Positions 1 to 64,000 of a stretch of DNA of 64,000 nucleotides are shown here, piece by piece. The notes below the pieces were generated by a model. It made no database searches. It saw nothing but the letters and a program-made list of their open reading frames with translations, and was not told the DNA's origin. The stretch spans positions 1,736,001-1,800,000 of the forward strand of contig BQFW01000009.1 in the NCBI GenBank assembly GCA_020891255.1. The letters are read 5' to 3'. A program made the position numbers and the translations under genes. Positions within the stretch are counted from its first letter, which is position 1. The number at the start of each line of letters is the position of its first letter. The DNA is from Entomortierella parvispora E1425. Taxonomy: Eukaryota; Fungi; Mortierellomycota.

Positions 1-753
1 CCAGCCAAACAAACAATTGCCCAGAGCAACCCTCCCCAACTTTGGGCACCGGCCCGTCTCTGTCGTGGCTCGGTCCAACAAGAAATCCCCCCTGGGACAG
101 AAAAAAGAAAGTGATCGGAATCTCAAAAGGATCTTTGGGTTCGTGGCACCTTGAAAAAAAAAAGGAAAAGGGCAGTAGGCGCGCGCGCGCAGCCCATAGT
201 GGACGACTTGGACTGGACTTTTTTTTTCTCTTCCCAGAACCCAAACAAGGAAAGTGAGGACAGGGGGTTTGGAAGGAAGGAAACAAGGGGCACAGTCAAA
301 GGGGTGGGGGGAGAGATAGGACGACAAGGAGCTGGTTACAACGCACACAAAGACTTTGCTGCAATATGACCATTTTGATCATTAGAGTGCAGAACACAAG
401 GAAAGGGCCATGGGGGATAGGGAATAAAGAAAGCCGAGAAAAAGGAGCATGAGCATGGGCACGGATCATTTCCATGGGGCTTTGTGCCTGTGCACTTTTG
501 TGTTCTCTTTTTTTTTTGTCCTTGGCCATTGGTATGGTCTTCCCAAAAGAAAAAGAAAAAACTCAGAACATGCGAGAGCAAAGGAAAGCGACTGGATGGT
601 GATGTGCCTTTTGCTCTTTGTACGCATGTGGTCTGCAGAAAATCCAAGACGAAAAAAATGTGGATCGCGATTGTTCTGTTGGGGAGAGCAGGGAGTAGGA
701 TGGCGGAGATGTAGTGATGTGGATTAAGGCAGAAAGGTTTTCCTTTTTGTTAC

Positions 754-1479
754 CTTTTGCAGCAACTGGCAGCTTGCTCTTTAGACGCGCCAAGTAGACC
801 AAAGTGGGCAACAATGTCGAGGCCTGCACGTTCGAGTTCAAGACCAATATCCGGATAAAGTCGTTCAAAGGAGGTACGACAATGGCAGTTGGTTCAGAAC
901 TGCTACTTGAGCAGTGGAGGCTGCTGTTGTCATTGGTGTCAGGGGAGTTGTTGTTGCTGTTGGAGATGCTGCGGGTGGCCGGTGTGGAAGGTGGCGAGGG
1001 GAAGGTGTGGCTGCTAGGGGAGGTAGGGGAAACTGGTACTGCTGGGATGGAGGATGGGGGCGGACTGCACTCAATCACGGTCGCTGCGTACGAGGCAATG
1101 TGATCTATTGGGAAGGGCGTAGATGGGATGGTGGCAAAATCAAAGAAATAGCAAAAAGGCGGTGTTAGCATGGGATTCTTTGCTTTCCTTGGGTATTGCG
1201 GCCAACAAGGCAGGCAATTGAGGCACAGCCTTTGGCAGTATCCTCCCTCGCCAACCGCAACAGCCATTGATCCGGATGGCCCATTACAGCCGGGCTTTTT
1301 GGGACTGGCTGCAGCGTTTTTGAGAACAAGAATGTTGCGTAGGGTATTGACGTGTGAAGGTAGAGTGCCAGCGAAAGAGGGAGTGATGACCTACCGATCA
1401 TTTGTTGGGTGACAGGGCCACGAAAAAGCTTCTCCAGCGAGCGACTGGAGTAAGACTTTTGGTCTGCTAGGGATGGCAT
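754..1479 (-). CDS. Pho85-type (Pcl1/Pcl2-like) cyclin, 3'-partial; exons 1479-1395 and 1104-754, next exon not found in window
   Basis: Spliced N-terminus MPSLADQKSYSSRSLEKLFRGPVTQQMI|DHIASYAATVIEC (GT-AG intron 1394-1105, phases match). The cyclin-box start PPLNDFIRILVLNSNVQASTLLPTLVYLARLKSKLPVAAKG resembles Pcl1/2 cyclins. There is a GTAACA donor at 753. The expected continuation (HRIFL-type motif) is not visible in 1-750, so the gene presumably runs off the left edge. The ORF-track tail to 563 is intron read-through. Confidence 0.85.
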
Positions 1480-4400
1480 TGTGGGTATGTATGAGTGTGT
1501 TTCTGTTGGGAGACGAGGAGCGGAGTGTCGCGAGTGTTCTGAAGGCGCGAGGTGGGAGGGAAGGAGCAGAGAGAGAGGAGGAAGTGTGTTTGTGCTCGTG
1601 GACAAGTAGAAGAAGAGTGGGGGAAGGGTGGGGGAAAGAGAGGGGCACAGTGGAGGAGGAGATACGTCGAAGGTGTTGAGAAGTATCGAACGAGCGAGAA
1701 GAGCAAAGGAAAGAAGGACGAGGTGAAGGAGAATAAAAAACGGAAAGTGGACGGTGCGAGAGGACCAGAGGGTCGGCCCCTTTTATACTCGATTCTCGAT
1801 TGAATTGGGCCTATTGTAAACGCTCTGTGCGGCGAGACTCTTCCGCGTCTCCCTATTCTGTCAATTCAATCAGAGGATCGCAATTCAATCGCGGGGCGCC
1901 TATTGAATAGACGACTCTTCATCAGCAACGTACTCTCAAACAGCAAACAAAGAACCGGCAAGAAAACTCTTTGGAAAAGGGGCATGTACGAGCACGACGA
2001 GGGGGGGGGGGGGGATCATTCATGGGTATAATTATTATTGTAATTGCCACCCTGCCTGTATGAGTGCTCTGCTACATTCATCCTTAATTGCCATAATTGC
2101 AACGGGCGCCCATGGAACCGAGAAGGACTGGAGAAAAAATAACGGTGTTGAATTGCACTTTGGTCTTTCGAAGGTTGGCTTTCCCGGTTGCCAAGTACAG
2201 TACCACATCCTTACGGTCCCAATCTCATCAATTGAAGTTTGTGGTGCGTTAAGTATTTCCACTGCCTAGAATCCAGCCCCCTTCTCTCCCCTCTCTTTGT
2301 TGCTCCATCTTGACATGTCCCAAAACACGTCCCCACTTGTTTTTTTTACTCCAAGTCATCTTGGAGCTACCCTTGTACCCTTGGCTCAACAAAAAAACAG
2401 GGGCGGATGGACAGACTCGAACCGGAACCAATTGCACCGCGCAATGCTCGTTTCTGAGGCCGACTTTTGAGAGTCCACGGCGCCCACCCCCCCTCTGGAC
2501 TCGTCTCATTTACCTGTTCCATGTCTGATCGCGAGCGGCTCTCGTCCGTTGCAACAAGAGGGGGGGCCTTACAGAGGACTGAGAACAGTAGACATGCGAG
2601 AGCCATCCATTGACCCGATGATAAGAACGGGATCTTGCCATGTCATTGTTGCGCAATCACACAAAACTGGAATCTGCTCACTGTTTTTTTTGTCGTTGTT
2701 CAACTCCCCCTCTTCTCTTCCCCCTCCCCTCCCTCTCTCTTCTCTTTCTTTGTTCGGTTCATGGTTCAGCGCCTCCCTCTCCGCACGACAACAGACATGT
2801 TGCCTCCAGCGGATGACCCGGTGTAGTAGAAAAGGAGTCCGAAGTCTACCCATCGAAATCTTGAGGAACCATTGGGAAACAAAGAGCACAGTCCAAGGAA
2901 AAAAAAGGGATGGATTTGTGCTGTGAACACAAAGACACCGAGATCAGACCACAAACAGACCAACGCGGCCATTGAACCTGAACACAACGACAGGGTGAAG
3001 GAAAAAATGCGCCCAAGAGCGGCTGGGGGGGGGGGGGGGGAAGGCAGATACGCGAGCATGGAGAGTGGAAATGGAATGGACAAGCCTCCAAGGACATTGG
3101 CTGGATGAACCATTGGACTGCGCGAGAAGCATGAAAAGCAAAGGGCCAATGGCGCTCAACGCGTCTTTTTATTTTTCGGCCATTCCAGCGGTGTGCATTG
3201 CGCTCGACCACCACCCCCCGGAGGATCGAGCTGCGGGCCCTGGGCCCTGCCACAGAATCTTTCCTTCCCAGGACACCCACATGGACCCTTTAGGCACGTC
3301 CAATGCAAGCATGCTTCCAGCGACCGATTGATTCGGTGGAGACGGCTGCAACAGTCCAAGCCCAGTCGCGTCTCCCTTCGTTTCTCACTCGTTCGTTTAT
3401 TCATGCCTGGAGGCTCAACTTGTCGCAACGAACCATGTCCACATCCATGGTCCGATGCCCAAAGCCCCATGGTACAGGTGGAACCAAGTGACTCGAAAGG
3501 AGCTCTCAGACGGAATGGTATTCAATAAACTCTAATTTTCAATTCAGGGGCTTCCATGCTCGGTACTCTCTTTTCCTTGTTTTGTTGTCGATGGTTGCCT
3601 GCTGGATGTGCGTTCGAGCAGACGGGAAGAAAATATAGTGGACAGAGAAAATGGAGCTTGGACCAAGAGCCATTGTGCGGTCGGAAGATTACCGCGTTTG
3701 GTGCACCGCGACCTGCAGCCCGCCCGAGCTCAGTCAATGCCTTACTCTACCTGCACCCTGCCAGTGGCATTGCATGGCATAGCATCGCATGGCTTTGTTC
3801 GGTCCCGTTTGTGATGACGGCTCGTGTTGTTGTGTTTTTTTTTGTTTTGTTCACAAGAACTTTTGACTGTTTGGTACCAGCTCGGAGAAACTTGAGCATT
3901 GATGTCTGGATGGGATTTTTGTTGTGGTGGCAAACAAGTTCATATTCCAGAGACCCGACCTAGGCCAAGCCATCCGAGTGGTTTCTTGCAGAAAGAAAGA
4001 AAAAAAAAATAGTAACAAGAAAAAAGAAAATTCAAGGAGGTACTACGCAAACTTCAAGGCAAGGGATTAGTCTGCAGCTGAAGGGGAGAGGAGGGGGAGG
4101 GGATGGAGAGAAGGGGAGTCGAACAGAGGGGGGGGACAACTCGAGTCGGTTGATTGTCTCTTGATCTCTACGCTGTCGATCTTTCCTCTCAGTCTTCCCT
4201 TTATTTTTGTTCATATTGCGATTCAGCTCTGCTTGGTACCAGGCGTCCGAGGGTATGATCCATGGGTGGGGGTTATTTTTGAAGGACCAGTCAATGGTAA
4301 CTTCTGCAGGATCCCGGAGGTTTCCAACTTTACAGACCCCACAATGCGCGTGTGGTGCGTTGCTTCTGTCACAAGGTCTGCGTCTCCTGTGTCGCAACGG

Positions 4401-7400
4401 ACAAGGGCAACGGAGCGAGCAACCCAAAAAAAAAGAGAGAGAAAAAAAGGATAGGAACTGTGGCGCACATTCGCACCCACCACCACCGTCCCCCCACTCC
4501 ACGACCACCACCGGCAAACACCACGACATTCTTCCGACACAATAGTCAGGTCCGGTGGTGTCTCAGTAATGAGCCGTTTCTAACCATCGTAGTTCGAGAC
4601 CTTGAGGAAGGAAAGGCTGTTCTCATTCTGCAGACCGAGGACCCATGCTCGACTCCTACCCAACGATTCGCCCCGGAGGTGGTCAAGAAGGTTCAAGTGT
4701 CTCAGCTCTTTTTATTCCAGCTTTTGTTCCTAAACCTTTTTCCCTAATAGATGGCGCGACCATGATGAATCTGGAACCTCGCGTTTTGAATCGAGATGAT
4801 TGAAAATGACTCCGCCTTTTCCCTTCTTGCATAGAAGTCGCCCCCCTCTCCTGCGTTCCTGACAAAAATAAAACCCTTTTCGCTTGCGAATGCAAGGAAA
4901 TAGCGTCATGTCATCAATGACATATCTACCCAATTGTGCAGGCGGCAGCCAGATAGACCGTCAGAGAGATAGACACACGCATACAGAGAGAGAGAGAGAC
5001 AGAAATGACAGAGAAAAGCAAGTGGGGAAGGAGAGTGAGAGACATCTTGCAGCGTGGAGCCAAAGTTAGCGTTCCTGCGCTGGCTGCGTTTCGCGTCCTT
5101 GTTTCTATCGTGTCATGTCCTGTCTTGTCCTCTGTCTTGGCAATGTGGCCACCTCCCTGTCTTCCTGTCTATCTATCTATCTGTCTATTTTTCCGTCCAT
5201 CTATCGGTCAGCGGGCAACCCTCGCATCTACTCTACATGGAACACGCAAGCACGTCTGCCTATCCCTCTATTTTTCTTCTCACGGAGGCGGACTGCAGCT
5301 CCCTCGTTTTTTTTTTTTTTTTTTTTTTACCTCATTCTCTGTCTGCCATGTTTTGGGCTGGCCAAACTGGCAAAGCAGACCCGACAAGGCCGTTGGTATA
5401 GAGCAACTGAGAGCCAATTGACTTGAACGATAGCGCGCCAGCGCGCAGCAGCCAAAAAAACAGAAAACAAAATAGACGGGGGAGAGAGAGGAGGAGGGAG
5501 AGGGAGGCTCCAAAAAGACAAGGGTCTCATGACGGAAATGTGCGTGATGACCATCGTCTACAGCTCCCACAGCAGCAGCAGGGACTGAGCCTTGAAAAAG
5601 GATGAATGCACCCCAATTGCCTCAAGTGTCTTTTCGAGTCCAAGTCATGTGTAGTACGTCAACCGTCTTACAGCCAGCCTGGTTACCTTCAAACGGGACA
5701 AAAAAAAACAAACAAACAAACAAACCGGACATGCTTAGGTAAAAAAAAAATCTCCAATCATTGAGAAAAGCAAGGATCCCTTCTTCAACAATCGCAATCG
5801 GTTTTTTTTTTCTTCTTCTCCCTGTCCAATAACATTTTCCAAGAGAGCTAGGGTCATTCAGTGCTCTCATACATCTGTTTCTCACCCAACAGTTCGCATC
5901 TTTGGCCTGAGCGAAGAGAAAAAAAAAATAAAACCTCGGCATCCCATCGGGCTCCATGAGTCAACTCCGTGGTGTTTGGCACTGTTTCCGAGAGCCAATT
6001 GGGGTCTAGCACTTTATCGCCGTAAAGTTTCCTTGGAGCTTTTGCATAGAGGGGAACCACCTTTTTCTTTCCCTTTACTTTTTTTTCCCTTTTGGTGTAA
6101 AGCCCATGGGCCAACGCAAACAGGTCATTGGACTCCTAAGCAGGGATGGGACAATGGGCTGGACAAGGTTTTTCGTTTCCAGTCGGGCCAGGGTCGAAGG
6201 TTTGGTTTGCAATGGTCCACGGGATGCGATGGTCGACCCCAAACCGCATCTGAGAGCCATGGTCATCACTGTTGCTGTCGTAACCCTTCTTTGTTAGTTT
6301 TCTTGCGGGCGCCCATCGTCCGCCTTTCGCGCTTGGATTATTTTTCCGCCCCACACAACTTCATGTTACACTGGGATGTTTGACCTGCAAATCGGCCATT
6401 CTTCAATTTTGCCCCAACAACACAACACAAGAAGTTCATTGTGCGAAGGAAAATAAAAACATAAAAAGTGGCCTGCTGTTCAAAGTGCTCTCTACCATCT
6501 TTTTTGATTTTGGTTCCTGATTTCCCACAGGAAAGAAAAGACAAAAAAAAAAAAAACCAAGAAAGAGCTATGGCAAAGCAAGTATATTACGAGCATCTCA
6601 CAACAGCCTACATGTACATCATAATGATTGATGGGGATGCTCTCCTGTTCCGTCTTTCCACCTTGAAAGAAGTTTGCTGAAGAGAGCAAAAGGAGAGGCC
6701 GTTTGTTTTTAACGTTCCATCTCTTTCTCTCGCTCACTTGGTGTATATTCCTCTGAGACAAAGATCATCTTCTTGAGCCAAGGTACTTACGTGATTGGTA
6801 CCTTGGACCCATCCTCTATTTTTTTTCTTTCTGATCTCAAAACCTGCTCACTTTGGTGTTCCAAAAGAACAAGAATGAGCTACAGTCCCCTAGTTGTTTG
6901 AGGAAAGAAAAAAAAAAGATGAACCATGTGGCCTGTGCGTCCTTTTGCTCAAATTTGTGGATGGTGGCACAAACTGTGGGCAAAAGACAAAAAAGACCCA
7001 GAAATTTTATTATTTTTAGTAAAAAAACCCTTTGGGATGGTTCAGGGGGCTAAGAGAGAATGAAGGGGAGGGGGAAAGGAAGGACCAGGAGTGGATTTGG
7101 CAGAGTGGCTAGGACCGTGGCATTCAGGAACCAAACATTGGAAGGAGTGGGGGTAGGGGGGGCGAGGAAGGGGGTGTTAAAAAGAGGCCCAAGAGGCCAA
7201 AGGGTCCAAGACAGCGCTCTATGTGGAACTGCGACTAAAAGGTCTCTGAGCAGGGGCCAGGGTTTAGGGAGGGGAAGATACCACTGAAGGCTCAACTACG
7301 AAGAGGGAGGCTACAAGGAGGAAATAACGAGTCTACAGGGGGAAGGAGAACGAGAAGATATGTATTTCTACCATCGGCTCTGTCCGTTGCCAATAGGAAG

Positions 7401-8905
7401 GCGATCGACTCGATTTCGGGGTGTTTTCTGTATTCGTTTTGTTAGGTTGCTGACACTCTTTTGTCAAGTCTGTGTGCTGCGCACGTTTGTCAGCCAAGCA
7501 GGGGCCTATAAAACACGGAGTAAAAAACAGCTATTCCAACAAAAAAAGAAACGGTTCTGACACCCCTGAAAGAGAGTGGCTGCGACCGATAAAAAACTAG
7601 GGGGTCAATGACGAACAAGTCGGCAATGGCGACACACAACGGTCCGATCGCCATCTGTTGACAAGTAAGTATGTCAGCTGCTGCTAGTCTATCTTTTTGG
7701 AAGGGATGGAGGATTGAGTTTCATGGACAATGCAAACTCAGTGCCACCACCAAGGAGGTTAGCCGTTGAAGAACGAAACAAAGGGGTCCAGACTTCAGAC
7801 AACTGATGACTGACAGACCGACAAAGGGAATGCGGCGCCGAAGAACAGAAAAGAGAGTTGAACAGACTGACAGAAGGGCAAATGGCCAGCTGTTTCCGGT
7901 GACCTGTGCGCTGTTGCATTATGAACACCACGCCCACGCGCCATGTTGCGCACAAACCCAAAGCGGAATGTAATTCTCCGGCCAACGAGTCACAGGTTCC
8001 GCATTGAAGACTTTATTTATCTCGATACCAAATACCCTCTTGTCTTCTCTGACTAACCCGCCCTTTCTCCACAAGTCCCTGACCATCTTGATCATCTGCG
8101 TGAGCGATCTCTGCGCACCTTTTTGAGACCTCTTTTTTCAGTTCAAAGGAAAAAGAGTAGGCACCCCTCTCTTTGCACGAAAAGCTCTGTGCCCAAGACT
8201 CACTTTCTTTGATTGGTCTTGGACCGTAACCTTTTTGGGGCAAAACGCAAAACTTTTCCACGGCCTCTAGCCTCGATTGTCAACTCTCTTTTTTTGCCTT
8301 TCACCCTGTTTCGGTCAATGCTCAAGGCACGTTGTCGTTGTTGTTCATCCCGCAATCGTTGCCGTCGTCGTCCCGTGTGTGCCAAAGGTTATTTTTCCTC
8401 CGATGCCCTGCTGCTGGGCAATGTCTTGCATATTCCAGCGTTTTCTCGTCGAAAATTTTTGCAAATCGTTACCTCTTTTGGCTCTTTATGGACGGCAGGT
8501 ACTTTGGAAGCAAGGGCACTTTCTGGTCTCGACCTTAGACTCAACAGGCTACAATTCCTCTCGATAGTCAGGGTCCCTGTGCGCGAGACACGGGGACGCT
8601 TGTGTTTAATTGCCTTTAGAGGGCAAAAAAAGCTATGTTGTTACCCTGCACAAGGCTTCCTCACTGTCCAGTCCGCTCGCCCTTGCTGTTCCTCCCTTCG
8701 AACATTCTTCACTTCCTTGCTTTGCAAATCTGCTTTGCAAATCAGACAGACAGACACCAAAGAAAAGGCGACAATTGGTACTTTTATTCTGGTATGGAAT
8801 TGACGAAAGAGATGGTGGTATAAGTGAAAGACGTTGGACGGAACCAGTCCTGTCGGATATATGAGTGGGATAGATAAAAAGGGCACAGGGCTGTCACTTT
8901 GTGCT

Positions 8906-10092
8906 TTAGTGGCCCCAAGACGCCGCAAAGAGCTCCTCTTCCGAAGGTGAGGGCTCATCCTCATCATACGACTGGACCTCGTGATCATTCTCAAACAAGT
9001 CTTTATCTCCGTCAGGATGTCCTGTGAGATCAAAGTACTCCTCTGACTTCATCTCCTCAATCCAGTCCTGCAGACCAGCCTCGTTGTCCAATCGACGCTC
9101 TTCATCCAGCTCATCTTCGTCCTGCTCCTCGTCCTCCTCTTCTTCATCATCTTCCTCATCTCCCTCTTCATTCTCATCCTCTTCGCCATACTCATCAATC
9201 TCTTCATCGTCTTGGATTTCATCATCGCCTTGAATGTGCTCAAAGAGGGCCTCCACACCTCCGTTCACCTCGGGTTCCTCAAGGTCGATATTAATATCAC
9301 CGTCGGCCGAAATTCGGAAAAAGTTGTCGCTCTCCAAGTCATCCACTTCCTCGTCCTGCTCATCCTCCTCCTCCTCCTCGTCGGATCGCTTGCCCAATGG
9401 GCGACGAACATCCCCTCGTCGGCCACCTCGCGGGTGCAATTGCAGGGCAGGGACGTTTGAATCGACTTGTGCAGCCGAAACAACGGCTGCGGAAGCCTTC
9501 CTGGCCTTGAGGTCGTCATTGAGCGACAGGTGAGGATTCTTGTTGTAGATCACAGCTCGCTTCTGGGGGGGCTGGTTGCGTCGAGGTGCCATATGATGTC
9601 TCGACGAGTCCCCGCCTCGTGCGCCTCCGGCTCTGAACTGAATTGGAACTGGCAGTTCTGGATCGTCTCGCTTGGACTTGGCACCTAGCAATGATCATGG
9701 CAGTGGATGAGAGGCCGTTAATATTGTGAGCATTCATATGTCTTTTTGCGCCTTTCAAAAAAAAAAAAAAAGAGGAGTGTCGAGACATCTGCGTGATGAA
9801 AGAGAACGCAGTCACGTCATTTGCTGGGCTCTGGCCATTTCCCAACGGTCAGCCGACGACTTGGCAAATGGCCTTGGTGGGTGTCAAAGAGGAGCTTGCT
9901 GAAGGAGCCGTGCAGGGCATCTTTACCTGTCCAGATGGGTGGCGACCTGTACTTCTCATAGTCGACGACAACTTCGTCCTCCAGGGAAGCAGCTGCAGCC
10001 GCTGCTGCTTGGGCAGGATGGACCATCGAGGTCGAGGTCATGACAGCGAGAGCCAATCCGACGGTAAGAATGAGTTTGGAGGAGAGGGTCAT
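8906..10092 (-). CDS. Secreted, highly acidic low-complexity protein, 314 aa; exons 10092-9927 and 9684-8906
   Basis: Signal-peptide-like start MTLSSKLILTVGLALAVMTSTSMVHPAQA. Canonical AG|GTAAAG donor at 9926 and TGCTAG acceptor at 9685, both phase 1, giving PPIWT-G-AKSKRDDP. Total 945 nt is a whole number of codons. Long Asp/Glu tract. Joins ORF-track entries 9817..10092 and 8906..9691. Confidence 0.75.
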
Positions 10093-10528
10093 GGTAAGTC
10101 CAAGTGTGTGGGTTGGTATGTATGTTCAAAATGTGTTGTTCTCTCTGTAGGTGGGCTTGAGAGTGTTTGTTGTGGGAGAGTGATGGATTAAGTGGAAGAG
10201 ACATGCAAAACCCTGCGAAACCTCATGTCGAGAGGGCTGAATTCATCTGCGCCCCGTAAGCCGGCAACGTGGAGGAGTGACAATCGCTCCCGACCGGGTT
10301 CAAAGGTCCAAGTTTTGCAGATCATGTATTCCATGCATAGTTTGCCTCGCCTGCCTTCCACGCAGGCTTGGTGGCAACGTTTGATAGTTACTGTGCATGG
10401 TCTTCAATGCAATTACTGCTTCTCTTTGACTGGTCCTTTCTTGATGTGCTGCGAGAATACGTGCTGTCGCTATTGGCGCTGAAAATTCGATCCCGGTCCG
10501 GGCCAGGCAGCGGTACTGTGGATCGTCA

Positions 10529-10902
10529 TTGATAGACCCAAAGAGTCAACAGATCATATTTTCAAACTCATGTACTTTGGAGACCATCTTCGCAGAGCGT
10601 GTCGAACTTGAATGGGGCCATCGTCATCACTCACAACTTCCACACTATCGTGCCTACAGGAAAGCACGTAAAGGACTTTGGACTGAGGATCTCACTTGGT
10701 CGAGGTTTGGATAAACTGTAGAATGCTGCATCGATTGGAAACGTACGTTGGGCCACAATTGCACCGCACATCCCAGTGGAAGGAAGCTGAGGCACGCTGG
10801 ATACTCCAACACTGGACCAACTTGAGGACACTCCGAGAAGTCTGCGTGAATGGGGTAGCAAATCACCTTTTGTGGTTTCGCGTATCCGGATACCGACATT
10901 GA
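10529..10902 (+). pseudogene. Possible degenerate fragment of an F-box/LRR-type gene
   Basis: Two overlapping short ORFs in different frames (...GLWTEDLTWS / ...KEAEARWILQHWTNLRTLRE). As I recall, these resemble the C-terminal WMxEHWPxL-type motif of expanded Mucoromycota F-box/LRR proteins. No intact gene model. Confidence 0.3.
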
Positions 10903-12147
10903 ATAAAATGTGTTGTCCAGACTGTTGTTCTAGAGAGGCATTGTACTTTCTAATGGAATAGTATCATCTGGGCAGCCGGGCGGTATAGTGTCTGGTCGTC
11001 ACATTCCGCTTTAGTGCAAGTACCATGTATCTCCAACCCCCATATAATCATCCTCTGTTCCACCCGAAGGTTTGGTTGCTTGGCAAAGGACTCAGATGCC
11101 CGTTTGCAGAGAATAGCCTGTGTGAAAGATGGTCCCCAACCCAACCCAACTATCTAGTCACCGCTCTGCAATTTGGCCCAAGGTGAGGTATCAAAGGAAG
11201 CAACTGTAGAGCTTTCGCCCTGACTCCTAACCAGACGTTATACCCTTGGCACCCACCAAGGCGGCCCCCCCACACATCACACACGAAAAAGAAATGCAGT
11301 TTTGTACCAGAGATCATTGAGAAGTTGGTCTTGTTGAAACAGGCGTTAATGGCCAAGCATGACACAGCAGCAACAAAACAAACAAAAGGGAAGTGGCGGT
11401 GCTAAAAGGACAATGCAAATGTGGCGAATTGGAGTTTCGAGCTAGCCGCACGGCCGCGGGAGCGCCCCATGGCCCCTACTCCGCCATCTTGGTCCACGGG
11501 ATTTTGCGTGGAGGTCATTGTTGTCAGAAGTGAACGGAAAGGCGCCGATAAGTCAACAAGCATTGAGGGTAGTAATATCTCTGTTGGAAGCGCTCTCCTC
11601 CCTACATGGTTCAGAGTCATCGGGAGCCATGAGCACAGATGGAAACATGGGAGAAAACTTTGCTGTGCGACGCGTTACTGGATTTCTTTAATGCTTTCTG
11701 GGCCTTTATTCTCCGAGTCGACTTTTGCATGGGACTACTTTTTCCAAACGCCAAGAAGTCGACGGATCTTCTTCTCCCCCTGGGAGATGCAGTGTCAGGA
11801 TTTGGCGGGACGCGGGAGGAGCGAAGCATTGCCCATGTTTTTCTTCTGGCAAAAAGAAAAGAAAAAAAAAAAGAGTTTGATTGGAATGATCCAGCACCAT
11901 GCGCTGTGGTCGTGTACTTCATGCAGGAGAGGGTGGGCACTGTTTCCGCCTGCAAGGAAAAGCAGGCAAAGCAGATTGGGAAAAAGTCATGATTCTTGAG
12001 AGCACCCCAAAGGTATAAAGCTGTGCTTTGTGTTTTCTTCCCTCTCAATGTCCTTCATTCTTACCATCACCTTTCTACAGTAAAAAAAAACAACCAAAAC
12101 AATAACAGCAACAACAGCAACAGCAAATAAAAAGAGAAAAAGCCAAC

Positions 12148-13704
12148 ATGCACCCTCAAATGTATCTTTTCCTATTCGGGGCCATCCTTTCGCTGAGTTC
12201 CTCAGTATTGGGGTAAAAAAAAAACTAGATGCACTCAGCTTTTTCATGCAGAACGCCAAGCTAACAAGAATGGTGTGCCCGTGTCTTTGAAATGAAAACA
12301 GTTTTCCACAACAGCAATTGGTTTTCAACCACCCTCTGAAGACAAAGTCCTCTGTATCCTCTGTCGTGATGCAAGGCATCAGTGTCGATCTTCTCTTTCA
12401 GAACGTCCTCGCCAGGATGGACAAGGGTATCCCAGAGAGCTGGGACGCGCTCGTGAATCCCCCTGTCACCGCTGGCTCCTTTGGTGGGTACAAACTCGTC
12501 CCCGAGGAGCTCGCTCAAGTCATCGATGGATGGGACCTGAACCCAGGACTCGTTGATCAAGTGAACGAGGACGTCAGCCAGTTCATTGAGGTTCATTCGC
12601 GCGAGTTCATGTACGTGGCTGAGCAGTTTCAGTACAACATTCCTGGATGTCGCGACGAGTCTCCTCTTTCACTCTGCCTGTTCACAATTGTGGTGGTGGC
12701 TCGACAACATGGACAGGACCTCACCTCGGCCGAGCCCAACGAGCTCGAGTTGTTCCACCTCTATATCGAGTCCAGTTCGAATGCTGTTCAGCAGTACGTC
12801 AATGAGAAACAGTGCTACCGTTGCTGGATCTTCTTTGAGTGCTGCGATGACCACTATATTCCTCGTGACTTAATCCCACATGGAAATTATGGAGATCCAT
12901 AACGTCTTTTCCACACACCAGCTCAAATGGGGCTCCAGGCACATGCTCTTCTGTGGTCAGGGAGATTCGCAGTCTCGTTCACCTTCGCGACTCCGCGGCC
13001 CTCTCCGCCTTTCATCGGAAGACACTCTGTACAGAGGCTCCAAAGCTTTAGACGTTGCTCCTGAGATTGATTCTCTTATGGTGGGGTTGGGAGACATCAG
13101 GGATATCTGGGAGACCATAAAGTCCATCTTTATGCAAAAAGTCAACGTGGTGATCCAAAGACATGTCTGTCTGGGTTTCAGCAAATACCAGCACGATGTC
13201 ACGGCCCTGAACATCAAGGATCTGAGCCCGGAGAACTTTGAGATGGTGGTCGATACGCTGATGTTTATTGCCAAAGTCCCCCCCACCGAAGAGATGAAGA
13301 ATATCCTCAAAATGTTCAAACTCTCTCCAGATCTCAAATGGGCAGGAGAAACCGTCTCCTACACGGGAACGGATGGTATCCATCGATTCCTTTATCTGTA
13401 CAAGCACGCCACCCTCAATCATCAAGGCGAAACAAAGATCAATCTTGTATTTGGATCGATTTCCGGCGATTTCACCATGTCCCCCGATTTGCTCGTTGTC
13501 CATCGTCAAACAAGTCAGTTTGGCGGATTGGTCGATCAAAAGGAGCTCATCTTCCAAAACGTACCCCATAACGCATCCGCCACTGATGTGAAGTTCATGC
13601 AAACTTTTTTCGAATACGTCGGCTACCGCAAACTTGCCATGGTCGTCGACTTTCCAGAGCCACCACTTCCAAATATTACAGGTGTGTGCGATATCAAGTT
13701 TTAA
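12148..13704 (+). CDS. Secreted protein of unknown function (about 488 aa if intact) interrupted by a +1 frameshift at about 12874-12899; exons 12148-12212 and 12302-13704
   Basis: Exon 1 encodes the signal peptide MHPQMYLFLFGAILSLSSSVLG. Intron 12213-12301 (GTAAAA...GCTAAC branch...AACAG, phase 2) joins it to FPQQQLVFNHPL. The frame stops at 12902, while the +1 frame stays open to 13704. Spliced length is 1468 nt (3n+1), and no intron explains the shift. Confidence 0.75.
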
Positions 13705-13926
13705 AAAAAGAATAGGTGGTCGCCATTTTTTTTTTTTTTTTTTTTCCACAATAAACTGGCGATATAACGTTGAGGATCAACATTTGTTTATTTTTATGGG
13801 AGTTTGAGGACGTGGACTAGACGAGAGAGGAAGGGAGAGAGAGTGTGTGTGTGTGCGTGTTTTGAATAAGAAGGAAGAAGTCAAGAGTGCAAAATGTATA
13901 TGTATAGATTGGAAAAGCAGAAGGGG

Positions 13927-16900
13927 TTAATCCGCAATTGGCAACACTTGGACAGACGCCATTGGCATGGCTACATCCTGGGAACGACCGCTTTCACTTC
14001 CATGGATAGACGGTGGCAGCACAGTGATTCCTTCGTTGGGGTTAGACACCACCGTTCCATCGTCGCCCAAGTGGTGAGGATGATTTCGACTCATATATTC
14101 CATAGTGCAGTGATCCGCGTTCTTCATCCAAGAGTCCTCGAGCACATCCTGAATCAAAACTCTCCTTGAGGGATCCATCTCCAAGATCCGCGACATGATG
14201 GGGCGACTCTCGCGAGGCATCAACTTTAACAAACGCAATTTTCCAGTGCCATCAGGCTTTGCAAACGCTTGGAAGGATGGGTCCTGATCGGACTTGGGGA
14301 TCCTCCAAGGGAAGCGGCGTAGCGTCATGCACAAAAAGATGATGCCCATTGACCAAATATCTGCCAGACGAGGGTCGTGTTGGTCGGCTGTGAATAGCTC
14401 AGGGGCAATATAAGGATCTGACCCAGAAATACCTATTTCACATTCGCCATACCGTTAGCCTTCAGGTCCTTCAAACCATAGGGATGATCAGTACACTCGT
14501 ACATAGAGCATGCATTTACCTTTAGCCATTTGAATCTTCTTTTCGAACGGCAACTGAAAGACCATGGAGCATCCGAAATCAATAATCTTGACGATTCCTC
14601 GCTCATTCATCACACAGTTGTCCAGTTTCAAATCCCTGTGCGCGACACCGAGTCCGTGAAGGTAGGAAACACCTTCCACGATGCCACGGAAGCAGCACGC
14701 AATCTCGTCTCGACCCATTAGTCCAGACATGACGGCCGAGAATAGTTCATACTTTGCAAACTCCATCACCTCGTAGTAGTAGTTCGACTCCTTGACAATA
14801 TCCATGGTCTCGATGATGTTGGGATGGTGAAAAGTAGAGCCCAGGCAGTATTCAGATGTCACTTTCTTGACGTACGATCGCTCGGACTCGTTGGGTCGAC
14901 GCTTTCGGAACTGCTTGATCGCAAACACTTTTTGATCCGACGATCTCGACAAGATTCGGACAGTTCCACCCGCACCGCGGCCCAAGACTTTTCCAAGTTT
15001 GCCATATTTTTTCTTGAAATCCGTCTCGATCGAATTGCCGTGTTGGCCAGCGATTCTAGGTGAGTCTGTTACACTCGCGGGCCGTTCGCTGCCACCTGTT
15101 GTATGGGTCCATTCTCCAAGGAGGCCAGACTTGCGACTCTTCAAGGATGGTGTAGCCAATCCACCTGCCCCAGCCGGCGGTGTTCCCGGTGGAGCTGCTG
15201 TCGAGTCCACCGAGAGAGGGAGCATCGCTGGCGAAGCATGTGGAGAGTTGCCCACGTTAAAGAATCGCTTCAAATCATGGAAAATACCATGGGAAGTTTC
15301 GCGGGCTGACTTTCTAGGAGACAACTTGGAAGAGTCGGTATCCCTACGTCTGAACGAGCTGATATGTGAGGGCATTCGCCCAGCTGGAGCTGGTGATGGC
15401 ATATTGCCACCAACGGCCGTGGTGTCGACCACTTGCGACGAGGCCATGGCTGGGCCAGGAGTGGAAGGAGCAGCGGTTGAAAGTCGGCGTCCGGCCGCAC
15501 TGCCTGGACCTACGGGAGGACGGTCCGAAAGTTGTTGCTGACCAAGACCCTGGGTGATATTTTGAATCTCTAAATTCACATTGCTCTCGGTTGGCTGAGA
15601 CTGTACGAGACCTGACGCAATCGTCTGAGAAGAAGGAGGTTGCAGTAGCGTGAATGGTTGGAGAGGTGGCTGTACTGGGATAGTCGGAAAAGTATTGGAA
15701 TTTCGTCGACCGCGCCGGGCCCAGTCTTCGATCGAGGATGGGTTGTAGCTGGATAGCGATTGTTGTTGGCTGAGGTGGTGATGGTGATGGTGGCCATCAT
15801 CTTCATCGTCCGAGTTGTGGCACGAGTTCTCGATTGAGACTGGGTGCGAGATCAGAACGTCGGTCGAGTCTGAATTGGTCCTTGACAGATAGCTGTGGTG
15901 AAGGTGGCTCGGGGTGGTTGGATTGCTGCTGAAAGGAAGAGGTGAAAGACCTTGCTGAGGCTGGGGTTGCGAAGGCAAGAAACGGTGCACATCCATATAG
16001 TCTTTAGGTCCGTTCGAAGGCACCCGATTGTTGGATTGGGGCACCATGGCAGGGGAGTCTGCTCCACTGAGGTCGGAATCGTCTGTCTGGTCCGCCTGGT
16101 AGTCCCCGCTGGCCCGTCTAGCCGCTACGAGTCGAGTGGCTGCATGCTGTAGCACCTGGTCAATCTCCGCAGGCGTCATTTCCCCTACCACGGCCCTTGA
16201 CCTCTGGCCGGCTCCCATGATAGGCGATTCGCCCATAGCCATGGTAGGCTGAGATGGACCTGCATTCAGTGCCAAAGAGGGGTCTCCAGCAGGCATCTGT
16301 CCCTCTGGTTGAATGTATAGTTGCTGTGGAAGCTGCGGTGTGGCGGCTTGGATTTGTACTTGTGGCGATGAATTCTCATTTGGCACAACTGATTGCTGTC
16401 CGGCAAAGATGACTGAAGCGACTGTCGACAGTGTTGCTGGGGTGCTGTCGACAGAGTCATCGTCTGGGACACTGGAGCTTATTGCAAGAGGAGAGATGGG
16501 TAGCGTTCGCTTGGGCGGAACTCCAAGAGTCGAAGAAGAACTGGGGGTCGTATCAGGACCAGGTTGGAGTCCTGCTGCTGCAATTTGGTTAGGAGCAATG
16601 TCGTGAACTTTGTTTTGCTGAGGGTCCAATGGCTGCTGCTGCGAAGCGAGGTCATTTATATTGTCGCTACACATCTGGGATTCTTGCGCTGGAGGGGGCA
16701 AGGACAGTGGAGCTGGCGCGACAGGCGACGGGAGAGAGAGATGTGATTCGGGAGAAGAGCTTGTGGTTGGGAACAGAGATTGATACTGGCCATCGCCGGG
16801 ATCCCGGCTACGAAGGAACTGCTCAATGGCATGGATGTCTGGGGTGCCGACCTCGGGGGTAGGGTTCTGCAAATCGGCCGCGTCCAGCGGAAGCAGGTTG

Positions 16901-17025
16901 GCAGTCTCGGCGGCATCGGGGATGACGGTGGTTTCAGAGCCAGCAGGAGAGATGATGCGAGCAAGAAGGTGGCTCGGGAGTGCCGAAGGAGGAGGGCGAT
17001 TCGGAATGATGCTGCTACTGTCCAT
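13927..17025 (-). CDS. Ser/Thr protein kinase of the fungal HAL/NPR1/HRK1 family, 1003 aa; exons 17025-14520 and 14432-13927
   Basis: Motifs LGRGAGGTV, FAIK, KKVTSEYCLGSTFHHPNIIET, HRDLKLDN, IIDFG, and after an 87-nt GT-AG intron ISGSDPYIAPE and DIWSMG. Long Ser/Pro/Gln/His-rich N-terminus. Confidence 0.95.
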
Positions 17026-17241
17026 GGCTGTCGACGATCATTCACTCCGAGTCTTTTGTTGTTTGTCTTCCGAGTATGTGATGACGATGGAGGAGAGAGG
17101 GGAGGAGAGCAGGAAGGAGAGAGGACGGGAGGGAAGTGTGGAACTACCCTGCGAGGAATGAATGTCGCAATGGCAGGCGTGGATCAGTCGAGGGAATGAC
17201 GGAATGAGTGACAGTGGCTGTGTGACCAATGAAAGAGCGAG

Positions 17242-17405
17242 TGAATGAATGAATGAATGAATGAGTGTGAATGAATGAATGGAGGTGGATGCAAAGAAGG
17301 ATGGAGAGAGAGACACGCGGAGAGAGAGTGAGTGAGAGAGTGAGAGAGTGAGAGAGACACTCACAGAGAGAGAGAGTGAGAGAGACAGAGAGACAGAGAG
17401 ACAGA
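17242..17405. repeat. (GAAT)n and (GA)n/(GAGAGACA)n simple-repeat block upstream of the kinase
   Basis: GAAT runs at about 17242-17280, then GA-rich and GAGAGACA repeats to about 17405. Confidence 0.85.
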
Positions 17406-17887
17406 GGCGGAGAAAGGCCTTTCTTTCTTTCTTTCTTTCTTTCTCTCTCTTTTTTATGTGGGACAGACACCGAGACGATTTTTTTTTTCTTTTTTCTCTT
17501 TCTCTTTCTTTTTTGCGGTGATCAATGTCAGGTCTCATCCTGACTGTTGTGCAGGGTGGTGTCTGTCTTGCTTGAAGGGTAAAGTATGTACGTTGCACGT
17601 GTGTATTATGTATCTGCGTGTGGTGTGTGTGTGCATCGGTGCAGTGTGTGTGTCTGTCTACCTCTTGCTCTTGAAGACGGGCATCGCATCGATCGGTCGC
17701 CTGCCTGTCCGTGGGGTGTGCTGGTGTGCTGTGTGCTGACACATACATGCCAGAAAAGGGTCCATTCGGATAAGAGCGATTCGATGATGCACCAACAGGT
17801 GGTCTGTGTCCGTGCAACCTGCCCCATCCCCGCCTCCCCAACCGTCGATCGCACAGCGACAAAACGGGCGAAAAAAAAAGTTAATTC

Positions 17888-17906
17888 GTCACGTGAATCA
17901 CGTGAT
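17888..17906. promoter_or_regulatory. Tandem RTCACGTGA E-boxes (bHLH sites, Cbf1/Pho4/SREBP-type) in the divergent kinase/LETM1 promoter
   Basis: The sequence GTCACGTGAATCACGTGAT contains two palindromic TCACGTGA 10 bp apart. It lies between ATGs at 17025 (-) and 18201 (+). Factor binding is inferred. Confidence 0.55.
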
Positions 17907-18200
17907 CCGACCCAGCAGCGCCCCGTAAGCGTGCCTCATATTCCCTTTTCCGGGTGGGGTGCAGTCGCCAGCCAGTCGCTGCTGCTGCCAGGGCGCTTCG
18001 TTTTCGTGAGAAAGGATACAAGGACCCATGGCTGATCAGCTCTCTTTCTCTTTTTCTGTTGCATCCTTTTCCGTCCCATCCATCCTTCCAACCCCACTCT
18101 CATCCTCCCATCCTTGCATTCCTTGTACATAATACTACTGTCTTGCCTTATTATTGTTTCCTGTATTTGTGTTCCTCTCCCCCCCTCTTTATTCTCTCTA

Positions 18201-19523
18201 ATGTATCACACCGTCAGACCCTCGGTCAGGGTCGGCATTGCCGCCGCAAGGGACTTGCCAGGTACATTACCTATCGCCAGCCCCTCCGCATTGCCCCGTC
18301 TTTTGGGGGACGGAGCGACCCTCTACCATGCCTACAACCACGTTCTCTTTCCACTAACATGCAGCCATGGACTCGATTCTCTATAGTCGGATCATACTCT
18401 TCAGCACTGCGCATGAACGTGTCCACTCCTTACTACCGCTCCGTGAAGGTCCAGGTCGTCCATATGCGTCGGAACGGACAGGGATTCTCTCAGTCCGGGG
18501 GGTTCCACTCCTCACCTTTCCCCAGGATCCCCAACTCGCTCCGACTTATGCGCGCGGGCGAACAGCAGCAGCAGCCCCTTCTTAAATCGACAATCGAAAA
18601 GGAAACCCTGGCTTCCCGTTCTGCCGAGATGGCCAAGGCTAAAGCTGCCAAGGAGGCCAGTGAGGCGGCCAGCGGGATCGCTGGGGAGGGTGCCGTTGTG
18701 CAGCCCAAAAAGAGCATGTGGGAGCGTGTCAAGGCCGAATTGGTTCACTACTGGCACGGCACCAAGCTTCTTGGAAAGGAGATCAAGATCTCGACCAAGC
18801 TGGCGGGACGGTTACTTCACGGCAACAAGTTGACCCGACGTGAACAGAGACAGGCATGTTCTTTTAATGATTTCTATCGGTCTTTTTTTATGTCCGATGT
18901 TCATATGTTATTTCCATCTTTTGGTTGCATTGTTTGAGAAACACGATCGCCCTTCTGTGAACCCGTCATTATTTTGTCATGTCTGTTATCTAACCGAAAG
19001 TCTTTCTTTTTTGTTTTTGTTATGAACCCTAGTTGAGACGCACGACTGGAGACTTGATGCGCCTGGTTCCCTTCTCAGTTTTCCTGATTGTGCCCTTCAT
19101 GGAGTTGCTTTTGCCCGTGGCTTTGAAGCTTTTCCCCAACATGTTGCCTTCGACCTTTGAGGACAAGTTTGCAGAGGAGGAAAAGAAGAGAAAGTTGCTC
19201 AAGATGCGTCTTGAGATGGCAAAGTTCTTGCAGGAGACCATTGAGGAATCGGGTATTCCAGGATCATCGCGTGCAGAGGCTGTCAAGGAGTTTGGAGACT
19301 TTTTCAGAAAGGTCCGCACCACGGGCGAGCAGGCTTCGACCGATGAGCTAATCAGAGTCGCCAAGCTTTTCCACGATGAGCTCACCCTTGACAACTTGTC
19401 GCGACCCCAGCTTGTCTCCATGGCTCGTTACATGAACTTGAACGCTTTCGGAACAGACAACTTTTTGAGATATCAGATCCGTAACAAAATGAACTCGATC
19501 AAGCAGGATGACAAGGTAAAATC

Positions 19524-19561
<38 letters not shown>

Positions 19562-21040
19562 AAGTCTGTTCTTGATAACAATAACTGACGCCACTTTGGT
19601 TCATTTATCCGTCTCGTTCATCTAGTTGATCATGGCTGAAGGAGTCGACTCATTGACGACTAGAGAGTTGCAGGCTGCTTGCCAGTCTCGTGGTATTCGC
19701 ACTGGAGGCGTGTCACCGGCGCGTCTTCGCAGTGAGCTCGCTCAGTGGTTGGAACTCAACTTGACACACGCCATTCCCTCTTCCCTTCTGATCTTGTCTC
19801 GCGCCTTCTCATTCTCGGACTCGAAGGATCTCGCCACCCCTGTGGAGGCTCTGCAGGCTACCCTGTCTTCGTTGCCCGACAGTCTTTTGACCGAGACTGA
19901 GCTCCACGTCTCCGAATTGGAGGGTGCTGCTACGGCTCAACAGAAGCTCGAGGTTTTGGAGCAGCAGGAAGAGCTCATTGCTGACGAGTTGGCTCAGGAG
20001 GAGAAGGAAGAAAAGGCCCGCAAGGCTCGCAAGGAAGAGGCCAGACTCAAGAAGGAGGCCGAGGAGAAGGAGAAGGAGAAGCAGAAGGCTCAGGAGCAGG
20101 AGGCTGCTGCCACTACCACTGCCCCCAAGGTTCCCACTACACCTACTGAGGTGCCCATCTTTGACAAGTCGATCCCTGCCGCTGCCGCTGCTGGTGCACC
20201 GGCCACATTGGCCGGCGCCTCTGAGCTGTTGACGGATGCTCAGGTGGCCGCTCAGGCCGAGAAGCATGCTGGAGCGACTGCTGGAACCGAGGAGTTGACC
20301 CAGGCTGCTGAGGCCGCCACCCCTGCTGCTGCCATTTCTGAGGAGGAGGAGGACAAGGCCAAGATGACTGAGGAGCAATTGCTGGAGCTTCGTGAGGCCC
20401 TGTGCATCATGTCTTCCCGATCTGCTGTTTTGGAGGAGCGTGAAGAGCTCGAGGATCTCAAGGAAGACCGTATGGAATACAAGGAGGTAAGAGAATGGAG
20501 CATGCTCGAGTTGTTCTGTCTGTGCTTGTGCTTGTGCTTGTGCAAACTAATAGCTGGTGGATTGATTGACTGACCCTATTTTTTTTTTTTCTTATTTTTT
20601 TTGCGTATTAGGATATCGAGGAGTTGGCTCAGGTGCAGCGCAAGGAGCACAATGTCTCGAGACGCTTGGGTAGCCGTCTTGAAAAGATGATTGCCAAGCT
20701 GGACCAGGAGTTGACTGCTTACGATGCGGATGTGGGCAACAAGTTGCAGGCTTTCCAGGCTAACGAGCGTGGAGAGCTTTCTGTGGCTGATATTGAGGCG
20801 GCCTTGAGGGTGATCAAGCACGCGCCCGATGCCGACAACATCAAGCAGATTGTCAAGAAGCTGGATGTCGATGGTGACGGTCTCGTTCTTTTGAGTCACA
20901 TTGTCGAGTTGGCCGATCTGGTCGAGGATGAGGAAGGTACAGGAGTGCTGGTTGAGGGCAAGAAGGTGACGAACCTCAGCGACAAGGATTCGGAGAAGGA
21001 GAAGAAGCTGAAGAAGGAGGATGTGGTCAAGGACGATTAG
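18201..21040 (+). CDS. MDM38: LETM1/MDM38 mitochondrial inner-membrane protein, 766 aa; exons 18201-18261, 18387-18853, 19033-19515, 19626-20486, 20612-21040
   Basis: Arg-rich presequence-like N-terminus. LETM1 motifs HYWHGTKLLGKEIKIS, LTRREQRQ|LRRTTGDLMRLVPF, LPVALKLFPNMLPSTF, LTLDNLSRPQL, ELQAACQSRG. Intron 2 is GC-AG. Total 2301 nt. Confidence 0.95.
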
Positions 21041-22054
21041 ACGGTTTTTCTTTTCATTGCTTTCATTGCATGAGACGTCATTTTGTCTCCCTTCTTTTTG
21101 TTTTATCGCCTTTCCAAGTACAGTAAAAAAAATATACATTATCATCTCATCATCATCATCAACAACATCATCCTCATCATCCGCATTGTTGTCGACAACA
21201 AAGGTTTATAAAGAATAGTAAGAAAATGTTGAAGGTCGAACAACTTGGAAGAGAGATCCATTCCTGCCCGAGTCAAATATCTAGTTTTTTTTTTTTGGTC
21301 CGCCGCTTGAAATATCCTATCCTTCTGGACACGAGGCCAGCTGGGCATTGCTCGGATGTTGGCGATTCCCATTTGTGCATGCTCTCAACATCTATGAGAA
21401 GTCATTGAAGCACAGTGATTTTGCCGAGGAAATGGTATCGGCTCCTGGCTTCAACCTGGTGCGGTGACAGCCATTATCCAGACGGCAGGTGCAGCAAGTT
21501 GTCCTCCAACGCCCGCACTTTTGGCGGCGCCTATCGGACAAGTTTTGGAATGGCAAGATTTGAATAGGCATTGCCAGCTTCTGCCAAGCTTGTTCCGAGT
21601 ACAGTAAGGCCCCGGGTCCACGTCTCTCTTTGGGGTGACTTTCTTCGCGGGGGGGGGGGGGAGGGTTTCCATCATCATATATTCCCAAGTAGAGATTACG
21701 CATCCTAGACCGTAGATGAATTCCACCTTGCCCTTGATTCGAGATTCCTGGATCGAATCATTATCCTTACTCCCTCGGAAAGGGGATCCTACAAGCGAGG
21801 GGGGGGGGGCCCAGGTCGAATTTGTCCGCTTTCCAAAACGCGATTGATCCACGATCCTAGTTCCCCCCGATCACACGTGCTGCATCTGTGCAGTCTGTAA
21901 GCTGCCCGCTCTTATCTTTTCACAAGGTACAATGAACGGCCAGAATCAGGCACTTTACCCTTTCGAGCCTCATGTATTAGATCGGGAATCCTCAGGATGG
22001 GCTTGCCTTTGTGTAGTACGCCTATCTTGAAGGCTAATCAACCAGGTCAGATAG

Positions 22055-22560
22055 TCAACCAGCATGCTGCAGTCCATACTTGGTGGAGAACAAAGCACTC
22101 TGCCACTTACCGATGGGGGACTCTGAAACCAGTTCTGGCGGTGGTACAATCAGCTGCGTCACCATAGTACCCCGGGATTGCCGCCATGCTTCGTACTTGA
22201 TATTCTTGGTAAGATACTGGACCACGAGCTTTTTGCAGTCTTCATGAGGATATTTGTAGCGAATAGGGGCCGCTTTGTGCCTGTCAAGCGCCTGCTGGTT
22301 CTCGAAGATTTTCAAGCATGCTCCCATTTTGCAAATAAAGTCTGTGTGTGCAACTTGCTTGTGCAGTCGGAGTGCCTCTTGAGACCTTTAACTTTTGGAG
22401 CATTGCCTCGATGGTGCAAGGATAGGGTAGGATGGAGAGCGGACCCATCTCCAGGAGGATGTTTCGAGCAAATTGAGCTGCATAGAGATATTCGTTTTCG
22501 AAAAGTCTCGAACGTTGAGAGTGGTGTTGAGAGCTGTGGCAAGTGTGGCCATGATCCACG
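22055..22560 (-). pseudogene. C2H2 zinc-finger gene relic
   Basis: Conceptual repair reads YPCTIEA[+1 nt at 22403]CSKS[TAA 22390-22388]RSQEALRLHKQVAH-TDFICKMGACLKIFENQQALDRHK...YKYPHEDCKK. This is one full C-x4-C-x3-(F)-x5-L-x2-H-x4-H finger with a frameshift and a stop, then two decayed fingers. Confidence 0.7.
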
Positions 22561-22786
22561 GTCGCGACCTATCCCACGCGTCTATATGCACTACTATCTA
22601 CGAGAATGAAGGAGGACTAAAAGGAGGGTAAAGAAGACTTTTCTGACAATGGACATGAGAGTCTTTGGGTTCACCCCACCTGGACAGGACCTCTGACTTT
22701 CCCGAGTGAACTCTTGTCAGCTTTTTCAGTCAATGATCGAGTAGGAAAGGGTCTAACATATTTATTTTATTTTTATGTTTTTCACT

Positions 22787-25306
22787 TCAATAAATCGTAG
22801 AGCCAGTGGGGAACTTGCGCCAGTCCGGGATCTCGCTACCAAGAGCGCGTTTGCCTTCTGCAATCAGGGTGCTCAGCTGGGCCTCCATCCTCAGGAACTG
22901 CTCATCATTGTCTTCTGTGCCCGTGTTGGGACGCGTCGGCTGTCGGTTCTGCGAGTAAGGGTCTTCGCCTCGTGCAGCTGCAGCTGCAGCTGCAGACATG
23001 TGACTGGAGTGAGGCAACGACGAGACCAGACCCCCCTGACGACGGGAAGACTTTCGATGCGAACTAGAATGGGTGTGGTGTGGATGGTGGTGGTGATGAT
23101 GGTGGTGATGGCGGTGATGACCGTGCACATACTGACTGTGGTGCAGCGACCCTGCAGCCTGTGGTGACCGCTTGAAGTGTCCAGAGTGTCGATGGTGCAA
23201 TGACCTGGACGACGACGGGATATTGACGGGTGCGGACTCGATCTGATTATGTTTTTTTTTTTTTGTTGTTTTCGAGTCATCCAAACAGCGGAAGCATGAT
23301 CCGTCGAGAGCCAGATATGCATGCGCGGGTCAATTGAACAAATAGATATTAGTCCAAAAACGCAGGAGGAGAACGGAGAACGGGGGGGAAAAGGGAAAGA
23401 AGGGAGAGTAAAGAGAAAGAGAAAGAGGAAAGCAAGGTCAGGGATGTGTTTTTTTTTGTTCTTCCTCGTTGTTGATAATCGCGTCTGTACATTGCATGTG
23501 GTTTTTACGCTTGTTGTTCACGCCCTTTTCCCTGTTGCTTACCATGAGCGGTTTGGCCGATTCTGGCGCCTCGGGTTGAGCAAGGACGTCGTCGGGAGTC
23601 AAAGACGCGTCCGTGGGTGGGGTCTCGGTCTCGACTTCGGTCACGGCCTCTTCCTGCGCTTGTGTGGCCTGTCGACCTTTGCCCGTCAAGAGTTGGTAGG
23701 CCGAGAGGGCCACGGCACCTGTAAAGATAACAGTTTCGACCGCAGCGCCAAACAACATTGCAGCTGTTGAACGCATCTTTTTCTTGGGGGGTTCGCCTAA
23801 ATAAGGGTGTTGCTCAAAGAGGTCCCGATCCCGAAGCGCCTTGTAGGCTTGGATCCCGTAGGCCTTTGTGTCCACCACCGTGACTGCAGTAGAAGGCGAG
23901 GCCTTTTCCAGCAGGAGAATATCGTCTGGGAAGGGGATTTCATCTTCCCGCGATAAAGAACGCGAGTCGACCTCCTTTTGGTCATGCATCTGCACATCCT
24001 CTTGCTGCTGCACGGGAAGGAGGGACAGAGGCGACGTCGTGATGGACACGTCTTGATCCGCGGCGATGGCATGACCCACCAAAGATGGGGAGGAAGCACT
24101 GGCGCCAGTCGCAGCAAAGTCGTCTGGCGCGTGTTTGCCAAAGGGGGATAATTCAGACCCATGTGAAAGGGAGGTCTGAGGACACGATGGGCGATGGTGG
24201 TGGTGACGGGGGTTGCGGTGGACAGAGTGTGTTCGACGTCCATGCGCGCCATGTCCGTGGCCATGGATACAAGCGGGATGGTGACGGGGCTGGGAAGACG
24301 AGGAAGGAGAAGGGTGGTGCCGGTCCGTGTAACTGTGGCGACTTTGGGAATGGCGACAGAGCGCTGAGCAAGGGGCAGTGCTGGAGCTCGGGGAGGATGG
24401 CGTGGACGAAGAGGTGGATGAGCCAGAGGAGGAGGACGCGGAAGAGGAGGAGGACAAGGACAGACTGTGCGACAGTCTTGGCACGGTCTGTTGTTGCTGT
24501 GTTGTTGACAACAATGATGATGATGCCGATGGCGACGATAAAGCGGCGGCAAGAGGTGCAGGCGGAGGCAAGCCCGCACGTGGCGACAGTGGCTCTTCAG
24601 ACGCGGTTGTGGAACCACCAGAAGAGAAGGAGGAGTAGGCAGGGGAGGAGAAGGAAACACTGGGAGCTGACGTTTGCTGTTGCAGAGAAGACGCGCTGCT
24701 GTCGCCATTGGAATGGGTATTGAGTGAGAGGGGGAGAGGGGAGGAGCGCTGCAGTCGGCGGAGTGAAGGAGAGTCGGATCTGTCTGGGATCCCGAGGATG
24801 TCAGAGGGAGAGAGAGGCGAAGGACGGAGAGCATAGCTGCCAAGGCCATTGGCATGGGCACTGACGGCACTGCTTTGACTGTCCTGGCTTAGCGCAAAGG
24901 ACAATTCGTCGGAGAGTGACCTTGGTTTGCTTTGCAGTGGTTGCTGCGGCTGTGGTGGTAGATGTTGTTGCTGGAGGATATCCGTGGTGGTGGTTGTGCT
25001 TGTGAGAGGTGAAGGGTGCCATTGACCGAGCGAATCGCTGCTGCTGTTGTTGTTGCTGTTACTGGACAGGGACGAGAGCGAATTCAGGTCCTGTTGCTGT
25101 GCCAGCCTGGACGCGGATCGTTTATGGTGGAGCAGTCCCGGCACAGGAGGGGTTGTTCCCGCAGAAGAGCGAGAATGGTGGCCATGATATGAAGAGGTGT
25201 GGTTTGAATGCTTGTGTGTGTAGAAAGGACGGTGTTGCTTGTTTGGGTCTGGGTACTTGAGCCAGGGCTCGTGGTCGTCCTTGTCGAGGCGGAGTCTGTC
25301 GGTCAT
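22787..25306 (-). CDS. Uncharacterised Ser/His-rich protein with one hydrophobic helix, 739 aa; exons 25306-23543 and 23242-22787
   Basis: Likely start is MTDRLRLDKDD at 25306; the longer ORF-track start runs through microsatellites. Phase-0 GT-AG intron 23542-23243. Hydrophobic segment AAMLFGAAVETVIFTGAVALSAYQLLTG and C-terminal MEAQLSTLIAEGKRALGS helix. Confidence 0.8.
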
Positions 25307-25425
25307 GGTGCAAGTGAAGGATTGGTCTTGTGGAATGCTTTTCTGGATTGGAGGTAAGAGAGGCGAGAGAGGCAGTTGGATGGTAAGGAGCGGATGCAAA
25401 AAAAAGAGGGTGAGGATGAGGATGA

Positions 25426-25458
25426 ATGAATTGAATTGAATTGAATTGAATTGAATTG
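25426..25458. repeat. (TTGAA)n microsatellite
   Basis: About six consecutive TTGAA/GAATT units upstream of the 25306 start codon. Confidence 0.85.
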
Positions 25459-25633
25459 AGCAAAGTGAATGAATGCAACGAAGCAGGAGTGAGGAGAGAT
25501 GCAAAGCGCGCGCGAGTGAGTGAGAAAGAGAGAGAGAAAGAGAAAGAGAGAAGAGAGAAAATGGCAGAAGAGAGGAAGAGAGCAGAAAAAAAAAGAGGTT
25601 TTGGCATATGCTTTTGTACGTGCTGACTTGACG

Positions 25634-25670
25634 GACTGACTGACTGACTGACTGACTGACCGACTGACTG
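25634..25670. repeat. (GACT)n microsatellite
   Basis: GACTGACTGACT... run with one substitution (GACC). Confidence 0.9.
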
Positions 25671-27292
25671 TGTGTCTTTGTTTGTTGTTGTTGTTCTTGT
25701 TTCTTGTTGTTCTTGTGGACTTTGACAAAGGCGTCGAGGGGCGGGGCTGGATGGCAAGACTGAATTGCATGCCAAACAACCGTGGTGTGTCTCCCTGTCC
25801 CAAAAGGACTCAATGCATGTGCAAAGCAAGCAGCAATGGCTATTTTTCTTTTTCTTTGTCTTTGCAGTTTGTTGTTGTGGATCGCCTTCTTCTGAACGGC
25901 CGTTTCCTTCTCCCCTTCTCCCTCCCTTTTTTTCTCTTCCTCTCTCTGCCTTCCCTACCCTGTCAAGCTTGCTTCTTGGGTCTGTTCCAGCTCCTCGGGT
26001 TACTGCCCCCCCGCCCCAGGGTGACCGCGATTCTTGTTTTCAAGATTCCCTCGTCCTAGTGAGCATGGACCGACGGATGCTGCTGAGCAGCGACCACACG
26101 GACTGCAAATGATGATGTAAAAAAATCCTGTAGACCCTTTTTTTGTTATCGAATGGGCAGACGAGATCGCCCTCCTTGCTCCACTCTTTTTCCGTCCCAC
26201 TCTTTCGCTCCTGGCACATGGCTCTCACTCACTTGCACGCTCTCAGTCCCAGTCTGGGTTTGTAGACCATTCAATTGCGGAATAAAGAGAAAGCGCCTCT
26301 CATGGAGGAACCGTATCAACATCAAACAATGAAAGAAACGGAAAAAAAAATCTATTCATGACCGACACTACACCAGCAGTTTTTTGTTATCTTGAAGGGA
26401 TCGAACTTCTATTATTCCTCGTTCCAATCGTACTTTTCTTTTTTTCTTTCTCCTTCCTCACGAACGCGCAAGTCTGCTGAGCCCACCCAACCCCACCTTT
26501 GTCAATTCGATATTTTTTTAAAAAAAAAAGTCTTTGTTCAATTCGATCGACACATTCTCCGCGGCAAGGCCAAGCGCGCGCACCTCTCTTTCATAGTTTC
26601 ATGGACCAAAAAAAAAAAAGAAAATCTACTCCTTGACCCAACAACTCGACACAGACCCATGTACAGACACACAGGTCACAAATGCGATAAAAAAGCAGAC
26701 TTGTCGCCGTTTTTACTTTTTCATCGTCAATGGATGCAGTTGATCGCTGCACGCATGCATGGCCCTCAGACCATCATAAAACACAAAGACACAAAACACG
26801 ATGACCTCAGCCCCCCTGTCTTGCCCCCTGTAACCGTCCGTGTAGATGTGTGGACAGTGCCACATAAAGTGATAAAGCGAAAAAGAAAATGCCATGTGCA
26901 AAAAAATAAAAAAAAAAAAGCAAAAAATGATGTGAGCGCTCCTTCAGCCGATTCATCTTGCGTGAATGTTCCCGACAACATGTTCTTTGTTTCCTCCCAA
27001 ACTCACTTGCCGTGTTCTTGTCACTGTTCCACAGTCAATTATTGGTCCGTTTTCATAGCGTTAATGTTCAATGCTGACCGAGAGAGGGTTAGGGAACCAA
27101 AGATAGAGGCCAGGAGAGAAATAGAGGGGACAGGAGGTCCCTCCCGTTTTGCTGGGACGGCTGCTACTTGCATTCCATTGCGACAGTTCTTTCCCGAAAC
27201 GCGAAAAAAAAATGAATCAGACGCGTGTTTCTCCTTTACATTCTAGGAAACCTTGATTTTTTGGACATCCGTTTTATTATCCGCTCTTTTGA

Positions 27293-28864
27293 CTATGGAA
27301 AACTGCCCAGAGTATAGTTGTATTGCCTCATCGGTGTTACTGGCCCCATAGGTGCCGTCGTGATAGGTGGCCTTTGTTGTTGCTGCATTTGTTGAGGAGT
27401 GGAAACTCCTCCAGGCCGATTGTGAATCATCGGATAACCTGCATTTGGAGGCCGTTGACCTGGCCCTGGCCCATGATGCGCAGCCTGCCCATGACCCTGA
27501 TTTGGATTGTATGGCTGCGGTACAGGCATCGATGTTGGCATGGATGGTCGTTGGGGATTGTTGTTCGGATATGAGTTTGGGTAATGGCTGCTGGATGTCG
27601 TAGGTCCTGTTGGGAAGGGCGGCGGACTGTTGACAAATCCCCCTTGGATGGGCCTTGAGGGTCCTCCGCTATATTGCGTAGTTGGTCTGAATGTCGGTGT
27701 CGCAGCCGCAACAACTGCAGGATGGAATCCTGGTCCAGAGGGCGGTCCACCAAACGGAGGAGCGGTTGTCATAGGCGGTTTTGATTGGGGATAGGACATT
27801 TGCATTGGCGGCCTCATCTGCTGTTGCTGCGGTGATAATGGTTGGTGTTGACCAGGAACAGGGTAAGGAATGGCGCCTGGACTGTAGCCGACAGGATGCT
27901 GATAAATGTTCCCAGCATAGGGTGCAGGTGGTCCGTTCATGCGACCGTGCATAGCGATTGGAGCATTGGGAAGTGGTCGGCCTCCCGCGCCTGCAGGGGC
28001 TTGGTTCATCTGGTATCGAAGAGAGGGGCGCTGATGAAGTGGCGAGGGAGCAATTCCTGGACCAGGAGGAGGTGCCTAAATGTTCATATATTTGATGAAA
28101 GGGTGTTCATGGCCGTCGATCGTGACTCAGGGAAAAAAGAAAATAGGGATCACAGGCACGTTGTGGAGCACAAGCAGACTAGGCGCGCATTTTGGAGTCT
28201 GTGCCATCATTGTCATCATGAACATCAGAGAACAGGTACGACCTTTGATTATAACAGGAACACATACCGCGGCGTAAAAGGTGAGCTCAAAGTACACATC
28301 GCCTGTAGAGGCTCCCTTCAATCGGATGGGAAACCACACTGCAGGACAAGAGTCGAGACACACATAGTCAACAGAAACAACAGGGAAAGGATCAAGTCAG
28401 TTGTCGATGTAAACCTTGACATCCAGCAAAACGGAGCAGTTGCAAGAGTTGTCGTTACCATCCAACTCGCCCTTGTCAATGACCTCGTGCAGCATCAGTA
28501 TGCCTTCTCCGATCAAGCCGTACTTTCCTTCATCGCGTACTGCGACTCGCATGTCAAGTTGCCCCTGGAAGACATCCAGTCGTATCTATAGAAGACGAGG
28601 CACAAGGTCAGTACAGCAGAAGGCGAGGAGAGTTGTGGTGGCCACCGGCATGGTAGTAAGAAAAAAAAAAAAAGCTTCTTTTCTTGCCTCCTGGTCCCAC
28701 TCGGGCTCTACCGCGGCAATAAGAGAGGCGCGTGTGCGCTTGTTCTGGTCTCCCAAGCGCAACTGGACATACGGCGACAACTTGCCTCCAGACTTATTGA
28801 CGAGTTTCCTGCCTTTGATGGGGATGGCGACAAGAACACCGAGCTTGCGCTGTGTAGAGGCCAT
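27293..28864 (-). CDS. C2-domain plus proline-rich protein, Inn1/Fic1-like (cytokinesis ingression protein), 385 aa; exons 28864-28688, 28585-28459, 28338-28268, 28075-27293
   Basis: N-terminal C2 domain LGVLVAIPIKGRKL...LSPYVQLRLG...KRTR...PEWDQE|IRLDV...LIGEG...GELD|VWFPIRLKGASTGDVYFELTFYAA, followed by a PxxP-rich tail. This is the Inn1/Fic1 architecture. Intron 1 is GC-AG. Total 1158 nt. Confidence 0.85.
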
Positions 28865-29036
28865 GTTATATGTTGACTCTGAGAGAGGTAAGTCCGAGAG
28901 GAGCGAGGTTGGCAAGAGTGCAGATAGGAGTGTGTTTTTCGAAAAAGACGAGAAAAGATATGGCGTTGTAGAAGGGTAGAGGGTATACAGTAGGATGAGA
29001 GTAGGTACGAGAGAATGAGCGAGCGACCAAGCGAAA

Positions 29037-29064
29037 GAATGAATGAATGAATGAATGAATGAAT
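29037..29064. repeat. (GAAT)7 microsatellite
   Basis: Perfect GAAT run about 170 bp upstream of the C2-protein start. Confidence 0.9.
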
Positions 29065-29160
29065 GCGATGATTGTTTGAGAAGAGATGAATGTGGGGCAG
29101 GAAGAAGATGAGAGAGTGAAAACAACGGACAACTCTGACACAGATAGAGATAGACAAACA

Positions 29161-29219
29161 GACACACTGACACACTGACACACTGACACACTGACCTGAC
29201 ACACTGACACACTGACACA
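29161..29219. repeat. 8-bp tandem repeat (CACTGACA)n
   Basis: gacacactga cacactgaca cactgacaca ctgacctgac acactgacac actgacac: about seven units, one shortened. Confidence 0.9.
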
Positions 29220-29702
29220 AAAACGTGCGTTGCCCATTTTCCCTCGCTGCACTCGCCCGTCCGTCGTCAGTGCTGTGGGGTTGTTTGACTGGCTGGGCTG
29301 CATGGGCGTCCGGGCGTGCGCTGCACGTTCTAGGTCACGGCAGCTGGACAAGCGACAGCCCGCCGTTATTTATTTTCTGGGCTGGATCTGGATTCTCTTT
29401 CCTTCCGATGAACGTCTCTCTCTGGCTTCTTTTCTGGACTTTCTCTTTCTCTCTGATCCTTTCTGTTCCTTTTCTTCCTTCCTGACATCCTTCTTTGTTG
29501 AGAGAAACAGGCGCTGATTTCCTTTATTTGAATATACACCTTGCTGGCAAGAGAAACGGACAGAACAGAACTGCCCTAGGGGTTATCGAAGTATTAAATA
29601 GGGTAGTGGTGCTAGTCGGCGAACGGATATGGACAGAGAAAAATACAGAGGTGCCAGATGAGCGCATCGTCCCTGGCTTGACACAGGCGAACATGTGCTC
29701 GT

Positions 29703-30695
29703 TTAGTGGTTGCTCTTGACAAGGGGGATGATGATGCAGAGCAACAGGATGATGACTCCGGCACCGACAATCAGACGCCACTTCATGTTCTTCCACCACA
29801 TCTGACGGCGGACTCCTGAGGCACCCTTGCGGAACTGAACAGCACCCTGCTCGAGATCAGCTGAGAGAGAGAGAGAGACAGAGAGAGAGAAAGAGTAAGC
29901 AAAGGTGAAAAGACAGGCTCATATTGGACAAGGGCAGGGGTTCATCACAACCCTTGAGGAAAAAAAAAAAAAGAAAAAAGGGGGCGGTCCGATCACCCAA
30001 GTGGGAAAATAGTTGGCCCTGCCCTGATTGTTCAGATGCCCTGGATTCGTCAACAAGAGTGGACTTTATGTGCCGGCAACGACAGACGTGTCGTCTCCTG
30101 TTTCTTGTTTCCTCTTTCCAGATGATACGATGGTCCTGCCATGCATTGTGTCTCTCTGCTTCCTGAAAAAAAGGCGAAAAAGAACAGGTGGGAGTGGGAA
30201 GTACAAAGGGGCCCAGTCCAAGGTGGAATCACCCACCCTTGGCGGACATGTATAGCGGACACAGACGAAATGAAATGATAAAAATAGTGTAAACATCCTA
30301 GTGCAACAACACACGTACTGGTCTTGTGCTGGAGGGTGTCGAGCTTCTCGCCACGGTCCCGGACAGAGTCAATGTTCTGCTGCATGATGCCAACGACATC
30401 ATCGACCTGCTGCTGTAACTGGGCAGTCTTGGACGAGGAGGCGGTTGGGTGAGGATCGTAGGGAGTAGAGGACCTATTGGAAACAAGATCAATAGTCGAC
30501 AGTCAGTCAGTTGGGCCATTGCTTTTAACTCGCCAATGGCCACGACACCATGACACGCAAGGTGGCTGCAGTTCACCAACGTCGCCATGGTCAGCCACAG
30601 CGGTGATATTCCCGCTGAGGAAAGGATGACGCGTCAGAGAGTACTGAACAAGGCGGGTCCAGCAGACCAGAGAGTCAACACGGGTAGACTTACAT
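29703..30695 (-). CDS. SNC1: Synaptobrevin/VAMP v-SNARE, 104 aa; exons 30695-30694, 30473-30319, 29860-29703
   Basis: MSSTPYDPHPTASSSKTAQLQQQVDDVVGIMQQNIDSVRDRGEKLDTLQHKT|TDLEQGAVQFRKGASGVRRQMWWKNMKWRLIVGAGVIILLLCIIIPLVKSNH, with an R-SNARE zero-layer Arg and a C-terminal TM anchor. The start codon is split AT|G. Confidence 0.95.
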
Positions 30696-30963
30696 GGTGT
30701 TGCCTGTGGAAGGTGTGGATGAAGGAGAGGGGATGAGGAAACAAGATGGAGAAGAGGGAAAGGAAAAAAAAAAAAAAAAAAATATGAGAGCAACGAGGGG
30801 CACTGCCGCCGTGTGCAAATATAGAGGGTGTGGTGCTGAAGGTACGTGCAAATAGAGAAACCCGAATCAGCACGGCATTGGAACAAGGGAAGCATGCGCC
30901 TCATTCCGGTGCAAGCACATACATTGTTTCCCTATTCCTTCCTCAATTTTGCATTTGATGTCC

Positions 30964-33010
30964 ATGGCTCTCCTTCGCCTCAAGCTGACTCACAGTCAAA
31001 AGTCTGTCCACGTCCAAGTTCAAGGTTAGACTTAATGGGAACTGGGTCATTCACGGCCGGACGAACAACCGAGCCTGTTCGCGGTTGGGCCTCCGCTAAT
31101 ACAGTGGATATGATGATAGATCTTCGGCCTGACACCATCTACGCTCGGTTCCAAGAGGAGTTTCCAGAGAGTGGAGCAGAGTCAACACTACGTTGGAACG
31201 ACAGCGATGGCGACTGGATTGAAATTCACAAGAGTGACCCGGACTTTGAGGCTATCTTGTTGGCAGTAATGCAGAAGAGTGGCATCGTCCACATTCGGTC
31301 TGGGGAAACGAATGGTGTAAGTTACCTATCAATCAAAGCAAAGACTGATAGCTGGACCTTTGGCAGTGCCTGTGTGCTTCAGAAAATTGATCGATCGGTT
31401 GTGATTTCTGCTCGGATCTATAGTCGTACGAGCCGACCGAGCTCGCACAATTACTTCAAAGGTAAGGCGTAGTATCTGAACATGAGCCACTACCAGAATC
31501 TCGTAAAGATGAAACAGGAGCTCAATTGTGTTCATTGAATCGCCTCGGATAGATACGAAAAAGTCATGGACACATTTGATAATCTCAGCCGTAACATTGT
31601 CAAGTTACCTCCCATCTCCAACATCCTAATCGTCACCAAACCGGATCAAAAACTTGCCAAGCTCACGAAGGAGCTATCTATATGGCTGTTGGAGACTTTC
31701 CCAGGTATTACACTCTTTGTGGACAAAAAACTACAAGACCGGGCCTCATTCAAATACAATGAGATCATTCAACACAATCCCAGCTGGACGGATCGACTTC
31801 AGTTTTGGACTCTGGAGTGCCATAAAAATGCAAGCAAGCAGATCCATCTGGCCCTGACTCTAGGAGGCGATGGAACGGTTCTTTATACCACATGGATGTT
31901 CCAACATCGAGTGCCTCCCATTGTGGCGGTAAGTTCAGATGTAGATGTAAATGTTGAGCAAATCCTTCGCGCAGCCCCCATACTTATCATATTTTTAATA
32001 CTCCGCTCGCATGGACCAGTTCCATCTTGGCAGCCTTGGTTTTTTGACAAACTTTTGCTTTGATAGCTACAAGCCCGCTATGACCAACATTCTTCGCGGT
32101 GAAGGGTTGAATCTCAACATCCGCATGCGACTTCAATGCTCTGTCTACAAATATAGAGAGCCAGCGGACCAAATTCAACGGATGACTTCCCAGCTAGCTG
32201 CTGGCGATATATCTAGTACAAGCGACGACGAGGCTGCAGAAGAGTCGAGGAGGAACATAGAGACTCAGAGAAAAGCCGAGATATTGCGCAAAGTCAAGGA
32301 GATGGACTCCAAAGAAGGTGCCGAGGTCAAGGATCTAGGGGTGTGTCATGATAACGGACAGACTTTGATCACCCGGATCCCAAAGCCAAAGCTAGAAGAG
32401 TTTATGACGCCGACCGACTCATGGCAAGTCTTGAACGAGGTCACCGTAGATCGTGGATCGAATGCTGGAATGTTACAGTTGGAGCTCTATGTGGATGGGA
32501 ACCCAGTTACGACTATTCTTGCGGACGGACTAGTTATTGCGACAGCCACTGGATCAACTGCATACTCGCTCTCGATCGGAGGATCGCTGATCCACCCGGA
32601 TAAGAACTCGATCATTCTCTCGCCCATTGCGCCACACTCTTTGACGGCTCGACCCATGATTATACCAGGAACTAAGCATCTTCGGATCTGTGGTATGTTT
32701 CTTTGATCTTCAACCACAACTTCTTCAGTGATATGTCGATTGCTCGCACTTAACTTTATGGCCTCTTCCTTATTTGTTGAAAACTATTCAATTAGTCCCT
32801 GCCACGAGTAGGACGACAGCATGGGCATCGTTTGATGGTAGACATCGGCAGGAGCTAGGCAGAGGCGACTCTGTGATGATAACGGCGTCCAAGTATCCCG
32901 CTGCGACTATTTGCCGCCGAGACCAAAGCACGGATTGGTTCACGGGCTTGACGCAGGTCCTGAATTGGAATAGCCGAGTGCAGCAAAAGCCCTTCGACTC
33001 CCACTTGTGA
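30964..33010 (+). CDS. NAD(H) kinase (Utr1/Yef1-type) with an N-terminal PB1 domain, 519 aa; exons 30964-31024, 31120-31316, 31424-31461, 31553-31928, 32020-32692, 32796-33010
   Basis: NADK motifs TLGGDGT, FHLGSLGFL, VLNEVTVDRG, ADGLVIATATGSTAYSLSIGG, WASFDGRHR. The spliced N-terminus MALLRLKLTHSQKSVHVQVQ|DLRPDTIYARFQEEFPESGAESTLRWNDSDGDWIEIHKSDPDFEAILL has PB1 hallmarks. All five introns are GT-AG with matching phases. Total 1560 nt. Confidence 0.9.
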
Positions 33011-33872
33011 CAAGGGATTTTTACATTCATAAAAAGGGCGCTGACCGGTGGGTTCCAATGGCAGTGAATGACTCAGCTGCTTCAGATATCCTGGGAAGAT
33101 GGCCGCTGACCATCATGTACACATTGCTGGTGGACAGAAGCTATTCGTAGATATCCTTAGAAGCGCGACAGTTACAATAATTACAAGAAAACCTGAGAAG
33201 GTAATTTTGCCCATAGAGTCGTATCAGGCATCTGTGTAACAAAATCCAAAGAAAATTTCATGGGTTCTCCTTCAACAATGAGGGCGAATCTTGCGAGCAC
33301 AGTTCGCTCTTCTTTGAGGCGGCGAAAAACTGAAGGGCAAAGTACGTTGCTTTTTTTTCTTTTCTTCCACTGCACTCCCGTCACTTCACCCCCGTTATTT
33401 TTGCTACTTTACTGGAAAAAAAACTCGACAGCTGGACATGTATGAATCATATCATCAGAATTTCTAACCTATGTCTGCTTCGTAGTGCTATGTTTTAACA
33501 CATCAATGTTCCATCGGGTTGTTTAATAGAGCTGATTTGAGTTAGTAGAAAAGAGGGGAAAAAACTACTCGTCGTCCAGGTTGGAGCAAGGAGACTCGAG
33601 ATTGAGCACTGACGTTTTGAAGGTAAATGGTGGCAGCGAACGGACGGCATCAGTGTCACCCTAAAGTACGCCTCCACTGAACATACCTTGCTTGAAAATA
33701 GAATAGTGGCCCTCAACAGCTGTCAAGATCATTACTTGGGACCTTGGCTGTCAAACCAACGTAAAGGTGAGAAACACATTCAAATGACACAGACTGTTGG
33801 CATTGGACAGAGAGCTGGTTTTTGTTCGTGGGTCTCACACTTTTCGTTGCCTTTCCATCCCAGTGGAATAGC

Positions 33873-36800
33873 ATGATCCGCAATCCTCAGCTCGGATCTA
33901 CAGCTCCACAATTGCTACAACTGGAATCGCAGGCATTGCAAAGGGCAGCGGATACTCTCAATGAGGCGTGCAACCAGACCAACATCGACATACAAAGGCG
34001 AGCATGCAAAGACGTTGAAAAGCAGCTCCAGGATGTTCTTTTCCGCAACAAACAGCCGACCGACCCATTTTCAAAAGTTGTTTACCAGCAACTATTGAAA
34101 AATGTCGCGGATATTTTCGAGGAGCAAAACGCGCTCTGGAGTAGCCTGAAAGCCAACAGCAACGTCAGCAGTCTTGAGTCGGAAGCGCCAAAGCCGGCCA
34201 AGCCTGCCTCATCGAAGTCACTTTCGAAAGGTCTTCGACGATTTTTTGGTGGCCAGCGTAGTTCGCCCACACCTTCTGTCAAGGAAAAGACGTCCACGCC
34301 GCTTGTTAAAGAGAAAGCGACCGGCGTCAAGGCAGTGACTCCTTTTCCTAATCCCGCCATTTTCACTGCGAACATCACCAAGCTGTCCGAGTTTCCTTTG
34401 CCAGGCGTCAATGAACCGTTCTCATCAATCTCGCAACTGACGTTTTGCCTCAGTTTGCTCTGCTTAGCTGGCAAGGCCGGGGCGTCTCTTCCGCCAGAGT
34501 TTGAAAAGATGCTCTCTCTCAATCAGCAAAAGTGGCTTACAGAAATTGCGTGCCAGTCTGGAGAGCAACGGCGAATTCGGTCCATGTCTGCGGGGGTTAT
34601 GGTGGCGTTTATGGATGAGCGGCTCAAGTATCCAGCAATGGTCGCTGAGGTAACCTATTTGGCGCCGGTTCTCGACCGTGACGAGTATCGAACGCTACTC
34701 AATTGGATAATCGGGACAATCAAGAGTTCATCGTTGATGGAGATGCACTTATTGGAGGGACTCACTGCCATGCTTCAAGGGGCTTCGTCTGGATATCTCC
34801 GAGCTGGAGACCTTGTCTCTATCCTCACCGACCTCAATGCGTGCTACAGGGCTGTCCACAAACCATCCGTGGAAGACGTGTACCGGTTGACTTCAGCCAT
34901 TTCACATGTCTTGGATGCTATGGTGCTGACCAACGTCGGTGGATTGGATCGTGTAGCACTTCATGAGCCACTTTTGGAGTATCTGCGAGAGCTGTGTAGC
35001 CACAAGGACATTTTTATACGCTATCAAGGCGTGCGTGCATTTCAAGCGCTCCTCTGCATCTCCGATGATGAAACCAAAGCGATCAAGTATCTTCGGCGCA
35101 CTGCGGGAACTCTGAAGGCGGTTTCTACCATCGTTAGTGGTGTCAAAAGCGTGGACCTGAACAGCATTTTCAATGGATTCAAGGACGTCAAAAAGGACTT
35201 GGACGACATTTGCGATGTGATCACCAACGTGTACGACGGTGCTTCGAAATTATGGGAGACAGGCGAGGCGCTGAAGAGTATCAAAGACGGTTTCAGATTC
35301 GATCGCAAACGGCCATGGTATCCGGCTCTCAGAATCGCGGATGATCTGATCAAGGATGGACGTCTGTTGGACTTCAAGACCTTTATCTATGATGCCCCTT
35401 TTCGAATGAGCAAAGAGTTCCAGTTTGGAATTTGCATGGGCCTAGGACGGATTGCTTTGGATTCTGAATGGGACGAATCGACTCGTCGGGAGGCAGTCGA
35501 GTTCTTGATCGACATCTACAGGAATGACAACGTCTGGGACTATCACCCAGCTATCAGTGAATGGATCGTATCAATTCTTGGCCAGCTTGGAGACTCGCTA
35601 AACGCGTCAATCAGCGGACATAGCTCGGAAGCTCTGAAGAACTTGGCAGGCGACGGTGATTCCAAAAAACAAGCACAATATCAACAATATCTCAACACGT
35701 CTCGGGAAGTCGTCCCAATTCTGGCAATCACTCGGACGATCCCCTCATCCACGCTACTTCGCCAAGCACAAGGTATTCCAGACGTCGAGTCTGAAATATC
35801 TCGAATCAAGACCCGAAGCCGCGAATGTCAAAACCAGATCATCTATATCCCAGTCCAAGCTAAGGCCAGCTTGCAAGCACCTGATGACCAGCGATTCTCT
35901 CTGATGGACAAAGTCGAGGAATTTCTTGCCAGTGAGCGACAAGTTTTGTTGATCCTTGGCGATTCTGGAGGGGGCAAATCGACATTCAACAGGGCATTGG
36001 AGCAGCATCTATGGGATCGGTATGAAGAAGGCGGGCCTGTTCCAATTCTTGTCAACCTCCCAGCAATCGAGAATCCGGAAAAGAATCTTGTCATCAAGCA
36101 GTTGCAGAATCTGGATCTATCCAAGGACGATATGATTCTCGAACTTAAACGATCCCGGACCCTGATTCTCATCTGCGACGGCTTTGACGAAATCCCAGAA
36201 TCCCACAACCTTTTCAATCGCAACCTCTTTAATCAGCCTGGTCAATGGAAGGTCAAGATGGTTATCAGCTGTCGAAGCACCTATGTTGGCAGGAATTACG
36301 TCGAGCTGTTTCAGCCTCTCGATCGTAACCGTACCATTGGAGGGACCCTCTTCCAAGAAGTCGCCATTACTCCGTTTTCCAAAGCTCAGGTCCAGAGCTA
36401 TGTCCGTCTTTATGTTGACCATTATCAGCCTGTTTGGACCGTTGCACAATATCTTCAGGCTCTTGACAAAGTTCCTAGTCTTTATGAACTGGTGACAAAT
36501 CCTTTCCTCCTGATGGCAACCTTGGAGGTCTTAACGCCCGTCGATGGAGTGGAGCTGGATATCGAATTGAATGAGCTCACTCGAGTAAGACTCTACGAGC
36601 TTTTTATCAACCGATGGCTCGAACGTGGCGAGAAGAGGTCCTTCGAGAAAACTCTTGAGCCCATCGCCAGACGAACCTTGAGAGAGCTTTCAGAAGAAGG
36701 ATTTGCACAGCGCGGATTGAATTACCTGAAAAGACTGGCCGAATCAATCTACAGAGAACAAGGCGGGAATCCGATCGTCCAATACCTCCCGCTAAGTGAC

Positions 36801-39290
36801 AAGAGGTCATGGAAGGGGGAATTCTTTGGCCACGACGAGGAGGCCCAACTTTTGCTTGAAGCGAGTCCTATTCTCCGAAGCGGCCTTCAATATCGCTTTA
36901 TCCACCGATCTGTCCTCGAATATCTTTTTTCGTGTGTCATCTTCGAACAGTGCTCTAATGGCGTCGGGAAAACCAAGGAGGGCGATCATCTGATGAGGCT
37001 GCAGCACCTTGTGAAAGAAACATCAGTCATCGATTTCCTATCTGTTCGTGTTCCTCACTCGCACTTATTCAAGCAGCATCTCTTGAGTTTGCTAGAAAGG
37101 TCAAAGTCGTCTGCCAACAACAAAGGTGCGTGCAACGCTGCGGCCAACGCAATCACAATACTGGTTCAAGCTGGAGTGCCATTCAACCATGCCCGCTTGC
37201 AATGGATCCAGATCCCAGGAGCCGATCTCAGTCATGGCGAGTTTGATGGTGCGCTTCTGCATGGAGCTGACCTCACAGGAGTCACTTTCCGGAGTGCATG
37301 GCTACGGGGCGCCGACTTTAGAAACGCACAATTGACCAATGCTGTCTTTGGCGAGATGCCCTTTCTACAACTCGATTGTCCAGTCTACTGCAGTGGATTT
37401 TCACCCAACGGACAGTTATTTGCTGTAGGCCACAAGAAGGGGATCTCCGTATACGAGGCGCTTACGTGGACTCCTCTTGGAACCCTGGCCTGCGATTCTC
37501 CCGTCGTGCAGCTGGCGTTCAACCCTCTCGGTGAGAAAATCGCCTTTGCTATAGCGGAGGGCTGGATTCTACAGTGGGATCTTGGCTATGAAGAAGCCGA
37601 TGAAAGTTGGAAGAGCAGCGGGTACATTCACAGTTTGACGTACTCGCCTCTGGGCGAATCTATTCTCTGGATCAGTCTAGGATCCATATTTCTCAACGGA
37701 CACATTTGGATATGGGATACTGCAACGGGAGTCTGCTATCGGTTTTTGAAGTACGAGGATATTGATATGAGAGGAGTAACGTTTTTGCCCGACGGAAAAC
37801 AAATCGCCGTGATCGATGGCGAGAGAACGATAAGAATTTTGGATCTGGAATCTGGATGCACCACGAGCGTCCTTCAACAATCCAGCTCACTCTTGACCGC
37901 CAGATTATTGCAATGCTCTGCCAATGGACAGCGGATAATCGCTGGAAGCGGCAACAAAATCTTGGTATGGGACGTTTCAACAGGAGGGCTAGAGCGCACT
38001 TTGGTGGGACGCTCAGAATGCCCAGACTCTGAATTTATTTTGGACCTCACAATATCTTCAGATGGTGTCCAAATCGCCTCATGCGGAAAAGACGAAACCG
38101 TTCGACTATGGGATGCTCGGGATGGATCTTGTTCTCATATTCTTCGGGGGCACTCCACGCGAGTTACAACCGTATCGTTCTCACCAAGTGGACAACATGC
38201 TACGTCCGGGAGCTGCGATGGGACTGTTCGATTGTGGGATACGCAAAGTAGCCATGTTAAACCTATGGCGTCGAGAAGTGGCTTTAGGGCAATCAGTTGC
38301 TCAGCTTATTCACACACTGCGGACAAAGTGGCAATTGCTTACGCGGACGGAGTTGTCGAACTGCGCGATGGTCAAACAGGATCCGATTGCTATTTCCAAT
38401 GGAAACATTCAGCGAGAATTGATTTCATGTCGTACTCCAGGGATGGCCGTTATCTTGTCACTGGAACGGAAGGCGACTTGATCTGCTGGGACACAGTTAC
38501 GGGACTTTGTCGGCGGAGCTTTGAAGGCCATAAACGCTCTGTCTGGCTTATGACCCTGTCGCCTGATGGTCACACGGTAGTTTCAGGATCTTACAGCAGC
38601 GCTGGTCTGTGCTGGGACATGGAGACGGGAGCAACACAGATCTACCATCCACACGAGCGCGAAGCAATAACTTGTCTGGCCTTCTCCCCCGATGGGCGAC
38701 AGATTTTGTCCGCAGCTGCAGATAGATCAATTTCAGTATGGGATCGAGAGAAGAAGCAACTCGTTTTTGAAGCGGAGGCTATAGACCACGACGACAGGAT
38801 CTCGGTCGTGGCAATGTCGCCGACAGGCATTTGGCTTGCTTCAGGAGGCAATGACAACAACATTCTCATATGGAACGCGAAATCATGTTCTCTTGAATTC
38901 CTCTTGAGGGGACACATGGGTACGATCGTCAGCGCAGAGTTCTCACAGGATGAAAAGTTGCTTGCGACAGGGTGTATGAACCGCGTTGTGCGAGTTTGGG
39001 ATGTGGCGACAGGTGCTTGTAAGGCTATCCTGGAGGACTTTAATGGTGGTGTTGAAACGATCATCAGGGACCCTGTTCGCTCTGGAGTCTTTCATGTTGT
39101 CAGTCATAGCGAGAAGAATGTCTGCCGGTGGGTGATCGAGCCAAACGGGGATGGGTACAGGATGAATTGGTGCTGGGGCAGCCTTGATGAAGGGCGTCTC
39201 AGTCTGGCTGCTGTCCATACTGAGGGATCGAAAGGACTCAGCGACATCAACAGACGGCTTCTGGAACAGCGAAGAGCTCTTGAGCAGTAG
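33873..39290 (+). CDS. NLR-like STAND protein: N-terminal helical (ARM-like) region, NACHT, pentapeptide repeats, WD40 repeats; about 1805 aa, single exon
   Basis: Walker A GDSGGGKST (about 35958-35984) and Walker B LILICDGFDE. Pentapeptide run ADLSHGEFDGALLHGADLTGVTFRSAWLRGADFRNAQLTNAVF. Many WD repeats (e.g. LRGHSTRVTTVSFSPSGQHATSGSCDGTVRLWD). First ATG is at 33873; an upstream exon cannot be excluded. Confidence 0.9.
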   Translation: MIRNPQLGSTAPQLLQLESQALQRAADTLNEACNQTNIDIQRRACKDVEKQLQDVLFRNKQPTDPFSKVVYQQLLKNVADIFEEQNALWSSLKANSNVSSLESEAPKPAKPASSKSLSKGLRRFFGGQRSSPTPSVKEKTSTPLVKEKATGVKAVTPFPNPAIFTANITKLSEFPLPGVNEPFSSISQLTFCLSLLCLAGKAGASLPPEFEKMLSLNQQKWLTEIACQSGEQRRIRSMSAGVMVAFMDERLKYPAMVAEVTYLAPVLDRDEYRTLLNWIIGTIKSSSLMEMHLLEGLTAMLQGASSGYLRAGDLVSILTDLNACYRAVHKPSVEDVYRLTSAISHVLDAMVLTNVGGLDRVALHEPLLEYLRELCSHKDIFIRYQGVRAFQALLCISDDETKAIKYLRRTAGTLKAVSTIVSGVKSVDLNSIFNGFKDVKKDLDDICDVITNVYDGASKLWETGEALKSIKDGFRFDRKRPWYPALRIADDLIKDGRLLDFKTFIYDAPFRMSKEFQFGICMGLGRIALDSEWDESTRREAVEFLIDIYRNDNVWDYHPAISEWIVSILGQLGDSLNASISGHSSEALKNLAGDGDSKKQAQYQQYLNTSREVVPILAITRTIPSSTLLRQAQGIPDVESEISRIKTRSRECQNQIIYIPVQAKASLQAPDDQRFSLMDKVEEFLASERQVLLILGDSGGGKSTFNRALEQHLWDRYEEGGPVPILVNLPAIENPEKNLVIKQLQNLDLSKDDMILELKRSRTLILICDGFDEIPESHNLFNRNLFNQPGQWKVKMVISCRSTYVGRNYVELFQPLDRNRTIGGTLFQEVAITPFSKAQVQSYVRLYVDHYQPVWTVAQYLQALDKVPSLYELVTNPFLLMATLEVLTPVDGVELDIELNELTRVRLYELFINRWLERGEKRSFEKTLEPIARRTLRELSEEGFAQRGLNYLKRLAESIYREQGGNPIVQYLPLSDKRSWKGEFFGHDEEAQLLLEASPILRSGLQYRFIHRSVLEYLFSCVIFEQCSNGVGKTKEGDHLMRLQHLVKETSVIDFLSVRVPHSHLFKQHLLSLLERSKSSANNKGACNAAANAITILVQAGVPFNHARLQWIQIPGADLSHGEFDGALLHGADLTGVTFRSAWLRGADFRNAQLTNAVFGEMPFLQLDCPVYCSGFSPNGQLFAVGHKKGISVYEALTWTPLGTLACDSPVVQLAFNPLGEKIAFAIAEGWILQWDLGYEEADESWKSSGYIHSLTYSPLGESILWISLGSIFLNGHIWIWDTATGVCYRFLKYEDIDMRGVTFLPDGKQIAVIDGERTIRILDLESGCTTSVLQQSSSLLTARLLQCSANGQRIIAGSGNKILVWDVSTGGLERTLVGRSECPDSEFILDLTISSDGVQIASCGKDETVRLWDARDGSCSHILRGHSTRVTTVSFSPSGQHATSGSCDGTVRLWDTQSSHVKPMASRSGFRAISCSAYSHTADKVAIAYADGVVELRDGQTGSDCYFQWKHSARIDFMSYSRDGRYLVTGTEGDLICWDTVTGLCRRSFEGHKRSVWLMTLSPDGHTVVSGSYSSAGLCWDMETGATQIYHPHEREAITCLAFSPDGRQILSAAADRSISVWDREKKQLVFEAEAIDHDDRISVVAMSPTGIWLASGGNDNNILIWNAKSCSLEFLLRGHMGTIVSAEFSQDEKLLATGCMNRVVRVWDVATGACKAILEDFNGGVETIIRDPVRSGVFHVVSHSEKNVCRWVIEPNGDGYRMNWCWGSLDEGRLSLAAVHTEGSKGLSDINRRLLEQRRALEQ

Positions 39291-39804
39291 AGCTGACGAA
39301 GTGGGTGAAGGAAATAAAAAAAAAATGTACTGTTCTTTGATCTGATCGTCCACTGTTGCCTGGAAAATAAGGATTCACACACACGTCCGTGACACCAGAA
39401 GGTCTAGCGCCACCAATAGGCTTGGACAGACCAGACAGAAGCAGAGCCAGCCCACGGACAAAAAGATTGAGCCGCAACGTTGTCCGTGTGAAAGGAAATA
39501 AGCGGCCGGGCATGGTCCAACTCTGCAGCCACTGTGGGGCTGCTCCGAGGCAGCAGTCCGTCCCGTCGGTCGGTTTGCATGTGATTTAAGCTTTGGACAG
39601 ACCCGGGGACTTGTGATTGGGGAGGTTGACGGGCTCGTTTCGTTGCATTTACAGCGTGCAGCTTCTTTTTTTGAAAGCTTCTCTTTCTCCAGACAGGAAG
39701 GACCCTTTCGTCTCTTTCTTCTCTTGACTCAACACACGCACTTGCACATACACTCTCTCCTCTCTTTTATTCCAACCACCCACCGCACTCTTTTCGACAG
39801 CATC

Positions 39805-41533
39805 ATGTCTGACAGCACCGTTCACGCCATTGCCGGTACGTCTGTCGTCCATGTCTCGTTCCTCTTGTCCTTCTCGCTTTCCATTGTCCGCTTGGAGAGG
39901 AAGGCATGCAGTTGGGCTGCATGTGCATGTGCTTGTGCGCATGGACTACTTTTTGCATTAGAGAGCTGGCCCTTTTGCATGCTTTGTTCTTCGTGGAGCC
40001 ACCACAGCACAGACACCCTGACCCTTTTTATTCCATTCTTTTCGTTCTATGCAAACAGGAGCCGGAGGTGGAATCATCTCCATGGCTTTGACCTACCCCC
40101 TCATCACCGTCAGCAGCAGACTTCAGGTTCAGAAGGACAAGAAGAGCAAGGACTCGTACAAGGTACTGTCTTTGCTTCTCTCTCTTGCACTCAAAGAATG
40201 ACCGATCCAACAAAAAAAAAAAAAAAAAAAAAGGACGAACTAGCCAGTGTCATAAAGTGAACACGAAAAACACGAGCCATTGATCTGCATTTTTTAACCT
40301 TTTTCTCTTTTCGTTATGGTCGTCCTGTAGAGTGGAGCTGATGCTGTCAAGAAGATCTTGGCCAAGGAGGGTATCGCTGGTCTTTACTCGTAAGTCTTCA
40401 GGATAGTTTCGGATGGAGCAATTGCTTCCGGGGGCAAGGATCGAAAAAAAGCGTGGTAACACATTGGGACCCAAGGCAGCTAAATCTCCTTTCTTTTTGT
40501 CAAAAAAAACAGTGGTCTCGACAGCGCGTTGTTCGGCATCTCGCTCACCAACTACTGCTACTATTACTTTTACGAGTTCACAAAGTCGTGGATCAACAAG
40601 GCACAGATGAGCACGATCGAGTCCATGTCGGCCGGTGCTGTTGCTGGTTCGTTTTTTTTTTATGTTTGATCTACGGGACAATTTGATCCGATCGGACTTG
40701 AACTCAACTCAACTCGCGTTCTCCATTCCCCTCCGTGGGATGATTTTCGTTTTCTCTATTTTTTCCCCTTTTTCATAGGTGCCGCCACTGTGTTGATCAC
40801 CAACCCCATCTGGGTCGTGAACGTGAGTTCTCAGGACATGGATGCATCATTCTTCAGCACAAACATAGAAAGGAGAAGCTCACCATTCTTTTACTATTGT
40901 TGAACCTCCAGACCCGTATTGCTACCCGCAATGCCAGCGCACCCAACTCTCGCCCCATGGGTACTATTGAGACGGCGACTCAGATGATCAAGGATAACGG
41001 CATCAAGTCGTTCTGGCAAGGAGTTGCACCCGCCTTGATCTTGGTCGCCAACCCCATCATCCAGTACACTGTCTTTGAGAAGATCAAGACCCGTATCTCC
41101 AAGTCGCGCGCCTTGACCAGCTTTGATTTCTTCCTCCTGGGAGCCATCAGCAAGTTGGCCGCCACGAGTATCACTTACCCTTACATGTACGTCGCTGTTT
41201 TTTTTGTCTTTTTTTTCATTTTTTTTTTTTTTTTTTTCATCTCGGTCGATCACTAATCCCCTTACCTTCCATTTGACTTGTGATAGTGTGGTCAAGTCTC
41301 GCATGCAGTTGAAGCAATCGGATGACGCCAAGGAGCGCTATAGCTCGATCATGGATGGATTCCGCAAGATCATCAAGTATGAGGGCGTTGCTGGTCTGTA
41401 CAAGGGCATCTCGTCCAAGATTGTGCAATCAATCTTGACGGCGTCCTTCTTGTTCATGGCTCAGGCCAGCTTGGTGCAATATGTGGCCCGACTTTTGACC
41501 TTCCTCGGTATGAGGGCCCAGAAGAGAATCTAA
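39805..41533 (+). CDS. PMP47: Peroxisomal mitochondrial-carrier-family transporter (PMP47/SLC25A17-like), 297 aa; exons 39805-39835, 40059-40162, 40331-40389, 40513-40646, 40779-40822, 40912-41186, 41287-41533
   Basis: Three carrier repeats: TYPLITVSSRLQ, TNPIWVVNTRI, TYPYIVVKSRMQ. Also EGIAGLYSG, KSFWQG, LVANPIIQYTVFE and EGVAGLYKG. Starts MSDSTVHAIAGAGGGIISMALTYP. Total 894 nt. Confidence 0.9.
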
Positions 41534-43647
41534 GAAAGAAATCTCTTTCACTGCTCTGCCCCGAGTTCTGGTTATGACCGATAGACAACAATATACACCC
41601 CATCATAAAAGTTAGAAAGTAATCACCATAACAAAGGATAAAAAAGGGTGATATGTTACCCGTGAAGGTAGAGACAGGGAAGGTAAGAAAGAGGCAAACT
41701 GGAACTGAAGCGTGGAAAGGGGAAATATTTGATCGAGCGAGAGCTGAAACCGAAAGAGGACAGGGGTTTTTTTTAACTTGCCTGTTTTGGTCAGCAATTG
41801 ACAGAGCTGCGGTGGGAAAAAAAGGGCCCTCGGCGACAAGATAGGTACCAGGATCGTGGGTGGCCAAGGAGCAGTTGAAACACGAGGTTTCTAGCCCGAC
41901 TGCTTCTGACAGGACTTTGAGGGTCGCTGGGCTGTACTGAATACGGCGATCATGTCCAGATCTGGGCAATTTGACAGATTGGCAAAAGAGACGCTCACAA
42001 TTGCGTGCGTGCAGAAGGCCGCAGCCTCGAGAACTTTGATGCCCGCGCTGTGGGATGTGAACACGATTTACGCAACCGAATTTGGAAGTGATTTGCTTGA
42101 GTTTTCCGTTTTTGTGGGCGACGTGCAGCAGAAGGAAAAGAGAGAGATGAACGAAAATTAGAGCCTTGGGGAGAGATTGGCGACTGACGAACGAAATGAT
42201 GAGCGAAATGTTCTCAGTGAATCTTGGACTTGCCACAGAGAAGTTGTTGCCTGTGCGCGCGTGCTTGCACGATAGAAGGGATCTTGATAGTCTAGTTTGG
42301 CTCAAGAAGACAAAAAAAGACGTTGGGTGGCGGAGGGTGTCCACAGGGAGAGGGAACACGACAACAATTGAGGTACCCACGAAGCAAAGCAACCTTGAAT
42401 TGGGCGATCGAGGGAAAGAAGGAAAAAGATTTTTTTGATACTGTAGTCTACGACAGATGACGAATCAATTGAGACATCAACAACACAAAACTCTTTTGTT
42501 TGAACAGAGGGGCAACATGATTGCGCGTAGCGAGTGCGTGTCCCTTTCCTTCTTGTCTGCCACTCTCTCTTTATCTATCATCACGCTCCATCCTCTCCAT
42601 TGGGGGTCTGCTCACCGTCCTTGTCTGCCTCATTAGTTTATTTTCTCCCCCTGCCGCTGCCCGCAGGCCAAGGCTGAGAGGCTGGTCTTTCCTTGGGTGG
42701 GCGTCACATAAATTTAGTCCAATCCGAGGGTCTGCGGAGCGGACCTCGGTGCGGGTGAGGCAAAGGACTTTAACTCGCGAGGTGCATGCATTGGCCCTTG
42801 TCCCGAGAGAGGGGATTAGTAACCATAGGTAAATCAGGTCAGGGGTATTTTCATCAATAATAATGTTGTGGAGTGAAGGGGACCATATCATCAGATCATG
42901 ATTCTCCCTTTTCATTCAGCGGTCGATCGGAGAGGGCGAGAGAAGGACGTGAGCGGTCCACGCAAGCAAAAAAAGAAGAGCGAGTTTGGTCTAGTGGCCA
43001 GTCCGACGTTCGGAGAGAAAAAAAAAAAAAAAAAAGCGTGCGAGAGCCATTTGAAAAGCAAAAAGTCGATTGAATTGCGGCGGGTTTGAGTGGGTGTGGT
43101 GTCCCAGGGATTGGAAGGTTGCAACCCAAAAAAGGACTTCATCTGCAATTGAACCCAAGGAAGGCGCGGCCGTTTCTCTGGGTGTTTCGCTTCCTTCCTT
43201 GGCACAGACACGCTTGCCAGGGACCAAAAGTGATTCTGGCCCGTCCTGGAGGCACGCCGGGCTGCGTGCTTAGAAATAGAAACCAGCAACCCAGGTGCGT
43301 GCTCGTCGGCCGATTCGCATATATAGCAACCTTCGGCGCACCCGCTTCTTTGCTTCTTTTCTTCTGTCTCCCTTCGTGTCCCTCATTACTTCTGCTGCGG
43401 CCCTTCCTTCCACCTTCCTCTCCGTTTGATCCAGACAGGTCGTCTATACCAACGGTAGCAACAGAAGCCAGATCAAAACCAGGAATCACATCGATCGGGA
43501 TCAGATCAGATCAGATCGACTCTTATTCCTTTTCCCCTCTCCTTTTGTGCCCTGTCTTCTCCCATCATCGCCACCAATTTGGACACAACTCTTTTCTTGT
43601 CCTTCCCCTCGTTTGCTCTTTTTCTTTGTTAATACCTCCACATCCAG

Positions 43648-46600
43648 ATGGGCGTCGACAGTTTCTGTAACAACCCAGAAGGCTGGGTAAGATAGATTTG
43701 CTTGCTTAGTGATCATCGTCGCCGCTATCGCCAACGGGCTTTGAAATCTTCACCTTCGGAGAAAACAGCAGATTGACCCTTTTTTTTTCTTCGTCTGCTC
43801 CATAACTCTGTGTTGTCGTAGGGTCCTACCAGCGATGTCAACGCAGATCTGACCCTCTGTGTCGAGGACACGATCCTCCTCGGCTTGCCCTCACTCGTCG
43901 CCATCGTTGGCATGTCCTACAAAATTTATACCATGTCCACTCGTGGCAAAAACCACAACCTGGGTAGAACCAACATCATCTACTGGCCCACGCAGATCCT
44001 CATGTTTGCTAGCGCCATCGCCCTGATCGCCAGGGCAGCCGTCCTCCACAAGGACACCTATGCACCCGCCACAATGTTCAGCACCCTCTGCATGGCCCTT
44101 TCCTGGGTAAGAAAAAGAGCCAAAAAGCCAAAATCTGGGCAGGGGTCGACAAGAGACCCCAAATTAATCGCCCGTTGAGCGTGAACCAAAGAAGAATGGT
44201 CAATTGACTGACAGGGTCTATTTTTTTTTTTTTTGTTTTTGGTCATAGTTGCTCGCCATTGTCCTCAACTACTTTCAACACAAGCAAGAGATCCGTTCCA
44301 ATGACTTTATCTTTGGGCTCTACATGATCACCATCGCCGCCTCAGCCATCAACATTCGTACCATGATCTTGCATCACATCACGGATCAGGACCAGTTCAA
44401 GGCCTTTGTGTCTTTTGTCGCCATCAACATCTTGGGTCTCATCTTCGAGGCCTGGCCTCGTGGACGCACCCAAGTACAACGCCAGTCCAAGGGTAGTGCC
44501 TTCGAAAAGGCCAACTTGTTCTCTCGCTTGACCTTCCACTACTTGCAGCCCATTGTCAGCAAGGGGTTCAAGACACCCCTCGCTAACAAGGATATCGAGG
44601 GCATGGTACCCGTGCACATCAAGACCCAGTACAGTTACGAGCATCTGAACAACAAGTGGCAGGCTGCTGTGGCCAAGAGCAAGGCCAAGGGTCAAAAGCC
44701 CAGTCTGTTCATGACCATCATGAAGGCCTACGGTCGTCAATGGGTTCCCATCATGATCTTCCGTATCGTCGCCTCGACTCTGACCTACGTGTTGCCTCAG
44801 CTCCTGAACGAGATTTTGGACTTTATTGCTTCGTACCAGGGCGATGAAGCTAGACAGCCTTTGGCCTTGGGCATCATCTTGGCCTTTGGTATGTTTTTTG
44901 CCTCGTTGGCCAACTCGTTCTTTATGGCTCAGTACTTCCAGGCTTGTATGAACGTCGGTATTGAGGCCAGAACTGCTTTAATTGCCATGATCTACCGCAA
45001 ATCCCTCAAGCTCTCCAGTGCTGCGAAACAAAAATCGACCGCTGGTGAAATCAACAACCACATGTCGGTCGATGCCGAACGTTGGCCCGACGCAATCACC
45101 TTCATGCCCATGTTCATTTCGATCCCTTATGAACTCGCCATTGGTCTTTGGATGCTCTGTAAGTCACATTTTCCCTCCTTCATTTGATTATTTTTTTTCT
45201 TTTTGGGCAAGGAACCATGTTTGCGGGTCGAGTATCAGAACAACCAAGCTAATCGTAGCCGTTGCTTTCCTTTCTTTTTAGATAATCAAATCGGCTGGAG
45301 TGTTTTCGTCGGTCTCGCGACCATTATTGCACTGATGCCCATTCAGGCACTCATTGCAAAGTACTTTATGAAGGCCAAGGCTGCAAAGTTGGAAGCCATG
45401 GATGGACGTGTTCGTATTATGAACGAAATTCTGTCGGGCATCAAGATTGTCAAACTGTACGGATGGGAGGATTCCTTCAGGGATCGCGTCAACGTTTACC
45501 GTCGCCGTGAGGTCGCCACTCTTCGTAAAATTGGTATCGTCTTTTCGTTTCTTTCAATCATGTTCCAGTCTGTGCCATTGTTGGTGGCCTTGGTCTCGTT
45601 CGCCGTCTACGCTACCCATGGTGGTCCCAACTTCGGACCCGGTGATATCAGCCCCCAGCGTGTTTTCGTCTCGATCTCGCTCTTTGGTATGCTCAACCGA
45701 CCCATTGGTATGTTGTCCCACATCATTGCTGAGGCCATTGGAGTTACTGTCGCCACCCGCCGTATCCAAAAGTTTTTGTTGGCTGAAGAAGTCTCGGATG
45801 ATACCACCGAGTCGATCAAGACCTTGCCTGGGGACCCCTCTGTTCCTTTGATCGAGATCACGAACGGCGTCTTTGCCTGGGAGACTGAAGGACCCGAGGT
45901 CGAGACCGAGAAGGAGAAGCGGGCTCGTGAAAAGGTCGAGGATAAGAAGCAGAAGCAGCTCGAGAAGGAGGCCTTGAAAGCTGGAAAGCCCATCCCTGAA
46001 AAGCCTATCCCTGTTGAGAAGAATTATGGACCCACTCTTATCGACGTCAACCTGACCATCGCGCGTGAAAACTTGACTGCTGTTGTGGGACGTGTCGGTC
46101 AAGGAAAGACTTCTCTGTTGAACGCCATCATTGGTGATATGTACAAGCGTGAAGGAACTGTCAAGACTTATGGATCAAAGGCCTATGTTGCTCAGCAAGG
46201 TAAAGACTGGACGCTTTTTTTTTTTTGTTTTGTTTCAAATGATGACCTGGACACAGTTTACTCATATCTATTGTATTCATCGATGATAGCCTGGATTGTC
46301 AACGCTACTCTGAGGGACAACATTACTTTCGGCAACGTCTTTGATCAAGCCAAGTATGATCATATTCTCATGGCCTGCGGTCTTTTACCCGATATTGCGA
46401 TGTTGCCTGCCGGCGATCAAACCGAGATTGGAGAGCGCGGAATCAACTTGTCTGGAGGACAGAAGCAGCGTGTTTCTTTGGCCCGTGCCGCTTATGAGGA
46501 CGCCGACATTTATCTGTTTGATGACCCCCTGAGTGCAGTCGATGCTCATGTGGATCAGCATCTTTGGCAAAACTTGATCGGACCCACTGGATTGCTCAAG

Positions 46601-48775
46601 GACAAGACCAGGGTCTTGGTCACCCACGCTATTCATCATTTGGAACAGGCGGATCAAATTGTGGTCATCAAGGATGGCAAGATTCGTGAAACTGGCCAAT
46701 ACGACGAGCTCATGAAGGCACGCGACTCCTTCTACCAGCTGATTACCGATTACTCTGTCAACCAGGGCAAGAAGAAAAACAAGGCTGCCGATGGCGAGGA
46801 AAGCTCTAACGAACACGATGACGAGTCTACTCAGGATGGCGACGACAAGGAAACCAAGGCCGAAATCAAGAAGGATGATAAGGCGGAGCTGATTGCGGAG
46901 GAAAAGATGGTCATGGGCAGTGTCTCCTGGGGAGTCTACAACATCTACGCCAAGGCTGCTTCGTACAAGTACTCCATGGTCGTCGTCACCATGTTTGTTC
47001 TCGGACAGGCTTGTCAGATTGGAACCAACGTCTGGCTGAAGTACTGGGTTCAGGCTGCTTCTGACCCGGTAACTGGCAACAAGCACTCCATTGGCGAGTT
47101 CTTGGGTGTCTACGCTGCCTTGATTGTCTCGTACATGATCATGAATGTCGTTTCCAGTTATATGGCTATGGTCATGGCTGCCATCCGTGCCTCGACTCGT
47201 CTCCACGAACGTCTTTTGACAAAGATGTTGCGTCTGCCCATGTCTTTCTTCGATACCACCCCCTTGGGACGCATTGTGAACCGCTTCTCGAGCGATATCT
47301 TCAGTATCGATGAGTTGACACCCTGGAACTTTATCAACGTCTTCATCTGCGGTACCTCTGTTCTCGGAACAATTGTCGTCATTGCCACCACCACCCCCGT
47401 CTTTTTGGCTGTGGTCCCTCCTCTGGTCGTGATCTACGTGATCGTCCAGGCCTACTACATTCGCTCTTCCCGTGCCCTCAAGCGTATCGATTCCGTTTCA
47501 AAGTCGCCCATTTACCAGCATTTCAGCGAGACCTTGGCCGGTGTCACTACTATCCGTGCTTTGGACGCCAACGATCGCTTTATTGCTGATAACGCCGCCA
47601 AGGCTGATGTGGCTGCCAATGCTTACTTTTCCTGGGTCGTTTCCAACCGTTGGTTGCAGATCCGTCTCGAATCTCTTGGTGCCATTGTTGTCTTGGCCGC
47701 TGCTTTGTTTGCCGTCTTCAGTCGTAACTCGCTTAATGGAGGTCAGGTCGGTCTCGCCCTTTCTTACGCCCTGAGTGTCACCCAGGATATCACCTGGTTG
47801 GTTCGTTCCTACTGTGATCTTCAGAACCAGTTGGTCGCTGTGGAGCGTGTAGACGAGTACGCAAACAAGAACCCCGAGGCTCCCACAGAGACTGATGCCA
47901 AGCTGCCCGAGAACTGGCCTCAGGAGGGACGTGTAGAGTTTAGAAATTACTCAACCCGCTACCGCGAGGGGCTAGATCTTGTCATCAAGAACATTTCCTT
48001 TGAGGTTCAACCTGCCGAGAAGGTTGGTATCGTCGGTAGAACCGGTGCCGGAAAGTCCTCGCTGACTCTGGCCCTCTTCCGTATCGTCGAAGCTGCCAAC
48101 TCGCACTGGGCCAAGGCCAGTCACAACGGCGTGGATCAGGACGCTGACCCTTCGAAGGAAGATGTGACAAAGGATCTGGAGAAGGTCGAAATTGAGGAAG
48201 ATGGTGGATCGATCTGGATTGATGGCATTGATATCTCGACGGTCGGTTTGAGATACTTGCGCCAGCACTTGGCCATCATCCCTCAGGATCCTACCTTGTT
48301 TGTTGGAACTGTCCGCGAGAACTTGGATCCTTTCAACGAATTGCAGGATGCCGATCTCTGGGAAGCTTTGGAGCGTGCTCATTTGAAGGAACACATCTCC
48401 TCTCTCGCTGGAGGTTTGTCTTTCAAGGTGTCTCAGAACGGAGACAATTTTTCGGTCGGTCAACGGTCCCTGATCTGTTTGGCCCGTGCTCTTTTGAGAA
48501 AGACAAAGATCTTGATCTTGGATGAGGCTACTGCCGCCGTAGATGTCGAGACGGACGAGTTGATTCAAAAGACGATCCGTAAAGAGTTCAAGGACCGCAC
48601 CATCTTGACCATTGCCCATCGTATCAAGACCGTCATGGACTCTGACAAGATCTTGGTCCTTGAGAAGGGTCGCGTCGAAGAATTCGAGGCGCCTCAGGTC
48701 CTGTTGCAGCGCCCTGGTTCGCTTTTCCACAGCCTTGCTCAGCAGGCCGGTGAGATCAAGGATCTGACCGAGTAG
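43648..48775 (+). CDS. ABCC/MRP (YCF1-like, long form with TMD0) ABC exporter, paralog 1, 1545 aa; exons 43648-43686, 43822-44106, 44249-45158, 45282-46199, 46290-48775
   Basis: NBD1 has VGRVGQGKTSLL, LSGGQKQRVSLARA and LFDDPLSAVD. NBD2 has GRTGAGKSSL, FSVGQRSLICLARA and ILDEATAAVD. The TMD0 start is MGVDSFCNNPEGW|GP. Total 4638 nt. Confidence 0.95.
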
Positions 48776-48989
48776 AAAAAGGATTGGGAAAAAAAAAGGT
48801 GGACTTCATCTTTTTTTCTTTTCTTTTCTTGATGTAACACTATTCTATTTTTGCATAGATCAGGTACCTCCATGGTCCTTTTCGCTACCTACCCTAATAT
48901 TATCATCTATTTCGTTTGTCGACGACTCATATTATTAAACAGTTACTTCCCATATTCTACCTCTCTCAAAATGTTGAAGACGATGACCA

Positions 48990-49600
48990 TGCCCATCCTT
49001 CTTGTACTCCTGTAATAGTTGGCCCATTCGATTCGTCCTGGCTTTGCAGACCTTGTTGCAAGTGAGTGTTTTCTATCTTATTGCGAGATCTCTGATACAA
49101 GGCATCTCCTCTTCTAGTTTGCCCTATCTTCCTGTCTACCCAGGCAACCTCTTCGTCTCTGGCCTTGTCCAGATCATTTCAATAGGCCTCTCCTCTTTTG
49201 ACCATTCCGATCCAGAAAGAATCTACGAATATATGTGAAGCATATGATGTTAGATATCTGGGAAACAAAGGCGAACCACCTTTTTCATTACTCGTACCTG
49301 TTGATGAAAAGGAATGCCAGCACCATCAACTGGGCTTGATACCCATAGGGCAACAACACTTTTCGATCTGGTGCAAGTATCAGGCGATCTACCGTATATC
49401 TCTGGGTGGGACGGCCAGGCATGCCATTTTTCAGAACATTCACGGGATGGTTGAGTTGTCAGTTCAGCTCTTTCTCCTGTTGGCGATGATACTTAATACA
49501 ATTAGCTCATTACCTCAATTATGGTGGCGTGCCTCTTCAAGAAAGTCGGCTTCGGTCCATCAGGAACTGATTGAGTGTACCGCTCGATAAGTGGCTATGG
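48990..49600 (-). pseudogene. Possible degenerate spliced gene relic
   Basis: Protein-like text interrupted by stops (EKELN*QLNHPVNVLKNGMPGRPTQRYTVDRLILAPDRKVLLPYGYQAQLMVLAFLFINR|FFLDRNGQKRRGLLK*), with a plausible phase-compatible GTACGA...TTCGTAG intron. No family recognised. Confidence 0.3.
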
Positions 49601-50421
49601 TGCGCTCCTCCATGCGATCGCGGTCCTGGACTCTGCCCTGTGGAGGGGACGAGTCCATATCAGCTTTTGCAAGATTGCAAGCTCCAAAAACCTGTCGGGT
49701 GTGGCGCTACAATATGAAGTGAAGAGTGAAGGACCCCTCCCGGTTCCCTCATAACTAGCTTCTCTGGATCCTTGTACGCCGTAAAGCTTGCTTCTACGTT
49801 GTACTGAAAGACCGTTCGGTGTCTGCTAGTTTCGCCAAGCCAACGTGGGTGCGCTTTTTGCAATCTGGTATTTTTCAAAGGAAATGTGCGAGCTGCAAGA
49901 CAGCATTCGAATAGTGGCAGAGTGTTGGCTTAGTGCAATCAATATAAAGCAAGGGTCTACGAGTGACAGTGTTGTTCTCCTGTAGCTATTTGGATATATT
50001 AGTGGGGTATCCTAGTCCAGCGGTCCATTGGTTGAGATGAAGGGATTCAAACAAGAGGGCAAGAAGCGAAAGGGACCCCCATCGAATGCAAAACATGTGA
50101 CACCATGACTGATTTGAGGGCCAGAAAAAAAAAAAAAAAAAAAAAGGCACGTCGCTGCGTTCTTGCAAAGAGGCAGCTACTTCAGGTGAACTGGGCTCCA
50201 GGAGCGTAACAAGCCCAATAAATATTTCCTGGTATGCAAAGTGGACGGGCAGGTCTACCAAGTACTTTGTTGACGCTCCAACTGCCAGAAGAGAGTATCG
50301 TCCGCAGAAAAAACTTAGTGTCATTATAATCATGGGATTTTTTGTTTTATTGCTTTCAACGGAAGAGTGGTGGTATATGAATAACAGATCTCTCGACAGC
50401 ATTCCAGACTCTCGTGTAAAG

Positions 50422-53400
50422 TTACATCGTTGGCATCGACTGCTGTCTCTGCATCTTTTCCTGCTTCCTCTGTTCCTTCAGCTTGAGCTTCTTCTCCTGT
50501 TCAGCTTTGTGGGCCTTGGCCCAGGCCAAAGAACGTTCGATTCTGGAATCGTACTGTTGAGGGAAGTGATGCCAGAGCCAATTGGTCCGGAGAGGGATGG
50601 CCATGAAATGTTCCTTGTCCGAGAACTCGATCCGGATCTCCTTCTTTTTAGATCCATGTTTACGGGGCTTGGTCGTCGTGTACACCTTCTTGTCCATCTC
50701 GTCTTCCGTATCATCATCATCCTCCTCCTCCTCTTCGTCAGCAGCGTGCTCTAGAGTTTGTCCGTCCTCGGACAGCGATGAAGTCGACTGGCTCTTGCGT
50801 GTCGATCCATTGTCAGAACTATCTCGACCGTGATCCAAGATCTGTTGCGTGGTCAAGTCACGAGCATTGGAGGGGGCGTCATAGATAATGGGTTCGCCCA
50901 AATTGGTCTCCGCCGTAGGTGACGCCAAGGGAGAATCAACAAAGTCGTTCTGGCTTGTCTTCAGCTCCTTGCAATCGTTCAACACCAGACTGGTGGTACT
51001 GCTCAAACGGACCGCAGGCTGGTTTGGGTTATAAGGAGTCACCTTGGGTGTCTTTCCAGAGGGGGTCTCGCGTGCAAGAATCGGGGCCGTGTTGTGGCGA
51101 TGGGGAGATGACTTTTCTCCGTGGTTCTTGATCGTCAAGGCTGAAGTGATAGCCGTGAGGGAGCGAGTCAGAGGATTCTGACTGGCAGTTGAGCTCGTGC
51201 TCATACCACGCGCACGTCCATTGGAGGCCTTGCTTCCGTGACGTTGGGATCCATTGGAGTTCTCAGACCATGTATCTGGCAGTCCGAATTTGCTGTCCCT
51301 TCCATTTTTGTTGTTCTTGACCACCGGTGTATCCTCGTAGACCTTGTGAATATAAGTCACCGTCCCTCCTGTCACCAATCTGGGGATATCGTTGACGGCC
51401 CTGAGACTCTCCTGAGCCTTTGCGAGGACCTTCAAGATCTTGTCCAGCTTTTCCTTGGGCTTCATACCATCATAGATCGGGTTCAAAGATTCCAGAGCTC
51501 CAATCTTGATCAACTCCTTGAGATCCAAGGCGTTTCCATAACTCAAACGACAGACGATATCGTTCTCGTTAATAAACGCAATCTGAGTTCTCTCCCACTG
51601 GGCCGCCAGATTTGGAGTGCAGATTGGTGGAGGCGCAAACAAATAGGCCTTGACCTCCAACTTCTGAGCTGGCTCGGTTGGAGTCGCTCCAGGGACCATG
51701 AAATCCTCGAAATGATCCTGAAGAAGAGAGCAGAGGAGGGATGCAGAACCGGCGCCAAGAGAATGACCAATGCAGTAGATGGTCTTGAGGTTGAACTTTT
51801 TCAAGGCAGCCTCAATATCCTTGCCACTACGCTCGAGGACAAACCGAGCGTTATCCATGATGCCTTTGTGAACTAGCCCTCCTTTGTAAGGGTAATACTC
51901 GCAAACGAGATCAGTCATCGCGTCCGTGATGCTCTATATGTGGACAATGACCATTAGTCTGCGATTTCAAGGCACAGTTGCACTTGAGACAGTGGGGAAA
52001 AAGCCAGAAAAAGAAGAAAGAAAAAAAAAGAAAAAAACTTACAAAGGTTCCGCGGATGATGATACACAGGGCATTGTACTTGGGGTCGCGCACAATATAG
52101 TAACTGGGTACCAATGCCGTGCGTTTGTCGAAATGCCAGACAATCATGTCCTCCTTCTTCAACTTGAAATAGTCCATCACGTTCTTGCGATCAGAGTTGA
52201 ATCGGATAAAATCTGTTGGAAAGGGTGGACAAAGTAGTTGTGTTAGGACTGCAGAGTAGTGTGTCATTAACCCAACCCGACATTAAAACTTACTGAGAGG
52301 TGCGACCTTGAAGCTGTAACCAAAGTAGACCCAGGGCAATGAACCATAGGATGCAATGGCCAGACGGACAAAGTGACGAGCATGCTCCAAAATCTCGATA
52401 TTATCGAATGCATGGTTCGTAGTAGGACTATTGAGAAATAATCATAAAAAGGTGGTCAGGAACTCGTTGCTTGACATTAAACATCCAAGATAACAAGGGT
52501 GAAAGCACATACGTTGGGTTGCGAGCATAGAACTGCTCTACAATATTGAATCCACGCCAGAATTCAGCCCGACTCAAGTTCCATCCATGCCCAAAGAAAG
52601 AACTATACATCAACTTGATGTCCTGGAAGGCCGAGCGAGTCTGCTCAGAGAAAAAGTTGAACTTTTTCTTTCCCTTTTGGTTCTTTTCCTCCTGCGACTT
52701 GTTCAAATACTGGTCCTTCTTGACCTGATCGCCGTTGGCCATAATGTTGGCCATGAGTTCTTCCTCGCGATCTCGGTCAGCCTGTGTCAGATGCTCGCCT
52801 TTGACGTGATCATTTTGAGAATTTGAAGCATTGTCGTCTTCAAAATCGCCTTCGTCGCCATCCACAAAGCCGTTGCAGTGGAGATCGGACTCCTCCCAAG
52901 ATGAAATCACACCCTGAGGGAGGCTGTTGTTGTCGGATAACCATTGCATAGCGGCACCTGGTGATGTCGGTGATCCAGGGGAGTGGGGCATTGTTGGCGA
53001 CAATGGGGGAGACAGGGGTCCACTAATGCCATTGCCATAATGCAAAGACAAGTTGGGAGGGGACGAAGGCATCTGAAGAATCCGTCCAGGATGCGACTCT
53101 GAGGATACCGACATCCCACGGGGCGAAGAGAAGGACTGTATCGATGACGACCTTTCAGGAGAGTTGACAATGGGCGTGCCGTTCATATCTCCCAGTGTGG
53201 AAGAATCGGTCGATACTGTTGATCCAATGGAAGCATTCGAGTGCGATCGTGAAGCTCGGCGCTGGACACCATTGGCGGATGTGGTACCATTGCGACTTAG
53301 TCCCGTTCCCAAGTGAGCAAAGAGTGGGTTCTGGGTTTGATCCTTGAAATGAAGGGTGGCCTCGACAGTAACCATACCCACCTCAAGGCCATTCATGGCA

Positions 53401-54696
53401 ACCTGAGCAAAGGAATCTGCGCGAACAAGACGGCGCCGTTGCTGGATAGTCTGATCGCGACCTTGATCCGAACCCTTGGTGACAGTAACTTCCTCGATCT
53501 CTCCTGGTTGACTCGATCCAAACTTGGAGTAAGATCCATGCTTATACAATGGCAAGTCGATCTCAAAGGTGTCATCATGCTTCTTACAGAAAGCTGCGGC
53601 ATCAAACCGGGTCGAAAGAACAGACTGCTCGGGTTCGGTGTTGTCATCGCCGTCGTTGTCGTACTTGTTTCCGACCTTTTTCTGGAGATCCCGGAGAGGA
53701 AGGTAGGATCGCCCGATCTTGGCGTTCTGTCCAAAGCTCTTGAAATCAAACAGATCGATCTTGACAATGTCAAAGGTCATGTTGTGGACAGTGGTGGTAA
53801 AGTCAAAGACGCTGTGGGTATGATCACCAAGGTTTTTCCCAGGCTTGGTGCTCTGGGAGATATTTTGCAACTTGAACCGAACCTGGGTCTTGTCGTGGAG
53901 ACCATTGCAGGAAAGGCTGCGCACACGGAATGAAATATATTCTAAAAGAGAACAGACGCCAGCTGTCAGAGAGGAGCGGGGCAAATTACGAGGGCCAATA
54001 TTCAACGATTATAAACTTACCAGGCACGACTGAAGCAAGAAACGATACAAAGGAATGGTATAAACAAAGAACGGGGGTTGTTAGGGACGAGCTGTAGTCG
54101 CGTTGTTTCTGGATTCACTCCGCTGCGCAAACTCGCAAACTTACGCTCAAGGCAGAGGCCAATGCTTGCTGCTTGGCTCATGAAGGAGGAGGCGCTTTCA
54201 GAGCGAGTGGGTGCACTGTGACCTACAACAATAACAAGCATGAATACAAGTTAGATGAGGCGCTCTTCACCATTACAAGTTTGTTGTCGACTGCACATGG
54301 TCCTCGGCTGGCAAGTTGCGCGAGAGACGGCCAGGAAGCGCCAGTTCACTTTGTTTGCGCCGCTTGGTGCGACCAATGACAGAAAGAGGTGGTTGGATCT
54401 CCTCTGAATGAACTAAAGAAGGGCGCACAAAAGGCGACAGCACGACAGCACGACAGCTTTGTGTGATGTGGAAGGCTTTCTTTTCTCTTTTGCCCTGCCT
54501 GTGACCACCACGAGCCGAAGGCTGCTCCAAGGGCACCCCCGTCATACAGTCATACAGGGATGACAACACACATGAAAAAAACAACCTTACCATTAGCTTT
54601 GGTGGGAGCAGATCCTGCTCCTGCAGTCTTGGCAGACGCGGCCATGGTAGTGTTTTCGGGCACGGCGGAGAGAGGGGCAGGTGCGGAGGTGGTCAT
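50422..54696 (-). CDS. C2 domain plus lipase class 3 (DAG-lipase-like) protein, 1142 aa; exons 54696-54591, 54222-54145, 53941-52513, 52427-52294, 52212-52043, 51933-50422
   Basis: C2-like region YISFRVRSL...QVRFKL...QSTK...FDF...VKIDLFD...KIGRSYLPLRDL. Lipase_3 motifs CIIIRGTF|SITDAMTDL, VHKG, IGHSLGAG, NENDIVCRL and a candidate catalytic His in WHHFP. All introns GT-AG with matching phases. Total 3429 nt. Confidence 0.88.
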
Positions 54697-57600
54697 TGCG
54701 GGAAGAGTCCAGAAATCAAATAAAAATTAAAAAAAAGGGTATCGTTTCTCGGTAGAGACAGAGAGTTGAGAAAGCAAGAAAGGTGGAAGGAGGGGGTATA
54801 GCGATGATGGCTCCTTGAAAGGGGGTTTGTTGTCAGACAAAAAGAAGAAAAGGGCAATGAATGAACGAAGGAATGAATGAAGAAGAGAGAATGAAATGAC
54901 CGAATGGACAAAACTGTGGAGAAAAGAATAGCCCGGGTAAAACGGAGCCGAGGTGACTGAGACTCCACTGGAGGGACGCGCTTGGAGAGAGTTGAGGGGA
55001 CGATTGCAGCGACACGCAGCGGGGAGACGAGAGAGAGGAGAGAGAGAGAAAGAAAGAGAGGAGAGAGGAGAGGGTGACGAAGCGAATGAAGAGGAATGAA
55101 GGGGAATGAATGAGCAAAGAGAGGAGAGGAGAGGAGAGGAAAGAAGATCTGACAATGGCCCACCATACCTCTGCAGCGCCTTCTTTTTATACCTCGCCTG
55201 CACTGAGCAGACAAGAGCACGCGGGCGCGGGAAGTGGAAAGGGGAGACCGTTGACCGTGTGCATGCTTGCTTGCTTGCTTGATGGCTTGCTTCCCGATTG
55301 CTTGCTTCCTTGATGGCTGCCCACCTGTCCACTGTGCTGGCACATGAAAAAAGCCTGCTCTTGGTCGATGGATGTGGAGATGGAAAGGGAGCCAATTGCT
55401 CTCAAAGCGTCCTGTTCTTTGACGAGTGGAGTAGAAAGAGAGCGGTCTGTCCTTCGGAGGGGGGAGCTGCTGGTCAGTGCTGTTGTTGCCGTTGCTGTTC
55501 CTGTTCCTGTTCCTGTTCCTGTTGATGTCCTCACGCAGCTCTCTCATCCTCGCCCCTGTTCTTGATCCCCTACGATTTGACCCATCATGTCCCTGCAAAG
55601 AATGGCTTACTCAAGTCGCCCCCTTCTGCCCTGACGAGATGTCGTTCCATTGTTATTTTTGATTTTTGTTGTCCCTCATGACAATGGGCCTAATGCAAGA
55701 ATAATGAGCACTGTGCCCTGGTCGCACAATGGGGCAAATTACACGCAAGACGCAACGGACTTTCATCCAACAGCGTCTTCTCTGTCAACATGTTTGTCGG
55801 TGTTGCAGAAGGACAGTCGGCCCATCATCCTCCACATTCAACCGCAAAGTTGATTGGTTTGTTGATCTAACCCTCCGCCAGATAAGGGCGGTGCCCAGCC
55901 CACCTTTTGCTCCCAACCTAACTGCCCCGCCCCTCCACAGATGCACCTCTCGGTCCTTCATGTGCAAAGACGTCCTCAGGATCGGCGCTTCCCCATTTCC
56001 ATGGAGACGTCGTCAATGGCCATTGGACATGTCCTTCATGACATGACTATTCCTCAATTCCTCATCCTGGCTTATCTTTCGGTGGCTGGCTGTTGATGTC
56101 ATCCCGATGACCATTATTAACCGTACCAGCACTGCCAATGATATGACAACCCGTCTCTCTGTCACTGGCGGCTTTAGATCTGCGTCTGCATTAGACTGAC
56201 GAAGAGTCCTTTCCGACTGTGCATGCAGCGTGTGGAGGGAATGAAACAAAAAGCTTGACATGTGGAGAGGTGAGTCGCCCGTTTCTGAGCTTGCCCCCAA
56301 AATGGCGCCTTGCATACTTCATCCCACATGGAAGTCGTAGAAAACCTGGGGCGGAAAAAATGGGAATGGGACTCTCTCCCCAGTGGAGAAAAAAAAAGAT
56401 AAGAGGACGCGAGAGAGCTCCTCTACTGCAGCAAGGGTACGTGCCTCATTTTTTTCTCTCGACACACATGCCCAGGCACAGCTGGAGTACAATACAATGA
56501 GAGCAAGTACAACTGGAGAGACAAACCAACCTTGCGCCCTCATTTTGGCCATGGTGTCCTCCAGCGTGCCTCGTGAAGTACCCTTTAAGAATGGAATGTT
56601 GCTTTTGCCTCAAATGCCCATTCCTTGACCTTTTCCTTTCAGTAGTTAGGACGAAAGGTGGGATCTCTTTACTACTATAGACACGCGAATCGAGGTTCTA
56701 ATTTTCAGGGCGAATATGAACGATTGCTCCTTGTCCCCCCCCCCCCAGTCCAGTTTGGAATCCCACAGCTACCAAAGTTTTGGATAGATCCCACAAGAAA
56801 ACGAATACATCCCCATGAACAGGCGAGACTCTATTTGGAGCAAGCGAGTCCCACATATGAAACAGCTGCAACTATTCTCCAAACAGATTCATCTCTCTAG
56901 TTTGTGGAAGTGGTCTGTTCTCTGGCGTAGATCCGTCAGATCCACCAGATTCAAGGAGACAACTCGATTGCTCTCGGCTTCTCAAAAGGTCCGTGTCCTT
57001 GGCCTCCTGACACGGTCTCACTTTCATGACAGTATACGTCTACAGTGCTTGGGTGCACGTCAGCTCTATTTCCGAGATCGGCTGTTCTCTGTTGCACGAC
57101 GAATTGTTGACGTGTCCCTGCACTCTTCGATTCGCACCCAAAAAACCATTATTTGTTTGTCTGTTCTGCCGTCCATCATCACTGACTGCGCTTTCAGTTC
57201 TTCTCCTTGGGTCGCTCTCTTGTGACGCGAAAAGAGCAGATTTATCTGTGCCCCCACGTCCCGCGTGTAACCACGGCAGGACTGCTTTCGGCATGAACCT
57301 ACAACACCCAGGGTGGCGAGAACTCCGTTGCTCGGTAACCATTATCCAAGACCATGCACCATTCGAATTGCAGCTACATCGAACTATGTCATCTGTAAAC
57401 TGCAGGACGCCAATGCGCCACTATACTGCCCTGCCTCAGACAGTGGCGATAGAAACTGATGCCAAGGGCACCCCCCCCCCGGCCCCGGATGCTGTAAACG
57501 CAACTGCCAACTCCTGTTGACAACGATCAAGCCCCTGAAGCTTTGAAGCTTGAGACTTTACAAGAGTCAAGTGCGTTGGCCAAGCGTTTGTTTGTTAGTG

Positions 57601-58288
57601 TGGTTCTCCCTACTTCCAGAGTGGTGCGCTTGCAAATAAAATCTTGCCCATTCCTTCCTCTGACAGACTTATCTCAACGTTTGATCGATCTCTGTAGTAG
57701 TAGCCCCACTCACCCACCACCAATACCATGGCAATACAATCGTGTTCTAGCACAAGTCGACCCAGACACCCTGGCGGAGAGATCAAAGGACAAGGACGCG
57801 CGAGTGCACATCCCGATAATTGTCCAGTTGGACATTCATTTGCCGCAGGGGATAAATTAAGAGTCAAGGTCCAGAAACAGGTTCCGCAGAGAGCGCACAA
57901 GCAACCCAAATATGGTCGAGAGGAGTGGTCCGATCGCTCTCGGTCCTTTTGTCAACTCAACCTTGTTGGTCTTTCCCCTGGCCCAATTGCGCGTCCTTTT
58001 TGTTTGCCTTCGTTCCAGTCCTTTCTGTTTTTTTTGTCCGGGAAAACAATCTTGAAGGACAAGGTAGGGAGGGTAAGTGCAAAGGGGGGCTTGGGCTTTA
58101 CGACTGGACGCACAACGCTATTGCTCCCAACCCGTTAAAAAGATGGCTGGCTGTAACTCATTTTCTCTCTTTCTGCTTTTTATTTCCTTTTCTGCAATCC
58201 TTCCTTTCCTTTTCTTTTTCCATTGTTCCTTCCTTTCATCACAACCCCTGTCCATCATTCTACACCCGTCTCCCTGCATCACTTCCAC

Positions 58289-61200
58289 ATGGGTGACTCT
58301 TACTGCCGAGACCCCGAAGGATGGGTGAGTGTCTTGTCTCTCTCCTCTGGCTCACCCCTTATTCTCCGATTCATTTCAAGTTCAATGAGCTAACCGTCTC
58401 TCTGCTCCTTTTTTTTTCATTTTCTGAACTCGCCATCAGGGTCCAACAAGCAGCAGCCGTCCTGATCTGACGCTCTGTTTTGAATGGACGTAAGTATCGA
58501 TGCTGGTTCACCCCTTTCGGTCAAGTTGTGACTTTTCGAGGTTCATCTTTTTTTTTTTTTTTTTTTTTTTTTTTGGCTCAAAAGTCTCAAAGAACCAAAA
58601 ATGTTGGGGTGTGTGTGCGTGTGTGTGTGTGTGTGTGGTCATGGCATTGCGGCTGAACAAATAAACAAAGCTTTGCGTGGCCACTAGGGAGATTGTGTGC
58701 ACTGATGATTGTCATTCATTTCATGTCTGTTGCCGCTGGCTTCCGTTGTTCAAGAAACAACTTCCTTCTTGACGAGAAAAGTCCTGCCTTTCGGCCTGGC
58801 TTGAGAGCAACGTAAATCGACTGATTTGTGCGTGGTGAGGAGGGTGGCACAAACGAGAGCAGAAACAGCCTCCTCTGAACGTTATTTGCCCTTTGTTGGC
58901 TGACAGCCACGTAGAGGGCTCGGGTTGTTTCTGTCCGAGTTTTCACCTCCGCCGCAGGGTGGCGTCGGTGCGATGATCGGAATTTGGACAATTGGGACAC
59001 CGAGGGTCCACCACAGCTGGGGGTGGTCATAGCCTGCAAGGCTGCGCCTCTCCTCTGGCCAGAACAAACGCGCATGCGCGTTCTTGACTCTTCGTTGGCG
59101 GGTATCTTGCGCTTTATACTCATCTGCTGCTCTTAACTCTCTCACTCTGCCTTACCTCATCGTGTCCTGCATCGATGCCTTAGTATCCTCATGGCCCTCC
59201 CGGCTTTCCTGGCCATCCTGGCCTTTACTTTCCGAGCATTCTCGCTTTTGTCTCAAGGCACGCGTCATGGCCATGGTATCACCTGGGTCCTCTATGTACC
59301 TTCTCAGCTATTGGCTATTGGTGCCGTTGCCGCGTTGATGACGCGTGCTGTTGTCTTATCTCAGCAGGACTCTGGTTACGCCGTCTCTTCCATGCTGGGC
59401 ATGGGCTTGATGATTGTCGCCTGGGTGCTGTCCATTGGACTCAACCACCTTGAATCTCTCTTTGAGATTCGTGCGTCGCAATACATCTTCAGTTACAGTG
59501 CCATCTCTGTGATCGCCTCCGCCATCACGGTCCGAACCATGCATGATACTCAGCAAACAACTCAAGAGCAATTCAAGTGCTTTGTCGCCTTCCTAGCTAT
59601 CAATTGCGCTCATCTGGTCGTCGAATCGTTGCCTCGGGGTCGCACCGTCGTTCAGAAGAAGAGCGAAGCTAGTCAGTACGAGAAGGCCAACATGTTCTCT
59701 CGCATCAGGTAATGTCTTGTTCGTAGAATGATGAATCTGAGTGCCCGTTTCGAACTCGAGCGACGACGTTCTCACCACCTTTTTTTTTCCTTTTCCTTTT
59801 CCTTTTCCTTTTTTTTTTGACCTTCCCTTTATTCTGCAGTTTCCACTACATGCAGCGCATCATCTCCCTCGGATACAAGCGTCCTCTTGTCCAAGCCGAC
59901 ATTGATGGCTTAATGCCCAAACGACTCCAAGCTGCAAATAGTCATCAGCGACTCTCCACCCGCTGGAACGCTTCCGCAAAGAAGCACCTTGCCAAGGGCA
60001 CCGAGCCCTCGCTCCTCCGCATCATCATGACCTCCTTCAATTCCCAGTGGGCCTCTATCCTGGTGGTCCGTCTCCTCACATCCATTATGACCTATGTTTC
60101 CCCACAACTCCTCAACAGTCTTTTGGGTTTCATTACGTCTTACTCTATCCCCGGTGAAGAGAATAAGCCCGTCACCCTCGGTATCATCTTGGCCTTTGGC
60201 ATGTTCTTCAGCTCCATCATTGTCACGTTCTTTAACGCACAGCTGCAAGCCCAGACAGTCAGTGTCGGTCTCGAGGTGCGAACCGCCCTCATGTCGATGG
60301 TCTACCGCAAGGCCCTCCGTCTCTCCAACGCCGCCAAGAATGAATCCTCAGCGGGTCAGATTACCAACCTGATGTCTGTGGATGCTGAACGTTGGAGCAT
60401 GTCTGCCTCGTTTATTCCCATGGTGATCTCTGTCCCCTTTGAGATTGCCATTGCTACCTGGATGTTGTATATGCAGATCGGTTGGCCAATCCTAATTGGT
60501 CTCCTCACTGTGATTATCATGTTGCCCGTCCACGCCAAATTGTCCGGTTACTTTCAATTTTTCAGAGCCGCCAAGATGAAGGCTATGGACAGTCGTCTCA
60601 AGCTCGTGAACGAAGTCCTTGCGGGAATGAAGATTGTCAAGCTCTACAACTGGGAAGACTCTTTCAAGGAGAAGGTCGCCGTCGTCCGCCGCGATGAACT
60701 CAAGCTCCTCAAGAAATTCGGTACCGTCTTTGCGTGGGTGGCCTTGGTCTTCTTGTCCACACCCTTGGTCATCACATTGGTCTCGTTGGCCGTGTTTGCA
60801 ACCCATGGTGGACCTAATTTCACTCCTGGTGATATCAACCCCCAGACGATTTTTGTGAGTATCTCCCTCTTTGGATTGATCAGTCAACCCATCAGCTCCA
60901 TGTCCAGTACCTTGTCCCAGATTACCAGTATCACTGTTGCGACCCGACGTATTCAAAAGTTCCTCCTGTCTGAGGAACTGGACGAGACCATGATTATCCG
61001 CGAGCCTGAGGATGGTCAAGATCAGTCCTCGTCTGTTGTCGAGATTCAAGATGCCGTCTTTGCTTGGTGCCCCGAACATGCCCCGGTCGAAACCGAGAAA
61101 CAGAAACGCACCCGTGAGAAGGAAGAGGCCAAGGCCCAAAAAGAACTCGAAGCCAAGCTCAAGAAGATGGGCAAGCCCATCCCTGAAAAGAAGAAGGACT

Positions 61201-64000
61201 CTCCTGTGGATTACTCGCCCACGCTGGTGGACATTAACCTGTCTGTTCCACGAGGCCAGCTTGTGGCCATTGTGGGCCGTGTTGGACAAGGCAAAACTTC
61301 GTTGTTGAGTGCATTGATTGGAGAGATGTACAAGCGCCAAGGAACCGTTCGCATCAAGGGAAGAATTGCTTACGCCGCGCAACAAGGTACCAAAAAAAAA
61401 AAAAAAAAAAAAAAAAATCGGGGGAATTTGATGTCTCTTTGTGCTTTTGTCCTTGTTCCGCAGGTGGACTGACTCTCTTTTGCCCCCTCATTCAATAGCA
61501 TGGATTGTGAACGCTACTTTGAGAGACAACATTACATTCGGCCTTGAGTACGACCAAGAAAAGTATGATGCCATCGTTGCTGCGTCGGGTCTTCTTCCCG
61601 ATATTGCCATGCTTCCAGCTGGAGATGCGACCGAGATTGGTGAGCGCGGTATCAACTTGTCGGGTGGTCAAAAGCAACGTGTCTCTCTCGCTCGCGCCGC
61701 CTACCAGGATGCCGATGTCTACTTTCTGGATGATCCTCTCAGTGCTGTGGACGCTCACGTCGATCAACATCTCTGGGAGAACTTGATCGGACCCAACGGA
61801 TTGCTCAAGGACAAGACCCGACTTCTTGTCACCCATGGTATCCACCATCTCGAGCATGTCTCTCAGATCGTAGTCGTCAAGGACGGAAAGATTTCAGAGA
61901 ACGGCCACTATGACGAACTCATGGAAGCCCAGGGAGCGTTTTACCAACTGATCGATGAATACTCTATCAACTCTCGCAAGAACCAAAAGAAGAAGGCATC
62001 CGACTCTGACGATGGCGAAAACCTCGGAAGTGAAGACGAGAAGAGTGACGCGTCTACCGAGAAGGGTGATCAGAAGGAAACGACTAAAGATGTGATCAAG
62101 GTAGCCCCCAAAAAGGAGGACAAGGCCGAGTTGATTGCCGCTGAGAACATGGTCATGGGCCGTGTCTCCTGGGGTGTTTATGACATTTATCTCCGAGCAG
62201 CGTAAGCAACAGAGTGACGATGCTTGAGAAAGAAGGTGCCCAAGACCTCATGTTAACCCATTCTCTTTTCCTACGATCATAGTACCTACCGCAACTCGAT
62301 TCTGTGCGTGGTCCTTTATATCTTGTCGCAGTCCTGCCAGATCGGCACCAATTTGTGGCTTGAGCATTGGACCAGTGTGTCGCCAAATCAAGCGCGTTCC
62401 CCGGGCATGTTCTTGGGCATTTACGCTGTGATCACCGTCATGTACATGATCCTGTCCTTTTCTGTCACCTATGTCATCATGGTTTGGGCTGGTCTTCGTG
62501 CTACGGCTCGCCTTCACGATGACCTTTTGCATTCGATCCTCCGCTTGCCCATGTCGTTTTTCGATACCACTCCTTTGGGTCGTATCGTGAACCGTTTCTC
62601 GACTGATATCTTTGCTACCGACAACACGCTTCCTTGGAGCTTTATGGCCTTGCTCATGTACGGTGTCTCCGTTTTGGGAACCGTGATTGTGATTGCTTGC
62701 ACCACTCCAATCTTCCTGGCCATTGTCCCGCCCCTCGGTGTGGGCTTCATGCTTGTCCAGTCCTACTACATCCGACCTTCCCGATCTCTGAAGCGAATTG
62801 ATTCGACCAGTCGCTCCCCAGTTTATCAGCACTTTACCGAGACCTTGGTCGGTGTATCGACCATCCGCGCCATGGAAGTGGACGAGCGATTTATCCATGA
62901 TAATGAAAGAAAGTCCTCCACTTCTGCCAACGCCTACTTCACCTATCAGATGGTAGCCCGTTGGTTGCAGATCCGTTTGGAGACCCTGGGTGCCGTCATT
63001 GTCTTGGCCGCTGCTCTCTTTTCTGTCTTGGATCGTCGCTCGTTGAGCCCTGGAATGATTGGTATGAGTTTGTCCTACGCCATGACGGTGACTTCGACTA
63101 TCTCACAGTTGATCCGTAACTTTTGCGATCTTCAGAACCAATTGGTCTCTGTCGAACGTGTGGATGAATATCTGAACAAGAATCCTGAATCGCCTCAAGT
63201 AGTCGATGAGGATAATAAGTTGCCCGAGAACTGGCCCCGAGAGGGACGCGTCGAATTTAAAAACTACTCGACCCGTTACCGCCAAGGATTGGACCTTGTT
63301 ATCAAGAACATCAACTTTGAGGTCCTACCCGCGGAGAAGGTTGGTATCGTGGGTAGAACTGGTGCCGGAAAGTCTTCATTGACTTTGGCCCTCTTCCGTA
63401 TTGTCGAAGCTGCCAACTCGCACTGGGCCAAGGCCAGTCATAACGGAGCTGATGTGGACACTGTTTTGTCTGAGGAGGAGCAGATTGTTGATTTGGAAAA
63501 AGTCGAGGTCGAGGAAGACGGAGGATCGATCTGGATCGATGGTGTTGATATTTCAACTGTTGGCTTGAGTCGCCTCCGAAGGAGCCTGGCCATCATTCCT
63601 CAAGACCCCACCTTGTTTGCTGGTACCGTTCGCGAGAACTTGGATCCTTTTGATGAGCTCGAGGATGCTGCCCTCTGGGAAGCCCTGGAACGTGCTCATT
63701 TGAAGGAGTACATCTCTTCCCTGTCTGGAGGTCTTTCTTTCAAGGTCTCCCAGAACGGAGACAACTTTTCGGTTGGTCAACGATCCCTGATCTGTCTTGC
63801 TCGTGCTCTTTTGAGAAAGACAAAGATCCTCGTTTTGGACGAGGCCACGGCCGCTGTTGATGTTGAGACGGACGAGCTCATCCAAAAGACGATCCGTAAA
63901 GAGTTCAAGGATCGCACCATCTTGACCATTGCCCATCGTATCAAGACCGTCATGGACTCTGACAAGATCTTGGTCCTTGAGAAGGGATGCGTCGAGGAAT
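58289..64000 (+). CDS. ABCC/MRP ABC exporter, paralog 2, 3'-partial; exons 58289-58324, 58440-58489, 59184-59708, 59840-61386, 61499-62201, 62283->64000
   Basis: Starts MGDSYCRDPEGW|GPTS. NBD1 has VGRVGQGKTSLL, LSGGQKQRVSLARA and FLDDPLSAVD. NBD2 has GRTGAGKSSL, FSVGQRSL and VLDEATAAVD. The frame is open at the window end and all intron phases match. Confidence 0.95.

Follow-up and report, generated by a model that had tools for sequence, protein, structure and literature searches.

A PB1 domain on a paralogous NAD kinase of Entomortierella parvispora and other early-diverging fungi

INTRODUCTION

The closest described relatives of the protein analysed here are the cytosolic NAD kinases of the Utr1/Yef1 type, which include a second kinase of the same fungus, Entomortierella parvispora (P0116). 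They have the same PF01513 + PF20143 core, with its GGDG, NE..DRG, and TGSTAY motifs, and also share the helix that precedes the core and the C-terminal NWN.R..QK tail. Where the Utr1-like proteins differ is at the N-terminus, which is long, of low complexity, and devoid of a PB1 domain. An extra N-terminal domain on the NADK core is also found in the plant and algal PTP-NADK proteins (PF22741) and in archaeal inositol-phosphatase/NADK fusions, but in neither case is the additional fold, catalytic or regulatory, related to PB1.

The usual home of PB1 domains is in signalling and autophagy scaffolds. Those of p62/SQSTM1, TFG, and plant NBR1 have the same fold as the N-terminal domain described below (Z 9.0–9.7, rmsd ~2 Å), with a β1 lysine and an OPCA cluster, although sequence identity is just 13–19%. 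None of the three is an enzyme; they serve as scaffolds in autophagy or secretion, and their PB1 domains polymerise, as that of the NAD kinase may do. The p67phox/NoxR–p40phox and Bem1–Cdc24 pairs also contain canonical PB1 domains, but these are one-faced (type A or B). The nearest parallel in layout is offered by aPKC, MEKK2/3, and MEK5, which likewise are enzymes with an N-terminal PB1 on a linker and are among the top structural matches; they are, however, signalling protein kinases, whereas here the PB1 is attached to a core metabolic kinase whose substrate is a small molecule, NAD+.

RESULTS

A six-exon gene for a 519-residue NAD kinase

The gene lies at positions 30964–33010 (+) of the window, by which we mean the 64,000-nucleotide stretch of E. 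parvispora DNA that was analysed. Six exons join in frame to give 1560 nt encoding 519 amino acids, and all five introns are of the GT..AG type with lengths of 91–107 nt (Table 1). The spliced product is identical, letter for letter, to NCBI protein P0012, “NAD+ kinase [Entomortierella parvispora]”, and the six-exon model is thus part of the existing public annotation, which was produced with AUGUSTUS and transcripts derived from RNA-seq (PMC8759367). An earlier sequence-only reading of this DNA had proposed the junctions 31024/31120, 31316/31424, and 31461/31553, which are exactly those needed to give P0012, and had pointed out that the raw list of open reading frames breaks the gene into separate pieces, which it does. 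It had also called the fusion hidden; that description does not hold, given that the same model is already an NCBI protein and that two orthologues carry a PB1 label in UniProt. In several public Mortierellaceae models, an upstream membrane-protein gene is joined to the kinase; a tblastn search finds none in the window, and these models therefore have no bearing on the present gene.

Table 1. Features of the PB1-NAD kinase gene (window coordinates)
Feature	Position	Strand	Remarks
Exon 1	30964..31024	+	Residues 1–20 and first base of codon 21; PB1 β1, β2
K7 codon	30982–30984	+	In exon 1
Intron 1	31025..31119	+	95 nt, phase 1, weak donor GTTAGA
In-frame ATG ATG	31110–31115	+	Within intron 1
Exon 2	31120..31316	+	Residues 21–86; PB1 α1, β3, OPCA loop, β4, α2, β5
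OPCA acidic codons	D48 31200, D50 31206, D52 31212, D60 31236, D62 31242	+	In exon 2
PB1 domain end (residue 82)	31304	+	In exon 2
Intron 2	31317..31423	+	107 nt, GTAAGT..AG
Exon 3	31424..31461	+	Residues 87–98 and part of 99; flexible linker, start of helix 93–112
Intron 3	31462..31552	+	91 nt, GTAAGG..AG
Exon 4	31553..31928	+	Residues 99–224; pre-core helix, then NAD_kinase N-terminal domain
Internal Met104	31566	+	In exon 4
GGDGT motif (residues 203–207)	31863–31877	+	In exon 4
Intron 4	31929..32019	+	91 nt, GTAAGT..AG
Exon 5	32020..32692	+	Residues 225–448; remaining N-domain, variable insert, NAD_kinase_C
Intron 5	32693..32795	+	103 nt, GTATGT..AG
Exon 6	32796..33010	+	Residues 449–519 and TGA stop; NAD_kinase_C end, conserved C-terminal NWN.R..QKP tail

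Conservation of exon 1 marks it as coding

The intron that separates the two PB1-encoding exons has a weak donor, and in-frame ATGs occur at 31110 and 31566. The main product might therefore start downstream, at one of these codons, and lack the PB1, in which case the fusion would largely be a product of the annotation or else represent a minor isoform. In keeping with such a start, Met104 is conserved throughout Mortierellomycota, and the public models of several relatives begin near it (P0028, P0041, and P0042). Yet exon 1 evolves as coding sequence, with the intron phase kept, across five genera: four further genera of the Mortierellaceae, represented by M. alpina, M. claussenii, L. elongata, and Gamsiella, have the phase-1 intron 1 at the same position (for the L. 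elongata and Gamsiella loci, the comparison covers exon 1 and the donor site only). Nucleotide identity between genera is 59–67% in exon 1 and 57–64% in exon 2, compared with 38% in intron 1 and 29–37% in the 100 nt upstream, and the changes fall mainly at third codon positions. By these comparisons, the pattern of conservation in exon 1 is that of coding sequence, despite the weak donor. Furthermore, a homologous β1–β2 segment with its lysine is found from chytrids to Glomeromycota, and the β-grasp fold would be incomplete without exon 1. We therefore regard a main product that lacks the PB1 as very unlikely. A PB1-less isoform could coexist with the full-length product.

The evidence for the use of exon 1 is indirect, and consists of this cross-genus conservation together with the RNA-informed public annotation. 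The sequencing runs listed for the source sample were of DNA only, with no RNA run among those for the gene; further runs under the same species label contained none of the sampled words, and four of them gave zero reads on the gene at 85% likeness.

An intact NAD kinase core on a flexible linker

Both kinase domains of P0012 score far above their Pfam cutoffs: NAD_kinase (PF01513) at 80.8 bits (1.5e-22; cutoff 25.5) and NAD_kinase_C (PF20143) at 122.3 bits (1.3e-35; cutoff 23.7). They are also recognised in single exons, PF01513 in exon 4 (6.9e-15) and PF20143 in exon 5 (4.7e-28). The catalytic motifs G203-G-D-G-T207, N363..D368-R369-G370, and T401-G-S-T-A-Y406 are invariant, or nearly so, in two alignments. 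Judged by these profiles and motifs, the catalytic core is intact and activity is predicted, and the in-frame fusion of a PB1 to a full NAD kinase, as proposed in the sequence-only reading, is borne out. Exon 5 also encodes a variable acidic/helical insert (residues ~270–350), which is disordered at 323–347.

In the model of the full-length protein (pTM 0.72), the PB1 is followed by a disordered linker of ~10 residues, which leads into the pre-core helix (residues 93–112). The PB1 fold begins at residue 3–4, too near the N-terminus for a targeting presequence to fit in front of it; the modelled enzyme is thus probably cytosolic. The PB1 might also pack on the kinase core, or on a neighbouring subunit of the same oligomer, and tune activity or stability instead of forming larger assemblies. 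N-terminal extensions do control other eukaryotic NAD kinases: plant NADK2 has a calmodulin-binding N-terminus and human NADK a phosphorylated one, both of them regulatory. The pTM of the full-length model is compatible with such packing as well. Against it, residues 84–89 of the linker are predicted to be disordered (pLDDT <50), and the conserved residues of the domain are precisely those of the canonical intermolecular PB1 faces (see below), which makes intramolecular regulation an improbable role.

Residues 1–82 are a canonical PB1 domain

The N-terminal domain of the E. parvispora protein falls below the Pfam gathering threshold for PB1 (PF00564; 23.6 bits), with 18.3 bits (E = 0.0024) for residues 1–92, 14.0 bits for the full-length protein, and 16.2 bits (E = 0.01) for exon 2 alone. 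As a consequence, domain pipelines miss it. Across the clade of related kinases described below, however, PF00564 matches 18 of 23 N-termini (best E = 4.9e-07), the B. ranarum orthologue has a precomputed PF00564 match, and two orthologues are named “PB1 domain-containing protein” in UniProt. When a profile of the clade was searched against the PDB, the top matches were PB1 domains only, with Cdc24 in first place (E = 0.0017), followed by NBR1, PKC ζ/ι, p40phox, and MEK5. The single sequences were less informative: phmmer searches of the PDB with exon 2 alone, or with the Rhizophlyctis PB1, returned chance matches only (PCNA and tektin, for example). An Atlas feature search with exon 2 led to PB1 clusters.

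The AlphaFold2 (AF2) model of the N-terminal domain (pLDDT 84.3) has the order ββαββαβ, with strands at residues 4–10, 13–19, 43–47, 53–55, and 77–82 and helices at 24–34 and 63–74. Its top Foldseek matches in the PDB are the AtNBR1 PB1 filament, MEK5, Cdc24, and NBR1; the best 30 matches of a structural search of Swiss-Prot are all PB1 regions, as are the best 16 by VIA-align (Z 9.1–10.6, rmsd ~2 Å). Ubiquitin, SUMO, and FERM-F1 rank close behind (Z 8–9 vs. 9–10.6), and this closeness, along with the sub-threshold Pfam score, would also be expected if the domain were a generic ubiquitin-like β-grasp instead of a true PB1. We consider this extremely improbable, as the sequence profiles select PB1 specifically, and the OPCA motif and β1 lysine, which define PB1 within the β-grasp fold, are both present and conserved. 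Profile homology and predicted fold together confirm residues 1–82 as a genuine, canonical PB1 domain. The check that the sequence-only reading had suggested, by HMMER and structure prediction, thus recovers the PB1 fold and PF00564 homology at the level of the clade, with a sub-threshold score for the E. parvispora protein itself. Its PB1, which was said to be spread over three exons, is indeed complete and N-terminal, but is confined to exons 1 and 2.

Both interaction faces are kept

Among 31 clade members, the residue corresponding to K7, which lies in strand 4–10 of the AF2 model, is lysine in 27 and arginine in 3. The acidic residues of the OPCA motif are similarly conserved in these 31 sequences: D48 is D in 30, D50 is D/E in 27, D52 is D/E in 25, D60 is D in 23, and D62 is D/E in 24. 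Residues 44–62 align column for column with the OPCA motif of Cdc24 in the clade profile, and the ranges of the structural alignments pair K7 with p62 K7, PKC-ι K20, and p67phox K355, which we take to be the β1 lysines of those PB1 domains. We conclude from these alignments that the E. parvispora PB1 is of type I/II (AB), with both the basic face (K7) and the acidic OPCA face kept, as the sequence-only reading had claimed from its β1 lysine and OPCA motif. The Spizellomycetales have a shorter OPCA loop that is degenerate in part, so not all members of the clade can be two-faced.

An old paralogue clade in early-diverging fungi

In a phylogenetic tree, all 39 PB1-bearing NAD kinases form a single clade (SH-aLRT 99), which spans six early-diverging fungal groups, including chytrids, Zoopagales, Basidiobolus, and Glomeromycota. 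The Utr1-like NAD kinases form a separate clade, to which the other E. parvispora kinase (P0116; 721 aa) belongs, and those in the tree have no PB1, in agreement with the earlier remark that characterised NAD kinases lack this domain. Species with a PB1-NAD kinase also have an ordinary Utr1-like one. Based on this tree, the PB1-bearing NAD kinases are an old paralogue clade that extends across several early-diverging fungal phyla.

No PB1-NAD kinase was found among the Mucorales or Umbelopsis sequences listed, and the Blastocladiomycota sequences that appear in the tree are Utr1-like only. In Dikarya, a profile search weighted towards the N-terminus returned PB1-less kinases only, although the same search missed some known members of the clade. 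With the full-length protein as query, Atlas searches by structure and by feature retrieved clusters of ordinary NAD kinases and other NADK fusions, but no PB1-NADK cluster. One protein with a very high score against the clade profile, Drosophila willistoni P0127, turned out to be a tandem double NAD kinase without a PB1.

The distribution bears on two suggestions made from the sequence. The combination of PB1 and NAD kinase is common across early-diverging fungi, which lowers its novelty, as the sequence-only reading had itself allowed; a search of the full-text literature found no paper that joins PB1 with NAD kinase. A link with oleaginous lineages is likewise weakened, since the clade occurs in chytrids and the other groups named above and was not found in the listed Mucorales and Umbelopsis; the PB1-NAD kinase is therefore not specific to oil-accumulating fungi.

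DISCUSSION

Taken together, the locus is almost certainly a real six-exon gene for a 519-residue NAD kinase with an intact core and a two-faced PB1 in residues 1–82, belonging to an old paralogue clade. What the PB1 does is a matter of lower confidence. Because both faces are kept, we think that the partner it most likely binds, front-to-back, is another copy of itself, a view to which we give somewhat less than an even chance. The polymerising AB-type PB1 domains (the p62 filaments, the AtNBR1 filament, and TFG) are among the best structural matches. NAD kinases are already oligomeric. With one two-faced PB1 flexibly tethered to each subunit, such an oligomer would become a multivalent enzyme; multivalency would in turn favour chains, filaments, or condensates, and these assemblies could concentrate or regulate the synthesis of NADP+. 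A PB1-bearing paralogue in which the PB1 drives self-assembly is, in our opinion, the best explanation overall, and about evenly poised between right and wrong.

Retention of both faces is equally compatible with heterotypic binding; the PB1 of aPKC is of the AB type, yet acts in heterodimers. The PB1 might thus tether the NAD kinase to NoxR, Bem1, Cdc24, CBS-PB1, or some other PB1 protein, and thereby place NADP(H) synthesis beside an NADPH oxidase or a polarity complex, which was the first idea of the sequence-only reading. Such partners are encoded by fungal genomes generally (NoxR, Bem1, Cdc24, and CBS-PB1; PMC2121648). Type-B PB1 domains, such as those of NoxR or Bem1, would be possible ligands of the OPCA face, and type-A PB1 domains, such as that of Cdc24, of the lysine face; p67phox, p40phox, and Cdc24 are all among the structural matches. 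The distributions of Nox and of the PB1-NAD kinase agree only in part. Nox is reported to be absent from Rhizopus oryzae (PMC4206789), and the PB1-NAD kinase likewise was not found in Mucorales, but filamentous Dikarya possess NoxA/B and NoxR, and Blastocladiomycota possess Nox (PMC4206789), whereas no PB1-NAD kinase was found in the former and none but Utr1-like kinases appeared from the latter. In addition, a comparison of exon 2 with 1.84 billion representative proteins gave no close PB1 outside the NAD kinase clade. On balance, we find heterotypic docking somewhat unlikely.

To our knowledge, NAD kinase is the sole enzyme that produces NADP+ from scratch, and the total pool of NADP(H) is in consequence determined by this enzyme; on that pool depend the synthesis of fat, protection from oxidative damage, and NADPH oxidases. 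The modes of NAD kinase regulation that we know of are calmodulin binding, phosphorylation, and organelle targeting; assembly or scaffolding through a PB1 module would be a further mode, unlike these three. The annotation of the gene and the PB1 label of two UniProt orthologues were known before, whilst the functional roles considered here are putative. An orthologue (P0003) is present in Mortierella alpina, which can be transformed and would provide a simple test system.

The retention of a PB1 on an enzyme of core metabolism since before the split of chytrids and Mucoromycota points to a conserved requirement that the synthesis of NADP+ be positioned or clustered. We tentatively suggest, as a possibility that we would not call probable, that these fungi possess an old second NAD kinase whose two-faced PB1 either makes the enzyme self-assemble into filaments or condensates or plugs into PB1 scaffolds such as NoxR, Bem1, or Cdc24, and so gives NADP(H) production a spatial organisation. 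If true, this would be a form of NAD kinase regulation that has been described in no organism.

Gene model and public annotation

The plus-strand ORFs at the locus are short and separate (30846-31472, 31566-32063, 32011-32706 and 32774-33010 in the ORF listing, read over 30700-33300), the pattern of an intron-containing gene and the fragmentation that the sequence-only reading had described. To the exons proposed there we added two further downstream exons, and the six joined exons give a coding sequence of 1560 nt, which translates to 519 aa. All five introns are of the GT..AG type and measure 91-107 nt each. In a public protein search, the spliced product was identical end to end to P0012, the 519-aa NCBI protein "NAD+ kinase [Entomortierella parvispora]". 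The junctions first read from the sequence are the same as those of the public annotation behind P0012, which was made with AUGUSTUS, drawing on transcripts that were assembled from RNA-seq of the same strain (PMC8759367). Public sequencing runs filed under the species name contained no reads of this gene. The PB1 domain, thought to span three small exons, is encoded by exons 1 and 2, and exon 3 contributes linker only.

Coordinates of the exons of the PB1-NAD kinase gene and of the next downstream gene
Feature	Position	Strand	Description
Exon 1	30964-31024	+	spliced model
Exon 2	31120-31316	+	spliced model
Exon 3	31424-31461	+	spliced model
Exon 4	31553-31928	+	spliced model
Exon 5	32020-32692	+	spliced model
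Exon 6	32796-33010	+	spliced model
Next downstream gene	33822-39290	+	single uninterrupted ORF, 1822 aa

Two codons before the annotated start there is a further in-frame ATG (ATG TCC ATG GCT, 30958-30966). Since the orthologues have Met, two or three residues and then an R/T-L-K motif, the comparison favours 30964 as the probable start. The likely promoter contains a 19-nt poly(A) tract (30764-30782), some 180 nt before the start codon.

The product of the next downstream gene combines ARM-like repeats (PF23948) with a middle part that resembles a P-loop NTPase, a short stretch like pentapeptide repeats and a long array of WD40 repeats, and its predicted architecture is NLR-like.

Exon 1 as coding sequence

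Exon 1 is the weakest point of the gene model. Intron 1 has the donor GTTAGA and contains an in-frame ATG ATG (31110-31115). We compared the exon with the orthologous loci of Mortierella alpina (L001), M. claussenii (L002), Linnemannia elongata (L003) and Gamsiella multidivaricata (L004). In the two exactly mapped loci, exon 1 has 58 nt and the phase-1 intron after it, 95-102 nt long, interrupts the same codon; in the remaining two, the first 58 nt also encode this peptide and run up to a GT in matching phase. Between genera, nucleotide identity is 59-67% in exon 1, similar to exon 2 (57-64%), as against 38% in intron 1 and 29-37% in the 100 nt upstream, and the differences fall mainly at third codon positions. 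The beta1-beta2 peptide, including its lysine, also occurs in chytrid, Zoopagales, Basidiobolus and Glomeromycota proteins. Together, the cross-genus conservation and the presence of this peptide in distant fungal groups show that exon 1 is coding sequence under purifying selection.

The long ORF of exon 4 starts with Met104 (31566), within an E-K-V-M-D motif conserved throughout Mortierellomycota, and several public models of relatives begin near this position (P0028, P0041, P0042); a PB1-less isoform from this internal start is conceivable. In seven public Mortierellaceae models (P0002, P0016, P0021, P0022, P0038, P0045, P0046) the NAD kinase is fused to a multi-pass membrane protein encoded upstream, skipping exon 1 and entering PB1 at the residues D-L-R-P. 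These look like merged-gene annotation errors, and no homologue of the fused membrane protein was found within the window.

Identity of the N-terminal domain

On the E. parvispora protein, Pfam PB1 (PF00564) remained under its cutoff of 23.6 bits (exon 2 scored 16.2 bits, residues 1-92 reached 18.3 and the full-length protein 14.0), which is why automatic annotation gives two kinase domains only. At the level of the clade of PB1-bearing NAD kinases, 18 of the 23 aligned N-termini matched PB1 (best E=4.9e-07), and each other family was matched by at most two; one Rhizophlyctis protein reached 23.2 bits. The Basidiobolus ranarum orthologue is already annotated with PF00564, and it and the Linnemannia schmuckeri orthologue are named "PB1 domain-containing protein" in UniProt. 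When a profile built from the 23 N-termini was run against every sequence in the PDB, only PB1 domains came out at the top (Cdc24, E=0.0017; NBR1, PKC zeta/iota, p40phox and MEK5), with residues 44-62 aligning column for column with the Cdc24 OPCA motif, and a language-model feature search with exon 2 led to PB1 clusters.

The AlphaFold2 model of the region, built from the clade alignment, has the PB1 order beta-beta-alpha-beta-beta-alpha-beta (pLDDT 84.3). Its leading Foldseek matches in the PDB were the AtNBR1 PB1 filament, MEK5, Cdc24 and NBR1; the 30 best Swiss-Prot structural matches were without exception PB1 regions; and the top 16 entries in VIA-align were all PB1 (Z 9.1-10.6, rmsd about 2 A), with ubiquitin-like domains ranking just under them. 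The proposal of an N-terminal PB1 domain is upheld by family-level Pfam matches, profile search, predicted fold and structural matches.

The proposed pairing of a beta1 lysine with an acidic OPCA motif was also confirmed across 31 clade members. Position 7 carries Lys in 27 of them and Arg in three (K7 here), and the acidic positions are largely kept: D48 (Asp, 30/31), D50 (Asp or Glu, 27/31), D52 (Asp or Glu, 25/31), D60 (Asp, 23/31) and D62 (Asp or Glu, 24/31). The OPCA loop of Spizellomycetales members is one residue shorter and partly degenerate. Structural alignments begin at model residue 3 against residue 3 of p62, 16 of PKC-iota and 351 of p67phox, and so place K7 on p62 K7, PKC-iota K20 and p67phox K355, the canonical basic-face lysines. 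Given this placement and the conservation of K7 and the OPCA motif, the domain retains both faces and is of type I/II (AB).

For the kinase, Pfam places NAD_kinase at residues 123-252 (80.8 bits) and NAD_kinase_C at 362-487 (122.3 bits), and the alignments show GGDGT, NE..DRG and TGSTAY as invariant motifs. In the full-length model (pLDDT 84.7), PB1 (pLDDT above 90) is followed by a disordered stretch (84-89), a helix (93-112) and the catalytic core, with a variable insert that is disordered in part (323-347). The long helix before the core is common to the PB1-NAD kinase and Utr1-like kinases. With the PB1 fold starting at residue 3-4, the protein would probably have no space for a mitochondrial presequence. 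In sequence and model, the protein is an intact NAD kinase, predicted to be active, with a flexibly tethered PB1 domain whose canonical faces are both kept across phyla.

Distribution and origin

Searched against 1.84 billion representative proteins, exon 2 found close relatives only among Mortierellomycota NAD kinases; these matches begin at residue 21-22, so the relatives would have an equivalent of exon 1 of 20 residues. We then surveyed taxa with a full-length protein and a clade profile, taking the best 120 matches of each and picking candidates by shared words. Among the matches listed were PB1-NAD kinases from many genera of Mortierellomycota, Glomeromycota (Rhizophagus, Funneliformis), Calcarisporiella, Basidiobolus (two copies), Zoopagales (Syncephalis) and chytrids (Synchytrium, Spizellomyces, Powellomyces, Gaertneriomyces, Geranomyces, Phlyctochytrium arcticum, Rhizophlyctis). 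None from Mucorales, Umbelopsis, Endogonales, Blastocladiomycota, Dikarya or animals was among the best 120 matches per search, a result that does not prove absence.

In a maximum-likelihood tree of 137 catalytic cores (quick search, no bootstraps), all 39 PB1-bearing sequences fell within one clade of 55 (SH-aLRT 99), the remaining 16 members being N-terminally truncated or partial gene models. The Utr1-like clade is separate and holds the second kinases of the same species, including the E. parvispora paralogue P0116. The fusion is therefore old and belongs to a distinct paralogue.

Two PB1-NAD kinases carry the same species name in B. ranarum (P0047/P0049) and Rhizophlyctis rosea (P0129/P0130); the latter pair may represent two assemblies rather than one genome, since their locus-tag prefixes differ. 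The AlphaFold DB cluster representative M7NNT3 (445 aa) aligns over residues 16-444 to residues 9-516 of the full-length model, and may be a further clade member with a PB1-like N-terminus, widening the range of the clade. P0127 (Drosophila willistoni, 860 aa) was ruled out as a member: this predicted isoform has no PB1 and scored clade-like because of two complete NAD kinase modules in tandem.

Possible function and significance

It is established that PB1 domains function solely via PB1-PB1 (or PB1-like) contacts and that NAD kinases form homo-oligomers; a two-faced PB1 on every subunit would yield a multivalent particle. Self-association into chains, filaments or condensates is, tentatively, the likeliest role; the filament-forming PB1 domains of p62 and NBR1 are among the closest structural matches. 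The main rival, docking onto another PB1 protein, we consider less likely. Here a link to Nox is attractive but agrees only in part with the species distribution: Nox is reported in chytrids and absent from Rhizopus (PMC4206789), in agreement with where the PB1-NAD kinase occurs, yet filamentous Dikarya and Allomyces have Nox and gave no PB1-NAD kinase among the matches listed. The suggested link to oil accumulation was not supported, since most lineages bearing the gene are not oil accumulators and none was found among Mucorales and Umbelopsis sequences.

Both the gene and its exon structure were public beforehand, and an automatic PB1 label is attached to two of the orthologues; a full-text literature search, however, found no publication that joins PB1 to NAD kinase. 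Fungal PB1 proteins have been surveyed in detail, and that survey names NoxR, Bem1, Cdc24 and CBS-PB1 only (PMC2121648). The function is wholly inferred; the architecture is solid, and unusual on a metabolic enzyme, joining a known enzyme to a known module in a combination that is unstudied but conserved.
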